Source: a virus. Taken from it: a DNA stretch of 64,000 bases. Made by a program: the position numbers and the translations under genes. The stretch's first letter is position 1. Every line of letters begins with the position of its first letter. The stretch spans positions 32,001 to 96,000 of the IMG/VR virus record IMGVR_UViG_3300023110_001773. The stretch is one strand, 5' to 3'. Positions 1 to 64,000 of the stretch are shown here, piece by piece. The notes beneath the pieces are model-generated. The model was not told where the DNA came from. It did no database searches and saw only the letters and a program-made list of their open reading frames with translations.

Positions 1-1674
1 TATTTTTAGTTTATCAAGAACCATCTGTCTAGCTTTTTGGCCAAGGTCTTTGAAGTGATATAGGTTTTCACTATCCTTTGTGTGTTTCTTACCAGTCATA
101 ACTTGTCCATCGTGGGCGTGTTGATCACCCTTCCATTCAGTACCATCTTTCTTATAGTGACCATCGGTTTTCCACGAATGATTCTCACCTTCTTCGATCT
201 TTGTTTTGTAGTGATATTTGTTGGTGGTTTGATTTTTCTTGGTAGTAGAGCCTGGTTCGCCTGGAGTCAAGGCCTTGAAGTATTGTGTACCTTCTGGTCT
301 TCCCCACTCGTATCGACTAATCTGTTTGTCTTCCTTCTGATACATTTTTGCCAGAGTTCTAGCATCAACCTTGTCGGAAATCGTTCTTGCTACTTGTGCA
401 GCATAGTATTCAATACCGTGTTTGAGTTTGCCGCCACCTTCTCTCTTCTTTCTATCGATAATAGGTTTCAGAGTTTTGAGTGCGGTGTTATAGTGAACTC
501 TATGAACAGTTTTGGCAAGTGGGTCTTTCATCCACTGAAATGTTTCTTTTTGAGTTTTTGAGGAATCAACTGCTTTTGCAGAAGTATCCTTCATTTTCTT
601 GATCATATCCGTATAAAACTTTTGACGGGCTTCCAAATCTATACCGTGGTGAGTTTTGAGTCGTCTATTGAGACGTTCTGCTGCAGAAAGTTTTGCTGCC
701 TCTTTGACATCCGTCTTGACCATGATGGGTTTACCACCCTTGCCCTTTCTATCGGCAACGGGGTCTTTTCTTCTCTTGCGTCTGGCAGAAGTCGCCCTAT
801 CGTCCTTGTCCATACTGTGTGCCTTTTGTCTCGGCATACACTTGGGTTTACCTTCGCCAGGCTCTCTTGCACATTGACCTTTGATTTCTCCATCCGTACC
901 TACACGAACCCAATCACCTTTGGGATGATCTTTACTAAACCAATTACGGAGGTCTTCTCTTATGCCCCTCTGTTGTTTTTGGTCACGAATCCATCGTTGA
1001 GCGATATAATTATGGGAAGTTTTTACCCACCGACCAACCTTGCGATAGGCGTGCATAATTCCACTTTGATAGTCTGAACCCTCTGAGTTATCAATAATAA
1101 CAAAATCGTTTCCAAACAAGTTCTGAAACTTACCAATATTCTTTTGTGTTTCTTTCCACATGAAACCCAGTGAAACATTGTCAATAGTTCTGGCTCGATT
1201 TGCATTTCTTTTTCTAGCAGTCTCTCTGTCAGCATTGACAAAAATCATCATTGTCTGGTAACCTAGAGTCTCAAGTGCGTTTTTCTGTTTTTCTATCTTA
1301 GCGTAATCTTTACCAGTACCGTCAATGACAAGACCAAGACGCCCTTCAATATATTGGTCTTGCCTTTTATTAGTTATGTATTTTGCTCGGTCACGCATCG
1401 CCTGACCTTTTGGGCTAGAGATGAAGTCAGTAATTGCTTTTTTCGCCGGGTCTCTTCTAGAAGAGTATGATTGCATAACTCCAGCTTTCTTTAATGCATT
1501 CTCAAACGCATCATCAGAGTTGATAGTCTTTAACCCAAAAGTAGACAGTGCAGTCTGTCCAACGACAAATGACTTACCGCTACCAGGCCCGCCGGCTAAG
1601 AAAACCGCTTTGAAGATGGCAGGGTCATTGACACCTTCTTCTAGAGGTAGAAAATCTTTGAAAGTCTTATCCAT
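1..1674 (-). CDS. Multidomain protein with N-terminal zeta-toxin/AAA_33-like P-loop kinase; 3' end runs off the window; absent from the ORF track
   Basis: Hand translation from ATG at 1674 gives MDKTFKDFLPLEEGVNDPAIFKAVFLAGGPGSGKS (Walker A)...LVIDGTG (Walker B-like). The frame stays open to position 1. A TATAAATA box lies just upstream. Confidence 0.8.
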   Translation of the reverse strand, partial: MDKTFKDFLPLEEGVNDPAIFKAVFLAGGPGSGKSFVVGQTALSTFGLKTINSDDAFENALKKAGVMQSYSSRRDPAKKAITDFISSPKGQAMRDRAKYITNKRQDQYIEGRLGLVIDGTGKDYAKIEKQKNALETLGYQTMMIFVNADRETARKRNANRARTIDNVSLGFMWKETQKNIGKFQNLFGNDFVIIDNSEGSDYQSGIMHAYRKVGRWVKTSHNYIAQRWIRDQKQQRGIREDLRNWFSKDHPKGDWVRVGTDGEIKGQCAREPGEGKPKCMPRQKAHSMDKDDRATSARRKRRKDPVADRKGKGGKPIMVKTDVKEAAKLSAAERLNRRLKTHHGIDLEARQKFYTDMIKKMKDTSAKAVDSSKTQKETFQWMKDPLAKTVHRVHYNTALKTLKPIIDRKKREGGGKLKHGIEYYAAQVARTISDKVDARTLAKMYQKEDKQISRYEWGRPEGTQYFKALTPGEPGSTTKKNQTTNKYHYKTKIEEGENHSWKTDGHYKKDGTEWKGDQHAHDGQVMTGKKHTKDSENLYHFKDLGQKARQMVLDKLKI

Positions 1675-1680
1675 AAGGAC

Positions 1681-1688
1681 TATTTATA
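1681..1688 (-). promoter_or_regulatory. T4-type late promoter (TATAAATA)
   Basis: Exact gp55 consensus a few nt upstream of the ATG at 1674. Confidence 0.75.
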
Positions 1689-1899
1689 ATACCTTAACTA
1701 ACTTAGAGATAGCATCAACAACCTTAGCAGCAAGAATTTTCATACTCTCATCTTTAATATCTTCTCTGATTGATTCGATATCAGTAAAGTCTTGAACAAG
1801 TTCTTCGTATTCATCTTGGGAAATCATACCACCGTCTAAGAGTTCATTGAGTTCTCTGACTTTTTGTTCGTACTTCTTAATTAATGCGTCTTCGCTCAT
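1684..1899 (-). CDS. Small SHOCT-like protein
   Basis: LNELLDGGMISQDEYEEL matches the SHOCT pattern; overlaps the upstream gene by 4 nt. Confidence 0.55.
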   Translation of the reverse strand: MSEDALIKKYEQKVRELNELLDGGMISQDEYEELVQDFTDIESIREDIKDESMKILAAKVVDAISKLVKVL

Positions 1900-2267
1900 T
1901 TCATTCTACTCCCAGCTACGGCAAGTGCCTCTTCTACTATAGAGGAAATATTTCCCCACTTGATTCTACAATAACCCTCAGACGGGTCTTGTCTGTTTCT
2001 CAACTCAGTGGTTAGATCATGAATCTGTGTATAGATTTTTTGATTTGTTTCGTTCATGGTATGTTCTGAATACTTTTCCAAGAAAGCAGAATAAGACCAT
2101 GCCAGTTGAATCTGGTCTGAGGAACAATCCTTTGTGTTTTCTGAAATTACACCCAAGTGTACCAAATTACCATATTCCACATTATCAAACTTATCTGGTA
2201 TTAAATTGCTAAGGCTAGAACACCCAACCAATACCGTTGTTAAAACACCAACTAAAAAACCTTTCAT
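1896..2267 (-). CDS. Lipoprotein of unknown function
   Basis: Signal peptide with lipobox LVGC; translationally coupled to the lysozyme gene. Confidence 0.65.
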   Translation of the reverse strand: MKGFLVGVLTTVLVGCSSLSNLIPDKFDNVEYGNLVHLGVISENTKDCSSDQIQLAWSYSAFLEKYSEHTMNETNQKIYTQIHDLTTELRNRQDPSEGYCRIKWGNISSIVEEALAVAGSRMK

Positions 2268-2710
2268 ACTGACTCCAAACGACTCATCAACCTCTCTGCT
2301 CTGTTGGTGACCTGTTTATACCACAAAGAATCTCTTCCCTCTACTGCGGCATTTTTCCAATCACCCTCTAAGAGAGCTTCATTCATTTTTTTAAACTTGG
2401 ATAATCGGGTACGTCCCATATTAAACATCATGTTGACCAATATCTGCTGGACTTCATCGGGAAAATCTCGAAAACACCCCTCCCCGTATAAAGCATCACA
2501 TTCTCGGATTGCTGTCTCCAAATCTCTATCAAATACCTCTCTGACTCTTTCTTCGTCCACTGGAGTTCCAATTGGTTTTCCGATCTCCTCGTCACCCTCA
2601 ACGATGAGGTGTCCGACTCCGAAAGTAGGATATCCAAGGTGATCATTGTAGATTTCATACACTACACCCTCGTCTATCTTTAATTGTTCGTATACTGCCT
2701 CTCTGTTCAT
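2264..2710 (-). CDS. e: T4-type lysozyme (GH24 endolysin)
   Basis: LKIDEG...YNDHLGYPTFGVGHL catalytic region; NMMFNMG; SLWYKQVTNRAERL. Confidence 0.9.
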   Translation of the reverse strand: MNREAVYEQLKIDEGVVYEIYNDHLGYPTFGVGHLIVEGDEEIGKPIGTPVDEERVREVFDRDLETAIRECDALYGEGCFRDFPDEVQQILVNMMFNMGRTRLSKFKKMNEALLEGDWKNAAVEGRDSLWYKQVTNRAERLMSRLESV

Positions 2711-3351
2711 TTATTTGACTCCTTCAGAAACATTGAAAAGGACATTCTCACTTGGTCTTCATGAAGACCCATACCTTTTCTGGTAGCATGGAACAATTTT
2801 TTTGCCTCTTCATGAGAGGTGTTCTTATGCAAACCAGACTTAAAAGATTTATAATCATTGTTAGATGCGTGAGATCGCATCTTTGTTCCACTTATTCCAG
2901 CAACACCCGAAGCATCAGGATCACGAGCACCAGCAGATACAACTTTGAGGTGCTTAAACTTATAATATCCGTGAGAACCCTTTTTGCCATTATACTTGTC
3001 TGCAAGTTTCTGGAATTCATGAACACGATCTGATCCTGCCACCATTGTGACATGGGTGTGACCCTCTTGGTGCATTTTACTGAGGTGTGCAAAAAAGTGA
3101 GGATGGGATTGCGAAGATGCTTCAAACTTTCCGTGGGGATGAACATGTTTGAGATACCTCAATTTTTGTTTTGCTGAGAGCGGGTTTTTGTGTTTGTCCT
3201 GAGAGTGACTAACTATAACTCTATGATCAGCATTCCTCGATTTTGCTTCTGCATGAACCTTGTCTACCAATTTACTGTGACCAGCAGTAGGCGGATTCAT
3301 TCTTCCAAATGCAAACACGATATGTTTTTCTTTTTCTTCTTTTATTCTCAT
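2707..3351 (-). CDS. Cytidyltransferase-like (HxGH family) nucleotidyltransferase
   Basis: FGRMNPPTAGH, VAGSDR and ISGTKMR motifs; start at MRIKEE preferred. Confidence 0.8.
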   Translation of the reverse strand: MRIKEEKEKHIVFAFGRMNPPTAGHSKLVDKVHAEAKSRNADHRVIVSHSQDKHKNPLSAKQKLRYLKHVHPHGKFEASSQSHPHFFAHLSKMHQEGHTHVTMVAGSDRVHEFQKLADKYNGKKGSHGYYKFKHLKVVSAGARDPDASGVAGISGTKMRSHASNNDYKSFKSGLHKNTSHEEAKKLFHATRKGMGLHEDQVRMSFSMFLKESNK

Positions 3352-4607
3352 CTGTCCCACGCCTTGATTGCAGTGAAATTATTGTAACTGAATTCCATGC
3401 GGTCAACAAGTTTAACTGCATTACCACCAACTCTATCGATAGCAACATAACCTTCTGGATTGACAACCTTGAATCCCTGTTTGGTGCGAACAAAAGTATC
3501 CATCAACTGTTTGATAGAATTTAGTTTCCTCACAATAATCATCTTCGCATCTACCAGAGCATTTTGAAAAGCAACAATATTTCCAAGTAAAACCCTATGT
3601 TTTTTTATTTCTCTGAGAGTTTCTACTTTCTTTTTCTCCACTCTCTTCTTTGCATCGGGGGTCTTTAGTTTATTAGCAGCAAGGTCAAACTTTTCCGACA
3701 CCCAAGTTTCATAACCAGAAACATGGGTGGAAACATTGGCAATTTTCTCTCCAACCCTAACTTTGGAGTTATTGTATGTTTTGAGTGTAGCGCCAGTAGT
3801 TTTACTATCAGCTTCCAAAGCAGACTGCAATCTCATAAAATTCTTTAACTGTACAGCATCGATTTTGCGAAATAACTTTCCTGCCTCGGAAAGTTTTGCA
3901 GTTACCGATGCAGTTTCAGATTTTGTAAAGGTAGCAGTGCCACTTTCATCACGATAACTAGCATCATCCATCCACACACTTTTTATTTTTTTGAGACCAC
4001 TGATATTTGCACCAAAAGACGCTTGCATATTTTGCAAACTGTTGCCAGTATATGTGGTATGCCATACAACACCAATTCTCGCAGCCCTTATCTGATTGTC
4101 AAGATCAGAACCACGGGGAACTGCATAAACGATTGTATTTGGTTGAAATGTTGTATACCTAACATTATCAATGGTCTCGGTTTCAAGGGAACCAGAGGTA
4201 AACATCAAATCACCCTGTAGAACTCCCCTGATACCGAGTTTGCTAAATTCTTCTAATGCGATACTAAAAGGAATTTTCAATGCTTGTGGTAGTTTAGCAT
4301 CGTCTTGTATTTCTTTTTTTGTCTTATATAGTAGCGGTGTTTTGTTGAACACAGACTTCTTTGCGACAAAAAACTTCCCATCCGAGGGGTCTACACCAGC
4401 AAAGATAGCAGGGGCCCCATCCCACTTCACTGTCATGTGAACAGAGGAACGAGAACTACCAGAAAGCATATCACGCAAAGACTGTAAAAAATTAATTGCG
4501 CCCCTAGCCCCACCAATTCCGAAATTAATAATTTCGTCTTCTAGGTGTTCTAGGTGAAGATTCTTCCCTTGGGCATCTTCATTTAAATAGGATGAAAAAC
4601 TATACAT
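3348..4607 (-). CDS. Conserved T4-like phage protein (DUF6267-like) with ligase-type nucleotidyltransferase motifs
   Basis: HLEHLED, TVKWDGAP (KxDG), LQGDLMF, PEGYV, VKLVDR. Confidence 0.65.
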   Translation of the reverse strand: MYSFSSYLNEDAQGKNLHLEHLEDEIINFGIGGARGAINFLQSLRDMLSGSSRSSVHMTVKWDGAPAIFAGVDPSDGKFFVAKKSVFNKTPLLYKTKKEIQDDAKLPQALKIPFSIALEEFSKLGIRGVLQGDLMFTSGSLETETIDNVRYTTFQPNTIVYAVPRGSDLDNQIRAARIGVVWHTTYTGNSLQNMQASFGANISGLKKIKSVWMDDASYRDESGTATFTKSETASVTAKLSEAGKLFRKIDAVQLKNFMRLQSALEADSKTTGATLKTYNNSKVRVGEKIANVSTHVSGYETWVSEKFDLAANKLKTPDAKKRVEKKKVETLREIKKHRVLLGNIVAFQNALVDAKMIIVRKLNSIKQLMDTFVRTKQGFKVVNPEGYVAIDRVGGNAVKLVDRMEFSYNNFTAIKAWDR

Positions 4608-4612
4608 ACCAC

Positions 4613-4620
4613 TATTTATA
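4613..4620 (-). promoter_or_regulatory. T4-type late promoter (TATAAATA)
   Basis: Exact consensus just upstream of the ATG at 4607. Confidence 0.75.
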
Positions 4621-4629
4621 AAAAACCTC

Positions 4630-5061
4630 TCAAGCGTTTTTGGCCACGGACTTTTTTTCGGGGGCCGAACGCTTTGAAACCTCTTTAGGTTTTTTGAGCG
4701 ACCTTAGTTCTGCCTTCAATACCTTCATCTCTTCCTTGAGTTTCTCTTTCTCATTGATCTCAAATGCAACAGCGATTTTCTTATCTTCTAATGCTTTTAG
4801 AGTCACTTCAAGGTTCGCATTCACATGGACTAATTTTTGCGTCAGACTTTTGCGAAGATTTTCAGATTTTTCCAAATTGCTTTCTGCAAGTTTCATCCTC
4901 GCATAAACCTTCCACTTTTCCACATAGTCTATAGCAAGAGCCTCAGATAAAGAATCTACTTCAGCCTGTTCTAGGTTATTATCTAAGAGTTCTTGACTTT
5001 TTAAAAATTCTTTTTCTACTTTCTCTTCAAGTATTTTGATATCTTCTTCTTTCATTATCAT
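4630..5061 (-). CDS. Hypothetical coiled-coil protein
   Basis: E/K-rich heptad-like ORF with GGAG RBS. Confidence 0.6.
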   Translation of the reverse strand: MIMKEEDIKILEEKVEKEFLKSQELLDNNLEQAEVDSLSEALAIDYVEKWKVYARMKLAESNLEKSENLRKSLTQKLVHVNANLEVTLKALEDKKIAVAFEINEKEKLKEEMKVLKAELRSLKKPKEVSKRSAPEKKSVAKNA

Positions 5062-5068
5062 TCTCCAT

Positions 5069-5093
5069 AAAAAAAGGGGGTGTTACCCCCCTT
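5069..5093 (-). terminator. Rho-independent terminator
   Basis: G-run/C-run hairpin (GGGGGG TAACA CCCCC) followed by a T-run on the minus strand, just after the 5116..6057 stop. Confidence 0.7.
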
Positions 5094-5115
5094 ATTTATC
5101 ACACTTTTGATGTAA

Positions 5116-6057
5116 TTAGTTACAAACAATAGTACCTGTTCCATCATCAGCACATGTGATCGGTGTTGCAAGATCAGTACCTAACTGTTGAATCGTGGAA
5201 TTGAAGTCTGCAAGAATTGATTGAATGTTAGCATCTCTTGTTGTAGAGTAGTCCAACCAAGCATCATTCTGAGTCACGAGACTAGTCATTCCCGTAGTAC
5301 CAAGACTAATACCAGTGTTCTCAGTAGCGGCAATTCCAGTAGTACCCAAAGTCACAAGACTAGTCATACCAGCAAGACCGACTGCACCCGTTGCATTGAT
5401 ACCGTCTTCAGCAGTAGCACCAATCTGAGTGAAACCGGCGGTAGCAACATCACCAAGGGTAGTCATGCCAGTGGTTGCGATACTATCCGCAGTATTCAAA
5501 CCAGCGACTGCGACATCAACAGTTTGACCACCAGCAGTATTCAGTGCATTGAATCCTGCGATTGCAATCTCAGCAGTAGCGGCACCACCAGCAGCTGCGG
5601 TAGTAGACCAACCAGTACTCAGATCACCGACCAAACCACCAACCATTTCCTGTTGACCAAGTTGAATGGCTTCGTTACTAGCCATACTTGCCATCTGGAC
5701 TTTAGCAGCGTTATTAGATGCATTTTTCGATACACCGGCCTGGATCAAACCAAGACCCAAAGTACCAACAGTAGGCGTAAGAACTTGCGCCCATTTCAGA
5801 GCGGAAGACTCAACGTACTGCGGGGTAACGGTTTTGTCTTGAGACAGTGCGATAGCCATAACAGCTGCGGATGCAGCCTGACCATCACCACTTGCAGCGA
5901 CTTGTGCGAGCGCACGATACTTCGCTTCGGATGCAAGAGCCTGGGCTTCTGCGGTCTTGCGAATTGCTTCGTAATATTCACTTCCTGAGGCTGAAGCACA
6001 CCCCACATTTGTTGCCATGACTATAAAAGCCAATGCAACCGTCAATAACCGTGTCAT
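5116..6057 (-). CDS. Gly/Ala/Thr-rich lipoprotein
   Basis: Signal peptide with NVGC lipobox; long amphipathic G/A/T repeats. Confidence 0.65.
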   Translation of the reverse strand: MTRLLTVALAFIVMATNVGCASASGSEYYEAIRKTAEAQALASEAKYRALAQVAASGDGQAASAAVMAIALSQDKTVTPQYVESSALKWAQVLTPTVGTLGLGLIQAGVSKNASNNAAKVQMASMASNEAIQLGQQEMVGGLVGDLSTGWSTTAAAGGAATAEIAIAGFNALNTAGGQTVDVAVAGLNTADSIATTGMTTLGDVATAGFTQIGATAEDGINATGAVGLAGMTSLVTLGTTGIAATENTGISLGTTGMTSLVTQNDAWLDYSTTRDANIQSILADFNSTIQQLGTDLATPITCADDGTGTIVCN

Positions 6058-6120
6058 AAAAAATCCCTCTTGTTGCTTACTAAACGGTTCTAAATATATA
6101 TAGCAGAAAGAAACACAAAA

Positions 6121-6423
6121 TTAATCAGATGAGCGATATTTTTGTGATAGATTTCTCACTGCAACCGACTTGGCGTCCTTTTTGCCGTAATCATTTGCAA
6201 GAGCTGATGTTGGATTAGCTTCTGCAATTCTAGACAGGACTTCCTTGAACCCGCCGTCTGGTTTTGTTCTATCTCCATGGCCGCCAACCAAACCAGGCGC
6301 CTTACCGTTGAAAACTTTTTCAACGTGTGGATTCTCTTTAAGAAACTCTTCGGAAGCAGAAATTCCCATGAACTCTTCCCACTCTTCACCAGTTTCTTTG
6401 TTTCTAAAATTATAAGTTGGCAT
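6121..6423 (-). CDS. FmdB-like small protein typical of T4-like phages
   Basis: N-terminus MPTYNFRNKETGEEWEEFM; Zn-ribbon cysteines absent. Confidence 0.6.
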   Translation of the reverse strand: MPTYNFRNKETGEEWEEFMGISASEEFLKENPHVEKVFNGKAPGLVGGHGDRTKPDGGFKEVLSRIAEANPTSALANDYGKKDAKSVAVRNLSQKYRSSD

Positions 6424-6437
6424 TTACTTTCCTAAAT

Positions 6438-6514
<77 letters not shown>

Positions 6515-6519
6515 AAAAA

Positions 6520-6798
6520 TTATAACTTATCTACAATGGTTTTAATTTCTGGAGTATTTTCATCCAAACCAAGAGATTTTGCATAGTTTAACTGATTTGT
6601 CTCAACTTTTTTCAAACCCAAAACATGTCTAGCTTCATCACGAACTTCAGCAGAACAAGAAAAACCAAATTTATCTGGGTCTAAAAGAGACCAGATAAAT
6701 GTATATGCTTCAAGAATATTCTGTGCAACTTCTGGGTTTGACATCTCTTTGATGCCATCCGCAATTTTGTTTAAATGTTCTTTTGAACTAGAACTCAT
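6520..6798 (-). CDS. Hypothetical protein
   Basis: ORF with AAGG RBS downstream of a sigma70-like promoter (TTGACT-17-TAGTAT, -35 at 6856-6861). Confidence 0.6.
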   Translation of the reverse strand: MSSSSKEHLNKIADGIKEMSNPEVAQNILEAYTFIWSLLDPDKFGFSCSAEVRDEARHVLGLKKVETNQLNYAKSLGLDENTPEIKTIVDKL

Positions 6799-6857
6799 TA
6801 TGAAATACCTTTTTTATCAATTTCAATTTACTATACTAACAAAAGTATCAACTAAAG

Positions 6858-7049
6858 TCAAGGAAATATTTCAACAAATTTTCGATAACTTTTTGAAAAC
6901 TGGCGGGAAGGTTTTGAAAAAATGATTTCTTCTTTAGTGCCAGTCTTGATGTATCCCACACACTTTGAGTCTTCAAATATATATGTGTGATTGGGGACAG
7001 TGTGTTCAACTTTGTCCCACTTGGTTATTTCTTTGAAGTATCTTTTCAA
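6858..7049 (-). CDS. Hypothetical early protein
   Basis: Part of a chain of overlapping small ORFs. Confidence 0.6.
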   Translation of the reverse strand: MKRYFKEITKWDKVEHTVPNHTYIFEDSKCVGYIKTGTKEEIIFSKPSRQFSKSYRKFVEIFP

Positions 7050-7273
7050 AATGCCCTCGCATCTTTATCAACTAGTCGGGGTTCACAATACGCACGAATG
7101 TTTACTCCATTCGACTTCCAACTTTTTACAGCACCGTCTGGGCCAGAACCAGCGAAACCCGTCTCGGTCTCAAAGGCCTTGCGATTACAGTCAGCGGCAT
7201 TTTGGAAATACATACCATCAGTATTGTTGGGCAAATTATTGATCAAAACAACCAAAGCAAATACCAGTTTCAT
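7046..7273 (-). CDS. Hypothetical small exported protein
   Basis: Hydrophobic N-terminus, two Cys, 4-nt overlaps with both neighbours. Confidence 0.55.
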   Translation of the reverse strand: MKLVFALVVLINNLPNNTDGMYFQNAADCNRKAFETETGFAGSGPDGAVKSWKSNGVNIRAYCEPRLVDKDARAF

Positions 7274-7467
7274 CTTTCACCTCTTCTTACAGCGTTCAAC
7301 AAAGCTCTCAACTCGGTCTCCATCTGCTCGACTCCAAAGACTAACACTTGTGTGCCGTCTTTACGAATCGTTACATGGCGATCCACAAACCAGTATGGAT
7401 CATCTAAAATACGATTACGCTCTTCATCGAACACCCGCACAGGCCACTCGGTCTTCCAATCTATCAT
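7270..7467 (-). CDS. Hypothetical early protein
   Basis: Coupled ORF in the early operon. Confidence 0.55.
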   Translation of the reverse strand: MIDWKTEWPVRVFDEERNRILDDPYWFVDRHVTIRKDGTQVLVFGVEQMETELRALLNAVRRGER

Positions 7468-7610
7468 GATGTCAAAACCTTGTGTGCCTCGATGACACGG
7501 TTGGGGAACATCATGGGATTAGTGGCGACAGCATTCATCACCCAATCCCATGTCTTGCCAAGGAACTCGGCCTCAGCGTTGATAATACGTCCTGCTTTAC
7601 TTAGAGTCAT
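7464..7610 (-). CDS. Hypothetical 48-aa protein (not in ORF track)
   Basis: MTLSKAGRIINAEAEFLGKTWDW...; fills the gap with start/stop overlaps on both sides. Confidence 0.55.
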   Translation of the reverse strand: MTLSKAGRIINAEAEFLGKTWDWVMNAVATNPMMFPNRVIEAHKVLTS

Positions 7611-7819
7611 TAAAAAGCCTCCATCTGACCAGTCTTTTCGTTGGTCATCTCAAGAATAACATAGGGAACCCGAACAGACATGGTAACTTCACCAGCCCAC
7701 GCACATGCATCAGCCCAAGACATGAAACCCATGCGTTCTTTGGTTTTTATACCTTCCAAAGTACCTTTCAAATGATACTTGGTCATAGCAACAGTAACGG
7801 GATAATTATCAGTATGCAT
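7610..7819 (-). CDS. Hypothetical early protein
   Basis: Coupled ORF with GGAGG RBS. Confidence 0.6.
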   Translation of the reverse strand: MHTDNYPVTVAMTKYHLKGTLEGIKTKERMGFMSWADACAWAGEVTMSVRVPYVILEMTNEKTGQMEAF

Positions 7820-8205
7820 TAGGCAGCCTCCGCACCAACAAAAGAACTCATCAACTGAGTGAAACCCATTGGATCAACCATTAGGACTTCACCATATTCT
7901 CCAACGAGAATGTCACCAACTGACATCGAATGTTGTTGAGCATGGCGAGTGATCAACTTTTCGTAATCCTCATTGCCATGCGGATTATTGTGAACCAAAA
8001 ATGCCTGTTCACAATCGTTTACATCGATGTCAGCGACATGTTGGAAGTATTGATCATACTCGGTCACATAGGCCTCGGAACCACGCATGGTCAGTGCCAT
8101 GTGAGCCTCAACTCGGGGAAACTTTTCCATCGCCTCCGTCCAACCCATCTCATTGACGGCATCAAACTCGGAACGGGGAACATCTAACTGAAACAATCTA
8201 AACAT
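7819..8205 (-). CDS. YodL-like domain protein
   Basis: C-terminal HSMSVGDILV motif; first gene after the early promoter; start at 8205 follows a GAGAGAGG RBS. Confidence 0.55.
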   Translation of the reverse strand: MFRLFQLDVPRSEFDAVNEMGWTEAMEKFPRVEAHMALTMRGSEAYVTEYDQYFQHVADIDVNDCEQAFLVHNNPHGNEDYEKLITRHAQQHSMSVGDILVGEYGEVLMVDPMGFTQLMSSFVGAEAA

Positions 8206-8239
8206 CAAAAAAACCTCTCTCAACTCAATTTACACATAT

Positions 8240-8268
8240 ATTATGACAGCTATTGGGGCAGATGTCAA
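8240..8268 (-). promoter_or_regulatory. Sigma70-like early promoter
   Basis: TTGACA-17 nt-CATAAT; spacer motif ATAGCTGT shared with the promoter at 25140-25168. Confidence 0.75.
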
Positions 8269-8283
8269 GTTTTTAAACATCTG

Positions 8284-8343
8284 TAAGCCATTGATTTAAA
8301 AGGAAAAGCAAAAAAAATTAAAAAAAATGTAAGTCATTGATTT
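8284..8343. repeat. Two near-identical IHF-box-like direct repeats
   Basis: TAAGCCATTGATTT at 8284-8297 and TAAGTCATTGATTT at 8330-8343; their reverse complements fit WATCAANNNNTTR. Confidence 0.6.
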
Positions 8344-8368
8344 TAAAGGAAAAAAATATCCTTACAAA

Positions 8369-8869
8369 TCAAACACTTAGAAATTTTTTGCTTTTGTAGA
8401 GGGAAAAAACCTCTTCTAGAGGCAGATCAAACCAGATTTGGGCCTGATATCGGTCATAATCGGTATTATTATTGACACCATGCAATTTTGTAGTATCAAA
8501 GGCATAACAGTCTCTCCATGATATATTGATTGTACGGTGATCATCGGGGTCATACATGGTGCAAGGAGCATAGTTGTCTGACTTGGGCATCAAAGGAAAG
8601 ACAACGCTGGTTGGTCTTTTGTGGGATGGATTGTCCACATGAGGGACAACTTCATCACCAGACTTGATTCTCATTAGAGAAATCATTGTTGGTTTGACTT
8701 GATACTTGGCAGAAATCTCTTGCACAAAATCGTAATCCCAAATCACAGCAATATCTAAGTGAGTATCGTCACCACCAGTAGTGTGGTCGAAAAAGGAGTG
8801 TCTGCCAAGTTCAAGGAAAAGGTGTTTTTGTCTTTGTGTCAAAGAGTCTTCAATATCAAAATATAACAA
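8369..8869 (-). CDS. 2OG-Fe(II) oxygenase / cupin-like protein
   Basis: PHVD (HxD) ... AFDTTKLHGV ... DR jelly-roll pattern. Confidence 0.6.
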   Translation of the reverse strand: MLYFDIEDSLTQRQKHLFLELGRHSFFDHTTGGDDTHLDIAVIWDYDFVQEISAKYQVKPTMISLMRIKSGDEVVPHVDNPSHKRPTSVVFPLMPKSDNYAPCTMYDPDDHRTINISWRDCYAFDTTKLHGVNNNTDYDRYQAQIWFDLPLEEVFSLYKSKKFLSV

Positions 8870-9196
8870 TTATTTACCTTTACTAAAAGCCTGTGCGCCA
8901 AAGAAAGCGGCAACAATACCAGCAACAGCAACAAAATAAGTAGGTGCCATGTCGCCAAGAGTACCTTGTGCTTGATCAAGACCGGCGAGAGAAGCAATAA
9001 CCACTGCAAACGGGTAAAGCAACATTCCAAAGAGGGCAAACCAAGCCATCTTTCGTTGACTGTCTCGCATGGCATCCTGATCTTCAAGTTCTTTCCTCTT
9101 GAATTCCATGTACATCGCATGTTCTTCTGCGCTTACTTTACCATCACCGTTGGTGTCGGCTGGATGAAATTCTTTACTCGTTGTTTCTTCCGTCAT
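8870..9196 (-). CDS. Putative holin with N-terminal EF-hand loop
   Basis: Two TM segments, basic C-terminus, adjacent to spanins; DTNGDGKVSAEE loop. Confidence 0.6.
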   Translation of the reverse strand: MTEETTSKEFHPADTNGDGKVSAEEHAMYMEFKRKELEDQDAMRDSQRKMAWFALFGMLLYPFAVVIASLAGLDQAQGTLGDMAPTYFVAVAGIVAAFFGAQAFSKGK

Positions 9197-9593
9197 CTGT
9201 AACTTCCTCTTTAGGTTCTTCATCATTTGAAGTCACAGTACGATAATATATAATCACTTCTCTAGTTTCTTTTACAAACCTCTTGATTTCTTGGAGGTTG
9301 TAAGCCATTAGTTCGTAATCGCCTGGGGTCATTGCAAAGAATACACCGCCAGTTTCTTTTTGAATTCGCTGCATGAACTCTTCGATATTCTTTTCAGACA
9401 CCACATACCAATTGGGGTCTTTCATGTCGATGGGTCTCGGCATGACGGGATGCTGAATTGGAATCTTCATCTCGACAGTTCTAATTTCAACTTCTCTGGG
9501 CGCCTGTTTCATCAGCGCACATCCACTAAGGATCAGGATCGAAGTCGTAATTACTGTCGCTTTCCAAACTGTCGAAAACTTCTTTGGTAGCAT
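9174..9593 (-). CDS. Outer-membrane spanin (o-spanin) lipoprotein
   Basis: LILSGC lipobox, Pro-rich segment, overlaps the i-spanin 3' end. Confidence 0.7.
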   Translation of the reverse strand: MLPKKFSTVWKATVITTSILILSGCALMKQAPREVEIRTVEMKIPIQHPVMPRPIDMKDPNWYVVSEKNIEEFMQRIQKETGGVFFAMTPGDYELMAYNLQEIKRFVKETREVIIYYRTVTSNDEEPKEEVTDDGRNNE

Positions 9594-9909
9594 TATTAAC
9601 TCTCGGTTCTATTAAGCCTGGTTTTGCAGCGGCCAGTTTAGACAAATCATGTCTACGAAAAATATCCAAATACCGATCTCTTTCAGCAATAATCTCTGCA
9701 TTTTTGGATGTCAAATCCATGAGAGCCTGTGCTTGCAATTGGTACTGACTATTCATTTTATCTATGGTTTCATCTTGGGTTTGAGTCTTGAGTTCCAACG
9801 CCATGTTGTATTCTCTCAACTCAATGAGCTCAGCTTGGGTCTGGGTGTAGTAGAGATACCCTACCGCACCGCCCGCAAGAATGACACCAAATAGTATTTT
9901 ACTAAACAT
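9526..9909 (-). CDS. Inner-membrane spanin (i-spanin)
   Basis: N-terminal TM, coiled coil, AAKPGLIE motif; late promoter TATAAATA at 9915-9922. Confidence 0.7.
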   Translation of the reverse strand: MFSKILFGVILAGGAVGYLYYTQTQAELIELREYNMALELKTQTQDETIDKMNSQYQLQAQALMDLTSKNAEIIAERDRYLDIFRRHDLSKLAAAKPGLIEPRVNNATKEVFDSLESDSNYDFDPDP

Positions 9910-9917
9910 AATTATAT

Positions 9918-11306
9918 TTATAATTTAATTGAACCTAAGTTAGCACGAGAACCGAAATCGGTTTTATCAAAGATTGGTTCGTCTGGAATGGATTGTCCAG
10001 AGTCGTGGATACCATCTTGTGCCGCTTCATCGAGATCATACAATCTCATTTTAGCACGATCAACACCAATCATGAATCGTTTGTTGCGAGTAGGATCACT
10101 GTAACGATTCTTCAACTGTTTCACCATGATATGACCCTGTTGTTCCAACTCTTCGGTGGAAATTAGGGCAAACATCAAGTCTGCGGTTGCGGGGAGACCA
10201 AAAGATTCTGAAGTATCTGTCAGATCAACATCACTGTTGTTGTATCCACCACGGGTTGTCTGTGTTGCAGTGACAATCGGCACATCAAACTCAACAGCAA
10301 GTCCACGCATTTCTTCTGCAATGCTCTTGACAATGGTGTAGGAATTCGCACCAACATTTCCACGGAGTCTTTGACTCACACAGATATTTAGGTAGTCAAC
10401 ATAGATGATGTCTGGGATGAAGTTCTGTTTGACTTTCAGTTCTTCAAGTAGTGTACGGAAGTGTCCAACGTGAGCAGAGGCAGTCGGATACTCTTTGATA
10501 ATCAAACGTCCATCGATCTTGTTCTTGATCTTTTCGACCCGATCATCAAACATTTTCTTAGACAGATCACGCAAGTCTGTGATTGGCACATTCATCATGT
10601 TGGCATCGATACGTTCTGCGATGCGTTCCTCTGCCATTTCCAGTGTGATATACAAAACATTCTTACTCTGTTCGATACAGGCTGCGGCACAGTGACACAT
10701 GAACAGAGACTTACCAACACCAGTACCAGCAAGTGCCACATTGAGAGTCTTGTTACTCAGTCCACCCTCGGTGATCCTGTTGAAGTAGTCAAGATCAAAT
10801 GGCAATTTCTCTTCTTCTCGGTGGTAAAAATCATATCGCATGTCAGCATCAGCAACATAATCATGACCAACGTGGTTATCAAATCCTACGCTGAGTGCAT
10901 CTGACAATATACTAGGCAAAGAATCTACGGTGTGTAGTTTGTCTTGACCATCGATGATTTGAATAGACTGCATGATGGCATTGTAAACTGCCTTATCCTT
11001 GCAAAACTTTTCTGACTGATCAACTAACCAATTCAAATCAGAAGAGACATTAGACAATCCATTGATAAGTTCTTCCGACTTGGCATACAAGTCTTCAGTA
11101 ATTTTTCTATTGTTTTGTAAAGAGATTAGTAGAGCATTTTTTGATGGACATGCATTGTACTTTTGAAAATGTTCGGCAATTGATGCAAACACTGTTCTAT
11201 GTTCTACATCAAGAAAGTAATCCTCTCTTAGAAATGCAATAACCTTTCGTGCATATTCCTCATCAAATATCAGATTCGATAATATTTCTGTCTCTAATCT
11301 CATCAA
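9918..11306 (-). CDS. 41: Replicative DnaB-like helicase
   Basis: AGTGVGKS Walker A, YITLEMAEE, IYVDYL, QLKNRY. Confidence 0.95.
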   Translation of the reverse strand: MMRLETEILSNLIFDEEYARKVIAFLREDYFLDVEHRTVFASIAEHFQKYNACPSKNALLISLQNNRKITEDLYAKSEELINGLSNVSSDLNWLVDQSEKFCKDKAVYNAIMQSIQIIDGQDKLHTVDSLPSILSDALSVGFDNHVGHDYVADADMRYDFYHREEEKLPFDLDYFNRITEGGLSNKTLNVALAGTGVGKSLFMCHCAAACIEQSKNVLYITLEMAEERIAERIDANMMNVPITDLRDLSKKMFDDRVEKIKNKIDGRLIIKEYPTASAHVGHFRTLLEELKVKQNFIPDIIYVDYLNICVSQRLRGNVGANSYTIVKSIAEEMRGLAVEFDVPIVTATQTTRGGYNNSDVDLTDTSESFGLPATADLMFALISTEELEQQGHIMVKQLKNRYSDPTRNKRFMIGVDRAKMRLYDLDEAAQDGIHDSGQSIPDEPIFDKTDFGSRANLGSIKL

Positions 11307-11445
11307 TAAATTCTCTCTTTACATCTTCCACACATGGTTCACATAAGTAAACCTTATCATCTGCACTATTAAAACATATTGCAGGATCATTGTCAAGGTC
11401 TATCGCAGTTTCACAACGATCACAATTCACTGTAGGCATCTTCAA
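11263..11445 (-). CDS. Small Zn-finger protein
   Basis: CDRC...CEPC; lies between uvsX and 41. Confidence 0.5.
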   Translation of the reverse strand: MKMPTVNCDRCETAIDLDNDPAICFNSADDKVYLCEPCVEDVKREFIDEIRDRNIIESDI

Positions 11446-12481
11446 TATCCTCCTCGGTTACCTCTGCTTGCATGATAGAATCAGAAGAGATTAGGTATCT
11501 CTGAGAAATCCATTCGACAAACGTATCGTCTTTCAAAATTGGTAACCAGAATTCTTTCTGATATGTTTCTTTGGTGCGATACTTCTTACTGTCATCGCCA
11601 TTTGCCGCAACTTGATACCATCCGTTACTGGGTTTCACAACATGACCAGATTCAAGTGCCATGTCCAGTAGACCAGACCACTTGCTGATACCACCTTCAA
11701 AAGAAACTTCGATTGGAATCTTAGACTTCTCTCTGACATAACGAGACTTCTCAACATTAATAATAAAGTTGTATCCCGTCAAATCTGTGCCCGTCTTTTC
11801 TTGTTGACGGCCAATAATATAGATGTTGTCGGCAGAGTAGTAGATACCTGTACCACCAGAGACGATATCTTTTGGGAACATACCAATCTCTTTGTAAGTA
11901 TGATTGACAACTACAGCAGGGATATCTTTCAGTGTCAAGTGAGGAGTGATCATACGGAACAGAGACTTCATCTGTTTAGCACGAGTCATATCAGCCACTG
12001 ACTTGCCATCAAGTGCATCTTCCACTTCCTTTTTAGATGCCAAGTTACCAACAGAGTCAACGATAATCATCACACGGTCACCCCGTTCGATGTTATTCAA
12101 CTGAGACATGGAGTCATGTTTCAACTGTTCGATGTCTGTGATTGGAGTATGTACAACTCGGTCAGTATCAATACCAAAAGATTGGAAGTAACCCTGAGGC
12201 GCACCAAACTCTGAATCATAGAACAGAATCACCGCATCATCATACTTGTCTAGATAAGACTTGGCAAGAAGCATAGCAAAGGCAGTCTTGAAGTGTTTGG
12301 AAGGCCCAGCGAACACCGTCAATCCTGGCGTAAGTCCACCATCAAGTTTACCAGAGAGTGCCACATTCAAAGCAGGCACAGATGTCTGGATCAAATCTTT
12401 CGTGTTGAAAAACTTGGAGTCAGTCAATACAGATGACTCTTTAATTGTGGAATTCTTTTTTAACTTATCAATCAAACTCAT
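11420..12481 (-). CDS. uvsX: RecA-like recombinase UvsX
   Basis: AGPSKHFKT, FYDSEFG, IIVDSVGNLASKKE. Confidence 0.95.
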   Translation of the reverse strand: MSLIDKLKKNSTIKESSVLTDSKFFNTKDLIQTSVPALNVALSGKLDGGLTPGLTVFAGPSKHFKTAFAMLLAKSYLDKYDDAVILFYDSEFGAPQGYFQSFGIDTDRVVHTPITDIEQLKHDSMSQLNNIERGDRVMIIVDSVGNLASKKEVEDALDGKSVADMTRAKQMKSLFRMITPHLTLKDIPAVVVNHTYKEIGMFPKDIVSGGTGIYYSADNIYIIGRQQEKTGTDLTGYNFIINVEKSRYVREKSKIPIEVSFEGGISKWSGLLDMALESGHVVKPSNGWYQVAANGDDSKKYRTKETYQKEFWLPILKDDTFVEWISQRYLISSDSIMQAEVTEEDIEDAYSEL

Positions 12482-14988
12482 AAAAATAATCCTTCTAATG
12501 TAGCAACTGGTTTTGTATTCCAGTTCAAACTTTCAACAATTGTATTTAGTGGGTCAAGAAATGCTTTCTGAAACTGGGTATCATAATCGATGTATCGATG
12601 GAGATCGAACTCCTTCGGCATCAGACCATTGAAACCGACACAATTTTCTCGGACATGATTTGGTTCCTTGAGATACAGATACTTAATCTTGTCACCATCT
12701 TGAATCAACTGATACTTCTTTTCAATCTTCTGGGTGCGAACAAGGTGATTATACACCAAAGCACCACGAACATGCATCGGAGTTCCTTTAGTGTAAACTG
12801 TTTCACGGGAAACATACTTATCAATGTTATTGCATCCACGAGGAAAGGCAATGTCTTCGGGAGGCATACTCTTAAACTTCTGCCATGTCTCTTCAACGTA
12901 GTCCTGCAACTCTTTTTCATCAGCACTGAGACACAGACTGACTGCCTCCTTCAACCAACTACGGACTGGTGCGGGAGTAGATGATCGAACAATCTCCAAC
13001 CCCATCACTTTTAGTTTGGGTTCCTTGTATCGGACACCTTCGTTGTCCCACACATTCATTGCATATCTTTTCTTCGCAACCCAAATGCCAGTGTCAGCAA
13101 TACCTTCACGTTTGAACACAATCTTCTTGTCAAATACATTCATGTAATCACCAAGTTCCTGCATCCGGCCATTGATAACTGGTTCAAGTTTCTGGTCAAC
13201 AAACTTGTCGAGGATGTCAATAATCTCATCGAATGGTTTGTCCTTCAGATGTTTCTCCACCATCGTATCCAGTGTCAAATAACAAGAGTCGGTGTCGGTG
13301 TAGAAAGAGTACACTTCATTATCTGTGCCAAGAAACTTGTTCATGAATTCATCAATTACCTTGGCAGTGTCACGGATAATCAACTGACCCGTCAAAGTAA
13401 TTGACTCTGCGATTCGCTCATCAAAGTATCGGAACCACTTGTTACCAATCGCACCAAAGAGAGAGTTCAACTGAATTTTTCTTGCCATCTGAAAGTTGTG
13501 ATACTTGGCAATGTCATTCTTGAGTTTAGGATTCTTTGTATCCTCATACTCTTGTTCTGCCTGTTTCATCAGTTTCTTATACCGTTGTCGGTCATCAAAA
13601 AACTTCTGAGTAATCTCTGCCATGAAACCCTGTTTGTCTTTTCGATAGAGATATCCATTAGCAGCCATGGACAACCCGCTATCTGCCAGTTTCAACTGAT
13701 GTTTCCGTTCCAAGATACTGTCCACGGTACAGTCAATTGGTTTGTGGTTTTCTGCAAGCATCTCGGGAGATAGATTGTGTTGCATGATGATAGAAGGATA
13801 CAGACTTGTAGCATCAACAGACACAACCCACTTGTATTTTCCTGTCTTGGGTTCTTGCACATAACCGCCTGGAAATCCCTTGGAGAAGTGTTCTTTCTTC
13901 TGGGGGATCATGATATTTTTTTCTAGCAGATGGTTATACAACAGGCAATCCCATGTACGCACTGAAGAAAAGATGTCGTTGTAATTACACTTACAGTCAT
14001 ATGCCATCGTGATAATCAACTCAAGGAACTTCATCTTATCATCAAGTTCGTCAACGAGTTTGGTATCGATGATGTTGTAGTCGATGAACCTGTTCCAATC
14101 ATTCTCATAAAACTCACGGAAAGTTTCAAACCCCGTGTCAAGTTTGTTCTTCCCAAGTTCTACTTCGGCAATGTAGTCGAGTCGGTAGGACTCTTGGAAA
14201 GTGTAAGTAAACTTTTTGTACAAATCCATGTAGTCCAGTTGGATCACACCCTTGATATCAATCTTCATGATCTCTCGGTTGTGTCCTCGCACCATACGTT
14301 TACGAGTCATGTTGTACGGACTGAGATTGTTCTTGGCATCATTGCCAAACACTCGGTCAATCCTGTTGACTAAGTATGGCATATCAAACTGTTCCATGTT
14401 CCATCCAGTAACAATGTCTGGATAATCACTTGCCCACCACTGCATGAATTGTTCTAGCAAATCATATTCATCACTGCAATAGTGATAGGTCACGGGCAGT
14501 CCTTCGACTTCTTCTGACACACACTTCCATTCACCAGAACCCCATGTATGGATTTCTTTGGTGGCATTGTCAATGACAGAGATAAGAAGAACCTCTTCGA
14601 TGGGGTTCTCTACATCTGGGAATCCGTGTTCGGCGGTTGTCTCAATATCGATGGACAAGATTTTCATTTGACTCATGTCAAATTCAATCGCACTTGGATA
14701 CATTGAAGAAAGGTATTGATAGGTCAGATCGGTCTGACCGTAGATAGGATAGTTTTCGATCTTAGAATAATTATCTAAGAATTCTTTACAGTCAGCATTG
14801 TCTCCGAAAGTAATTTCTTTCAGACTTTGACCGTCAATAGATTTAAATTGAGATGGTTCGGCAGACTTTACATAAAGTGTAGGGGCGAAGGGATGACGTT
14901 CCGTAAAACGCTTACCATTCCTCACGCCCCTAACTAAAATGGAGTTACCGTATTGCCATGCATAAGTGTAGAAGTTTTGAGACATCAA
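12478..14988 (-). CDS. 43: Family B DNA polymerase
   Basis: Exonuclease DIET; DATSLYPS, KIQLNSLFG, YTDTDS; uninterrupted. Confidence 0.97.
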   Translation of the reverse strand: MMSQNFYTYAWQYGNSILVRGVRNGKRFTERHPFAPTLYVKSAEPSQFKSIDGQSLKEITFGDNADCKEFLDNYSKIENYPIYGQTDLTYQYLSSMYPSAIEFDMSQMKILSIDIETTAEHGFPDVENPIEEVLLISVIDNATKEIHTWGSGEWKCVSEEVEGLPVTYHYCSDEYDLLEQFMQWWASDYPDIVTGWNMEQFDMPYLVNRIDRVFGNDAKNNLSPYNMTRKRMVRGHNREIMKIDIKGVIQLDYMDLYKKFTYTFQESYRLDYIAEVELGKNKLDTGFETFREFYENDWNRFIDYNIIDTKLVDELDDKMKFLELIITMAYDCKCNYNDIFSSVRTWDCLLYNHLLEKNIMIPQKKEHFSKGFPGGYVQEPKTGKYKWVVSVDATSLYPSIIMQHNLSPEMLAENHKPIDCTVDSILERKHQLKLADSGLSMAANGYLYRKDKQGFMAEITQKFFDDRQRYKKLMKQAEQEYEDTKNPKLKNDIAKYHNFQMARKIQLNSLFGAIGNKWFRYFDERIAESITLTGQLIIRDTAKVIDEFMNKFLGTDNEVYSFYTDTDSCYLTLDTMVEKHLKDKPFDEIIDILDKFVDQKLEPVINGRMQELGDYMNVFDKKIVFKREGIADTGIWVAKKRYAMNVWDNEGVRYKEPKLKVMGLEIVRSSTPAPVRSWLKEAVSLCLSADEKELQDYVEETWQKFKSMPPEDIAFPRGCNNIDKYVSRETVYTKGTPMHVRGALVYNHLVRTQKIEKKYQLIQDGDKIKYLYLKEPNHVRENCVGFNGLMPKEFDLHRYIDYDTQFQKAFLDPLNTIVESLNWNTKPVATLEGLFL

Positions 14989-15017
14989 TCATAACCAAAA
15001 TAATAAATCAAAGTAAC

Positions 15018-15046
15018 ATAGTATCACAACAGATGGTTAATGTCAA
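15018..15046 (-). promoter_or_regulatory. Sigma70-like promoter for gene 43
   Basis: TTGACA-17-TACTAT. Confidence 0.6.
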
Positions 15047-15049
15047 TCC

Positions 15050-15436
15050 CTATCCTTCAAATTTTGGTGTCCTAGAACTAGTAGAAGTAGCAGTGTGTTG
15101 GAACTTTGCTTCGTATTCCAACTTAATATCTGCCTTTGGTTCAAAGACATAATTTATTTGACCGTAGGGGACAAACAAAACCCCTTCACTAGCAGGAGAA
15201 CAAGGAACAAAGACTATTCTAAATACTCCCTCCCTATTCTTCTCGTCAGATTTATAGTGAATTTCAGCTGGGTTCTGAACCATCCATCGGTTACCCTCTT
15301 TATCATCGGAAAGATATCCAATGATATCTTGCGTACAACCCTGAAGTTTAATACCAATACTAACTGGTTTACTAGGAGGTTGTGGGGTTTCCACCACTTC
15401 TTCATTCAAATTTGCATCTACAATTTCTTCACTCAT
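15050..15436 (-). CDS. Hypothetical protein (possible Sm-like fold)
   Basis: DIIG...VQNPA...FVP...VFEP pattern; GGAG RBS. Confidence 0.55.
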   Translation of the reverse strand: MSEEIVDANLNEEVVETPQPPSKPVSIGIKLQGCTQDIIGYLSDDKEGNRWMVQNPAEIHYKSDEKNREGVFRIVFVPCSPASEGVLFVPYGQINYVFEPKADIKLEYEAKFQHTATSTSSRTPKFEG

Positions 15437-15452
15437 AACAATATAGTCTCCA

Positions 15453-15584
15453 TTAAGCTACAGTTTGTAGACCAACAACTGAATAAATCATTACTGCTAG
15501 AGTTCCCAAAACAAATACTGTTTCGGTTACCTGTTCACAGAATCGTCCATCACAATCCTTGGCCATTTGGATTAAAGTTTTCAT
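15453..15584 (-). CDS. 43-aa single-TM protein (not in ORF track)
   Basis: MKTLIQMAKDCDGRFCEQVTETVFVLGTLAVMIYSVVGLQTVA; GAGG RBS; overlaps the hsp20 stop. Confidence 0.5.
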   Translation of the reverse strand: MKTLIQMAKDCDGRFCEQVTETVFVLGTLAVMIYSVVGLQTVA

Positions 15585-16060
15585 TTTTCCTCTTTGAGAA
15601 ATTTTGGGTTAGACTTTTTGTTTACTAGGATTTCACGAGCCTTTTTCTCTTCGGGAATAATTTTTTGTAGAGTGATATTCAACATACCATCTACAAAGTC
15701 AGCACCAAGTACTTCTACATCTTCCGCTAGTGCGAAAGTGCGAGTGAAGTTTCTTGCGCCAATTCCTTTGTGGAGATATTCTCTCTTGTCTTCTCCACGA
15801 TCTTGAACACCTTGAACAATGAGTTTGTTGCCGGTGGGGACAACGTGGATATTGAATTCATCTTCAGTAAAACCAGCGCCGGCAATTTCTATGATGAAAT
15901 TTTCATCATCTACCCGAACGATATTGTAGGGGGGATAATTGTTGGCAACTTCACTACAGGTTACAAGGTTATCAAATACCGAGTCAAAACCAATAGTGAA
16001 TGGGCGATACTGATCCATAATTTTGTCGATGTCGGCGACACCAAATTTGCGTGTGACCAT
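15581..16060 (-). CDS. hsp20: Small heat shock protein (Hsp20/IbpA-like)
   Basis: YPPYNI, IEIAGAGF, YLHKGIGARNFTRTF, DGMLNI. Confidence 0.95.
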   Translation of the reverse strand: MVTRKFGVADIDKIMDQYRPFTIGFDSVFDNLVTCSEVANNYPPYNIVRVDDENFIIEIAGAGFTEDEFNIHVVPTGNKLIVQGVQDRGEDKREYLHKGIGARNFTRTFALAEDVEVLGADFVDGMLNITLQKIIPEEKKAREILVNKKSNPKFLKEEK

Positions 16061-16066
16061 AATAGT

Positions 16067-16111
16067 CTCCTTTTCAGCGAGTTTAAATTGCGTATCCCTT
16101 ACGGCGATACG
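16067..16111 (-). promoter_or_regulatory. ROSE-like RNA thermometer in the hsp20 5' UTR
   Basis: CUCGCU-GAAA-AGGAG hairpin hides the SD and has a bulged G; upstream GUAA-loop hairpin. Confidence 0.6.
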
Positions 16112-16143
16112 ATAATATATATAAGACTTCTTGCCTTATATAA

Positions 16144-16560
16144 TTATTTTTTCCTACCAATATTGTATTTAGTGACCAGAGTCCAATCGTTTTTCTCCTT
16201 GTAAGGCAGAATCTTGATCTGACTCATTGGTGCTAATTTTTCCTCTGCAATAGGACTGCAAAGTTCAATCAGACCCCAATCACTCAACAGTTTGGCAATC
16301 GAGTTTCTTCTCATCAAATCATTGTCACTGAGTTCAGCAGACTTACCATCAAGAGCAAAGAGCTCTTTGAAATGGGTGATAAAATACCTACCCTGCTTGT
16401 GCAAGATATGACAAGATTGATATAAGACTTTTTCTTTTTTGGATGCAACACCTATTCTAGATAGGGTTTCTCTCACTTTCAAAAAGTCATCATCATTTTT
16501 TAATTTTATTTCCACTGGAGTATAATCTGGAAAATTAATAGCAAAAAAATCTTCACTCAT
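16144..16560 (-). CDS. regA: Translational repressor RegA
   Basis: DDFLKVRETLSRIG, LYQSCHILHKQGRYFITHFKELF. Confidence 0.95.
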   Translation of the reverse strand: MSEDFFAINFPDYTPVEIKLKNDDDFLKVRETLSRIGVASKKEKVLYQSCHILHKQGRYFITHFKELFALDGKSAELSDNDLMRRNSIAKLLSDWGLIELCSPIAEEKLAPMSQIKILPYKEKNDWTLVTKYNIGRKK

Positions 16561-16615
16561 TTTAAAGTTACCTTCATAATTATTATTATTGTTTATGAAG
16601 ATTATTTATAAAATG

Positions 16616-17062
16616 CTAATTTTTCCCACCCTTATTTAATAGTTTAATAATAGACTGGAGGTCATCATCGGATAATATTCTCAGAGCCTCAATCGCCTTG
16701 GTATCAGTGTACCCAAAATATTCTTTCACGATCTCAACATTACTTTCCCGCTCGGGTTTGATCCACTTGTTAAATCGTTTTTTCTTACGAACTATACCGA
16801 TCAGGAAATCGTACTGCATCTTCTTATCTATGTGTGGTCTAGAATTCATTTCATTTGCCACATGTACAGTATCATTACCATGAGACAGAGACTTGTTTAC
16901 CAAAAATGGATTATACTGTTTCTCTGACCAATCATCTACAATCAGATTCTCTTTGGTATAAGTAATGCTGTTTGTAAAATCAAATGGACTAATAGACTTC
17001 TTCTTTGTCTGATAGTCCTCTGGATTGTAAGTTGGTTTGGGTGTTCCTAAATCTTCAAGCAT
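16616..17062 (-). CDS. 62: Clamp loader small subunit
   Basis: YNPFLVNKSLS, ANEMN, KKRFNKW, EYFGY; T4 synteny. Confidence 0.9.
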   Translation of the reverse strand: MLEDLGTPKPTYNPEDYQTKKKSISPFDFTNSITYTKENLIVDDWSEKQYNPFLVNKSLSHGNDTVHVANEMNSRPHIDKKMQYDFLIGIVRKKKRFNKWIKPERESNVEIVKEYFGYTDTKAIEALRILSDDDLQSIIKLLNKGGKN

Positions 17063-17204
17063 TTTTATCTACAACACTCACTTTGTATTTGACTGATAGT
17101 TTCTTTGCAGTGTCTATCCAGTAAGCACGCCACTGTGGATCAATGGTACGTTTACTAGCTTCCAGACAATTTTTTATTCTTTGTATCGCCAACTTTTTAC
17201 TCAT
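17055..17204 (-). CDS. Hypothetical 49-aa protein (not in ORF track)
   Basis: MSKKLAIQRIKNCLEASK...; overlaps both neighbours. Confidence 0.45.
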   Translation of the reverse strand: MSKKLAIQRIKNCLEASKRTIDPQWRAYWIDTAKKLSVKYKVSVVDKNA

Positions 17205-17998
17205 AACTTCACCTTGGAATAATCAAATGCGATGCGATGCAACACTCTATTCTCCATGTTGTCGCACTCCCACCTCTTGTGAATAGTCAACCACTGTTCA
17301 CTAATAACAACATCACCATCTTGCCAGTGATGATCGTACCTATACTTATCTTGCAATACATGTTCCTTCAACCAATCCATAGTTTCTTCAAACTGAGGTT
17401 GTTCATATTCTACTATACCAAATATCTGTAGGAAAGGAAAGTAAAGTCCAGTTTTTCCTGCTTCATTGGTATAGACTAATGGGAATGGTTTATCTGTAGC
17501 ATGATGTTCAATAAAAAAATCACTTTCAGAATACGAACCAGTTTTATATCCCAAGGTAATATGAAGTTTGTTGATTCTTTTTTTATCTTTGTCGGAAAGG
17601 TCTTCATATGCCTGTCGCATGTCAATCCAACTGGTACAACTACCAACAGTATCCTTGACACCATGCAACCAAATAAGTGGAGCACGATCATAACTGCTTG
17701 CCTGATTGGCATGCCAGTCAAGAGCAGAGGTGTGACCAAACAACCCAGGCTCGCCGTGTTGATTCTTCTCACCAGTGACCCGAATGATATGATCATTGAC
17801 TGCAATATGCTCACCACGTTCGCCTGGCTTGTTCTGCAACTGCTGACACTCACCAATCATTTGGCAAAACCTAACCTCATCATCTGGGGTTAGATTCTGA
17901 TTACGAAAGACAATCACACCGTGATCAAGAACTTCTTCTGCAATTGCATGTGCTACTGATTCGGTTGCTTTTGTTAAATCGTATTTTGCAAATCTCAT
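17201..17998 (-). CDS. TauD/TfdA-family Fe(II)/2OG dioxygenase-like protein
   Basis: HGVIVFRNQNL, WHAN, WIDMRQAYEDL, HHWQDGDVVI, IHKR, RVLHR. Confidence 0.8.
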   Translation of the reverse strand: MRFAKYDLTKATESVAHAIAEEVLDHGVIVFRNQNLTPDDEVRFCQMIGECQQLQNKPGERGEHIAVNDHIIRVTGEKNQHGEPGLFGHTSALDWHANQASSYDRAPLIWLHGVKDTVGSCTSWIDMRQAYEDLSDKDKKRINKLHITLGYKTGSYSESDFFIEHHATDKPFPLVYTNEAGKTGLYFPFLQIFGIVEYEQPQFEETMDWLKEHVLQDKYRYDHHWQDGDVVISEQWLTIHKRWECDNMENRVLHRIAFDYSKVKL

Positions 17999-18927
17999 TT
18001 CATATCCACGTTGGCCATAATATCAACAAGACATGCTGTAAGATTAATTTCTTGGTCAGCAACAAATGCCGACTTGTACTGGTAGTCAGCAATCAACAAC
18101 ACCAAGTGAGGAACCTGTACCACTTTGTCCATCAGAGTATCATAGATTTTACGATACAACCCTTGTGGGTCGGTGTCTACATTGTTAGCAACCCACTGGC
18201 GCATCTTCTTGAAGTCTTTGTCCTTGAGACTATCACACAATCCCTTCATGTTGACTTCAGCAATGTTACTCAGAATACCTTCATCAATTGCACCAGACTT
18301 TGAGTACCGTTGTAGTTCGTTTAGCGTCCTACGATAGTCTGGGAAATATTTCATCAGAAGTTCAGCAAGAACTTTTTCTGAATACTGAATACTTTCTTGA
18401 TCAAGGATGTCAGAGATACGATTCATGAAGGCAGATGCCATCTGAGGTTTCTCTTCTTTCTTGAGTTTGAATTCTACCACCGTTGTCCGACTATGAAGCG
18501 GTTCGATGATTCGATTCTTGAAGTTACATGTAAAAATAAATCGACAGTTCTTGGAGAACTCTTCGATAAAGGCACGCAACGCTGGTTGCGTAGAGTTGGG
18601 GTTTAGATAGTCCGCCTCGTCAAGGATAACTACCTTGGTCTTACCGCCGAAACTGACCGTACTTGCAAAGTCCCTAATCTTTGTTCTGAGAACATCAATG
18701 CCGGACTCATCCGATCCATTGATAATGATGTAGTCACATTCTAATTCATTACAAAGAGCACGTGCCACTGTGGTCTTGCCTGTACCGGCAGTACCACAGA
18801 GCAACATGTTAGGAATTTCTTTCTGGTCAACAAAAGATTGAAATACATCCTTCAGTCTATTTGGGAGAACACACTCCGAAATAGTTTGGGGTCTGTACTT
18901 CTCCACCCAGAGAAATTCATTCATCAC
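17995..18927 (-). CDS. 44: Clamp loader large subunit
   Basis: LWVEKYRP, GTAGTGKT, ILDEAD. Confidence 0.95.
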   Translation of the reverse strand: MMNEFLWVEKYRPQTISECVLPNRLKDVFQSFVDQKEIPNMLLCGTAGTGKTTVARALCNELECDYIIINGSDESGIDVLRTKIRDFASTVSFGGKTKVVILDEADYLNPNSTQPALRAFIEEFSKNCRFIFTCNFKNRIIEPLHSRTTVVEFKLKKEEKPQMASAFMNRISDILDQESIQYSEKVLAELLMKYFPDYRRTLNELQRYSKSGAIDEGILSNIAEVNMKGLCDSLKDKDFKKMRQWVANNVDTDPQGLYRKIYDTLMDKVVQVPHLVLLIADYQYKSAFVADQEINLTACLVDIMANVDMK

Positions 18928-19085
18928 CGTATCCTTTTTTCAAGAACCTCAATCTGTTGTTGTCGTTTCTCTTCCCACTTCTCTTCGGTGCGATCACCTT
19001 TGGGGAAAAACTTGGCACTCTTGAGGTTTTCAAGTGCCACCATACGCCGACCACGAGCGTTCTTACTTCTCCATGCAGAAGCCAT
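18924..19085 (-). CDS. Hypothetical basic 53-aa protein (not in ORF track)
   Basis: MASAWRSKNARGRR...; AAGGAG RBS; overlaps the gene 44 start. Confidence 0.55.
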   Translation of the reverse strand: MASAWRSKNARGRRMVALENLKSAKFFPKGDRTEEKWEEKRQQQIEVLEKRIR

Positions 19086-19093
19086 AATACTCC

Positions 19094-19699
19094 TTATCCA
19101 ATTTTATCCTTTGTACCAAGAGACTCTTCCAGATTGAGTTCTAATTGACTGCCGCCAACTGGACTCTCGTTCATAATGTATTCAAACATCGTAGCTGGAT
19201 CAGAAACTTCATACGGATCATTTTCAACGTTGTCTCCAAAACCATCTTCAACAAAGGCTTTTTCAACAACACCATCATTCAAAAGTACCGAGTATCTCCA
19301 TGATCTTTGGCCAAATCCAAGATTATCTTTGTCAACCAACATCCCTATCTCAGAAGTAAACATACCAGAACCATCTGGAATAGGTTTAACTCCATTGATC
19401 TGTTGATATCGGAACCACATGTTCATAACAAACGAATCATTTACAGATAAACAATAGATTTCGTCAATACCTTTTGACCTAAACACTTCATAGTTTTCTT
19501 CATATCCAGGCAACTGGAAAGCAGAACAAGTTGGAGTAAATGCCCCAGGCAATGCAAAGATAATTACCCTCTTGTCCCTAAACAAATCACCAGAAACTAC
19601 ATCTTGCCATCGATATGGATTAGTACCACCAACGGATTCATCACGAACCCGTGTTTTAAAAACGACATCCATTGGAAATCGCTGTCCTACTTCAATCAT
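19094..19699 (-). CDS. Peroxiredoxin (Prx5 type)
   Basis: ALPGAFTPTCS, CLSVNDSFVM, RSWRY. Confidence 0.9.
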   Translation of the reverse strand: MIEVGQRFPMDVVFKTRVRDESVGGTNPYRWQDVVSGDLFRDKRVIIFALPGAFTPTCSAFQLPGYEENYEVFRSKGIDEIYCLSVNDSFVMNMWFRYQQINGVKPIPDGSGMFTSEIGMLVDKDNLGFGQRSWRYSVLLNDGVVEKAFVEDGFGDNVENDPYEVSDPATMFEYIMNESPVGGSQLELNLEESLGTKDKIG

Positions 19700-19710
19700 T
19701 TTAATTCACC

Positions 19711-20367
19711 TTACTGAGTTTTTGAACTTGGGTCAAGTGCCAACCAATAGGTTCTTTCACTATTGGAAAACATCATTACTGGTTTTGTGCCAATGGTCAC
19801 ATCGTATGTGTCTGGAATGATCTTCAATGATTCAATTGACAACCTAGCATCAAATTCCAAATCACTATCACCAAGAACTGTCGTAAAAGAATTACTCTTG
19901 GGGGTATTTGGATCACCAACAGACATTAATACCTGTTGTCCATTGCCAACTACTCGCAAGAATGGAGCAGAGATGGCAGATGCAGCACGATAAATTGTCT
20001 GAATATTTTCTTTGGCGATATGAAATGTGTAGAGTGGTTCTACTTCAATCGAGCGATCTGGTGCAGCTTTAATCACAGACGGTTCAGCATAGTAGAATTC
20101 AAACTTGCCAGCATTAGTTTGTACCGTGACAGATTCATCTCCAAACTGGAGATCAGCATTCTCATCCATAGTCAACAAAGACAAGAACTGATTCAAATCA
20201 TAGATGGCAAATTCTTTGGGGAAACTTTCTGTTACCGTGGCACGGCACAAAATGTTCATTGAGTTTGACACAGTAGCAAGAGTTTGTCCCTCACGAACCA
20301 AAAGATTCGTATTGATAGAGGCAAAGTTCTTAAATGTGTCGAGGGTTGGTTTGGAAACTTTCATCAT
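19711..20367 (-). CDS. 45: Sliding clamp
   Basis: KNFASINTNL, FAIYDLNQFL; promoter TTGACT-17-TATTAT at 20393-20421. Confidence 0.9.
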   Translation of the reverse strand: MMKVSKPTLDTFKNFASINTNLLVREGQTLATVSNSMNILCRATVTESFPKEFAIYDLNQFLSLLTMDENADLQFGDESVTVQTNAGKFEFYYAEPSVIKAAPDRSIEVEPLYTFHIAKENIQTIYRAASAISAPFLRVVGNGQQVLMSVGDPNTPKSNSFTTVLGDSDLEFDARLSIESLKIIPDTYDVTIGTKPVMMFSNSERTYWLALDPSSKTQ

Positions 20368-20423
20368 AATATACTCCGATCAAACAAATTACATAATAAC
20401 AAATAAAAAAGGAAAAGTCAAGA

Positions 20424-20792
20424 TCAAATTTCAAAAGGTTTTTCCAAAATTTCATTTTCTGGCAAACTACACTCAATCCCATGCTTCTTGTGATATTCTA
20501 GAAGACATGGGAAAGAGGTAATTGGAATTCCGTTAAACGGTTCATCACTGATCAATTCTTTAAACTGCCTTTCATAATCATTGTAGTGTTCTTCATCATC
20601 AAAAACCATTGTCCACTTATAAGTCAATCCATCAGATGAAAACGTACTATGGGCCTCAACTCTTTCTTGTTGTCTTAACCAATCATGAAATATCTGTGAT
20701 GCTTTTTTGTGTTCAACAGTTCTTTCTTCTGATTGTTGATACCATTTTGTACTAAGTGTAGGTCTTTTTAAAACATACTCAAGTTTATACAT
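20424..20792 (-). CDS. Hypothetical protein (paralog of 20785..21120)
   Basis: Shares the DGxT...F.DEE.Y.DY pattern with its neighbour. Confidence 0.55.
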   Translation of the reverse strand: MYKLEYVLKRPTLSTKWYQQSEERTVEHKKASQIFHDWLRQQERVEAHSTFSSDGLTYKWTMVFDDEEHYNDYERQFKELISDEPFNGIPITSFPCLLEYHKKHGIECSLPENEILEKPFEI

Positions 20793-21120
20793 TTTCCGTA
20801 GTATGAGCAATGGTGACGTTATTTGTCGTACAATAATCTAGGAAAGCCTGATCTTGGAATTGGTCTTCAAGACCAGCTGATGTCCAAGCAGAAGTATAAT
20901 CATCGTATGCATCTTCATTAGCAAACATGATATCACAATAAACGGTATTGCCGTCTGGTTCTGCATCAAACACCACATCAGCTTCGTCTCTACCAGTCAA
21001 CCAATCTTGAAATGCAGACGCCTTGGTTTCATAGGTTGATCCTAAGAGGTCAGCTGCCCAAAAAGGCCACTCTACACTCTCAGATTGACGGGTAAATGTA
21101 ATTCTAATTCGATAAGCCAT
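20785..21120 (-). CDS. Hypothetical late protein
   Basis: GGAGAG RBS; late promoter TATAAATA at 21157-21164. Confidence 0.6.
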   Translation of the reverse strand: MAYRIRITFTRQSESVEWPFWAADLLGSTYETKASAFQDWLTGRDEADVVFDAEPDGNTVYCDIMFANEDAYDDYTSAWTSAGLEDQFQDQAFLDYCTTNNVTIAHTTENV

Positions 21121-21165
21121 TATTCTCTCCAAAAGTTAAATGGTAATTTACTCTCTTATTTATAA

Positions 21166-21238
21166 CAAAAAAATCGGGGACTGGCGAATTGAGAGAGAGT
21201 GAGAGAGGCCGCCAGTCCCCGATCCGCCCTAAGGCGGA
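21166..21238 (-). terminator. Terminator with 14-bp stem and 23-nt CU-rich loop, preceded by a small hairpin (candidate ncRNA)
   Basis: Perfect inverted repeat 21173-21186/21210-21223 followed by a T-run; second hairpin at 21223-21238. Confidence 0.7.
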
Positions 21239-21245
21239 ACCTTTA

Positions 21246-21521
21246 CTACTGTTCTAAGTCATGAACATGTAGTGCAATTAACGCATAGTGCAGTACTTTT
21301 AGCAAGTCTTTACGGTTCTTGCCCTCTTTTTTACCATACCTTTGCGTATATTTGATAATATTACCAAGGCAAAATCCTTCGCCATGTCCAGTATCTATAA
21401 CAAACTCGGTGGTTTGTACTTTGTTCTGAGCATAGTGTTCATCATATGTACTATCAACATATGCTTGAAGGTCAGCGATCAGCTGACCCTCATTGTATTT
21501 GTAATCTTTCTTAGAAGTCAT
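21246..21521 (-). CDS. DUF3310-like protein
   Basis: HY...GFCLGNIIKYTQRYGKK...DLLKVLHY; start at MTSKK. Confidence 0.7.
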   Translation of the reverse strand: MTSKKDYKYNEGQLIADLQAYVDSTYDEHYAQNKVQTTEFVIDTGHGEGFCLGNIIKYTQRYGKKEGKNRKDLLKVLHYALIALHVHDLEQ

Positions 21522-22695
21522 AGTTATCTGCCTCTGGGTTGTCATCATTCTGGTCTTCAGCAGGGGCATCAAGATCAACACCAGCATCAACCTTGGTGTA
21601 AAGATCGATGAAGGCAGACTTGGTGTCAGTGTCGAAACGGTTGACACACAACTGAATTGCCTTGAGGCGATCTTTGAACATGGCGTATGCCTTGACAATG
21701 TGTTCTAGACGGCGGGTTGAAACCAACTCATCAATGCCACCCTCATAGAAAGTCTTTCGGATCACATCAGCCCACAGTACCAACTTGTCGGCGAATTCAT
21801 CATCAACGCAGTCAGCGACTTCCATCTTGTTGAGAACAATTTTTTTCTCTTGAGCGGAAGACGGGTATTCCTGTTCAACCGTGATTGCGAATCGTTCGAG
21901 GAATGCCTCATCAAGAACCTGAGCACCCATGAACTTACCGTCATCAGAACCACGGCCCTTGGTGTTCGCAGTAGCGATCACATTGAAACCAGAGGCGGGA
22001 GTAACAACTTCGCCAGTCTTTTTGTTGAAGTAGGGTTTGCCTTCAAGGATTGCCTGTAGACACATCAACTTGTTTGATCCACGATCAATCTCATCAAGGA
22101 TCAAGACAGCGCCACGTTTCATGGCAGTCAGCACAGGGCCTTCACGGTAAACTACGTTACCATCAACCAACGTATTGCCACCGATCAGATCATCTTCATC
22201 GGTCTCAATCGAAATGTTGACACGGATTGCCTCACGTTTGAGTTTGGCACAAACCTGTTCAACCATCATGGTTTTACCGTTACCCGACAAACCACAAATG
22301 AATGTAGGATAGAACATACCAGACTTGACAATGTTCACTAGGTCACGATAGAAACCAAAAGGAACATATGTTTTGTCAGCGGCAGGAACTAGGTTTTCAA
22401 TTTCCACAGCAAGTTTCGCCTGAGTTAGAACCCTAGAAGCAGCAGCGGCCACTGGTTCGGGTTGGGTTTGAATAACCGCCACTGGTTTGGTTGGTTTGGG
22501 CATTGACACAACTTGGCCAACCATCTCGGGGTTAAACTGATTGCGGCCAACCTTGGCCTCTTTGAAAAACCACATCGGGTTTTTGAGACCAGCCTCACGG
22601 GCGATATCCATAACTTCAGATTTTGAGAAAATACCCGTCTGGTTGTTAGACTCAGCAAGGGCGGCCATCAGTTGATCTTTCTGTTTAATACTCAT
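21511..22695 (-). CDS. cobS: CobS/MoxR-like AAA+ ATPase
   Basis: GLSGNGKT, LILDEIDRG, IATANTKG, AFLERF. Confidence 0.85.
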   Translation of the reverse strand: MSIKQKDQLMAALAESNNQTGIFSKSEVMDIAREAGLKNPMWFFKEAKVGRNQFNPEMVGQVVSMPKPTKPVAVIQTQPEPVAAAASRVLTQAKLAVEIENLVPAADKTYVPFGFYRDLVNIVKSGMFYPTFICGLSGNGKTMMVEQVCAKLKREAIRVNISIETDEDDLIGGNTLVDGNVVYREGPVLTAMKRGAVLILDEIDRGSNKLMCLQAILEGKPYFNKKTGEVVTPASGFNVIATANTKGRGSDDGKFMGAQVLDEAFLERFAITVEQEYPSSAQEKKIVLNKMEVADCVDDEFADKLVLWADVIRKTFYEGGIDELVSTRRLEHIVKAYAMFKDRLKAIQLCVNRFDTDTKSAFIDLYTKVDAGVDLDAPAEDQNDDNPEADNYDF

Positions 22696-22736
22696 AATTT
22701 ACTCTCTCTATTAACTCAATCACTCAACATACTACT

Positions 22737-22817
22737 AGCTTACTACATCCCGAAGCAGAAGTCAAGGGGCTTGGCGAAAATAATTGAATTTTCTTTCCCT
22801 TTGAAATCAACAACTTA
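22737..22817 (-). promoter_or_regulatory. Sigma70-like early promoter with upstream IHF-box-like site
   Basis: TTGACT-17-TAAGCT; AAATCAACAACTTA at 22804-22817. Confidence 0.6.
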
Positions 22818-25112
22818 CGCAACCATATCAATAAATCGATTGATAAAGTGGCGGGAATTGGTCTTTTTGGACTGAAATTGGCGGAATCCACGCAGAATAT
22901 CTGACTTCTTTTCGGACTTTACTTCCAATTCAGCATCATCAATTTTGAGATCAGAACCACCTTTGATAAGGAAAGCCTGATCATATCCCCATGCACTATC
23001 AAGTGGCAGGTAATCTTTTTTCAACCAAGTACTTTTGTATACGGCATCAAACTCAGCGGTATCCCATTGATACGGATTGAGGGTTACCCAATTGTAAGCA
23101 TTTTTGACATCGCCACGTTTTTTACTGGTGATCCAGAAGTTTACCATGCGGGAACCCGTAACTTTTTTGAACATGGCAATACCAGCGAGAAGAGACATCT
23201 CTTTGCCAATACGGTAACGTGACTGATAAACTGCGGCGGGTTGTTTAACCACAACAGAAGTAGTGCCACGTTTTAGAATGAGTTTAGTGGCGAAAACTGA
23301 TTTGCGATTTCTCCAGCCATCATCTCTGATATTGTCACCCCAAATTTCATACTCATCAGTGTTACCGCCATCGGAAAGAACAATGGTGTTAAGCACTTCG
23401 ACACGATTGCGGTCTTTGAATTCTTTGGCAAGATCAGTAGCAATGATCATAGCACCGGCAAGGGGGGTAGAACCCAACGACAAGTGTCGAGGAAGATCGG
23501 CATAATTGGCAAGACATCCATTGTGTCGGTTAGAACGCCAACGACTACCATAATTAGCCCAAGTATCAGCGTAAATCAAAAGACTTTCAAATTGTTTTTT
23601 GTAGTCACTGGGTGAAGATTCTGAAGTGATTAATTGAATCATACCAGTGCCAGGATTGATGCAAATTTCATTTTCAGAATTTGACTGGCGAACACCTTCT
23701 CTCATATCCATACCACAAACAAAACCATATACATCAAATGGGATGCCAACTTTTTTGCAGAAGGAAACTTGTATCAATAACTGTTCAATTGTGCCAGCCA
23801 TATGTTGAGCCATAGAACCAGACATATCAAGAATCATGAACATGCCGTGGTTTTTGCCAGAAGGCGTGACAGTGTTTGACAAGAACAAGTCTTCGGTCAA
23901 CTTGTAGGCCCACAACTTATCTTCATTGAGTTTGCCAGTATTGTGAACCTGTGCCTTGCGTAACTCAGACGCCTTGCGCTTCATCTCAAACTGCATGACC
24001 AACTGATTGATGGAAGACTTGTTTTTAGATCGAAACGCATCAGACAAACTTTTACGATAGGCTTTTGCCTCATCGGCAGAAACTTCATCATAATAATTTT
24101 TTGTTAGTTTGAACTCAAAGTCCCAAGTTTTTGAGACGGGGATTACATGGTGTTTGCGACTGATAAACTTGGGGAAGTAAGCGGTGAAAACTGATTCACT
24201 GTCAGACTCCAAGAGGCGACTTTCATTTTGACGGAAACTTCTGTCGGTTTGCGACATGGGTTCGCCATCTTCAACAGGCGATTCACTTGATTGACTTGAT
24301 TGTGATTCAATCGGTTGATCAGATTCAGACTGTTCGGTGTCAGATTGAGAATCAGATTCGGAATCAGTAGACTCGGCAGATTCGGAACTGTCATCGGACT
24401 CTTCGCCAGTGGTCTCACCAGATTGGCCATCGCCCTCGGTGGGATCATCAGTATCTTCGGCGTCATCGGACATTTCCATTGAGGAACCTTGACCCTCGAC
24501 TTCTTCACTGTCATCTTCGCCAGCGGCAGGAGCAGGCTGTTCCTGTTGCTGATCTTCCATATCTTCCATTGCGCCATTATAAAGATCATTGGCAATGTCA
24601 ACTACATCAGACCATTCCTCAGCAGAATCAATGCGAGCGAGAAATTCTTTCTCGGAATCGGAAAACTGAACATTGAGGAATGAACCAATCTTGTAATGAA
24701 GATTGATACGATCAATCAGAGGCAGGGTGTTGACATCTTTATCAGCAACACCGAAAAAATCTTTGTCGAATAGGAAACGATAACCCTTGTAGAATGATTT
24801 AACAAGGCCGGGGTATCGTTGCTTGACTAGTCGTTCGTTGCGAGCGTCTTCAATAACATTTAGGAATGACTTGAAACCAGCACCTTGATCACAAACAGCA
24901 TCATGCCATCCTTCAGCGGGGGTGACCAAACCGTGGCCAACTTCATGTCCGATCAGAAGATCGTAAACATAGCCGGGCATATCTTTCCAATTGGGAAGAA
25001 TAATTTTGCGGTTTTTAAGATCGAACGCTGCGGTAGGAACATTAGCATGTTCTATCGCAAGGTCTTCGGTGGCCAACAACTTGGCGAGATAGGACTTGGA
25101 TTCAATATTCAT
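22815..25112 (-). CDS. CobT-like protein (HExxH domain, acidic linker, vWA domain)
   Basis: HEVGH, NVIEDARNE, D/E/S-rich linker, MIDAS LDMSGSM, STPL, LSDG; adjacent to the CobS-like ATPase. Confidence 0.8.
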   Translation of the reverse strand: MNIESKSYLAKLLATEDLAIEHANVPTAAFDLKNRKIILPNWKDMPGYVYDLLIGHEVGHGLVTPAEGWHDAVCDQGAGFKSFLNVIEDARNERLVKQRYPGLVKSFYKGYRFLFDKDFFGVADKDVNTLPLIDRINLHYKIGSFLNVQFSDSEKEFLARIDSAEEWSDVVDIANDLYNGAMEDMEDQQQEQPAPAAGEDDSEEVEGQGSSMEMSDDAEDTDDPTEGDGQSGETTGEESDDSSESAESTDSESDSQSDTEQSESDQPIESQSSQSSESPVEDGEPMSQTDRSFRQNESRLLESDSESVFTAYFPKFISRKHHVIPVSKTWDFEFKLTKNYYDEVSADEAKAYRKSLSDAFRSKNKSSINQLVMQFEMKRKASELRKAQVHNTGKLNEDKLWAYKLTEDLFLSNTVTPSGKNHGMFMILDMSGSMAQHMAGTIEQLLIQVSFCKKVGIPFDVYGFVCGMDMREGVRQSNSENEICINPGTGMIQLITSESSPSDYKKQFESLLIYADTWANYGSRWRSNRHNGCLANYADLPRHLSLGSTPLAGAMIIATDLAKEFKDRNRVEVLNTIVLSDGGNTDEYEIWGDNIRDDGWRNRKSVFATKLILKRGTTSVVVKQPAAVYQSRYRIGKEMSLLAGIAMFKKVTGSRMVNFWITSKKRGDVKNAYNWVTLNPYQWDTAEFDAVYKSTWLKKDYLPLDSAWGYDQAFLIKGGSDLKIDDAELEVKSEKKSDILRGFRQFQSKKTNSRHFINRFIDMVA

Positions 25113-25139
25113 ATAACTCTCACTCTCAAATACATGTAT

Positions 25140-25210
25140 AGTATGACAGCTATCGAGGCAAAAGTCAAGGGGCCCAGCGAAAAAAGATTTCCTTATAAAT
25201 CAAGGGCTTA
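25140..25210 (-). promoter_or_regulatory. Sigma70-like early promoter with upstream IHF-box-like site
   Basis: TTGACT-17-CATACT; AAATCAAGGGCTTA at 25197-25210. Confidence 0.65.
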
Positions 25211-25234
25211 CAAATTTTTTTCAATTTTTTTCGA

Positions 25235-25603
25235 TCAAATCCGCTCAAAATAGCGAGTTACGGCGAGAATTTTCTCGATTTGTTTGTCAATTATGGCGGT
25301 TCTATTGGGCCAGTGAATGTAGTCCTTTTCGGGGTTCTTTTTGAGATTCTGCAACAGGGGCAGGATCAGCAGTTCTACATCCTTCAATTTGCCACTAACA
25401 TCGGCCTCCAACAGGGCTCGGTGTTCGTTTATCATGCCAGTATTATCGGCAGACAGGATTCTGGATTCCAATTGTTCTAGTTTATCCATGATCGAATCCA
25501 AAGACCCCTCGGGCAATGTAGCCTGTACAGGTTCGGATGGGACGGTTGTACTGGTAGGTACGTCATCTACCGCAGTAAAACCAAAATCGAAATCATCTGA
25601 CAT
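25235..25603 (-). CDS. Conserved hypothetical phage protein
   Basis: DFDFGFTAV N-terminus; PLLQNLKKNPEKDYIHWPNR; AGGAG RBS. Confidence 0.65.
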   Translation of the reverse strand: MSDDFDFGFTAVDDVPTSTTVPSEPVQATLPEGSLDSIMDKLEQLESRILSADNTGMINEHRALLEADVSGKLKDVELLILPLLQNLKKNPEKDYIHWPNRTAIIDKQIEKILAVTRYFERI

Positions 25604-25612
25604 CTATTTCTC

Positions 25613-25939
25613 CTAGACGGCGAAACTCTCTCCACAACCACAGTGTGCGGTTGCCTTTGGGTTGGAAATTTCTATGCCGCTGTTGATACCCTCTCTCTTA
25701 AAATCTATCAAAGACCCAGAGAGGTACAACAAACTTTTTGGATCAATGAAAACTGTTACGCCGTGTTCTTCGACTACAACATCTTCTATAGATTGGTGAT
25801 CGGCATACTCAATAACGTACTTGAATCCAGTACACCCACTCGGAGTGACACCCACTCTCACACCCAACCCTCTTCCACGTTCTTGTAATTGTTTTCCAAT
25901 CCAATCAGCGGCTTGTTTGGTGATCTGTATCGTTTCCAT
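25613..25939 (-). CDS. iscA: Fe-S cluster assembly A-type carrier IscA
   Basis: SGCTGFKY, IDPKSL, CGCGESF. Confidence 0.9.
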   Translation of the reverse strand: METIQITKQAADWIGKQLQERGRGLGVRVGVTPSGCTGFKYVIEYADHQSIEDVVVEEHGVTVFIDPKSLLYLSGSLIDFKREGINSGIEISNPKATAHCGCGESFAV

Positions 25940-26312
25940 GCTTCTCTTGATAGTTTTTTATTGCCGCCTTGATTGCATCTTCGGCAAGTACACTACAATG
26001 AATCTTTACAGGCGGGAGTGATAGTTCTTGAGCAATTTCTGTATTGCGGATTTTTCCTGCTTCGTCAAGGGACTTTCCTCTAACCCATTCTGTGAGTAGT
26101 GATGAAGAAGCAATAGCACTGCCGCATCCGTAAGTTTTGAATTTAGCGTCTTCAATAATTCCGTCATCCGATACTCGGATTTGCAACCGCATAACGTCTC
26201 CACACGCTGGAGCTCCGACCATGCCAGTTCCGACAGTTTCATCATTTTCGTCAAGTTTGCCAACATTCCTTGGGTTCTCGTAGTGATCTAGTACTTTATC
26301 TGAATAAGCCAT
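25905..26312 (-). CDS. iscU: Fe-S cluster scaffold IscU
   Basis: MAYSDKVLDHYENPRNVG, GAPACGDVM, GCGSAIAS, LPPVKIHC. Confidence 0.95.
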   Translation of the reverse strand: MAYSDKVLDHYENPRNVGKLDENDETVGTGMVGAPACGDVMRLQIRVSDDGIIEDAKFKTYGCGSAIASSSLLTEWVRGKSLDEAGKIRNTEIAQELSLPPVKIHCSVLAEDAIKAAIKNYQEKHGNDTDHQTSR

Positions 26313-26320
26313 GTCTATAT

Positions 26321-26836
26321 TTATGCAGCACTAGACTTCAACATCTTAATTTTTTTGTTTTGTTTTTTCACCTTTTTCAAAGCCCTATCTAGTTGCAGTT
26401 TACCAACTCTTTGCAACATGTTTTGTCCTAACATATGATCATATTCATGCAAAACAACTCTAGCCCAAAGACCATCAAACTCTTCCATAACAATTTCTTG
26501 ATTTTCATTTTGATATGAGAGTGTACACTTTTCTGGTCTTTTGACTCTCAACATCAATCCAGGCGCACTCAAGCAACCCTCTTCCATCATTACAACAGTG
26601 TCACTATGAGAAACTAGTTCTGGATTAAAGAATATCCATTTTTTTGCACCAGCACCCATAGTAAATACCCTAGCATTCAACCCAACCTGATTTGCAGACA
26701 ATCCGATCCCGCCCAAAGACTGCTGTCTTTTCCAAATCTTATCTCCAAATTCTTCTGCATTTTCCCAATCCACAAACTCATTAGGCGGAACCTTTAGCAT
26801 GGGGTGGTTAAGGGGAAGTAATTCTAAATCGCTCAT
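26321..26836 (-). CDS. def: Peptide deformylase
   Basis: GIGLSANQ, EGCLS, HEYDH. Confidence 0.92.
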   Translation of the reverse strand: MSDLELLPLNHPMLKVPPNEFVDWENAEEFGDKIWKRQQSLGGIGLSANQVGLNARVFTMGAGAKKWIFFNPELVSHSDTVVMMEEGCLSAPGLMLRVKRPEKCTLSYQNENQEIVMEEFDGLWARVVLHEYDHMLGQNMLQRVGKLQLDRALKKVKKQNKKIKMLKSSAA

Positions 26837-28503
26837 GACATCACCGAATAGTTTTGTTTCTTTTCAAATTTAATCTGACTTCTAAATTTATCAAACAGTT
26901 GATCACCCTTGTGGCTGATAACAAATACATTTGCTTGATCACCGATAGTATTTAGTAGTTGCATAACATAGTCTGTACCATTATTATCCAAAGAACTGTC
27001 AAACACTTCATCCAGTATCAACAAGTTTGTACTAGCACTGTTCTTCATCTTGGCAATTGTTCTCCATGTGAACAAAAGAGCCAAGTCAATACGTTGTTTC
27101 TCACCCTCGCTGAAGGATGCGTAACTAAATTTATCTCGGTGTCTAGATTTGATTGTCTCATTAAACTTCTCATCAAGTTCAAAGTGTACAAAGAAATCCA
27201 TCGACTGCAAATACTTATTAACCAGTTTATTGATAGCCGGTAAGTACTGTTTGATAATTCTAGTTTTAATACCAGTGTCTTTCAATAGATGTGAAACAGC
27301 CAAATTATAATGTTGTTCTTCATTCTTGGCAGAACGCAACTCATTCTTGGATATAACTTCCTTAGCCATCACTCTTAGTTTCTTTTTTTCGTCACTAATA
27401 TCAGTAGAATTTGTTTCCGCATCAGATAACATATCTTTTAATTTTTGTTTGTATCTTTCTTGTCCGATGATGTCAGATTGTACAGAAGATATTTTATCGG
27501 ATATATTTTGCCACTTCAATAATGTACTAGCAACATCATCATATTCCTTCTCCAATCCCTTTAAAGATTTTTCCAGAGAAGATATTTCTTCTGATTTAGT
27601 ATTTGACATATCATGTTTGAAGTCTTCGCAAATCTCCTGTTTACATGTAGGACAATCACTGTTCTCTTCGTAAAACTTTAACTCTTTTTCTGCTCTTTTA
27701 ATATTGGTTGAGAATTTTTCTCTGAAGGAATCGAGTTCTCTTTTTCGTTTCTCAGGTTCACCCAAGTCTGACTTCTCAGCCTCATATTTCTGAAGTTGTT
27801 GTTCATTATTCTCAATTGATGTTGTCGTCTCATTTATAGACTCCTTAATATTGTCAATCTTGGTTGCTTTATCTTTCTCCAAAGTATCAATATAATTTTT
27901 CTGAACTTTGGTTTTGTGTTTAGCAAGTTCTACTTCAGATTCTATTGTGCGAATATCTTCTTTTAGAATGTTCATCTTTTCTTTTAACAAAACATTCATA
28001 GTAGTAAAAATTTGTATGTCGAGAATGTCTTCAATGATCTCTCGTCTAGATGCAAGAGGCAGCTGCATGAAGGGGGTGAAAGAGGCACTACCCAAAATAA
28101 CAATCTGAGTAAATGACTTGTAGTTTAACTTGAGAATACTTTCTTCAAGATACTTTTGGGTGTCTCTGAGTGCCGCATCTTGGTCTAGAAACTTATCGTT
28201 GCAGTATATCTCAAAGACATTTGGTTTCATTCCACGAATTACTTTATACTGTTTTTTTCCAACAGAGAATTCAATTTCAACCAACATCTTTTTACTGTTA
28301 ATTGAGTTTACAAGTTGTGGCTTGTTAATACTTCTAAATGGTTTGTTGAATAATACAAAACACAAAGCATCAAGACAGGTAGACTTACCACTGCCGTTCT
28401 CACCCACAATAAGTGTCGTGGGGTTGCGGGTAAAATCTATCTCAGTAAAATTATTGCCAGTGGAAAGAAAGTTTTTCCACCGCAATTTTTGAAATATAAT
28501 CAT
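26833..28503 (-). CDS. 46: Recombination endonuclease subunit (SbcC/Rad50-like)
   Basis: GENGSGKS, CPTC hook, FSEGE, LDEVFD, ISH. Confidence 0.95.
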   Translation of the reverse strand: MIIFQKLRWKNFLSTGNNFTEIDFTRNPTTLIVGENGSGKSTCLDALCFVLFNKPFRSINKPQLVNSINSKKMLVEIEFSVGKKQYKVIRGMKPNVFEIYCNDKFLDQDAALRDTQKYLEESILKLNYKSFTQIVILGSASFTPFMQLPLASRREIIEDILDIQIFTTMNVLLKEKMNILKEDIRTIESEVELAKHKTKVQKNYIDTLEKDKATKIDNIKESINETTTSIENNEQQLQKYEAEKSDLGEPEKRKRELDSFREKFSTNIKRAEKELKFYEENSDCPTCKQEICEDFKHDMSNTKSEEISSLEKSLKGLEKEYDDVASTLLKWQNISDKISSVQSDIIGQERYKQKLKDMLSDAETNSTDISDEKKKLRVMAKEVISKNELRSAKNEEQHYNLAVSHLLKDTGIKTRIIKQYLPAINKLVNKYLQSMDFFVHFELDEKFNETIKSRHRDKFSYASFSEGEKQRIDLALLFTWRTIAKMKNSASTNLLILDEVFDSSLDNNGTDYVMQLLNTIGDQANVFVISHKGDQLFDKFRSQIKFEKKQNYSVMS

Positions 28504-29348
28504 AAAATAGTCTTTAGTCGGGGAACAATTACTTGTTCAGCATATATGTCATGTTGTTCTGGGGTGGGGTGTGAGGGAGAATTTCTATCTCTTTCTCTAC
28601 CAAAGGCAAGTTGTTCCTTAAAAGGTAAATCGGTGTTATCAAAACACCATTCAAACTCACCACTCGGTATGAAAGAATCCCAATCAATAAGTTTTACTAA
28701 CCAATTTACTTCTGGATGTTCCCAAGAACTTTTAACAAAGGCATCATCAATGTATTTTGCAAAAAAGTACTTGATGTTATTTCTCTTTAAGAATTCTTGG
28801 AGGGTCAAAATACTTTTCATGGTATTAACAACACGAGAAACATCGGTAAGAAAAAACTCCTCCAACATAATACGGCCAAGATCGACATACCTTCTTGTAT
28901 ATTCTGGGTATAAATTTGAATTTGGATCATCTAGGTTTTGTGATATCCACCCAACATTTGTGGGAGAAAAGGGAACCCAGTGTCCGTCTGATCCCTCTAC
29001 AAATTTTACTACAGAAGGAACTGCTTTTCCTTGTGGCAAAATATCATCTCTATGATCTTCTCTGTAATATTCTGCTCTGTCTGCATGAGACCACATGACT
29101 CCTACAACAATTTCATCCGCACCAATGCCAGACTCTATCATACGTTGAAGAACATGGAGAACATTCATCAATATTAGATTGTTGCCTATCGCCGGTATCC
29201 CAGTGTTCATTCCTACCATGTTCATCTTTGAACACACGGACTCTGGCCATGAAACGTTTAACATGTTTGAAGTAAATGAACATCCACCAGCAACAAAGTA
29301 TTTTTGTTCTGGGGATTTGTTTGGAATTTTTACATACTGAATTTTCAT
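28500..29348 (-). CDS. SGNH/GDSL-like hypothetical protein inserted between 47 and 46
   Basis: GCSFT block-I-like motif, IGN, C-terminal SHPTPEQH. Confidence 0.5.
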   Translation of the reverse strand: MKIQYVKIPNKSPEQKYFVAGGCSFTSNMLNVSWPESVCSKMNMVGMNTGIPAIGNNLILMNVLHVLQRMIESGIGADEIVVGVMWSHADRAEYYREDHRDDILPQGKAVPSVVKFVEGSDGHWVPFSPTNVGWISQNLDDPNSNLYPEYTRRYVDLGRIMLEEFFLTDVSRVVNTMKSILTLQEFLKRNNIKYFFAKYIDDAFVKSSWEHPEVNWLVKLIDWDSFIPSGEFEWCFDNTDLPFKEQLAFGRERDRNSPSHPTPEQHDIYAEQVIVPRLKTIL

Positions 29349-29351
29349 TGT

Positions 29352-30404
29352 CTATTCCATATGTTGTGCTTCAACATAGAGTGTTTGCACAACCGATGTA
29401 AGTTTTTCTCTGTCCAAGTCGGTAACAGTATTGCTAATGTAGTCCCTAAGTAATGTCATTGTATCATCTATAGCAAGTTCTACATCATCGCCAACCGCAT
29501 CATCTTCAAACTCAGAGAAGTCTTCTACGATTTTTAATTCTACACAGTTGCAAGTATACAAAGAATCAACTAGTTTGTCAAACTTTAGGAAGTTCTCTTT
29601 CTTTACCACAATAAGCTTAACGCAAGAGCCGACAAGACCAGAAAGATCAAAAGAGCTGTCTCCGTCCATATCGTTATAGAAGAGTTTGTGAAACATTCTG
29701 TAGGGATTTTTGATAAAATCCAGTTCGTTCGATTCCGTATCGTAGATGTGAAATCCTCTGTCATCATCGAAATCAGACCATGTAATCTCATAAGGATTGC
29801 CAAGATAAGTAATGTTATCCCTAGAAGAACGATGATGGAAATGCCCGCTGCAAACCAAATCAAAATGATCAAAGGCATCAGTATCCATTCCGTGAGGGTT
29901 TGGTACACCTTTGTACATTTGGAACCCAGTAAACTCAAAATGCCCAAAACATACTTTGGCATCCGTTGACTTAACAGCATCCATTGTAGTTGTATAATTG
30001 TCACTACATATCCAAGGGACGAATAAAATTTTTCTTTCATCTAACGTTATCTCCGTAACTTCTGGGTAGACATGGATATTGTCATACTCCTTCAACAACA
30101 ATTCCAAAGAGTTTACGTCATTGGTATTTTTATAATATGTGTCATGATTGCCTGGAATCATGTGCAAAGTCATACCAAGGCGTTGTGCCTGCCCAAAAAA
30201 ATACTCCTTGCATGATTTGAGTGTGTTGAAGTTTACAAACTTCCTTCTATCAAACGCATCACCCAAATGTACAATAGTATCTATATTGTTTTCTTGTAAA
30301 TATGGAAAAAAATACTCATCATAGAATTTCTTAAAATACGCATCAAACGCAAGACTGTCTGATCTAGCACCAAAGTGCGTATCAGTAATTAGTGCAACCT
30401 TCAT
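29352..30404 (-). CDS. 47: Recombination endonuclease subunit (SbcD/Mre11-like)
   Basis: DTHFG, LGDAFD, GNHD, GHFH. Confidence 0.95.
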   Translation of the reverse strand: MKVALITDTHFGARSDSLAFDAYFKKFYDEYFFPYLQENNIDTIVHLGDAFDRRKFVNFNTLKSCKEYFFGQAQRLGMTLHMIPGNHDTYYKNTNDVNSLELLLKEYDNIHVYPEVTEITLDERKILFVPWICSDNYTTTMDAVKSTDAKVCFGHFEFTGFQMYKGVPNPHGMDTDAFDHFDLVCSGHFHHRSSRDNITYLGNPYEITWSDFDDDRGFHIYDTESNELDFIKNPYRMFHKLFYNDMDGDSSFDLSGLVGSCVKLIVVKKENFLKFDKLVDSLYTCNCVELKIVEDFSEFEDDAVGDDVELAIDDTMTLLRDYISNTVTDLDREKLTSVVQTLYVEAQHME

Positions 30405-31387
30405 GCAATAGCCTTATTCATCATGTGTGCAAACATGTCATAGTATCCACCCTTTGATAGTAGCACACTCTCATAGTTTCTTCTGTATTCAGAAAGTTTA
30501 TCTGCCATAACAGACGGGTTCTTTAGTTCGATAACCTTTTCTCTAAAATCTTCAAAGTCCTGCACCCTTTGCCAGTCATCAATATTATATGTATTATTCT
30601 CATCATAGTTCTGGTAAACAAAAGGAATCATACCAATCGCCAGGGCCTCAACATACCTTGAAGTAGTGGCGGTAGGGTCTTTCCAGTTGAAACAAAGTGT
30701 TGATCGGCATGGTTCTAGTTTTGGGTACAACTGATTCCAATTTTTAATCCACGCAGACTGTCTTTTCATTCCAGAGGGAAACCCACCTATCAAAACAGTA
30801 GAGATGTCTGGGTCTCTGTAAATCTTTCGCAATACTTTGCCACGATCACACCCGTCTTTCATTCGACCCCAATAACCAAAGTCGTGGTTATGTGTTCGTC
30901 CAAACATTTCAGATATTGCATTTTCAAATCTATCACGAATAAAATGATACTTCATTCCGTGGATGTTGCCTGGAAAATCAATTTCATCTATGACAACAAA
31001 TTTTTTGACGTTTGGCAGAAAACTCCTATAAAGTTCTTCGGTGTCACCTCTGTCACTTCTCCAAATGATCACTGTTTTACCATCAAAGAAAGGTGCAATC
31101 TTTTCAATATGGGACTGAGACTTTGCCAAGTCTTTGGGGTTCATTTGTAACTCACCATGATATCTAAACTCACTATCACTAGGAATTACAATTACATCTG
31201 CCCACTCAATAGACTCTGGTGTACGGACTGGTCGAGTATGGTCAAAAGAAATATTGTATGTGCCATACTCATGTTGTGGATTATTTCTCATCCACTGTAC
31301 ATAGTTCTCCAAGAAACTATCCAACACAGTTTCCAGTGGGCCATTGTACTTTACATTAGATCGCAATCTGGCACAAGCAATTTTCAT
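30401..31387 (-). CDS. GT-B fold glycosyltransferase, T4 beta-glucosyltransferase-like
   Basis: MKIA start, YWGR, TSRYVEALAIGMIPFV (GT-B C-terminal motif); sits at the T4 alpha-gt locus. Confidence 0.5.
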   Translation of the reverse strand: MKIACARLRSNVKYNGPLETVLDSFLENYVQWMRNNPQHEYGTYNISFDHTRPVRTPESIEWADVIVIPSDSEFRYHGELQMNPKDLAKSQSHIEKIAPFFDGKTVIIWRSDRGDTEELYRSFLPNVKKFVVIDEIDFPGNIHGMKYHFIRDRFENAISEMFGRTHNHDFGYWGRMKDGCDRGKVLRKIYRDPDISTVLIGGFPSGMKRQSAWIKNWNQLYPKLEPCRSTLCFNWKDPTATTSRYVEALAIGMIPFVYQNYDENNTYNIDDWQRVQDFEDFREKVIELKNPSVMADKLSEYRRNYESVLLSKGGYYDMFAHMMNKAIA

Positions 31388-31779
31388 GATAACTTCACTC
31401 GGTCTCGCAAACTAGTGGAAGAAAAAGAGTGTTTCCTATTGGTGAATACAACAGGTATGTTTAATTCGTCACCAGTAAATCTTTTGTCCCTATAATCTTC
31501 ACCGACAAACCGTACATCAATTTTTTTAGTGACAAGAATATCCATCAGGCATGTCTCACTTGAGTACGGAATAATTTCATCCACATACTTCAACCCGTCC
31601 AGTTGTATAAATCGTTCGTATACAGACTGCACCGGCGAGTTCTTACCTTTTCTGTCTAAGCTGGGGTCAATCTGCAAACCAACAATCAAGTAATCACATT
31701 TGCTTGATGCCTCTTCCAGCATCACAACATGTCCAGCGTGCAACAAATCAAATGCACCACAAGTAAATCCAACTATCAT
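31384..31779 (-). CDS. TagD-like cytidylyltransferase
   Basis: GAFDLLHAGH, LIVGL, YVDEI, GEDY, RKHSFSST. Confidence 0.85.
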   Translation of the reverse strand: MIVGFTCGAFDLLHAGHVVMLEEASSKCDYLIVGLQIDPSLDRKGKNSPVQSVYERFIQLDGLKYVDEIIPYSSETCLMDILVTKKIDVRFVGEDYRDKRFTGDELNIPVVFTNRKHSFSSTSLRDRVKLS

Positions 31780-32888
31780 CGTATAATATCTATCTTATCA
31801 ATCGTGTCACGGTTCCATACCTCCAACTCTTTTCTTATTCTACCATCAGAATGGAGGTTGTTGTATCTCTTGGTGGCCAGTTTCTTCCACCACTTAATAA
31901 TTTCTGGCAGTTCAAATCTATCAAAGTTTTCTGCCTTTGTCAATGTGTCTGTTTTTCCAAGTAACACATCTTTCACGTTGGAGTATCCATACTCTGACAT
32001 GTAAAACCGTTTGTTTGTTGTTACATCAGTGGATGATTTGATAGTGTCGGTAAATCTTTTGTACTCTTCGGCATCATGTTCCTTGAGAGATGCCTTAACA
32101 ATCCCAACCATCTTGGTTTGATACTTTAGTTTGCGACTAGATGCACCCTTGTGAATCAAAGGTTCTCCGCCGTTTCTTTCCTCAAACCAATCTCTTAGGT
32201 GAAAGTATATATCTTCACCCATAGTCAACAAAAATGATGACATGGTGTCACCCTTGTATCTTAGATAAGGGCGCATACCATCATACATAGATGCACCCTT
32301 TATGTTGCCATAAAGAGATGTCGTCTCAAACAAACAAAACTCCGTGTCATACTTCTTGTTCAACATCCTGCGAACATCATGGGAACAACAGATTGCAGCC
32401 ATGAGTTTACCCCCAAGATAGTTGAAACCAAAAGGTTGAACGGGCACAATGTTGAACCCCATGATTGCACGTTGGTTGAAAATTCCCAGATCGGGAACAC
32501 CGCCGAGGTAGTCGTTTCTGGGTTTTGAGTTGATGAGGGGGGAACCCATCTTAATAAACCCAACGGCTTTATTGGTGTTTGTTTCTTTGACAATCAGTTT
32601 AAGAGTTTTACCTGGCGCCTCATCGGGGGAAAACGAAGCGGTCATCTCCAACATCTGATCAAAGATTTCATTGTTCATTTGAACAACTTCAAAGTCCAAG
32701 TCCTCAGGCGGTGTGTCCCATAACTGAAACATATCGTCTTCAACACTCATACCAAACAGGGGCGGAGGCAAAGCCTTCACCCGTTCAATTTTTCTTGCAC
32801 GAAAGTAATCGTCTATCCTTCCAAACTTGGAAAAATAATCAATAATTAGCTTGCTCGCATACAGCGAGTCTTCTTTGGATAGAATCAT
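31776..32888 (-). CDS. DUF4338/DruA-like (GNAT-related) protein
   Basis: IVPVQPFGFNYLGGKL, ETTSLYG, SMYDG. Confidence 0.55.
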   Translation of the reverse strand: MILSKEDSLYASKLIIDYFSKFGRIDDYFRARKIERVKALPPPLFGMSVEDDMFQLWDTPPEDLDFEVVQMNNEIFDQMLEMTASFSPDEAPGKTLKLIVKETNTNKAVGFIKMGSPLINSKPRNDYLGGVPDLGIFNQRAIMGFNIVPVQPFGFNYLGGKLMAAICCSHDVRRMLNKKYDTEFCLFETTSLYGNIKGASMYDGMRPYLRYKGDTMSSFLLTMGEDIYFHLRDWFEERNGGEPLIHKGASSRKLKYQTKMVGIVKASLKEHDAEEYKRFTDTIKSSTDVTTNKRFYMSEYGYSNVKDVLLGKTDTLTKAENFDRFELPEIIKWWKKLATKRYNNLHSDGRIRKELEVWNRDTIDKIDIIR

Positions 32889-33427
32889 ACAGCAGTCATG
32901 AATTGTGGAATAGGTCTATTAGTCCACTTAGAGAAGTGTGCTTTGTATTTGCGATAGTAAGCTTGATATGCTTCAACAAAGTCATCACATTTTACATCAT
33001 CTGGCATTGCTTGTGGTATCTCGGTCATTGGCCCGTCTGGAATATTTCTTGGTACTGACTTGAGTACATCACCGAGTTTTGTCCAACATGCATGTTGTTT
33101 ACCATAACGATGTGTATATTCTTTTGCAAGTGATTCCCACAACCCATACAACCAGATATAGTTTGCCACGGTGGTTCTTGTCCAGATGGCAGTAGGATGA
33201 TTGATGTGAGATGCTTTATACAATGTGTTTTCCATCATATCATCTGGATGTTTCCATCGCTTGATGTTTCTACCATTAGCAGTTTTGCCAAGATAGATAG
33301 TACCATCTAACACACGATGTGCAGTAGACAACAGTTGTGGATATTCAATGTTCATTTTCACAACGTGTTTGTCGTTGTGAAGTTTTGCAGCTACAGTGTA
33401 GTTGCGGTCAAGTCCAAATGCATTCAT
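32885..33427 (-). CDS. Pyrimidine-dimer glycosylase (DenV-like) family protein
   Basis: DKHVVKM..E..QLLSTAH, HINHP, EYTHRYGKQH, PQAMPD. Confidence 0.6.
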   Translation of the reverse strand: MNAFGLDRNYTVAAKLHNDKHVVKMNIEYPQLLSTAHRVLDGTIYLGKTANGRNIKRWKHPDDMMENTLYKASHINHPTAIWTRTTVANYIWLYGLWESLAKEYTHRYGKQHACWTKLGDVLKSVPRNIPDGPMTEIPQAMPDDVKCDDFVEAYQAYYRKYKAHFSKWTNRPIPQFMTAV

Positions 33428-33453
33428 AATATATACCCCCTAGTATTTGTATC

Positions 33454-33482
33454 ATTATACATATGTTGAGAGCAGATGTCAA
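33454..33482 (-). promoter_or_regulatory. Consensus sigma70 promoter
   Basis: TTGACA-17-TATAAT; drives the DenV-like/DUF4338/TagD/GT/47/46 operon. Confidence 0.8.
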
Positions 33483-34069
33483 GAGTCTTTTAAAGCGTTA
33501 ATTTTTTCTTTAGCTAAGTCCATTGCTTCCTTGTCATTGAAGTATTTTGGTCTGCGTTTCGGAACATTCTTAGATTGATCGGCAAATTTCTCGTTCATCT
33601 TATCAGACTCTTCAATTTGTTTCTTCATATATTCAAGAAATTCATTTGATCCACCGTCCTCTCCGAGTTCATCTAGAATACCATGCAAATCGAGACTCTG
33701 AATGTATCGATATTTTGTATCTAGTTGTTTCTTTTCTTTTTGAATACGCCGAAGAAAAGCATAATAAGTGATCTGTGTAAAATACGCAAAGGGGTTCTTG
33801 GATTTTTCTGGGTCGAAGTTATGAATATATGTGATACAATTTTCAATACCATCAAGGATCATTTCTTCTCGGAAGGTGTAGTTTACAAAGTTAGATTTGT
33901 AAGCCAAGTGATTTGCAATCTTAACGAAACACTCACCGATGTAATTTGACACTCTCGGTTTAGGTTCGCCTTTCTTTTCGGCTTCATTTACTTGTTCTCT
34001 GTATTCTATCATTGCCGCCAAAAACTCTTTGTTGTTGACGTAATGTCTGTTCTCAGTTTTTTTGCTCAT
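33479..34069 (-). CDS. 55: Late sigma factor
   Basis: HYVNNKEFL, NFVNYT, DGIENC, NPFAYFTQI, AFLRRI. Confidence 0.95.
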   Translation of the reverse strand: MSKKTENRHYVNNKEFLAAMIEYREQVNEAEKKGEPKPRVSNYIGECFVKIANHLAYKSNFVNYTFREEMILDGIENCITYIHNFDPEKSKNPFAYFTQITYYAFLRRIQKEKKQLDTKYRYIQSLDLHGILDELGEDGGSNEFLEYMKKQIEESDKMNEKFADQSKNVPKRRPKYFNDKEAMDLAKEKINALKDS

Positions 34070-34099
34070 AATAAAAGTCCTTTAATACTTTATAACACA

Positions 34100-34128
34100 A
34101 GTATAATTTATTTTATAATAAATGTCAA
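34100..34128 (-). promoter_or_regulatory. Sigma70 promoter for gene 55
   Basis: TTGACA-17-TATACT. Confidence 0.7.
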
Positions 34129-34145
34129 TAGTGTTTTGAAAGCCC

Positions 34146-34174
34146 TTGACAGGTGCTCAAAAAATCATTATAAT
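34146..34174 (+). promoter_or_regulatory. Perfect sigma70 promoter firing antisense, with no sense ORF downstream
   Basis: TTGACA-17-TATAAT on the plus strand. Confidence 0.65.
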
Positions 34175-34203
34175 TAGGATGTGCCATTAAGGGATATTAA
34201 GCC

Positions 34204-34608
34204 TTAATGAATTTGATCATTTCCTTTATCTTTTAAAGAATTCATAAATTCTTCTATGGACAAACCGTCTTCAAATTCTGGTTCAAAGTCGTCCATGGCG
34301 TCCATAAAATCCAACCCTTCTTTTTTGTCTTCCATATACCCCTCGGTCATCTTGTAGAATCCCTCTTCATAATGCTGACTGAGCGGCGAAATAGAAATAA
34401 TTTTATCTTGTTTAATAGAATAAAATTCGGAGTCGGTGAAAGCAATCCAAGGGCGCAAAGACAAAGCTTCATGTGTGGAGTTAATTTTTACTCTAGTAAC
34501 TTCTAGAGGTATGGTTGTTTCTAGATGTGTTTCTGATTCAGATACAATACCAGCAATAAGCTGCATGCCGTTATCTAAACAAATAATACTAGGTTTGCAT
34601 TTTACCAT
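34204..34608 (-). CDS. Conserved hypothetical protein between uvsW and 55
   Basis: ORF overlapping the uvsW end; LDNG..LIA, LRPW pattern. Confidence 0.6.
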   Translation of the reverse strand: MVKCKPSIICLDNGMQLIAGIVSESETHLETTIPLEVTRVKINSTHEALSLRPWIAFTDSEFYSIKQDKIISISPLSQHYEEGFYKMTEGYMEDKKEGLDFMDAMDDFEPEFEDGLSIEEFMNSLKDKGNDQIH

Positions 34609-36076
34609 TAGAGTCTATCCTTATAACTTTGTATTCAAAATTTTCTTCATTGTATAATTTAATTCTTTCAAGGACATGATTTAAAGTATAGTTCTTTTTT
34701 GACTTCCATGATAAATCATCACCAACATCAAACAAGTTACAACTTGACTTGTCGTTCCCCTTTCTCAACCCCCTACCAATAGACTGCAAGTTTCTAATCC
34801 TGCTTTTACTTGGAGAGGCAAACACTACATTGTGTAGGTTTCTAATATTTATACCAGTAGAAAATGTACCATATGAGGCTACAATTATAGTGTCTTTTGA
34901 TTGTTCCGTCAACTCACGAATCTTCTCCCTTTGTTCCGTCTCAGTGCCTCCGAAAACAAAGTACACCGATTTATCAGTCATTCCTTTTATCATCTTGTAT
35001 AAGACATCGCCGTGTTTCTCTACATACTGATATAAAACCAACGTATTGCCCTTCTGAGAGGTCGCCAGCTTCGCCAGGATGTCATTGCGTTCTGGGTTAG
35101 ATACTAGGAAGTCCATTTCCTCTTGATAAGACATTTTGGATACAAGTTTTCTTTGTTCATCTGGGTATCCAATTATCATACAGATGATTTTAAGTTCTGC
35201 GAGTTCCTTTTTGTCCATCAATTTTTTGGTTGAGGTCACCTTGAATACTGGCCCAAACACACCCTCTAAGACAAGTTTGTGTGTCTTTGTGCCGTCTAGC
35301 GTACCAGTAGTACCTATTCGGAAACGAGCGTTTTTACATTTGTCCATGAGTGTCATCAAAGACTTCGCTTTGAATAAGTGTGCCTCATCACCGTAGACCA
35401 CATCAAACTGACTGAACCATTCTTGTGGAAATTTGTATATAGATTGCCATGTAGAAATAACTACATCGGCGTTGTTGGATTTTTCTTTCCCGCCATAAAT
35501 TCTGTGACAGTGTTTTGCCACGTTGAACCCGTTGTTACTTGAGTAGTCTCGGAAGTCACCGTACATTTGTTCTACCAGTGAGGTGGTGGGTACTACGATC
35601 AACTGTTTGCGCCCCAGAGCTTGATGATATCTAATCAACGAGTAAATGATAAGTGACTTACCAGATGCAGTCGGCGACAACAACAGAGTCCTACCAGAGT
35701 TTATCGCCTCATGAATAGCAGACTGTTGGTAGTCTCTGGCCTGAATAGGTTTCTTTTGACTGTGAAGTTTAAGGACATTACAAAACTCGGATACTTCTTC
35801 TTTAGAAATCTTTTCACCGAATGGTTCAAGATCGATCTGAATCTCATACTCTAATTGTTTGGCAAACTTAATAAGATAGGGAACCAAACCAATATAGAGT
35901 TCGGCCTTGTTCACATTGTACAAACGAATTTTGCCATCCCAATACTTGTTTCTATAGGATGGCATAAACTTGGCGCCAGGTACTTCAAATGTAAAGAAGT
36001 CTGATATCTCCCGTCTGATACTATCAGATGCTTCTACATAAACATGAACGTTGTCTTTTTGTTTTACCCAGATCAT
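34589..36076 (-). CDS. uvsW: SF2 helicase UvsW
   Basis: SPTASGKS, DEAH, TGT, QSIGRGLR. Confidence 0.95.
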   Translation of the reverse strand: MIWVKQKDNVHVYVEASDSIRREISDFFTFEVPGAKFMPSYRNKYWDGKIRLYNVNKAELYIGLVPYLIKFAKQLEYEIQIDLEPFGEKISKEEVSEFCNVLKLHSQKKPIQARDYQQSAIHEAINSGRTLLLSPTASGKSLIIYSLIRYHQALGRKQLIVVPTTSLVEQMYGDFRDYSSNNGFNVAKHCHRIYGGKEKSNNADVVISTWQSIYKFPQEWFSQFDVVYGDEAHLFKAKSLMTLMDKCKNARFRIGTTGTLDGTKTHKLVLEGVFGPVFKVTSTKKLMDKKELAELKIICMIIGYPDEQRKLVSKMSYQEEMDFLVSNPERNDILAKLATSQKGNTLVLYQYVEKHGDVLYKMIKGMTDKSVYFVFGGTETEQREKIRELTEQSKDTIIVASYGTFSTGINIRNLHNVVFASPSKSRIRNLQSIGRGLRKGNDKSSCNLFDVGDDLSWKSKKNYTLNHVLERIKLYNEENFEYKVIRIDSNGKMQT

Positions 36077-36516
36077 ATGAGCCCAGATTGCATTTTCGTC
36101 CATTCAACAGCAGTCTTGATATCCCAACCTCTGCCATTCAAACTGCGAAGTACTCTGTCTAGAAAATCAACAGTAGTCTCTAGGTAGTAAACTTTATCTT
36201 GTTGTTTGATAACATCTGAATCACTGTCTAGTTGATCTCGCATATCAGACCTAAGAATGGCATTTTTTCTCCAAGGTTCCCACCCCAGAGAATCAAGTTC
36301 TTCTTTGGAAAGTTCTCCACGATAGTAATCTGACTTTACTCTTTCAAGTCTTTTTAAGTCAGCGACTGCCTTTCGGAGTTGGAGTTTTGTGTTTGCTAGA
36401 ATCGTTACATACTTTGAGTGCAGTATGGGAGTCCTAGTTGACTCCCCACCCAAATCTAATTCATCAAGTTTGCAATCTTCAGCCCACATAGACTGAAGTT
36501 CAATAAGTGTAGCCAT
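36073..36516 (-). CDS. uvsY: Recombination mediator UvsY
   Basis: LHSKY, YYRGE, RGWDIKTAVEW. Confidence 0.9.
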   Translation of the reverse strand: MATLIELQSMWAEDCKLDELDLGGESTRTPILHSKYVTILANTKLQLRKAVADLKRLERVKSDYYRGELSKEELDSLGWEPWRKNAILRSDMRDQLDSDSDVIKQQDKVYYLETTVDFLDRVLRSLNGRGWDIKTAVEWTKMQSGLI

Positions 36517-36532
36517 AATAAATTAACCAAAT

Positions 36533-37120
36533 TTAACCAACAGATTTAATATTATATATTCGATATTTAAAGGAAGCTAATCCAACAAAGTAAGGGGAGT
36601 CTCCTGCTGACTGATCAAAGTCCAGTCCAGACAAAGCAACTGGAAACGCATCTCTGAAGACAATCTCTATGTTAGGATTGTCATTTGAATCTAAGACAAA
36701 TAAACTAGCATCACTTACTTGGGCAATTGCTTCTTGTTTATCTTTCCTAGCACTCTGCGTTCTCCATTTTTGAGTATTAACATAGTCGGTGAACTGTCTG
36801 TGTTTTTCTGGGAATCCAAGACCAATCATCCAGTTATACAACTCTTTATAATTTGTCATATCCTCTTGAATCAAAAAACGAATGTTTAAATCACCAAAGG
36901 TAATTTTGTCGCCTGGATATGGAATATCAGATAATGGGGTATTCTGTACTGGAAACCCCATATTTACATCTGGAATGTTTGCTCCCTGACAAAAGAATGC
37001 AACATGCGGGATGTTATGCACTTGGAATTTAAATCCATTCGGCCGCAAATAGTCTAATTCTGAACCAGACTGAGAAGTATATGTGCCGTTATTTACCGAA
37101 ATGGTTGGAGTGTAAGCCAT
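36533..37120 (-). CDS. 3: Tail completion / tube terminator
   Basis: FCQGANIP, PGDKITFGDL, EDMTNY, DAFP; synteny downstream of 23. Confidence 0.8.
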   Translation of the reverse strand: MAYTPTISVNNGTYTSQSGSELDYLRPNGFKFQVHNIPHVAFFCQGANIPDVNMGFPVQNTPLSDIPYPGDKITFGDLNIRFLIQEDMTNYKELYNWMIGLGFPEKHRQFTDYVNTQKWRTQSARKDKQEAIAQVSDASLFVLDSNDNPNIEIVFRDAFPVALSGLDFDQSAGDSPYFVGLASFKYRIYNIKSVG

Positions 37121-37473
37121 TAAAGACCTCTATTCTGTTTAGGATGCCATCTTCCATACATACAGTGAACCAACTCATGACCTATAAATTCTGGTTGATA
37201 GGACACCGCTGGGTCAATGATATAAATGGTGCAGTTGTTTGTAGCTGGTGACACTTTTCCAAATGCTGCAACCTTCTTCGCAGTCTCTTTGTCCATGTGC
37301 TTAGAAGCTTCCTTTTCCATGGCTTTTTCACTTTCTAGCACCACAATCGTGACACCCAAAGAAGTCTTTTCATACTCCTTTTCCTCAAAATAATAATCGT
37401 CTGCACCCTTTTTCGGTGATTGGTCACACGATGCAAGGAAGAGTAACAACACTGGCAGTATTAATTTTTTCAT
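37120..37473 (-). CDS. Lipoprotein with HExxH motif
   Basis: LASC lipobox, GHELVH; own late promoter TATAAATA at 37479-37486. Confidence 0.6.
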   Translation of the reverse strand: MKKLILPVLLLFLASCDQSPKKGADDYYFEEKEYEKTSLGVTIVVLESEKAMEKEASKHMDKETAKKVAAFGKVSPATNNCTIYIIDPAVSYQPEFIGHELVHCMYGRWHPKQNRGL

Positions 37474-37501
37474 GCCACTATTTATAATGATTGTGAGCCA
37501 T

Positions 37502-37528
37502 AAAAAAAGGGACTCCGAAGAGTCCCTT
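37502..37528 (-). terminator. Rho-independent terminator after gene 23
   Basis: AAGGGACTC-TTCG-GAGTCCCTT followed by a T-run. Confidence 0.9.
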
Positions 37529-37557
37529 AAAACGATCCCTTATGGGGATTCTTTTTA

Positions 37558-38832
37558 TTACATCAGGTTAGTAACCTTGACTGAACGGTAGTACTGGTTA
37601 CGATCAGCAGTGAAAGTATCTGCGTCAGTAGCACCACCATCAGTAGTAGTGACGTAAGGGTTAGCAATCATACCGTAACGAGTCTTGAAGCCAATCTTGG
37701 GCTGGAAGGTGTTAGGATCGATTGCCCGTACCATCTGGAGAGGTACATAGGGGCAGTAGAACAGACCGGCGTCATAAGGTGAAGTACCCTTGTAACCCGC
37801 AACGTAGAACTGAGCAGAAGCACCAGTGTTTGCAGAGTAAGGATCAATGTATACCTTATAACGACCATTTAGTACACCAGCAAAAGTGTTACCAGTGTCG
37901 TCAACATTCAGGTTCGTGTTCAACGCAGGGTTGTAATCAAGTACACCAGCCATAGACAGGGCAGAAGCAACATCTGAAGAACAGATGATGAAGTTACCCT
38001 TCCCTCTACGAGTGTCTTGTGCAATTACGTTAGCATCTCTTTCGATGTTGAAGAGAAGACCCTTGAATCTTTCAACAGACCAGCGACCATTTGAATCTAC
38101 GTCAAGGTCGAAAGTACCAGGCGTTGCAGTAGAAGCAGCACCAGTCTTAGCGACTTTGTAGATTGTACGGATCACTTCACGGTTGATTTCAGCAAGGATT
38201 TCCTGAGACAGAATGTTTGACAACTCTGACTCAGCGTCCAGACCGTGAACTGCCTTGAGGTCTTGCGCCAATTCGACAGTGTATTCTGCCTTCAGAGCAC
38301 GAGACTTAGCAGTTACAGTGGTCTTCTCGATTGAGAATGCCATCTGGTTCAGTGTAGTACCACCCGAATCACCGAATACTTCAGCGGCGTCACGAGTTAC
38401 ACCAGTACCCGTGGTGTAAGCACCATCAACGGGGTTAGAACCAGCGTGAGTACCAGTACCAGAGAAGTCTGTGTCAGCTTCGTTGAACAGAGCTTCATCA
38501 CCAGTCTGTGAATCATAATGCGACTTCATCGCAAAGATCAGACCAGTAGGGCCAGTCATAGGTTGAACACCAGCAACGTCATATGCCATCAGGTTAGGCA
38601 ACGCACGGCGAACGAGAGAGATCAGGATCGGATCGTAGGTATCGATCTCACCAGACATGTTGTTAGCGTGTACCGCTTCAGAGAAAACGGCTTTCTCTTC
38701 ACGGAGAGCCTTTTCTTGGTTCTCCAGAATTACAGAAGTTACTGCCTTACGATAAGGGTCAGTAATCTCTTGCAGATCGGGATGATCCAGAACAGGACTC
38801 CACTTTTTTTGGATTTCTTCGGAAAGATACAT
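37558..38832 (-). CDS. 23: Major capsid protein
   Basis: KWSPVL, VQPMTGPTGLIFAM, KSRALKAEY, YCPYVPL, FKTRYG; late promoter at 38873-38880. Confidence 0.97.
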   Translation of the reverse strand: MYLSEEIQKKWSPVLDHPDLQEITDPYRKAVTSVILENQEKALREEKAVFSEAVHANNMSGEIDTYDPILISLVRRALPNLMAYDVAGVQPMTGPTGLIFAMKSHYDSQTGDEALFNEADTDFSGTGTHAGSNPVDGAYTTGTGVTRDAAEVFGDSGGTTLNQMAFSIEKTTVTAKSRALKAEYTVELAQDLKAVHGLDAESELSNILSQEILAEINREVIRTIYKVAKTGAASTATPGTFDLDVDSNGRWSVERFKGLLFNIERDANVIAQDTRRGKGNFIICSSDVASALSMAGVLDYNPALNTNLNVDDTGNTFAGVLNGRYKVYIDPYSANTGASAQFYVAGYKGTSPYDAGLFYCPYVPLQMVRAIDPNTFQPKIGFKTRYGMIANPYVTTTDGGATDADTFTADRNQYYRSVKVTNLM

Positions 38833-38886
38833 TGTAGTCTCCTTGATTTTGGTTTTTGTTTTTACCTAAGTTTATTTATAAAAGTT

Positions 38887-40107
38887 TTACTTTTTGATTT
38901 GTTTTGAAATAGCCTGAGCATACTTATTGATAGATGAACTTTCCTCAAGGAAACTAGAGTCAACTGTATCAGTCAACTTTTCATCTTCAGTTTCAACACT
39001 TTGTTTGGGGAAATAGTTTTCCTTAACAACGGAAACCTTTTCAGCGAACAACTCTGAACTACCGAAGTCTACATCAACAAGAAGTGAAGACAGTTTTTCT
39101 GATTCTGTCATTGTCAAATCTTCTGAGGCCTCAGCGATGATTTTCTCACGCATCATTGTCTCTTTCTCAGAAGAAAGGGCAACTTCACGCTCGATACTCT
39201 CGTTGAGTTTTGACTTTAGTTCTTCGATTTCGCTTTCCATTTCACCAAGTACATCGTACTTTTCTTCGGGCACTTCAATGTAGTGTTCGGTGAAAACAGT
39301 TTTCAGAGACTTGATAAAGTCTTCTGTAATTTCTGTGCGGAGACCACGCTCAATGGCGAGCTCGTTCTCTTTCATCCAGTTCTCAGCAACATAGTTGAGG
39401 TAAGAATCAATTTTCTCAACCATTTCTTCTTTGAACTGTTCTTTCTCGGCAGCAAATTCTTCAGCAAGTTCTGCCTGAATTGATTCGATCTCATTGGCAA
39501 GGCGAGCAGTAACAACTGTCTCGAAAAGATCAGCAGCCTTAACCTTGAAGTCTTCTGAAAGATGTTCTTCGTCAGCAAACAGATTCATGATGTCGCCTTC
39601 AAAAAGATTTTCGGAATCGTCTTCTTCTTCTTCGATTTCCTCTTCTTCTGCAACAACTTCTGTTTCTTCCTCTTCAGAATCAACTTCTTCTTCTGAAATT
39701 ACTTCGTCTTCCTCAGACTCTTCTACTTCTTCTCTTGCAACGTTGCCCTTAGATGAAGCCTGTGCAACTACTTTGCGGGGGTCTTCTTCATCTTCAAAGT
39801 TGGGGGCATCGCCTGCACCTTGGTTTGTAAGCTCACCAGACTGACTCATCTTGTCAGCAGCAGCCTTACCTACAGAAGATGTCAAACCACCATGCTTGTC
39901 ACCTGTACCAGAAAGGTCTTGCATTTCTGGTGAAGGGTTAGAACTGCCTTGTGTAGGATTCTTGGAATCACCAGGCGTTGCATTGGGCTTCAGATTTTCC
40001 GCCGCAGCCTTCTCTTCCAGTTCATTGACTTCTTCAGCAAGGTCAAGAGCTTCTTCAATCTCTTTGCCTTTCTTGAGAAAGTCTCTGATTTTACTTTCTA
40101 CGCTCAT
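38887..40107 (-). CDS. 22: Prohead core scaffold protein
   Basis: Very acidic; LSEDFKVKA, YLNYVAENWM; late promoter at 40143-40150. Confidence 0.9.
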   Translation of the reverse strand: MSVESKIRDFLKKGKEIEEALDLAEEVNELEEKAAAENLKPNATPGDSKNPTQGSSNPSPEMQDLSGTGDKHGGLTSSVGKAAADKMSQSGELTNQGAGDAPNFEDEEDPRKVVAQASSKGNVAREEVEESEEDEVISEEEVDSEEEETEVVAEEEEIEEEEDDSENLFEGDIMNLFADEEHLSEDFKVKAADLFETVVTARLANEIESIQAELAEEFAAEKEQFKEEMVEKIDSYLNYVAENWMKENELAIERGLRTEITEDFIKSLKTVFTEHYIEVPEEKYDVLGEMESEIEELKSKLNESIEREVALSSEKETMMREKIIAEASEDLTMTESEKLSSLLVDVDFGSSELFAEKVSVVKENYFPKQSVETEDEKLTDTVDSSFLEESSSINKYAQAISKQIKK

Positions 40108-40155
40108 GATTTTCTCCTTTGAGATTTTGCGTTACTGATAATTATTTATACAAAA

Positions 40156-40809
40156 TTATATTTTAGATAGACGATCTAGGAATGAACTAAACACTGCAAG
40201 TTTCTGTTCCTCCAGTTCACGAGAACTAGACTTTTTAATAACAGATTGTGCAATGTCCATTTCTCTTTCAGTCCATACACCGTTTATCATCATCCATTCT
40301 TTGTTCTCCATAATACCTCTAACAAAGGCATCTGGAGCAGAAGGGTCTGCCACGATATCAGCAGCAGTCGAAAGAACAAAATCATCTTGTACTTCGTTGA
40401 TGCCGTTCTTCTCTTTAAGTGAACCAAGACCTCTTGAACTCACTCCGAGTTGTGCGCCTTCATCCATTAAATTCTTAACGATATTCCCCATAGGAGTGTC
40501 TAGGATTTTTGCCTTGCCAATCCAGTTATCGCCATCTTCTTTCAAAGAAGTAATCATATGAGATACACGATCTAGATTCAGAGTCGGGCCTTCTGGATGA
40601 CCCAGTTCACCCATCGCTCTCTTCTTGTCGATCTGTTCGGTTCGGTATCTATCTACTTCTTTACGCATAATCTCCTTGGGATAAGAACGATTATTGCGAT
40701 TGGTGATATTAGATTGCAAGAAAACACCTTCAATGTAAAGGTTTCTCTTACCATTTTTTTCTTCTGAGATATATTGAATATCTTCAGTAACTTCCGTAAT
40801 TAGTTTCAT
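40156..40809 (-). CDS. 21: Prohead protease
   Basis: MKLITE start, GELGHP, VSSRGLGS, DIVADPSAP. Confidence 0.95.
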   Translation of the reverse strand: MKLITEVTEDIQYISEEKNGKRNLYIEGVFLQSNITNRNNRSYPKEIMRKEVDRYRTEQIDKKRAMGELGHPEGPTLNLDRVSHMITSLKEDGDNWIGKAKILDTPMGNIVKNLMDEGAQLGVSSRGLGSLKEKNGINEVQDDFVLSTAADIVADPSAPDAFVRGIMENKEWMMINGVWTEREMDIAQSVIKKSSSRELEEQKLAVFSSFLDRLSKI

Positions 40810-41195
40810 TAGCCTAGGTCTCCTTGATCTTGATGTTGCTGCGGGCCAAAACCAGAAACCTTTGACAACTCCAACCAAAGAACTGCATCACCGTTTGAAA
40901 TTGCTACGTCAATGTCTTGATCATTTTCTGTGTTCTCTACCCAACCATACCAATCGGTGAAACCAGTGCCGTGGACATGCATGATATCAACACTGTTACG
41001 AGAGATAGTTACTGAGGCGTTTTTGTCACAGTTCCAATGTACTCTTGTGATATTAACTTCTGGAGAAGTGGCGGTCTCGGTGGATTTTTTAATATCTACG
41101 TCAAGATCAATAGAACCACTATCCCCACCAGTACCAGAACAACGAACAACGGCCTGTACTTGGGTCAGTTTTAAATTGGATTTAGCGAATGCCAT
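40809..41195 (-). CDS. Hypothetical head-region protein
   Basis: Lies between the portal and protease genes; GGAG RBS. Confidence 0.55.
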   Translation of the reverse strand: MAFAKSNLKLTQVQAVVRCSGTGGDSGSIDLDVDIKKSTETATSPEVNITRVHWNCDKNASVTISRNSVDIMHVHGTGFTDWYGWVENTENDQDIDVAISNGDAVLWLELSKVSGFGPQQHQDQGDLG

Positions 41196-41207
41196 CTATC
41201 GTCTCCG

Positions 41208-41552
41208 TTACTTTTTCTTGTGGTTACCGTGAGATGATTCTTCAATCACCTCAAGAGCATATGTTTCGCAGTGCTCAATACCATGTTCAAACATGACTTT
41301 GTACCACCAAACGTTTCCGTTAGCATCTGGTTCCGCATGTTCACCCATAATTGGTTTTCCTTCACCAAACTTGGGATGTACCACCTTTGTAGCACACATG
41401 TGAGTCAGTTTAGGTTCTTCGGAACCACCCTGTTTGGGTGGAGTCTTATCCCCTTCGATGCCATCTTCAGCAGGATGGTTTGCAATAGGTTCTTCTTTTG
41501 AAACCTTCTCTACGGGTTTAGCTTCTTCACGGAAATCTCTAAACGTCTTCAT
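41208..41552 (-). CDS. Putative prohead core/internal protein
   Basis: Starts MKTFRDFREE, like the T4 internal-protein capsid-targeting sequence. Confidence 0.55.
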   Translation of the reverse strand: MKTFRDFREEAKPVEKVSKEEPIANHPAEDGIEGDKTPPKQGGSEEPKLTHMCATKVVHPKFGEGKPIMGEHAEPDANGNVWWYKVMFEHGIEHCETYALEVIEESSHGNHKKK

Positions 41553-41808
41553 CTGACTCTTCCTCTGATTCTTCTGGGGTTGCTTCCAAACCCATCTTCT
41601 GCATTTCTGGATCATTAAAAATAGCAGGAGCAATTTCGGATTTTCTTACCGCAAGCATGTCATCAGCACGTTTGTTCATCATTGCAAAAAAATCATCATT
41701 AGCACCAGCGAGGTCACCATCAGCCCATTTATCCATCATCTGTCTGATAGAATCTTGAGGACTAACCTCGTCCTGTACTTCCAACTCTACTGTTTCTGCT
41801 TCACTCAT
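41539..41808 (-). CDS. gp67-like small acidic prohead core protein
   Basis: Acidic small protein directly after the portal gene. Confidence 0.5.
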   Translation of the reverse strand: MSEAETVELEVQDEVSPQDSIRQMMDKWADGDLAGANDDFFAMMNKRADDMLAVRKSEIAPAIFNDPEMQKMGLEATPEESEEESDEDV

Positions 41809-43309
41809 TTGAATCTCCAATCACATTATCTTCTGGTTGACTTGCTCCAATCTGTTTGTCCATCAAAGCAATTTCTTCATCGGTAAATCTCAAGATGTTT
41901 TTCTGAACATACTCTTTACTGAACAACTGTCCAACGAAAGGTGCAACGTTATTCAAAATTTCTATTCTACTTCTCAAAACCTCTTGTTCTTTTGACTCTG
42001 TATAGTAAGCATCTGACGCAAACTTATACTGAATACTTTCTCGCAATTCTGGCCATTCTGATTCATTTATGACTCCTTTGAGTATCAACTGAGTCTTTAA
42101 TAGATCATCAAACACACCAGAAAATCTTCTTCTTAACTTAGAAATAAACTTTGTAAACTTTAATTCATCTCTAGTAATCTCAGCAGATCGACCAAAGTTT
42201 AATCCAGTTTGTTGTTCTAGTCTAGAGATAGGAACGTTAAGAGATTGATACAACTTCTTCTGGAAGTAGTTTACGTCTTCAATCTCACCCAAGTTTTGTC
42301 CACCAGGCAATGTTTGAATCTCCGTACCTCTGCCACCTTCTTTTCGTGGTAACCAGAAATCTTCAAGCATTGACATGAACTTCTTGTCGTCTCTAATTTC
42401 TCCAGTCTCGGAATCGTAAACCAACTTATTACGATACCTATTCATAACATCTTTTAGATACTGTTCCGCCTTATTAGTAGGCAGGTTGCCAACATCTATA
42501 TAAAAAATTCTTCTTTCTGGAGAACGTGTGATACGATAAATCACTACAGCATTCTCCATCATCCTAAGTTGGTTAGCAGGACGAATTGCCTTGTGCAAAA
42601 AGGACAGAGGTATATTTCTGTCCTGATCTACTAGACCAGATGTGCAATAACACACCGCATCTTTACTAACCTTGATTGCTTTGTCGTTAGCAACATCTGT
42701 TTTATACATCTGGTTGCTATTCAGAGCAATACCTTTTTCATCATAAACAAAATACTCGTTGACTTCTTTTACCAAAGTTACCTGAGTCTTTGCATCTTTT
42801 TCCTTTTTAATTTCCCTGACCTTTCGGATTTTCCTTGGGTCAACGTATCGAATGTCTTTAATCCCATCTTTGGGTTTAGTACCATCCACTACTTTGTGGA
42901 AATAAATTCTACCATCAATGTACCATCGTCTGAAATAATCTTGAGCTTTAGTATTAAAATCCAAGATAGTCATGATATTGTTAAACTCTTCCGCAATAGC
43001 CTTCTTGACAGTGGCCGGTTGAGAAACATTATCCAGATCGATCTGTACTGGTTTTTCATCATCAAAGTTTGATATAGCATCGTTGACCACATCTTCAATA
43101 GCTGCGTCAACATCTCCCATCATGGAGATATCTCTATATCTTTTAATTAGCTGACTTTCATTATTGGCAGTACCTTCAATATCAAAGTATGTGCCGTAAT
43201 ATCCACCAGCCTTAATAGCCTCAAGCGATCCGTCATCATGGGGAGCTACGAAAGACTTCTCTCCCTTAGATGGTTTGGATCGCTCGATTGTGTATCCAAA
43301 CAATTCCAT
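41801..43309 (-). CDS. 20: Portal protein
   Basis: WYIDGR, YRITRSPERRIFYIDVGN, EDFWLPR, TLPGG. Confidence 0.97.
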   Translation of the reverse strand: MELFGYTIERSKPSKGEKSFVAPHDDGSLEAIKAGGYYGTYFDIEGTANNESQLIKRYRDISMMGDVDAAIEDVVNDAISNFDDEKPVQIDLDNVSQPATVKKAIAEEFNNIMTILDFNTKAQDYFRRWYIDGRIYFHKVVDGTKPKDGIKDIRYVDPRKIRKVREIKKEKDAKTQVTLVKEVNEYFVYDEKGIALNSNQMYKTDVANDKAIKVSKDAVCYCTSGLVDQDRNIPLSFLHKAIRPANQLRMMENAVVIYRITRSPERRIFYIDVGNLPTNKAEQYLKDVMNRYRNKLVYDSETGEIRDDKKFMSMLEDFWLPRKEGGRGTEIQTLPGGQNLGEIEDVNYFQKKLYQSLNVPISRLEQQTGLNFGRSAEITRDELKFTKFISKLRRRFSGVFDDLLKTQLILKGVINESEWPELRESIQYKFASDAYYTESKEQEVLRSRIEILNNVAPFVGQLFSKEYVQKNILRFTDEEIALMDKQIGASQPEDNVIGDSNE

Positions 43310-43335
43310 AATTTACCCTAGTTACTGAGACTATA

Positions 43336-43851
43336 TTAAGCTACATCGTAGGATGTATACTGGAAAGTCACCGTAAACTCTTCAAAAATATCATTTTGTG
43401 CATAGTTCAATGCGATTTCTGACATCTGAATCGGAAACGCATTGCGAAGGGTGTAAACACCACCAGGCAATACAGCGTCATTTCGATCTAGATGTTCAAC
43501 AATAACATCCGTTTGGTAATCACGAGGTGTAAGAACACCAGTGTTGTCTTCACGATTATTCATTCCGTCCATCCATTGTTCAAATGGTGTTCTAAGACTG
43601 AACTCAGAATCGTTTACAACCGTAATTGTCCACGGATCAAAGATACGTTCACCAGCCAACTTAACCTCACGACCCCTATACTGAATGATAGCGGGGTTTA
43701 CGTTGGATGCTGGTAACGCAGCGCCCGTTACAAGCAGACTATAAGAGGGATCAACACCAGCCACATAAGAGGGAAAACCAAGTTTCACTCTAAACTGGTT
43801 AGGTCTTGCACCTCCGGCGCCAAGTCTTGACTTAAACTCTTCAATATTCAT
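43336..43851 (-). CDS. 19: Tail tube protein
   Basis: GGARPNQF, YRGREVKLAGER, WTITVVND. Confidence 0.95.
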   Translation of the reverse strand: MNIEEFKSRLGAGGARPNQFRVKLGFPSYVAGVDPSYSLLVTGAALPASNVNPAIIQYRGREVKLAGERIFDPWTITVVNDSEFSLRTPFEQWMDGMNNREDNTGVLTPRDYQTDVIVEHLDRNDAVLPGGVYTLRNAFPIQMSEIALNYAQNDIFEEFTVTFQYTSYDVA

Positions 43852-43890
43852 CTAACTTTTCTCCTAACTTTCTGTTATTTATTCTTACTA

Positions 43891-45861
43891 TTAAGCGCCA
43901 AGTTCTTCAAACGAGATGCCAGTTCTAGTAGCAATAAACGTCAGCGTGATGAAGTTAATAGACTTAGCAGGTTTAACGTAAATGTCAGCTCTAAATTCAT
44001 TAGAGTCAACAACCTGTGGAGTGTTATTTGTCTCGTCACAAACTACACGGAAGTCGTAGATACCTCTGCGACCCTGTACGTCTCTCAAGAACGGTTCTAC
44101 CAGTGCAACAAACTGCGCTCTTGTGAATGCATCGTTGAATTCAAACAACTGGAATTTAGCAGCAGTTGCAATTGCTTTCTCAAGAACAATAAACAATCTG
44201 CGAACGTTGATTCTATTGAAGGCAGAAGGTTTACCCAACATAGTCTTGTCACCGAAAAGAACGATACCAGCTTCTGGTGTGTTCATTACGGGGTTAATTC
44301 CTCTAGAGTACAGTGTGTCTCTAGCAGCTTTTCTCGGAGACCATGCAAGTTTAATTGCATTTTTAATGATGCCACGATTCAAACCAGCAGGAGAGAACCA
44401 AGGATCATTCCCCTGATCAGTAACAACACAACAACCAGCAACGTCACCATTAAGGGGAACATATACATATCGGTCATTGTACTTGTCATACTGATATTTC
44501 CAACCACTATCGAAAACACCATAAGATGATCTAGTATAAGCACCAAAGTCGGCCTGACCAGTAATGTCTGTAAGTTCGTCACCCTCGTTATTAACAACAC
44601 TTGATCTCTGCGGCGAGATAAATGCAAGACAGTCTTTACGAACTTCAGCGATATTATCAAGAACAAAATCACCAACAGTTGTTGGATGTGCTGAAGTCAA
44701 GACAAGAGCAACATCAACCAATTCATCATTGGCGAACAGGAGGTATCCATCTTGAATATCTCCAGTTGCCGGATCGTCATCAACACCACCACTCAAAGAA
44801 AGAGACTGGTCTGTGTCACCTATCACCAAAGTGTCAAAGACGATTCCGCCAGAAGCACCAGCAGTACTTTCGCCCCAGTTTGAACCAACAGTAGGATGAT
44901 CCATCCACCAAATATACTTAGAACGATCATTGATTACGTTCTTGTAGTAATTGGTCTGGTTGAGATCGTCTTTAGCATCTCTTGCTTTAGAAACGCCTGC
45001 AAACTTCTCAAGGATAGTACCAGCACTACCACTGATGCCACCATCTTCATCGATGACAATTATGTGCATTTCATCGTATGAAGAACCGTTTTTCTCAGCC
45101 CAAGTTGTAGATGTGGGGATTGAATCAAACTCGTCTCTGTATACCCACTCCGATGTAGGAAGAGAAGCGGTAGCAGTCAAAACTACATCGGTTTCTCCAC
45201 CCTGACCATCGTCTTGTTTACAATTAAGAGTTACGGTTGGAGCAGTAATGTAACCGAAACCAGAATTGGTAACAGTGATGGCATTCACTACACCGGCAGT
45301 GATAGTTGCTGTTGCAGCGGCATTGATTCCACCAGCAGGAGCATCAGCAATATTTACTGATTCTACGCTGAGGATATCAACGTTGTTGGCCTGACTGCTA
45401 TCTACTGCAATACTTTTAATACTTGTAGTAGTGATTGAGGAAATGTCAGCCATCTCCACTTTAATGTTATTGCCAAGTGAACCAGCATATTTTGCAGCCC
45501 AAACACCGACAGAGGCAGCACCATTTGCAAACTGTTCTTGATAATTATCTTCGTTGGTGATCAAAAGGCCTGATGCGTCAGCAGTAGCATTTCTAGCAGC
45601 AGTCCCAACTTCTCTTACAGTTAAAAGATTTGATCCGTAAGCCAAGAAACTAGCAGCGGTCATAAAGTCATAGTAGACTTCGGTAGTAGGCCTACCAAAT
45701 CTTTCTACCAAATTATTTTCTGAATCAATTTGTACAATTTCGTGTACGGGGCCCCACTGAAAGTTACCAACAATTCCACCAATCGTAGTTGCGACTGCTG
45801 GAACAACGTTGGTAAGGTCTCTTTCTTGGACTAAGACGCCAGGTGAAATCTGGAAAGCCAT
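43891..45861 (-). CDS. 18: Tail sheath protein
   Basis: SPGV, FQWGP, PWFSPAG, INVRRLF, FEFND; late promoter at 45916-45923. Confidence 0.97.
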   Translation of the reverse strand: MAFQISPGVLVQERDLTNVVPAVATTIGGIVGNFQWGPVHEIVQIDSENNLVERFGRPTTEVYYDFMTAASFLAYGSNLLTVREVGTAARNATADASGLLITNEDNYQEQFANGAASVGVWAAKYAGSLGNNIKVEMADISSITTTSIKSIAVDSSQANNVDILSVESVNIADAPAGGINAAATATITAGVVNAITVTNSGFGYITAPTVTLNCKQDDGQGGETDVVLTATASLPTSEWVYRDEFDSIPTSTTWAEKNGSSYDEMHIIVIDEDGGISGSAGTILEKFAGVSKARDAKDDLNQTNYYKNVINDRSKYIWWMDHPTVGSNWGESTAGASGGIVFDTLVIGDTDQSLSLSGGVDDDPATGDIQDGYLLFANDELVDVALVLTSAHPTTVGDFVLDNIAEVRKDCLAFISPQRSSVVNNEGDELTDITGQADFGAYTRSSYGVFDSGWKYQYDKYNDRYVYVPLNGDVAGCCVVTDQGNDPWFSPAGLNRGIIKNAIKLAWSPRKAARDTLYSRGINPVMNTPEAGIVLFGDKTMLGKPSAFNRINVRRLFIVLEKAIATAAKFQLFEFNDAFTRAQFVALVEPFLRDVQGRRGIYDFRVVCDETNNTPQVVDSNEFRADIYVKPAKSINFITLTFIATRTGISFEELGA

Positions 45862-45918
45862 GTTGTTCTCCTTCGTATTTTGGTTTAAATACTAATAAAT
45901 AGTGTTCCTGAGAATTAT

Positions 45919-47547
45919 TTATAAAAAATCTTTTCTCTCATCTGCCCACATCCAGTAGTCACCATCAATGACCTCTGCCTCTACTTCAAGTCCATTTTCT
46001 ATGAACCCGAATGGAGTCAGATCGGTTTGTATTGATCTCATTTGAGCGTTATACAATCCTTCTCGTATATCTACATCTGTTAAGTCTTTGAAGAACTGTT
46101 GAGTTGATAGCCACGCAAACAAAACCATACACATGGCCAAGTCATCGTGATAACCTTCATCAGCAGAAAAGGAACCAGCCTTCTCTACGAATGTTGATAG
46201 TTCATTAATGCAATCAGCATCCCAAACTAAAAACTTACTTTCTTCTATTAAACTTTTTAAAGCAAGACAACCCTGCCTTTTTACAGCCTTCGATGTTCTG
46301 ACACCGAGAGTTGTCTGTTTTCCAAATCCAGGCGATACATACTGTTTATTTTTTTCTTGTACCGTACTAAAAATATTTTCGTATTCTAGTTCTTGGTGCA
46401 ATATGTCAACTACTTGTTGACCGATATCGTTATTCTCAATCAATACATACGCATTATTATAGTCTTTTGCCACTCTTGCAATAAAGTCTGGATACAGGAG
46501 CGGCGCCACCTTGTTGTCTCTAAACTTTCCAACAACACGGAAAGGCATTTCTGTAATATCAACAACAACAAAAGCAGAAAAATCTCCACCTATTCCCCTT
46601 GATGTGTCGGTTGTGATTACATAATATTTATTTTCTTTCGGTTCTTCATAAATGTCTAGTCCATCTTTCTTATATATGACCTCTTTGGAAGACATCATAG
46701 ACAGTGCTTTACCACTAATCAGAGTGTTGGTTGACCCCAAGAACTCACATAAAACTTCCTGATTGTACTTTACTTCACCGAGAAGTTTAAACTGTTCTTC
46801 TGCCCACTTCTCATCTCTGCCTGGGATTTCGGTGTAGTGGATGAACATATTTTTAAAACCATTGGTTCCCTTCTCCGATTCGTTCCAGAATTTCCAGAAG
46901 TGATTGTAACCCAACGGGGTAGATGTCAAAAGAATCTTTGTAGTTTCACCAGCAGAAATAGTAGGATATACGGAAGCAAAAAACTCATCCGCAATGTTGT
47001 TTGGAATGATCGCCGCCTCATCAATGTACAACCAGTTTACAGACTTACCACGAATACCAGATGTCGTTGTAGCAGAGGTGAATACCCGAGAACCATTCTC
47101 AAGATCAACGTCACCCTTGTTCCAAGTCTTTACGCCTTGTTGCATCCATATAGGCAAATTTTCATACATGATTTGATATCGAGACAGAACCTCTCTCGCA
47201 GCAGCGGTCTTGTTTGCCATGATTGCCACCATCTTGTTGTCTTGAAAGATAGTGTAATGCAAAATACAAGCAGCTGCGGTGATCGTTTTGCCTTGCTGAC
47301 GACCTTCCATCAAGATAGTCTTACGATTATTCATAATAAAATCAACTTTATTTTTCTGACAATCGTATAGTTTAAAAGGTTGCAAACCTCTATCAAGAGT
47401 TACAATCTTGCAATAGTTTTCTATGAAATAGATGGGGTCTTCGGAACACTTAACAAACTCTGTCAGTTGTTCTTTTGTGAAATCGTGTTGATATCCAACT
47501 GGTTTGAGATTTGGGTTTCCGTGATAGGAGGTATCAATCTGGCTCAT
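45919..47547 (-). CDS. 17: Terminase large subunit
   Basis: GRQQGKT, IDEAA, STPLG, HDDLAM. Confidence 0.97.
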   Translation of the reverse strand: MSQIDTSYHGNPNLKPVGYQHDFTKEQLTEFVKCSEDPIYFIENYCKIVTLDRGLQPFKLYDCQKNKVDFIMNNRKTILMEGRQQGKTITAAACILHYTIFQDNKMVAIMANKTAAAREVLSRYQIMYENLPIWMQQGVKTWNKGDVDLENGSRVFTSATTTSGIRGKSVNWLYIDEAAIIPNNIADEFFASVYPTISAGETTKILLTSTPLGYNHFWKFWNESEKGTNGFKNMFIHYTEIPGRDEKWAEEQFKLLGEVKYNQEVLCEFLGSTNTLISGKALSMMSSKEVIYKKDGLDIYEEPKENKYYVITTDTSRGIGGDFSAFVVVDITEMPFRVVGKFRDNKVAPLLYPDFIARVAKDYNNAYVLIENNDIGQQVVDILHQELEYENIFSTVQEKNKQYVSPGFGKQTTLGVRTSKAVKRQGCLALKSLIEESKFLVWDADCINELSTFVEKAGSFSADEGYHDDLAMCMVLFAWLSTQQFFKDLTDVDIREGLYNAQMRSIQTDLTPFGFIENGLEVEAEVIDGDYWMWADERKDFL

Positions 47548-47971
47548 GGTCTATAACATTCTCATTTTTTTCATCACGAATTGCTTTAAGAATATCGCTG
47601 GTAGTACCAGCAAAAACTATATTATTTTGTGTTTTTATGAGGGGTTTCTCAACACCAGACTTGACATCTATGCGATTCTTTTTCTCTTGAATCTCCATGA
47701 CATCTTTTGCCTGTTCACCCATTGTCTTGATAATCTGACCAGCAACCTCGTATGCTCTAGGGTTATCGCTGTTCATTGCAACATTCAAAATGCCTTCAGC
47801 AGCCTGTTCGCTATAGGCCATTGCTTTCTCAAGAGTTTGTCTAGCCTTTTGGAAGTCGGTATCAACATCGTTGTTACCAGTTTCGGCCGGAGGTTTCACT
47901 TGATTGGTTTCCGTAGAAACCGTTTGAAATGTTTTATCTAGAGCGTCAAAAACTTTATTTCTGCTCATCAC
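47534..47971 (-). CDS. 16: Terminase small subunit
   Basis: DFQKAR, PRAYEVA, NNIVFAGTT. Confidence 0.9.
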   Translation of the reverse strand: MMSRNKVFDALDKTFQTVSTETNQVKPPAETGNNDVDTDFQKARQTLEKAMAYSEQAAEGILNVAMNSDNPRAYEVAGQIIKTMGEQAKDVMEIQEKKNRIDVKSGVEKPLIKTQNNIVFAGTTSDILKAIRDEKNENVIDHEPD

Positions 47972-47976
47972 ATCAC

Positions 47977-48978
47977 CTATTCATATACTTGTTCAAATTC
48001 TTCAATGAACCTATATGGTTCATCCTTGTATGGGTTTGGATTGTAGTTCGGTGGTTCCTCAAAGGCAACGGCAGGTGGTGTTATGTATCCAGAACCAGCA
48101 TCGTCAATGACAATTTTTGTCACAACTCCATTTGTAATTTCTGCGTGTGCTCTAGCGTTACCATCTATAGTTATATTAGGTGCGCTTTCTGTATATCCTT
48201 CTCCACCATATTCTATTTCAATTTGACTAACAGAACCGTTTTGTATAGATGCAGTTGCTACTGGCAAAGTACCAGTGACCTCAAACCCAAACTTGATATG
48301 TGGGCCTTGCATATCTGGATTTTCGTATGTTCTTGCAATAGACTTTTTGATGAAACCTTGGTTCTGTATAAACCCATAGTAATTAAGTTTCATCGTAAAA
48401 GTCAAAGACCACACAATACTTTGTCTTGCCGCAAAATCTCCTTCATACTGATCTTCAAAAGTTACGCTGTCCAGTACAATTTTTATGTCTCTTTTGATTC
48501 CCATTTCTGGTAGATCATTAACCGTCACACTAAAATCTGGATTGAAGTATGGTAGAATCTGTTCTACAATCTGTAGTGCATCTTCTTGGTTTTTAGAAAA
48601 AATATATAATCCCATTTGCATATCATATGGAGTAGATACGAAAGACTTTCTATATGTGTTAGAATCATCTCCATCACCAACAGCAATGGTTTTTTGTACC
48701 TGTGATATTTTTCTACTGGGATCAAAATTAAATCCAAGAATCTCAAACCCCATTCTGGGGAGAGATATTGCTACCTCACCTCTGGATTCTGCATCAGGAA
48801 CCTGTGCAATACGAGACAGAAATTTTTGTTTTGGTGAGTAAGCAAGAGGCACACGAAGATTCTGAGCAACATCACCATCGGCATTTCTTCTTTCTATCTG
48901 AATATTATTAAAGATAGTGCCGAAAGCTATGATTGCTTTCTTTGTATGTTTGTGATAAAATTGTCTATTCTGAAACAT
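47977..48978 (-). CDS. 15: Tail sheath stabilizer with C-terminal GxGY-repeat insertion
   Basis: AFGTIFNNI, VPLAYSPKQK, LPRMGFE, EQILPYF. Confidence 0.9.
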   Translation of the reverse strand: MFQNRQFYHKHTKKAIIAFGTIFNNIQIERRNADGDVAQNLRVPLAYSPKQKFLSRIAQVPDAESRGEVAISLPRMGFEILGFNFDPSRKISQVQKTIAVGDGDDSNTYRKSFVSTPYDMQMGLYIFSKNQEDALQIVEQILPYFNPDFSVTVNDLPEMGIKRDIKIVLDSVTFEDQYEGDFAARQSIVWSLTFTMKLNYYGFIQNQGFIKKSIARTYENPDMQGPHIKFGFEVTGTLPVATASIQNGSVSQIEIEYGGEGYTESAPNITIDGNARAHAEITNGVVTKIVIDDAGSGYITPPAVAFEEPPNYNPNPYKDEPYRFIEEFEQVYE

Positions 48979-49724
48979 TATCTTAACTCACCAAATGGGT
49001 TGACTTCACTGAAATCAAGAATATCTTCTAAGTCTTGCAGTGTATCAAAATCTGTGTTGTCGGTATTGGCCAATGCTTTTTGTGCAGCAAATTCTTCCAA
49101 TATAAGAGTCCCATTATCTTCAAGTACCAATGCATTACCATCTTCAAGTAGAAACTGAAATGCCAACATATCGATTGACTGTTCATCTGCAACAACATCA
49201 AGATCGCCAATACCAGTGTCGATGATTTCAGAAGAGTACTCGAACAATTCGCATTGCAATTTGAACACATAAATCTTTCCTAATTGATAGAAAGGATTTT
49301 GAAATTCTACATATTTAATCTCAAAGATAGAACCAGTCTTTTCAAAATATAACAAGTCACCTTCTGCTGGTCTTGCGTCCAACTGAAAGTCTCCACCAGT
49401 AGTGACAACCATTTCTTCCCATCTTCTCTTTGACAGAACAAATGTTGCAGAATCTCTAATTTCTATACCAAATTTTGTAAATAAATCTCCCTCACCTTCA
49501 AACCCATCTACGTTTTCTAAATACATTTCTAGAGGATAGGCTTGTGTAAACTTAGACAATGCATCCTCATCAAGAATCAGGTCTCTGTTTACAATTGTTC
49601 TGGGAAGATAGTAAACATCGTGGCCGTAAATTTTGAGACTTTCAATAACTAAGTCTTCAACCAAACGTTGTTCGTTTGTTGTACCAGATGTGTTTCCAGA
49701 TTGGAAATAGAAGTTAGTAGCCAC
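48978..49724 (-). CDS. 14: Neck protein
   Basis: YYLPR, FTKFG, PAEGDLLY, PFYQLG, NPFG. Confidence 0.92.
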   Translation of the reverse strand: MATNFYFQSGNTSGTTNEQRLVEDLVIESLKIYGHDVYYLPRTIVNRDLILDEDALSKFTQAYPLEMYLENVDGFEGEGDLFTKFGIEIRDSATFVLSKRRWEEMVVTTGGDFQLDARPAEGDLLYFEKTGSIFEIKYVEFQNPFYQLGKIYVFKLQCELFEYSSEIIDTGIGDLDVVADEQSIDMLAFQFLLEDGNALVLEDNGTLILEEFAAQKALANTDNTDFDTLQDLEDILDFSEVNPFGELR

Positions 49725-49727
49725 GAT

Positions 49728-50687
49728 TTACCCCACCATGAAGGAAGGAGGCAACTCGTACTTTAATTGCATTTCTTCTTCTATCTGAGATATCTCTTGT
49801 ACTGCCTCTTGATAGATGGTTTCACCATTAAGAGTAACTCCGCCCGGCATTTGGATGCCTTGGAATTTTTTCATATTTTCACCCCACTGTTTCTTGATTA
49901 ATGCGGTTGCATATCTCTTTAGAAACATGTCATCGTAAACCTCGGTGTATTCACTGGGGTCTAATATTGCATAAGCTTCAGCTACAATATAGTCTCCAAT
50001 GTCATATGTCTCTGACAAGTCTGCATCAATATGCAGCTTGTTTGTTTTTCTGTTCCACCTAATCTGTCTTTCGTTTCGGAACAGTTGTTCAAGAGTTGTC
50101 ATGTGACTCTTTGTCATTGCGTAGTATGTGACATCAGCAGACAACAAGTTGTATAGATCATTCAGTGCAAACTGGTAGTCAACATCAAACAGTCCGTCTG
50201 ACTTTCCTCCCACCAAGGAACCAAACTTAAACAATCTTACAATATTTAGGATGTTATTGCTGATAGGGACATATCCATTCTCAATGTCCCCCTTAGTATA
50301 TGGGGTCGAAGAAAGAGTAGCAGTATAACCAGAAGTATTACCAGTGATAGTTTCACTGGCAGCCCAAGTTCCCTTACTTTCTTCTACGGAGATGTCGTTT
50401 CCGTCCAAGGATACTATATTCGCAGTGGCCCCAGAAGTATTCCCCGTGATTAGTTCACCAACATGAAAGTTGCTAGCCAAAGAAGCCTGTAGGTTTACAG
50501 TAGAACCCGTCAGTTTATGTTTGACGTAAGTTCTTTCCGTACCATCAAAATGATATTCTTGCCAAAATTGTAATGCGTCATCAATTCTGTCTGAGATTTG
50601 ATCTTCATCGACATTTATTTCAATGACGGGAAAACCAAGTCTTCTCAGACAGTAATCAATGAGCTCCTGGCGACTTGATAAAGCCAT
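49728..50687 (-). CDS. 13: Neck protein
   Basis: YCLRRLGFPVIEINV, KQWGENM, PGGVTLNG. Confidence 0.92.
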   Translation of the reverse strand: MALSSRQELIDYCLRRLGFPVIEINVDEDQISDRIDDALQFWQEYHFDGTERTYVKHKLTGSTVNLQASLASNFHVGELITGNTSGATANIVSLDGNDISVEESKGTWAASETITGNTSGYTATLSSTPYTKGDIENGYVPISNNILNIVRLFKFGSLVGGKSDGLFDVDYQFALNDLYNLLSADVTYYAMTKSHMTTLEQLFRNERQIRWNRKTNKLHIDADLSETYDIGDYIVAEAYAILDPSEYTEVYDDMFLKRYATALIKKQWGENMKKFQGIQMPGGVTLNGETIYQEAVQEISQIEEEMQLKYELPPSFMVG

Positions 50688-50699
50688 TCAACTCTCCTA

Positions 50700-51887
50700 T
50701 CAGGAAGCATCAGCAGCGTATAGTCTCGCTTCAAGTTCTGCAATAGCTGCTTGAACGAATGCAGTCGTTGCAATCTGTGTAGTGTCAGTGCCTGTTGTAG
50801 CAGTAGGAGCGGTTGGAGTACCTGTCAGTGCAGGTGAAGCCAGTGCAGCCTTATCATCCAATTGTGTCTGAATATTGCTTGTTACACCATCAACATAGTT
50901 GAGTTCTGTTACAGTTGAAGTCAAACCTGTAAGTGTTACAGCAGTGGTCGCATTTGATGCTGTACCAGTCAAGTCACCAGTTACGTTACCCGTTAAGTTT
51001 GCTTCAACTGTTCCTGCGACAAATGTCTCAGAACCAATTGTCCACTTATCATTAGTTTCGTCCCAAAGGAATGTGACAGAAGTAGACCCACCACGAGAAA
51101 TACTGAGTCCAGCATCTTCCGTTGGACTTCCAGAGGTGAAGTTACTGTTAAGAACCAGAGTGTTGTCGGCAATGTTTACAGTTTCAGAGTTTACAGTAGT
51201 TGTTGTTCCAGAAACAGTTAAACTACCAGTAACAGTCATGTCATCATTAACCGTGACATTACCAGTTCCGTTACCACTCAATACCAAATTAGTATCGCTA
51301 CTATAAGTTGTGATCTGATTTACTTTGATATTGTTTGCAAAGGTAATATCGTTACCAGCAGAGTTGGTGATATTCTCACCGTCCGTAATCTGTAACGTAC
51401 CCTTAACTTGAATAACACCCGTACCAGTGGGATCAAATTCAATATCACCCGTACCAGATGTTTGTACACTAACATTCTGATTGGAGTCAGCAGAAATTGT
51501 AATTGTACCAGAGTTATCTGATACCACCTGTTGTCCGTTTACATACAGAGACCCCGGCCCAACATAGACATCTGCCCACTGTTTTGATGATGAACCGAGA
51601 CTTCTTGTGTTGTCTGCATCAGGAACGATGTCCTGATTTACCGATGAGAGAAATGTTCCAACTCTAGCATCCGTGTACCAAAGATTTGTAGAACCTTCAG
51701 TGATATCGTCTGTATCTGTAATTCCAGCAAGTTCCGAGTAAAGAGCGAGTCTAAATCCGCCTGCTGTTGAACCGTCATGAACACGCAACGTATTATTGGT
51801 AGTATCATAGGAAATCTCACCTTCTGCTCCAGTGAAGCTACCGTTCTGCGTTGCTGTTCCCCGTCTAAATTGTACCTGTGTTGGCAT
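50700..51887 (-). CDS. Fibre/appendage protein with Mtd_N-like N-terminus
   Basis: QVQFRRGT...GEISYDT...HDG; T/S/G-rich; ASPALTGTPTAPT. Confidence 0.7.
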   Translation of the reverse strand: MPTQVQFRRGTATQNGSFTGAEGEISYDTTNNTLRVHDGSTAGGFRLALYSELAGITDTDDITEGSTNLWYTDARVGTFLSSVNQDIVPDADNTRSLGSSSKQWADVYVGPGSLYVNGQQVVSDNSGTITISADSNQNVSVQTSGTGDIEFDPTGTGVIQVKGTLQITDGENITNSAGNDITFANNIKVNQITTYSSDTNLVLSGNGTGNVTVNDDMTVTGSLTVSGTTTTVNSETVNIADNTLVLNSNFTSGSPTEDAGLSISRGGSTSVTFLWDETNDKWTIGSETFVAGTVEANLTGNVTGDLTGTASNATTAVTLTGLTSTVTELNYVDGVTSNIQTQLDDKAALASPALTGTPTAPTATTGTDTTQIATTAFVQAAIAELEARLYAADAS

Positions 51888-51914
51888 AGTAGTTTCTTCC
51901 TATAATCTTATAAT

Positions 51915-52142
51915 CTAAAATGTTCCACCATCTAGCGAATCTACCTGAGCGCCAGGTATAGTGGCACTAGAATTAAGATTATTTAAATCCGCTCTGAGAT
52001 GTTCTATTCCTCCCTGAGTAGTACCATCGTGTACTACCAGAGCCTTTTTGGTTGTGTTGATAGTTATCTCGCCCTCTGCACCAGTAAAACTGGCGTGTTG
52101 GGTCGTAGTACCTCTTTTAAACTGAACTTGCGTGCCAGCCAT
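51915..52142 (-). CDS. Stand-alone Mtd_N-like small structural protein
   Basis: QVQFKRGT...GEITINT...HDG; ends LDGGTF. Confidence 0.6.
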   Translation of the reverse strand: MAGTQVQFKRGTTTQHASFTGAEGEITINTTKKALVVHDGTTQGGIEHLRADLNNLNSSATIPGAQVDSLDGGTF

Positions 52143-52154
52143 CTCTCTTTACCC

Positions 52155-52463
52155 TTATGATAATGCGCCCAAATCTTCGGTTGCTAAAGTACCAGTAGGT
52201 GTCGTTTTGCAATCAAAACTATTTTCAATAATTACTCCAAAAGCATCTGAATCTGGGTTGGTCAAACCACCATAGTCACCAGTTGGAAAGACTAAATTTG
52301 GATCACTTATGGAAAAATTTGCAATAGTAACAATATTATCAGCAGAGTCACGAACAAAAATCTTTTTATCAGCGGTATTTACTGCAACCTCACCCACCAC
52401 CAAATCACTGGTAGTTGGTAAAGAAGATGCAGTTTCGCTTCTTTTTAATTTAATCGTTGCCAC
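52155..52463 (-). CDS. Small fibre-associated protein
   Basis: MATIKLKRS...GEVAVNTAD. Confidence 0.55.
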   Translation of the reverse strand: MATIKLKRSETASSLPTTSDLVVGEVAVNTADKKIFVRDSADNIVTIANFSISDPNLVFPTGDYGGLTNPDSDAFGVIIENSFDCKTTPTGTLATEDLGALS

Positions 52464-52719
52464 TTATCTCTCCAGCAGAAAAATTAGCAGGTTGTTTTTT
52501 AAATTGACTTGGAGGAGAAACTTTCGGTGTTTTTTCTTCAACCTTTTTTGGTTGTACTAAAACCTTTTCCTCTGTCTCTTTATTTTCAACCGTCTCCAAT
52601 CTAGTTAGTTTTAAATTTGCAAACTCTAATTGAGATTTCAACAAAATGTTTTCTTGTTGTAACTCATTTACTTTAGTAGCCAATTTGTTCACATAAGTTT
52701 GTAAAAATTCTTCATCCAT
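52450..52719 (-). CDS. Hypothetical coiled-coil protein (possible fibre chaperone)
   Basis: Heptad N-terminal half; GGAG RBS. Confidence 0.55.
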   Translation of the reverse strand: MDEEFLQTYVNKLATKVNELQQENILLKSQLEFANLKLTRLETVENKETEEKVLVQPKKVEEKTPKVSPPSQFKKQPANFSAGEISGND

Positions 52720-52741
52720 TATATGTCTCCATAATATTAAT

Positions 52742-52760
52742 GGGGGGATAAACTCCCCCC
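52742..52760. terminator. Intergenic GC hairpin (putative terminator)
   Basis: GGGGGGA-TAAAC-TCCCCCC just after the 52771..54159 stop; T-tail is weak. Confidence 0.45.
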
Positions 52761-52770
52761 GTCAATTTAA

Positions 52771-54159
52771 TTAGTAAGAACCGCCATCAATAGCAAGTTC
52801 TACCCACTCTGGTGTCCCATTGTTAGAACGTAGGTAGTAACCATCAGCTCCAGCAGCAGTAGCCTGAATTGCACCAGTACCGTTACCAAAAAGAATACCG
52901 TTGCTGGTCAGTGTAGTAGCACCAGTACCACCATCGGCAACTGCGATTGCGGCAGACAGACCAGAAACAGTACCACTGGTCAAGTTGCCTTCGATGTTAG
53001 CAACCAATGTTGCAACTGCATAACCAGTTGAACCAGTGTCTACTGTAGTAGTAGGAGCAGACTGAGAGTCCTTAAACAGTTTCCACTTACCACTGTCAGA
53101 CGCATCACGGAACAGACCAGCGTACAGGTCTTGTGAACCAGATGTGTCATACAGACCGTAGAAACCAACGTCCACTGAGTCGGATGAATTGTTGCCAGAA
53201 GCCAACTTGAACAGCGGGTCAGTAACGTCCAAGTTTGTGGTGTTTACTGTGGTAGTTGTACCGTTTACAGTAAGGTTACCAGAAACCGTCAAGTTACCAC
53301 CAACAGTCGGGTTAGTTGCAAGACCAACCGTGACTTGGTTGTTAGAAACCGCAGTTGTTACTTCGTTCGCAGTACCAGCAAAGGTAAGAGTCTCACCACC
53401 GTTTACCGTATCAGTTGTACCACTGTCAGCAGCGACATCAAAAGACGTTGCAATCGCAGCGGTAGTTGCAGCAGTGATACGACCCTGTGCATCAACCGTG
53501 ATTACGGGAACAGCAGTTGTAGAACCGTAAGATGAGGCAGTAACACCAGAAGCAGGCATACTGATTTGACCGCCAGACTTAGAAAGAGTGGAGTCAACAC
53601 TAATTGCAGCCTGTGCTCTTGCGTCTGTGTAGTAGAGGTTAGTAGAACCTTCTGCTAGGTCATCGGTATCGTTGTCAGAAAAATCGTCAGCATCAGCAGC
53701 AGGAGCCCAACTTGTACCATTGTACTTCAGTACTTGACCAGAAGTCGCACCAGATGTTGAAACGTCACTAAGGTTGTCAATTGCAATGGTGATATCAGCA
53801 GAACCATCGAAAGACTGACCAGCGATGTTACGAGCAGTTTCCAAAACTGTTGCATCTGAAGCAGTACCATTTAGGTCAGCAGTAATAGTACCAGCAGAGA
53901 AGTTACCAGAACCATCTCTCTTGACAATCTTACTTGCAGTATTTGCATCAGTAGCACCATCTACTGCATCGGTATAGTACTTACCACCGATTGCATGAAT
54001 AACCTGTTGTGAACCAGAATCAAGAGACTCAATGTACAGTTTGGCGCCCGCACCATCTCCAGACTGATCTTCTGCATAAGCAAGTTCTCCCTGCACCAAA
54101 TCACTGGTGCCTGGAGCAGCGCTTCCACTCGATCTTTTGATTTGAATTGTTGTTGCCAT
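52771..54159 (-). CDS. Fibre/appendage protein
   Basis: MATTIQIKRS...GELAY; S/T/G/A-rich fibre modules; ends IDGGSY. Confidence 0.7.
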   Translation of the reverse strand: MATTIQIKRSSGSAAPGTSDLVQGELAYAEDQSGDGAGAKLYIESLDSGSQQVIHAIGGKYYTDAVDGATDANTASKIVKRDGSGNFSAGTITADLNGTASDATVLETARNIAGQSFDGSADITIAIDNLSDVSTSGATSGQVLKYNGTSWAPAADADDFSDNDTDDLAEGSTNLYYTDARAQAAISVDSTLSKSGGQISMPASGVTASSYGSTTAVPVITVDAQGRITAATTAAIATSFDVAADSGTTDTVNGGETLTFAGTANEVTTAVSNNQVTVGLATNPTVGGNLTVSGNLTVNGTTTTVNTTNLDVTDPLFKLASGNNSSDSVDVGFYGLYDTSGSQDLYAGLFRDASDSGKWKLFKDSQSAPTTTVDTGSTGYAVATLVANIEGNLTSGTVSGLSAAIAVADGGTGATTLTSNGILFGNGTGAIQATAAGADGYYLRSNNGTPEWVELAIDGGSY

Positions 54160-54201
54160 TTAGTTTCTCCCAATTAAGGTTTGTTTTTTGTTATCTAAAA
54201 T

Positions 54202-54432
54202 TTAAAAAGTTCCACCATCAATACTGTTTACTTGGACATCTGCCGAAGTCAGTGGAGCAGCTTCCCAATTTCCTGAAGCGGCATTATAAACAAGAGTCTC
54301 TCCATCCTGTGCGTCAGTAACATCAACACCAGCAAGACCTTCTATTCTAGTAGAAGTCTGAGTTTTAGAGTTAGTAGTAGTAGTAACTCTTTTTGTAGAT
54401 GTGGGCGTATTAACCCTTACTCTGACTACCAT
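54202..54432 (-). CDS. Small fibre-associated protein
   Basis: DV...DGETLVYN...WEA module; ends IDGGTF. Confidence 0.55.
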   Translation of the reverse strand: MVVRVRVNTPTSTKRVTTTTNSKTQTSTRIEGLAGVDVTDAQDGETLVYNAASGNWEAAPLTSADVQVNSIDGGTF

Positions 54433-54758
54433 TACCTAGTTACCTCTGGGGTTACTGTAATAATGCCTTCTAATATCCTCAGTGTTTCCGAGGGGTCTTC
54501 AATTTCTAAATCATAAACATATCTACCAGCTTTCAAAGCACTTGTTTGTGCTGAAGTTAAACTCATTGTAACTTCTCCAGTCAAATCAACTTTGCTCGTT
54601 GTAAAAGCTGTATAAGTATTAGTATAATAACTCTTTCTAAGTTGAGCTCTAGGAGTATATAAAGACAAGTCTTTTGGACTCCCATCATCATTAGTTAGGT
54701 CAATCGACAAGGCAAAAGTTGTTCCCTGATCAATTACCAAATTTTGTACAGTAGCCAT
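54432..54758 (-). CDS. BppU-like Ig-fold adaptor protein
   Basis: IDQGTTF, GRYVYDLEI, LEGIITVTPEVT; late promoter at 54782-54789. Confidence 0.6.
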   Translation of the reverse strand: MATVQNLVIDQGTTFALSIDLTNDDGSPKDLSLYTPRAQLRKSYYTNTYTAFTTSKVDLTGEVTMSLTSAQTSALKAGRYVYDLEIEDPSETLRILEGIITVTPEVTR

Positions 54759-54803
54759 TTATGATTCCATCTTTTACAAGTTATTTATAAGAAAAAGAAA
54801 CTT

Positions 54804-55532
54804 ATGAAATCCGTGATAACATTGAAGTTTGGAGACAAATATAACTCCAACGATGTCAATTGTATTTATGATAATTCAAATATTTACAGACATGTCTGTA
54901 TCACAGACGATCCAGCAGGATTAAATCCCAACATAGAAATTATACCAATAGATTCTGATACCGATGGATGTTGGGAAAAAATAAAAATTTTCAAGAATGA
55001 TTGGGTTGGGGATTGCCTCTATCTAGACTTAGATGTTATAATACAGGGTAGTTTAGATAGGTTGTTTAATCACTGTTCAACACCGACAATATGTTATTGC
55101 TATTGGAAAAATAAAGATACTCATGAAACCAAGAATAGAAGATACCAACGAGAGATGCCATACCTTGGAAATGGACTATCAACTGATCCGTGGATGCAAA
55201 AATGGAAAGGTCTTTATAATTCCAGCGTAATGGTTTGGAATGGGAATGATGCAAGATACATTTACGATCATTTTGAAAAAAATGATGAATATTTCATGAC
55301 TAAATATTGTGGTGATGATAGATTTTTATATCATGAAAATATGTTTGACAATGTATTTCCAAAAGGATTAATCTATTCGTTGACGGGAGGCGTAGATTTA
55401 GACACGGACGTATCTCCAAGAGGGTATCAAATAAAACCAGACTATCCAATAGTTTTGTTAAACGGTAACGAACCAAAAGAAGAATTGAGAAAAAAATATT
55501 ATGATGCACTTTCTCTGCATGAAATGGGGTAA
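54804..55532 (+). CDS. GT-A glycosyltransferase (KWG type), paralog 1
   Basis: LKFGDKY, CITDD, YLDLDV (DxD), YNSSVMVW, GDD. Confidence 0.75.
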   Translation: MKSVITLKFGDKYNSNDVNCIYDNSNIYRHVCITDDPAGLNPNIEIIPIDSDTDGCWEKIKIFKNDWVGDCLYLDLDVIIQGSLDRLFNHCSTPTICYCYWKNKDTHETKNRRYQREMPYLGNGLSTDPWMQKWKGLYNSSVMVWNGNDARYIYDHFEKNDEYFMTKYCGDDRFLYHENMFDNVFPKGLIYSLTGGVDLDTDVSPRGYQIKPDYPIVLLNGNEPKEELRKKYYDALSLHEMG

Positions 55533-58224
55533 CAAATACTCGGCAGAATATGTAAACAATTTACGCAAGATGGTTCAACAGAACTATACGAAACGCCACA
55601 AGTTTATTTGTTATACCGATGACCCAGATGGAATAGACAAAAATATAACCATTAGATCAATTCCCAGAGTTGACCCACTTCATCCAGACTATTGGTTTGG
55701 CAAAGAGAACTGGTGTTGGGATAGGTCGAAATTCTTAGTATTAAACTCTCACCGATGGTTAAAAACCAAGGGGCCTTTTTGTTATTTAGATTTGGATGTT
55801 GTAATTCAAAACAACATCGATGAAATCTTTGATCTTTCATCTACTCCTCACATGTTGTATTCTCACTGGGAAGACCCCAGAGTACTAAAAGACAGACGTT
55901 TCACTGACATTAGAGGTAGTCTGTACAATTCTAGCGTGATGTTGTGGTGCAATGATGAGGGAGAAAAAATTTACAATGATGTTCTAAAACACAAGAACAC
56001 CGTATTTAAAACCTTTTGGAAGGGAACCGATAACTATTATCCATATCGTGAACACGATGTGGTTGGTGATAATTATTGGTCTTTCCTTCCGTCTGATTGG
56101 GTATACTCTTACAATAGAGGACAACAATATCCAGATAATGTGACAGAACATCTGTATAGAGAAACGGCAAAGTTTTGTATATTTGATAACCCAGTTGTAC
56201 CAAGCAAAGGTCAATTCATAAAACCACATGAAGTCAAAGACTATAACATTCTTATACACTGGCATGGGAAAACTGAGTTTGAAAAACTTTGGATGCCAAA
56301 GTTTCCAGAAAATTTCTTTACTAAAAATAAACACACAGAAAGAATTGATACTCTGATAAATGATGCAAACTCTTACGATCCTTTTGTAAAACAGATTGAA
56401 TCCAGACACCTAGAAACCATCAAAGAACTTGATGGAGACTTGATTTCAATGCACAAGAAATTCTTGGCAGACTTTCCCACCGATCCATTTTTGTTGGACG
56501 GAGATGAATCTTTATACTGGAACAAAGATGTAAATGGAATCTATGATTTCTATAAGGAAAGATATGTTTACAAGATGCACAAGGTTGTCTTTGATGTTCT
56601 TATTGATAAGTTCTACAAGGACTTACCAAAAATAAAAGAGGATTGGGAAAAGTACAACGACAAGTTTGATAGCATTAAGAACTGGTCTCAGTTTGATTCT
56701 ATGACGGATGACACACTAGAAAAAAACTACATGGATCAAAAGATCGTAAGCAGACTCAGACATATGTTGGATGAGAATGATCTGACATCTTTATCAAAAC
56801 AAATGATAGAGTACTTCCCAGAGTTAGAAACTCTGAAAGAGGACACCATTCCAAATATCAAGGAAAAGTTCCCAGAGTTAGAAAAAGAAATTTCAGACTT
56901 CACATTTATTAGAAGAATAGAATCTCATCACAGAAAAATAATTAAAGAGATATATGAAACTGGTGATATGATTTCTATGCACAAAAAGTTTTTGGCTGAT
57001 TTTCCAGAAGACAAGATATTGCAGAACGGAGATCAATCACTGTATTGGAATAAAAACGTTGATGGAATCTATGACTTCTATAAAGAAAGGTATATATCCA
57101 GACAACACAAAATTGTTTATGAAGAAGCAAAAGAATATGGGCCGGTGAGATACTTCTGGAACATCAGCTGGCTACAGTGTTTTGCACTGTATCGTAGACT
57201 GTGGCATAAAAATGAACTGCCAAAAATAAAAAAAGAGTTCATGAAAAATGTTAGAATGTATGGGATGCAAAGATTATTCTGGGATGCAGATGACGGTGAC
57301 ATCCAGAGTTTATACCGCAGATACTACATAGACAATCTAAAAGAGTTGTTCTACAAACAAGATTATGAAGCAGTATTTGAAAGACTGTATAACATCATGC
57401 CAAAGGATGAACTTTTGGGAATCTTGAAACAAGATAACATATCAGACGATACTCTAGTTAAGTATTTCCAAATGCATGGGGAACAGTACTCTGATATGTA
57501 TCGAGGACTATATGAAGATGGAGCCCCAGAAGGAGCCTTGGTTCAATTAAGTAGCAAAAGAAACGATACCAATGACCCGTACAATGATTTATTCTTAACA
57601 GAAAACGAACATACAATCTCATCTATCAGAAAGATTTTCGATAGGTATAGAGTCAATTGGGTTACGCTTATGTGTGAATTGTCAGACCCTACCAAATCAG
57701 AACACTTTGAGGAAATCTGTAAATACTTCCAAGACAATGGGATTACCGTTACGGTTCAAACATATGATCAAACGTTTATCAAACCAACTTGGGTTGATAA
57801 AATAGAATATATCGATCATCCGCAACAGACGGAAAACATTCCCATAGTACAAGAAACTATCGCCAGTGACATCCCCGTAAACTTGGAAACGTTAAAGATG
57901 TTCAAACAAAAGGACGAGGTTCGTAGACCAAAACCAAAGGCGAAGAAGTCCGAGGCAGTCTGGTGCGATGCAAGAAAGAGTGGATATTTTTATGTTAGTG
58001 CTGACAGTGGCGCATATCCGTGTGCCTATATAGCAAGAGATGTATTAGAAAGTAGATTATTACCCTATCATCCACTTGACTACACATACAATTCGCAGTA
58101 TAATAGTTTAAAGAATTTTACTGTTGGCGAGATAATTTATAGTAACGACTTTGAAAATGTTAGTCAGAGTTTAAAAAGAAACCCCCTGACTATTTGTAAT
58201 AAAAAATGCGGAGGGTGTAAGTGA
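55501..58224 (+). CDS. GT-A glycosyltransferase fused to helical repeats and a degenerate radical-SAM/SPASM-like domain
   Basis: KWGNKY, YLDLDV, YNSSVMLW; duplicated ISMHKKFLADFP...YWNK..GIYDFYKERY; C-terminal WC...YPC...CNKKC. Confidence 0.7.
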   Translation: MMHFLCMKWGNKYSAEYVNNLRKMVQQNYTKRHKFICYTDDPDGIDKNITIRSIPRVDPLHPDYWFGKENWCWDRSKFLVLNSHRWLKTKGPFCYLDLDVVIQNNIDEIFDLSSTPHMLYSHWEDPRVLKDRRFTDIRGSLYNSSVMLWCNDEGEKIYNDVLKHKNTVFKTFWKGTDNYYPYREHDVVGDNYWSFLPSDWVYSYNRGQQYPDNVTEHLYRETAKFCIFDNPVVPSKGQFIKPHEVKDYNILIHWHGKTEFEKLWMPKFPENFFTKNKHTERIDTLINDANSYDPFVKQIESRHLETIKELDGDLISMHKKFLADFPTDPFLLDGDESLYWNKDVNGIYDFYKERYVYKMHKVVFDVLIDKFYKDLPKIKEDWEKYNDKFDSIKNWSQFDSMTDDTLEKNYMDQKIVSRLRHMLDENDLTSLSKQMIEYFPELETLKEDTIPNIKEKFPELEKEISDFTFIRRIESHHRKIIKEIYETGDMISMHKKFLADFPEDKILQNGDQSLYWNKNVDGIYDFYKERYISRQHKIVYEEAKEYGPVRYFWNISWLQCFALYRRLWHKNELPKIKKEFMKNVRMYGMQRLFWDADDGDIQSLYRRYYIDNLKELFYKQDYEAVFERLYNIMPKDELLGILKQDNISDDTLVKYFQMHGEQYSDMYRGLYEDGAPEGALVQLSSKRNDTNDPYNDLFLTENEHTISSIRKIFDRYRVNWVTLMCELSDPTKSEHFEEICKYFQDNGITVTVQTYDQTFIKPTWVDKIEYIDHPQQTENIPIVQETIASDIPVNLETLKMFKQKDEVRRPKPKAKKSEAVWCDARKSGYFYVSADSGAYPCAYIARDVLESRLLPYHPLDYTYNSQYNSLKNFTVGEIIYSNDFENVSQSLKRNPLTICNKKCGGCK

Positions 58225-59039
58225 GAGTAAATTATGTATGTTGCAAGTGGGGAACAAAGTATGGCCCGCACTTCGTCAACAGATTAAAAGAAATGGCGAA
58301 AAGAAACACGCCAGAAGAATTTGAATTTTATTTTTATTGTTACACGGACAATTCAGATGGATTTGACTCTGACATCAATGTTATACCATTTCCTGATATT
58401 CCTAATATTCATCCTAAGTATTGGTTTGGGACTGAAGATTTTAAGTATGGTATGGCACGTTGCTGGGATCGTCCTAAAACTTTTGTTTTCAATACTCATA
58501 ATTTTGCTGACGATAAACCTACTGGGCGCTTTGTTTTTTTTGATCTTGATGTTATTATCCAAGGTGATCTTACACCTGTCCTAACATACAACATGGAAAG
58601 ACCCACTAAGATGAAGTCTTGGTGGCAAGACCCAAGACCGATGACCACACGGCAATTTAAATTGGCCCACGGTGCATATACGAATGGTTCTTGTCAAGTG
58701 TGGTCAGATGATCAGTGTGAGTGTATCTGGAATGATGTATTAGAGAATCAAGAAAAAATTTGGTTCACATACACCGATGGAACCGACAACTATCACTCTT
58801 GGAAATGGGGTAGGTACGGCGAAGACTTGTGGGATCACTTCCCTTCTTGGATGGCATACTCATATAACCGTGGTAGGTCATGGGATGAAGATGATTTGAA
58901 CGTTGGAATCTACAGACCAAACTGTATCATATGTGTGTTCAATGTTGATCTTTTGCCTTTTGAAGACAAAAGTAGAGGTCACACAAAACAAGATGAACTC
59001 GCAGACCCTCAACTACTAAAACATTGGACTGGTGAATGA
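58221..59039 (+). CDS. GT-A glycosyltransferase, paralog 3
   Basis: KWGTKY, CYTD, FFDLDV, GTDNY, YSYNRG. Confidence 0.75.
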   Translation: MRVNYVCCKWGTKYGPHFVNRLKEMAKRNTPEEFEFYFYCYTDNSDGFDSDINVIPFPDIPNIHPKYWFGTEDFKYGMARCWDRPKTFVFNTHNFADDKPTGRFVFFDLDVIIQGDLTPVLTYNMERPTKMKSWWQDPRPMTTRQFKLAHGAYTNGSCQVWSDDQCECIWNDVLENQEKIWFTYTDGTDNYHSWKWGRYGEDLWDHFPSWMAYSYNRGRSWDEDDLNVGIYRPNCIICVFNVDLLPFEDKSRGHTKQDELADPQLLKHWTGE

Positions 59040-59710
59040 ATATTTACACTGTTAAATGGGGCAACAAATATATTGCTTCTCATGTAAATCAACTCTATGA
59101 GAGTTGTAAGCAACATATAAGTTGCGACTTTGACTTCTATTGTCTAACAGAAGATTCAAAAGACCTAGACCCCGCTATAAAAGTATTGTCATTTCCAGGC
59201 GGAAACAAACTAGAAAAGTGGTGGAATAAGATGTATCTGTTTGATGATACTATTGTTACACAAAAAGGCGAAAAGATGTTCTTTGACTTGGACGTAATCA
59301 TCCAAAAGAACATCGATGATATTGTAAACTATGATCCAGAAGATTGTCTGTGTTTTGTAAAAACATGGTGGCACGATCTAGAAACACAGTACAGGGACAC
59401 TAGACACATTCCACACAAGTACACTGACTTGAACTCATCTGTGTTGCGCTGGAATGACAGTCTAAATACTAGAGAACTGATCGAATATTTTAACAAGTAT
59501 AAGAAACAAATACTGTGGTACTATCGAGGCCTTGACAACTTCTTCTACAACAGAAGGGTGGTAAAAACAAAAATGTTTCCACTAGGATGGGTGTACAGTT
59601 TTAATCAGGGATATGTTTTTCCGCATGACATAGAAAGACATACATACAGAGAACTACCATATATTTGTATATTTGACTCAATGGGAAAAAGTGAAGATGT
59701 TAAATTCTAA
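59036..59710 (+). CDS. GT-A glycosyltransferase, paralog 4
   Basis: KWGNKY, WWNK, FFDLDV, NSSVLRW, GLDN. Confidence 0.75.
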   Translation: MNIYTVKWGNKYIASHVNQLYESCKQHISCDFDFYCLTEDSKDLDPAIKVLSFPGGNKLEKWWNKMYLFDDTIVTQKGEKMFFDLDVIIQKNIDDIVNYDPEDCLCFVKTWWHDLETQYRDTRHIPHKYTDLNSSVLRWNDSLNTRELIEYFNKYKKQILWYYRGLDNFFYNRRVVKTKMFPLGWVYSFNQGYVFPHDIERHTYRELPYICIFDSMGKSEDVKF

Positions 59711-60380
59711 TTTTATCAACAACTATAAAAACTGGGGCGAAGCTCTACATATTATCGAAAAGAAAATGCCACATAAACTGGCAGACTTCAGACAATCTTT
59801 GTCGGAAAATAATATGGAAGCTAGTGTCTGGTGTGTAGAAGAACTAAAAAAATATCTTGAGGAGTATTACACAAAAACTGGCAACCTAAGAATTCTAATT
59901 CTAAACTCTTGGTTGGGGATTCCTATGGTTCCTCTTCTCTGTGAAAATCTAGACGTATCACAGATTCACATGGTTGACTTGGATGAAGAGTCAATCGAAC
60001 TGTCAAAAATTTTTCATAAACACTACGCCCAAGAAAAATTTGTCAACATCCGTCACTGGAATCTTGATGTACCATTTGAATTTGAAAACTTAAACAAGAT
60101 TGAAGTTGATGTGGTAATTTGTATTCATACTGAACAGATGTATCCTCTGCAAGAACTCAATGGAAAAAATGCACAAGCGGTTTATGCAGTACAGAATTCA
60201 AATGTGGTAGAAGAAATGTACGGTATCAACTGTGTCGGATCAATTGAAGAGCTGAAAGAACAGATGGGAATATCCGAAACTGGATACGAAGGAACAAAAC
60301 AACAGACATACTTCTCTTGGGAAGGAAAGAAAGAATATGATCGTTACATGATCATCGGGCAGAGAGAGGGTTTCTTTTAA
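59697..60380 (+). CDS. Class I SAM-dependent methyltransferase-like protein
   Basis: ILILNSWLG (altered motif I), VDLD, DVVIC..TEQM, RYMIIG. Confidence 0.55.
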   Translation: MLNSNFINNYKNWGEALHIIEKKMPHKLADFRQSLSENNMEASVWCVEELKKYLEEYYTKTGNLRILILNSWLGIPMVPLLCENLDVSQIHMVDLDEESIELSKIFHKHYAQEKFVNIRHWNLDVPFEFENLNKIEVDVVICIHTEQMYPLQELNGKNAQAVYAVQNSNVVEEMYGINCVGSIEELKEQMGISETGYEGTKQQTYFSWEGKKEYDRYMIIGQREGFF

Positions 60381-60982
60381 CCCTCGATGTCCTCTACCAT
60401 CATTTCCCACATAGTTTTGTCGGGAATAACAAACCCTATTGTTTGTCTTGGACTATTTGATCCAGCACAGTGCCAATAGGGTTCTTCCTCTTTACCACCA
60501 TAATATCCAACCTTTGCAGACCAACCAGGCTGGTCATTGATCGTTTTTATTTTACCATCTTCTAGGTGTTTAAAAAATCCACCCCCGTCACTATGAGACA
60601 GAAGTATGTTATAGCCTGGACAATCCCAGTTATTGTGCCAAGACATAAATCCACCTACGGGATAATAAACGTGGACTGCGGTAAACTTTGCACCAAGATA
60701 TGCTGATAGATTTTTGCTGAAGTCTAAAGATTTTTCTCTGGCTTCTTTTGGAACCTTTGCAGTTAGGTGAAAGTCACATACCTTAGCAAACTCTGGCGGG
60801 CCTTTATGTTTGTTTCCCTTTGACATAACTTCATTAAGATATTCTTGAGAGCAATAATATTCCATATCATTGTCTCCAATCCGTCTCTCATCAAAAGATA
60901 GATCAAAGTTTTTTTTGTTGAACCAAACAATGTAGTCTTCAAGAATCTTATTTAATTCTTGATTGATGGTTATGGTTTGCAT
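60377..60982 (-). CDS. 2OG-Fe(II) oxygenase-like protein
   Basis: YYPVGGFMSWHNN, WHCA, R.TIGF. Confidence 0.6.
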   Translation of the reverse strand: MQTITINQELNKILEDYIVWFNKKNFDLSFDERRIGDNDMEYYCSQEYLNEVMSKGNKHKGPPEFAKVCDFHLTAKVPKEAREKSLDFSKNLSAYLGAKFTAVHVYYPVGGFMSWHNNWDCPGYNILLSHSDGGGFFKHLEDGKIKTINDQPGWSAKVGYYGGKEEEPYWHCAGSNSPRQTIGFVIPDKTMWEMMVEDIEG

Positions 60983-61667
60983 TTAAAGTTACTCTTCCCA
61001 ATGTATAATGAGTGATAACAACATCTTGTCCCACAAGTTCTTCTGGTCTTTGACCCATACAAAAGTTCCATCTGGCATCTGGTTCTGGGAACTCACCAAC
61101 TTTTATTTTATCTTTGTGGTCTGTTTTATTTAGTAGATACCACATAGTAAAGGTATCCCAAGGTTTCACCATGTGCGTGTATGGACTAGGATCATAAGAT
61201 GGTTTTATTTGTTCGCAATAATACTCATACCAATCATCCATGAGGTCAACTGTTTTTGCGTTCTTTTTATAAACAAAAACACCACAGTGATAAACCATTT
61301 CTTCCGTATCATTTAGTTTTGTTATTTTAGCATTGTATGGACGATTTTTGGTAAAGATAATATCGTTGTTGCCTATAAAACCAAAGACATCTTTGATATC
61401 TTCATGTTGAATGTAAGTATCACAATCAATATACATGGTGATATCATATGGAGTTCTTGACAAAGCCCACAACTTTGTTCTAACATGATTGGGGATGTCA
61501 GTTATAATATGATCAAAGATTTCGTGGTCTTCTTCTTCAATCCATTCTTCTAGTGCGAATAAAGTTATTCTTGCTTCTGGATTAAAGTCGAGGAGCGAAA
61601 GAGCTGACTCTTTGGCGGCGAGATAATATTCTTTTCTCACCGTTGCAACGTATAGATATCCGTTCAT
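60948..61667 (-). CDS. GT-A (GT8-like) glycosyltransferase
   Basis: TPYDITMYIDCD (DxD), HCGVF, WDT, ITHY. Confidence 0.7.
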   Translation of the reverse strand: MNGYLYVATVRKEYYLAAKESALSLLDFNPEARITLFALEEWIEEEDHEIFDHIITDIPNHVRTKLWALSRTPYDITMYIDCDTYIQHEDIKDVFGFIGNNDIIFTKNRPYNAKITKLNDTEEMVYHCGVFVYKKNAKTVDLMDDWYEYYCEQIKPSYDPSPYTHMVKPWDTFTMWYLLNKTDHKDKIKVGEFPEPDARWNFCMGQRPEELVGQDVVITHYTLGRVTLNANHNHQSRIK

Positions 61668-62101
61668 TCAGAATTAGAGATAGCTTCTTGTAATAAAAGT
61701 GTTGCGTAAGCCTGAACCTCAACAACGGTTTTAGCTTTTCTAAGAAGTTTTTTTAATTCTTTGTTGGGAGATTCTTTGATTAGATCAATCTCAAATGCTT
61801 CAAGTTTCATCTCAAAGAGAGTTTCTTGTTTGATCCGATTGATGTGAACTTCTCTAGCTTCTTCAGCCTTCTTTCGATCTTCATCTAAATTTTCTTCATA
61901 AAGTTTGGTATTCTCATCAAGAACTTCTTCACCAAACTCTTCCATGATATTATCAAAATCTTTATTGACAAGACCCTCTTCTGGGTTGCCAGCATTAATA
62001 TTACATTGATGATATCTTTCTCCGACAAGAATTTCACACCATACTCGGCGAGTTTCTTTATCGACCCATCTAGGATTTTTGTACTTGGGGAGGTCTGACA
62101 T
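61664..62101 (-). CDS. Tail-fibre-assembly-like protein
   Basis: YKNPRW...CEI N-terminus and helical C-terminus; follows fibre genes. Confidence 0.45.
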   Translation of the reverse strand: MSDLPKYKNPRWVDKETRRVWCEILVGERYHQCNINAGNPEEGLVNKDFDNIMEEFGEEVLDENTKLYEENLDEDRKKAEEAREVHINRIKQETLFEMKLEAFEIDLIKESPNKELKKLLRKAKTVVEVQAYATLLLQEAISNSE

Positions 62102-62169
62102 AATATTCCTCATAATGTAAAAAAATAGTGAGTGTCACCACAACACTCACTATTATATATGTCAATTGA

Positions 62170-63144
62170 TTAAGCGGTTCTCAAGAAAAGTTGTTTTGTT
62201 TCTTGTGTAGAAGATGAAGACTGAATCGTAGCACCAGCATAGTAACCAGTATATGTACCAGAATAACTACCAGCATAAGACCCGTTTAAATATCCAGAGA
62301 AGAATCTGTCATAGTAACCAGTATATGTACCAGTATAACCACCCGCATAATTTACATTTGTAATATCTTTGAGGTTGTCTGTCATTGTTCCACCCATTTG
62401 AACCCATGTGCCTGGGTCTGTGGGCGAACCAGTCTGAACAAGATATGTTCCTACACCAGAAGAGATAATTCTGTTTCTAAAACTATTATCCAGCGTTTCT
62501 ACATCAGCAACTGACATTTCTGTGACATTACCAAAGTCATCAGATTTTAACAGGAGATTACTATCAGTACCAGCATTAGTGGTAACACCAGTTTTTTGCC
62601 ACAAATAATATGAGACAGTTGTGCCATCTGTCTGAGTATCAGTGATAGTATATCTAGCAGTCCACGTTCCTCCAGCCGGAGAAGATGTGTCAATTTTATA
62701 CTGACCTACAGTATTAGCATCTTCTGATACCATCGCATTAATAACAATATCTAAAATTTCTGTGTCAATTTCTCCATCACTACTTTCTTCTACTCCAGAC
62801 CCATTCCATCTCAAAGGTCTGGTAGGATTTTCTGATAAAACAGTATTCACCTGACCGAAAGTGTTTGTAGTAGTGCTAATAGCGCCACTTGCTGGATGAG
62901 CTCCAACCGATTCCTGTCTCACTCTATCCGAGAAAGAACCAATGTTAGTAACTCCAGCAGAAAGACTTCCAGTAGTTACTACGAGTTCGGCAGTACCAGT
63001 TCCATCAGTATCAGTTGCAAACTTTGATGTAATAACACCAGCAATTTGGTTTGCAATTTCGGTATTAGTAAGCTCACGAAATCCTTGCAAACCATCTGCG
63101 GCAGCTGGATATGAACCTGCTTTTAGTGTTATTGGGCCAGCCAT
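62170..63144 (-). CDS. Virion structural protein with C-terminal Y-x-G-x repeats
   Basis: T/G/S-rich; YAGGYTGTYTGYY...YAGSYSGTYTGYYAG. Confidence 0.6.
   Translation of the reverse strand: MAGPITLKAGSYPAAADGLQGFRELTNTEIANQIAGVITSKFATDTDGTGTAELVVTTGSLSAGVTNIGSFSDRVRQESVGAHPASGAISTTTNTFGQVNTVLSENPTRPLRWNGSGVEESSDGEIDTEILDIVINAMVSEDANTVGQYKIDTSSPAGGTWTARYTITDTQTDGTTVSYYLWQKTGVTTNAGTDSNLLLKSDDFGNVTEMSVADVETLDNSFRNRIISSGVGTYLVQTGSPTDPGTWVQMGGTMTDNLKDITNVNYAGGYTGTYTGYYDRFFSGYLNGSYAGSYSGTYTGYYAGATIQSSSSTQETKQLFLRTA
62238..62333. repeat. 24-bp exact direct repeat in the YxG region
   Basis: CATAGTAACCAGTATATGTACCAG at 62238-62261 and 62310-62333. Confidence 0.85.
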
Positions 63145-63155
63145 CTATAAACTCC

Positions 63156-64000
63156 TTAGTTAATCAATGTACCACTAGAGTTGAACACAGCGAGTCCACG
63201 ATGTCTGATCCAATCTGTAGTATCTTTGCATGTCAAAGTAAATGTTGTATGTGCGGGCAAAGTTACCGCAACGTTAGAACTTCCGCCATTGATCGTATCA
63301 GATGTATTCGGATACAATTTACAATCGGTTGAAGTTGTGTTAGCAACAACAATAGTAAGTCCAGCTGCAGCAGCAGGAAGTTTTACACCCTGAGAAGAAG
63401 AACCAACAGTAGTAATTGCGTTGAAAGTTTCTGTGAGTGCAGTAGCATCTCCTTGGGAAGTACCAGCAGAAGAAACAGAAGCAGTTACACCAACCTTCAA
63501 GTCTCCAAGAAGTGAAGCAGTACCATTGATAGTAAAGTCTTCCACGTTGTTACCACCAGAACCTACCTGTTGCCAAGCACCAGTTCCAGTACCAACAAAC
63601 TCAGAACCATTGTCTGTCACCAGTTCAACGGCTGCGTTTGCGGCGCCACCATCAATGGTCTCAGTAGAAGTGGGATAAACTTTGATAGTAGCACCACTAG
63701 TATTGTAGATATTGATGATCAAACCAGCAGCAGCTGAGGGAAGTACAACACCTTGATTCGCAGAAGCGGTTTCGACAATATTATAAGTTTTTGTGATTGC
63801 AGTTGCAGTTCCCTGAGTAGTACCAGCAGCTGTAACAGAAGCAGCAATGCCAAATGTTACATTTCCAGTAGCACTTAGAGTACCAAAAGAAGCGTTATCA
63901 CCAGACTCATATTTGTCGTTGTTTAGGTTGGTAAAGTTTGTATCCACTTCGGTGTTAGTAAGTGGAGACCCTTTTGCTGACCTTAAAGTAATCGTAGCCA
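63156..64000 (-). CDS. Fibre-like structural protein with a tandem duplicated domain; start codon cut by the window edge
   Basis: (M)ATITLRSAKGSPLTNTEVDTNF; two copies of ASV..AGT.QG.ATA...GV.LP.AAAGL...YP. Confidence 0.7.
   Translation of the reverse strand, partial: ATITLRSAKGSPLTNTEVDTNFTNLNNDKYESGDNASFGTLSATGNVTFGIAASVTAAGTTQGTATAITKTYNIVETASANQGVVLPSAAAGLIINIYNTSGATIKVYPTSTETIDGGAANAAVELVTDNGSEFVGTGTGAWQQVGSGGNNVEDFTINGTASLLGDLKVGVTASVSSAGTSQGDATALTETFNAITTVGSSSQGVKLPAAAAGLTIVVANTTSTDCKLYPNTSDTINGGSSNVAVTLPAHTTFTLTCKDTTDWIRHRGLAVFNSSGTLIN

Follow-up and report, generated by a model that had tools for sequence, protein, structure and literature searches.

A hairpin at the 3' end of an early operon in a T4-like marine phage is, judged by its sequence, a member of a previously uncatalogued family of hairpin RNAs that is widespread in marine T4-like phages. 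The pattern of base changes in its stem makes it almost certain that the hairpin is a real RNA structure, kept by selection on the coding-sense strand. The best-supported reading of its function, to which we assign a probability of about 0.55 from the sequence comparisons below, is that its large CU-rich loop represses the translation of early phage genes in trans as an antisense RNA.

The hairpin was found in a metagenome-derived virus record of 165,637 bp (IMGVR_UViG_3300023110_001773) that is complete according to CheckV. The window, by which we mean the whole stretch of 64,000 nucleotides analysed here, corresponds to bases 32001-96000 of the record, has a G+C content of 39%, and is transcribed almost entirely from the minus strand. 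The gene content is that of a T4-like marine myovirus, with a gp45 clamp, a cobS-like AAA+ ATPase, a DUF3310 protein and a regA-like repressor. No close relative was found in GenBank, where the nearest phages were cyanophages, the Pelagibacter phage HTVC008M and the Methylophilales phage Melnitz. The sole megablast match to GenBank phages in a 20-kb query was at window positions ~16358-16492, a stretch that matches a gene of phage C48C1 annotated as 'translation repressor' (regA-like); thus, the phage also has a protein repressor of early translation. The operon that ends in the hairpin is encoded on the minus strand and begins with a 765-aa gene (22815-25112; PHROG 459, 'peptidase'), continues with a CobS-like AAA+ (MoxR/CbbQ) ATPase gene (21511-22695; Pfam AAA_5 and CbbQ_C, with matches to cyanophage cobS in GenBank), and closes with a DUF3310 gene (21246-21521; Pfam PF11753, E 1e-12), of which the hairpin forms the 3' UTR.

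Read on the minus strand, the DUF3310 open reading frame ends in UAG UAA and is followed by a 5' mini-hairpin (CCGCC-UUAG-GGCGG, 21224-21237) that abuts the main stem. The main stem is formed by a 5' arm (AUCGGGGACUGGCG, 21210-21223) and a 3' arm (CGCCAGUCCCCGAU, 21173-21186), and encloses a 23-nt CU-rich loop (GCCUCUCUCACUCUCUCUCAAUU, 21187-21209) that is anti-SD-like, open in the minimum-energy fold, and the proposed seed. Beyond the stem lies a U-tract of six U (seven with the paired one; 21167-21172), which forms an intrinsic-terminator tail and is likely the 3' end of the RNA. The earlier note on this DNA had described a perfect 14-bp stem with a 23-nt loop at the operon end, and every one of these sequence statements is correct on the minus strand. 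The predicted energy of the RNA fold, in which the whole loop is open, is -38.7 kcal/mol (z = -4.84), a value that none of 200 shuffles reached. The hairpin follows the peptidase-cobS-DUF3310 operon on the minus strand and occurs once in the genome, and the loop and stem sequences are unique within the window. Its GC-rich 14-bp stem followed by U7 has the form of an intrinsic terminator, but the hairpin falls outside the usual definition of a short loop (3-8 nt) with a conserved stem and U-tract, its loop being 23 nt long. A simple terminator scan missed the hairpin because the scan allows loops only up to 8 nt. By position the hairpin qualifies as a candidate 3'-UTR-derived sRNA, since it lies after the DUF3310 stop codon, shares the mRNA terminator and has a conserved single-stranded loop.

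To examine the hairpin in related phages, we used CobS as the anchor and retrieved 80 related loci. Of these, at least 45 (L001-L045 and L052) have a hairpin at the equivalent site, followed closely by TATAAATA and a conserved MAY... gene. The stems of these relatives are unrelated in sequence (for example GGGGACUGGCG, GAGAACCGACAG, GACCCUCGGGACC and CUAAGACUGUCACUU), and the site of the mini-hairpin is occupied by a small hairpin of other sequence (such as CCGGCG/CGCCGG, GCCC/GGGC or CCCC/GGGG). The loops retain CCUCUCUC(UU)ACUCUCUC, or CUUCUCUCCUC or ACUCCUCUCCUCA in remoter clades, and some contain CUCCUCUCCUC; among 33 unique hairpins, the loop core CCUCUCUC...CUCUC is invariant. Conservation in these sequences is thus a property of the loop, and the stem sequence is free. 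A loop not conserved in relatives would have spoken against the proposal of the earlier note, and it was found that the loop is kept while the stem co-varies.

Covariation was scored in two ways. A loop-anchored count of the 33 unique hairpins gave 332 Watson-Crick and 43 G.U pairs versus 2 A.C pairs, with 4-6 pair types at each of 12 stem positions, a count that carries some ascertainment bias in that the hairpin finder somewhat favoured G.U. The excess of G.U over A.C pairs shows that the coding-sense strand is the one that folds. Because the loop lengths differ, MAFFT slid the stems out of register, and the MAFFT hairpin alignments were left out of the pair counts and replaced by the loop-anchored count and a model-fitted alignment. 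In the model-fitted alignment of 16 distinct sequences, 12 of 12 pairs vary on both sides and 97.3% of the cells pair, and the covariation score was 0.93, as compared with 0.22 +/- 0.035 for shuffles (0/500) and 0.11-0.19 for slid partners. In most clades, though not in all, the gene upstream of the hairpin is that for DUF3310. An obligatory partnership with the DUF3310 protein, in analogy to CcaF1-CcsR, was rejected, as the upstream neighbour differs in L020, L023, L040, L110, L155 and L087 and is also different in all stand-alone copies.

Those stand-alone copies came from a scan of viral contigs by the loop pattern alone, which recovered the cobS-context copies and a second context in about 20 contigs. 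In the second context, a sigma70-type promoter (TTGAC-N17-TAnnAT) is followed, after a gap of 3-8 nt, by a co-varying stem of 12-16 bp with the loop ACCUCUCUCUCAACUCUCUCUC, and an intrinsic terminator or a tRNA gene lies directly downstream. With this arrangement, the second-context copies look like stand-alone small-RNA genes of related marine myophages. The tRNA gene lies 5-10 nt past the hairpin in L085, L109, L135, L149, L181, L093, L145, L161 and L194, of which L093 also has a permuted alpha-type tmRNA; where a tRNA adjoins the hairpin, RNase P cleavage would release the hairpin. The cultured phage Melnitz has a stand-alone copy at MZ577097 38547-38600, annotated as the hypothetical-protein CDS Melnitz_66. 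Melnitz_66 (59 aa; L195:2376-2430, MZ577097.1) begins exactly at the 5' arm of the CU-loop hairpin, and the copy has its own TTGACT-N17-TATGAT promoter and a GCCCUUG/CAAGGGC-U8 terminator. Given these elements, Melnitz_66 very probably does not encode a protein but is a misannotated small-RNA gene. Melnitz also has S21 and DUF1127 genes (L196:35389-35661 and 31406-31624) a few kb from the CU-loop RNA gene. DUF1127 is the domain of the cuckoo-RNA partner CcaF1, and no S21 or DUF1127 genes were found beside the window copy. An S21 link was rejected as a general explanation, since Melnitz has the gene and the genome of the window is without it.

To relate the two contexts, a covariance model (R1) was built from eight stand-alone copies of other phages only. 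With R1, the hairpin of the window reached 30.7 bits, which corresponds to E 1e-3 in a search of 629 kb and to E 2.8e-4 in its own genome. Each of 25 cobS loci likewise had one sense-strand match, where it was expected, and the 629 kb had no other; the complete 165.6-kb genome had exactly one match. Since a model made from stand-alone copies finds the cobS-context hairpins, both contexts share one module, a CU-rich anti-SD-like loop of 19-30 nt on a stem of 12-19 bp. Indeed, the window hairpin has each feature by which the R1 family is defined: a stem of at least 12 bp, free in sequence, and a conserved CCUCUCUC..CUCUC loop. Rfam 15 has no family at the window hairpin at the gathering score or at E <= 10, and none at the gathering score in 12 related loci. 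No description of the hairpin family was found in full-text searches of the literature, and such an RNA is mentioned neither in the Melnitz paper nor in the pelagimyophage paper. A host-encoded origin was rejected: the 22-nt stand-alone loop has a single exact match among 185,579 prokaryote genomes, on an archaeal MAG contig with no obvious stem, and the motif is therefore phage-specific. This lone match (L198:71-92, JAGGUS010000137.1, Thermoprotei MAG) has a TTGACT 25 nt upstream and no clear stem, and may be phage-derived DNA in the MAG, or chance.

We then turn to the predicted targets. The earlier note had claimed that the loop is complementary to the leaders of the genes starting at 8205, 25112 and 22695, and these complements are exactly as it described, at the SD position, 2-8 nt before the ATG. 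The first gene of the operon is preceded (25113-25168, minus strand) by an early promoter, TTGACTTTTGCC...CATACT, and a leader with GAGAGUGAGAG at 25127-25117, an 11-nt loop complement. The cobS gene is preceded (22696-22765, minus strand) by TTGACTTCTGCT...TAAGCT and a leader with AGAGAGAGU at 22709-22701 plus AUUGAG, and the gene at 8205 (8206-8268, minus strand) by TTGACATCTGCC...CATAAT and a leader that reads AAUUGAG (8230-8224), U, and UGAGAGAGG (8222-8214). A regulon of three leaders, as then proposed, stands in so far as all three match, but the promoters of this one class number about eight, not three. The class comprises promoters with an ORF and the extended -35 motif TTGAC[AT]N[CT]TGC, and was defined independently of the leaders; at least four of the eight ORF-bearing promoters also share an upstream AATCAATGGCTTAC box.

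A perfect loop complement of at least 8 nt was present in 7 of the 8 class leaders versus 7 of 203 other starts (Fisher 8e-9), a comparison in which the class leaders are not independent observations because they sit in a repeated promoter cassette. The complements in class leaders are 8-12 nt long and end 2-8 nt before the ATG, and the mean duplex energy was -17.7 kcal/mol for class leaders versus -8.7 kcal/mol for other starts (Mann-Whitney 4e-5). Among all 210 predicted starts, leaders named in the earlier note came 4th and 6th, two further leaders of the same promoter class ranked 1 and 3, and the class as a whole stood far above background. The best complements lie outside the window and are AUUGAGAGAGAG (12 nt, genome 160618) and AGAGAGAGUGA (11 nt, genome 6780). 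The warning that the matches are of low complexity was justified, as a large part of the complementarity consists of generic CU/GA pairing. Of 2000 loop shuffles that preserved composition, none equalled the real loop on class leaders, and the generic 16S anti-SD tail can pair with no more than 4-5 nt of them. The mean match was 9.0 nt for the real loop, 8.25 nt for the reversed loop and 6.6 nt for plain (CU)n. Compared with alternating-CU loops in which four purines were placed at random, the real loop was better, by a modest difference (p = 0.0013 for length, 0.024 for energy).

The promoter cassette itself is about 100 nt long, is repeated, and is reminiscent of T4-type PeSL cassettes. The class promoters share an upstream block, ...CTTTTCCTT..AATCAATGGCTTACAGAGGCAG..., at window 8268-8340, 22765-22830 and 25168-25230, and also at genome 160663, 165062 and 6828; the upstream cassette block AAATCAATGACTTAG is conserved in related contigs. 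A class promoter at genome 127891 (minus strand; 95891 in the frame of the window, and outside it) is followed by a tRNA-like 3' end, GGGGGUGCGAUUCCCCCCACCUCCAC, and no ORF, which suggests that the RNA behind this promoter is a tmRNA or other structured RNA under early control. Within the window, a tRNA gene (6441-6514, minus strand; Rfam tRNA, 65.7 bits) lies just downstream of the early promoter at 6861.

Among the sequence comparisons, the clade-specific matches between loop and leader are the evidence least affected by low complexity. The window has a CAC-centred loop that faces the leader GAGAGUGAGAG. In L026 and L027, the loop UCCUAACUAUAC... faces the cobS leader UAUAGUUAGGA over 11 nt, a match that in L026 is not of low complexity, and in L025 and L028 the loop ...CUCUAACUCCUCUCC... 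faces leaders with GAGGAGUUAGA (10-11 nt) and GAGAGGAGU (9 nt). The leader match of L004 is UUGAGAGUGAGAG (13 nt); L020, L040 and L041 have the leader GAGAGAGGUC(A) versus the loop (U)GACCUCUCUC; and in the stand-alone contigs L098 and L136 the leader AGUUGAGAGA matches a CAAC-centred loop. Co-variation of loop and leader in relatives, which the earlier note had named as a check, was thus found in that diverged clades have their own matches. When loops were swapped between clades, the loop of a clade paired better with its own leader than the loops of other clades did, a test that is confounded by phylogeny and amounts to roughly 2-5 independent events. In the diverged clades, the two complementary blocks are not ordered as in an inverted copy of the leader, which speaks against a DNA inverted repeat and in favour of selection on the pairing itself. 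No loop match was found for other sigma70-type leaders of these loci, for example that of gene 45. Among the early leaders in the first 50 kb of Melnitz, a single one had an 8-nt loop match; this is a weak replication, and stand-alone copies may therefore have other targets.

Downstream of the hairpin, the window has a T4-type late promoter, TATAAATA (21157-21164, minus strand), for the next gene, and TATAAATA is found 2-12 nt past the hairpin in all cobS-context relatives. The hairpin was rejected as a general feature of late promoters, since only one of the 27 TATAAATA sites in the genome is preceded by this hairpin. Directly after the late promoter lies a GA box, AGAGAGU (21150-21156, minus strand), that complements ACUCUCU of the loop. 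The box is present in most clades of the CUCUCUC type (homologous sites in L001-L017, L029 and L123). The length over which it complements the loop runs from 7 nt in the window, through 8 nt (L001 and L029) and 10 nt (L005), to a perfect 11 nt in L008-L015, and in some clades the box is as complementary to the loop as the leaders are. The gene that follows (20785-21120, minus strand; SD GGAGAG at 21130-21125) is a conserved 111-aa late gene (MAYR...), whose protein had no Pfam, PHROG or GenBank-phage match. T4 late transcripts start about 6 nt after the late-promoter motif. Since a late start ~6 nt past TATAAATA lacks most of the GA box, the loop would meet the box only on read-through transcripts. 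The sequence of the GA box suggests an added or alternative role in cis, either as a late-gene lock or in self-sequestration of the seed.

Such a lock is the content of one competing explanation. If the hairpin were a translational lock in cis on the downstream late gene, for which the T4 genes e, 49 and soc are the precedent, read-through early transcripts would pair the loop with the GA box that follows the late promoter, or with the SD (GGAGAG) in front of the 111-aa gene, and the gene would be translated only from a shorter late-promoter transcript without the hairpin. The order of hairpin, TATAAATA, 25-40 nt and MAY... gene is kept in all cobS-context clades, the GA box complements the loop (11 nt perfect in L008-L015), the U-tract is weak or absent in several clades so that read-through is expected, and a swap test of each loop against its own downstream region, itself confounded by phylogeny, gave p about 2e-4. 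The late promoter stands between the hairpin and the gene, and the loop complements the GA box over 7-11 nt and the SD itself weakly, over 4-7 nt. However, the GA box is not the SD, which lies 15-25 nt beyond it, and L020, L025, L026 and L028 are without a GA box, with SD matches of only 4-6 nt. Moreover, stand-alone homologues precede a terminator or a tRNA and have no gene to lock, and the window copy has a strong U7 terminator. We consider a lock in cis unlikely as the main function. Far less likely still is that the hairpin is no more than an intrinsic terminator or a stabiliser of the 3' end, with a loop that is CU-rich by chance and leader matches that merely reflect GA-rich SDs. The perfect GC-rich stem with U7 at an operon end and the large low-complexity part of the complementarity would fit this explanation, but the loop is kept over clades with unrelated stems, recurs in independently transcribed stand-alone genes, and belongs to the sole hairpin of its kind in 165 kb. 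In addition, the U-tract is weak in several clades and missing in L025, L028 and L029, and termination alone therefore fails to explain the conservation.

The loop could also serve as a decoy or a protein-binding site rather than as an antisense seed, which we regard as improbable. As a mimic of the pyrimidine-rich 3' tail of 16S rRNA (CACCUCCUUUCU vs CACCUCUCUCUC), it could bind S1, S21 or an RNase, or act as a sponge for SD-bearing host mRNAs or GA-rich host RNA. In many members the start of the loop, (C/G)(A/C)CCUC, resembles an anti-SD, and a loop nearly invariant across phages of different hosts would fit a universal partner. Melnitz-type phages encode the ribosomal protein S21, and the Melnitz leaders match their own loop only weakly, whereas the genome of the window has no S21 gene. 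Clade-specific matches such as UAUAGUUAGGA are unrelated to an anti-SD, and no candidate protein partner is linked to the hairpin, whose upstream neighbour varies. It is also very improbable that the motif is an operator in double-stranded DNA, at which one regulator would read the GA/CT box at the early units and, inverted, beside the late promoter. The motif does closely follow the -10 element of the early promoters, and it flanks TATAAATA on either side. Nevertheless, its place is always the loop of a long stem whose co-varying pairs include G.U but not A.C, which is an RNA signature, its orientation is always antisense to the leaders, and the stand-alone copies resemble small RNA genes.

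Antisense repression in trans thus remains the reading we prefer, and action in trans is favoured by the existence of stand-alone homologues that have a promoter and a terminator of their own. We propose that the early promoters would make the hairpin as the 3' end of the peptidase-cobS-DUF3310 transcript, where the module would double as the intrinsic terminator of this early operon. The RNA may be shortened to about 75 nt, the mini-hairpin marking its 5' boundary, and could act alone or as an mRNA 3' end. Its open loop would form duplexes of 8-13 bp with GA-rich leaders of the UUGAGAGAGG or GAGAGUGAGAG type, a pairing of about one helical turn at the SD region of the early mRNAs. Match lengths of 8-13 nt fit what a hairpin loop of 19-30 nt can pair with a linear partner. 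The target leaders would be those that follow about eight sigma70-type early promoters, including the two of its own operon. Since the pairing covers the ribosome-binding site, translation of the early genes would be turned down; initiation would be blocked, and early translation would fall as the RNA accumulates, giving a delayed negative feedback on the early regulon. A broader proposal, to which we give somewhat less than an even chance, is that an undescribed class of small RNAs in Kyanoviridae, pelagimyophages and Melnitz-type phages, and not a RegB-type nuclease, switches off the GA-leader early regulon, and possibly host SD-dependent translation as well. If this is true, a hairpin that mimics the anti-SD, encoded as a stand-alone early gene or an operon terminator, acts during infection of abundant ocean bacteria.

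The timing of early genes in lytic phages is generally ascribed almost wholly to proteins, and very few trans-acting regulatory RNAs are known from such phages. In the literature, we found no trans-acting regulatory RNA described for the abundant marine T4-like phages. The hairpin offers a compact and testable case, with textbook covariation, a conserved seed and a predicted set of about eight leaders, and it has a homologue, currently annotated as a protein, in the cultured phage-host pair of Melnitz and OM43. If the antisense reading is true, an RNA layer would be added to the T4 early-to-late programme, annotations would be corrected in many phage genomes and a new Rfam family would be gained, and the loop-presented anti-SD would be a simple design for synthetic translational control.

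Several known systems invite comparison. The early shut-off of T4 has the same outcome as proposed here, the silencing of early mRNAs via their SD regions: RegB cleaves GGAG in early SDs and RegA represses, so that the effectors are proteins. In contrast, the proposed effector here is an RNA, in a phage that also has a regA-like gene. The c4 RNA of phages P1 and P7 (Rfam C4) is a phage antisense RNA whose loops pair with the ribosome-binding region of a target mRNA in the same unit; it is released by RNase P and controls one immunity operon in a temperate phage. The present hairpin is likewise a structured phage RNA, and its tRNA-adjoining copies are comparable in view of RNase P release, but its candidate target is the early regulon of a lytic T4-like phage instead of an immunity operon. 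The Rfam C4 covariance model had no match to the window hairpin or the Melnitz copy, and there is no sequence similarity. CpxQ and SroC are bacterial 3'-UTR-derived sRNAs that share the terminator of their mRNA, are Hfq-dependent, and usually have the seed 5' of the terminator hairpin. The phage RNA resembles them as an mRNA 3' end with a shared terminator and a conserved single-stranded seed that could feed back, and differs in that the proposed seed is the terminator loop itself. The suhB/MmgR RNA is a CU-rich sRNA of the anti-SD type with a terminator. Of the Rfam families, this one (RF00519) came closest to the Melnitz copy, but its score there (22.4 bits, E 0.009) fell far short of the gathering score of 41, and the window copy had no match; the hairpin is thus not a member.

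The cuckoo or CcsR RNAs (ar14, NfeR) of Alphaproteobacteria are stable hairpins with a pyrimidine-rich anti-SD motif in the loop (PMC8034643). They arise in Rhodobacter by cleavage from the 3' UTR of an mRNA for a small protein, and elsewhere by separate transcription (PMC8034643). The phage family also has a 3'-UTR form and a stand-alone form. Cuckoo RNAs are defined by a CCUCCUCCC motif in the loops of two hairpins (PMC8034643). In contrast, the phage RNA has one large loop (19-30 nt) on a stem of 12-19 bp rather than two hairpins, and this loop has the alternating sequence CCUCUCUC...CUCUC and not CCUCCUCCC; the single loop of the window, with CCUCUCUC...CUCUCUC, did not pass the cuckoo motif test. 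The present RNA is also phage-encoded, and its predicted targets are the early leaders of the phage itself. The cuckoo/CcsR covariance models gave no match at E <= 10 in the window region or the Melnitz copy, and none at the gathering score in the window or 12 loci. Since the hairpin failed the defining tests by motif and by model, it is not a member of the cuckoo or c4 RNAs and represents a new phage family. By analogy of function and architecture, the closest known system is that of the cuckoo/CcsR RNAs, together with the terminator-sharing 3'-UTR sRNAs and P1 c4.
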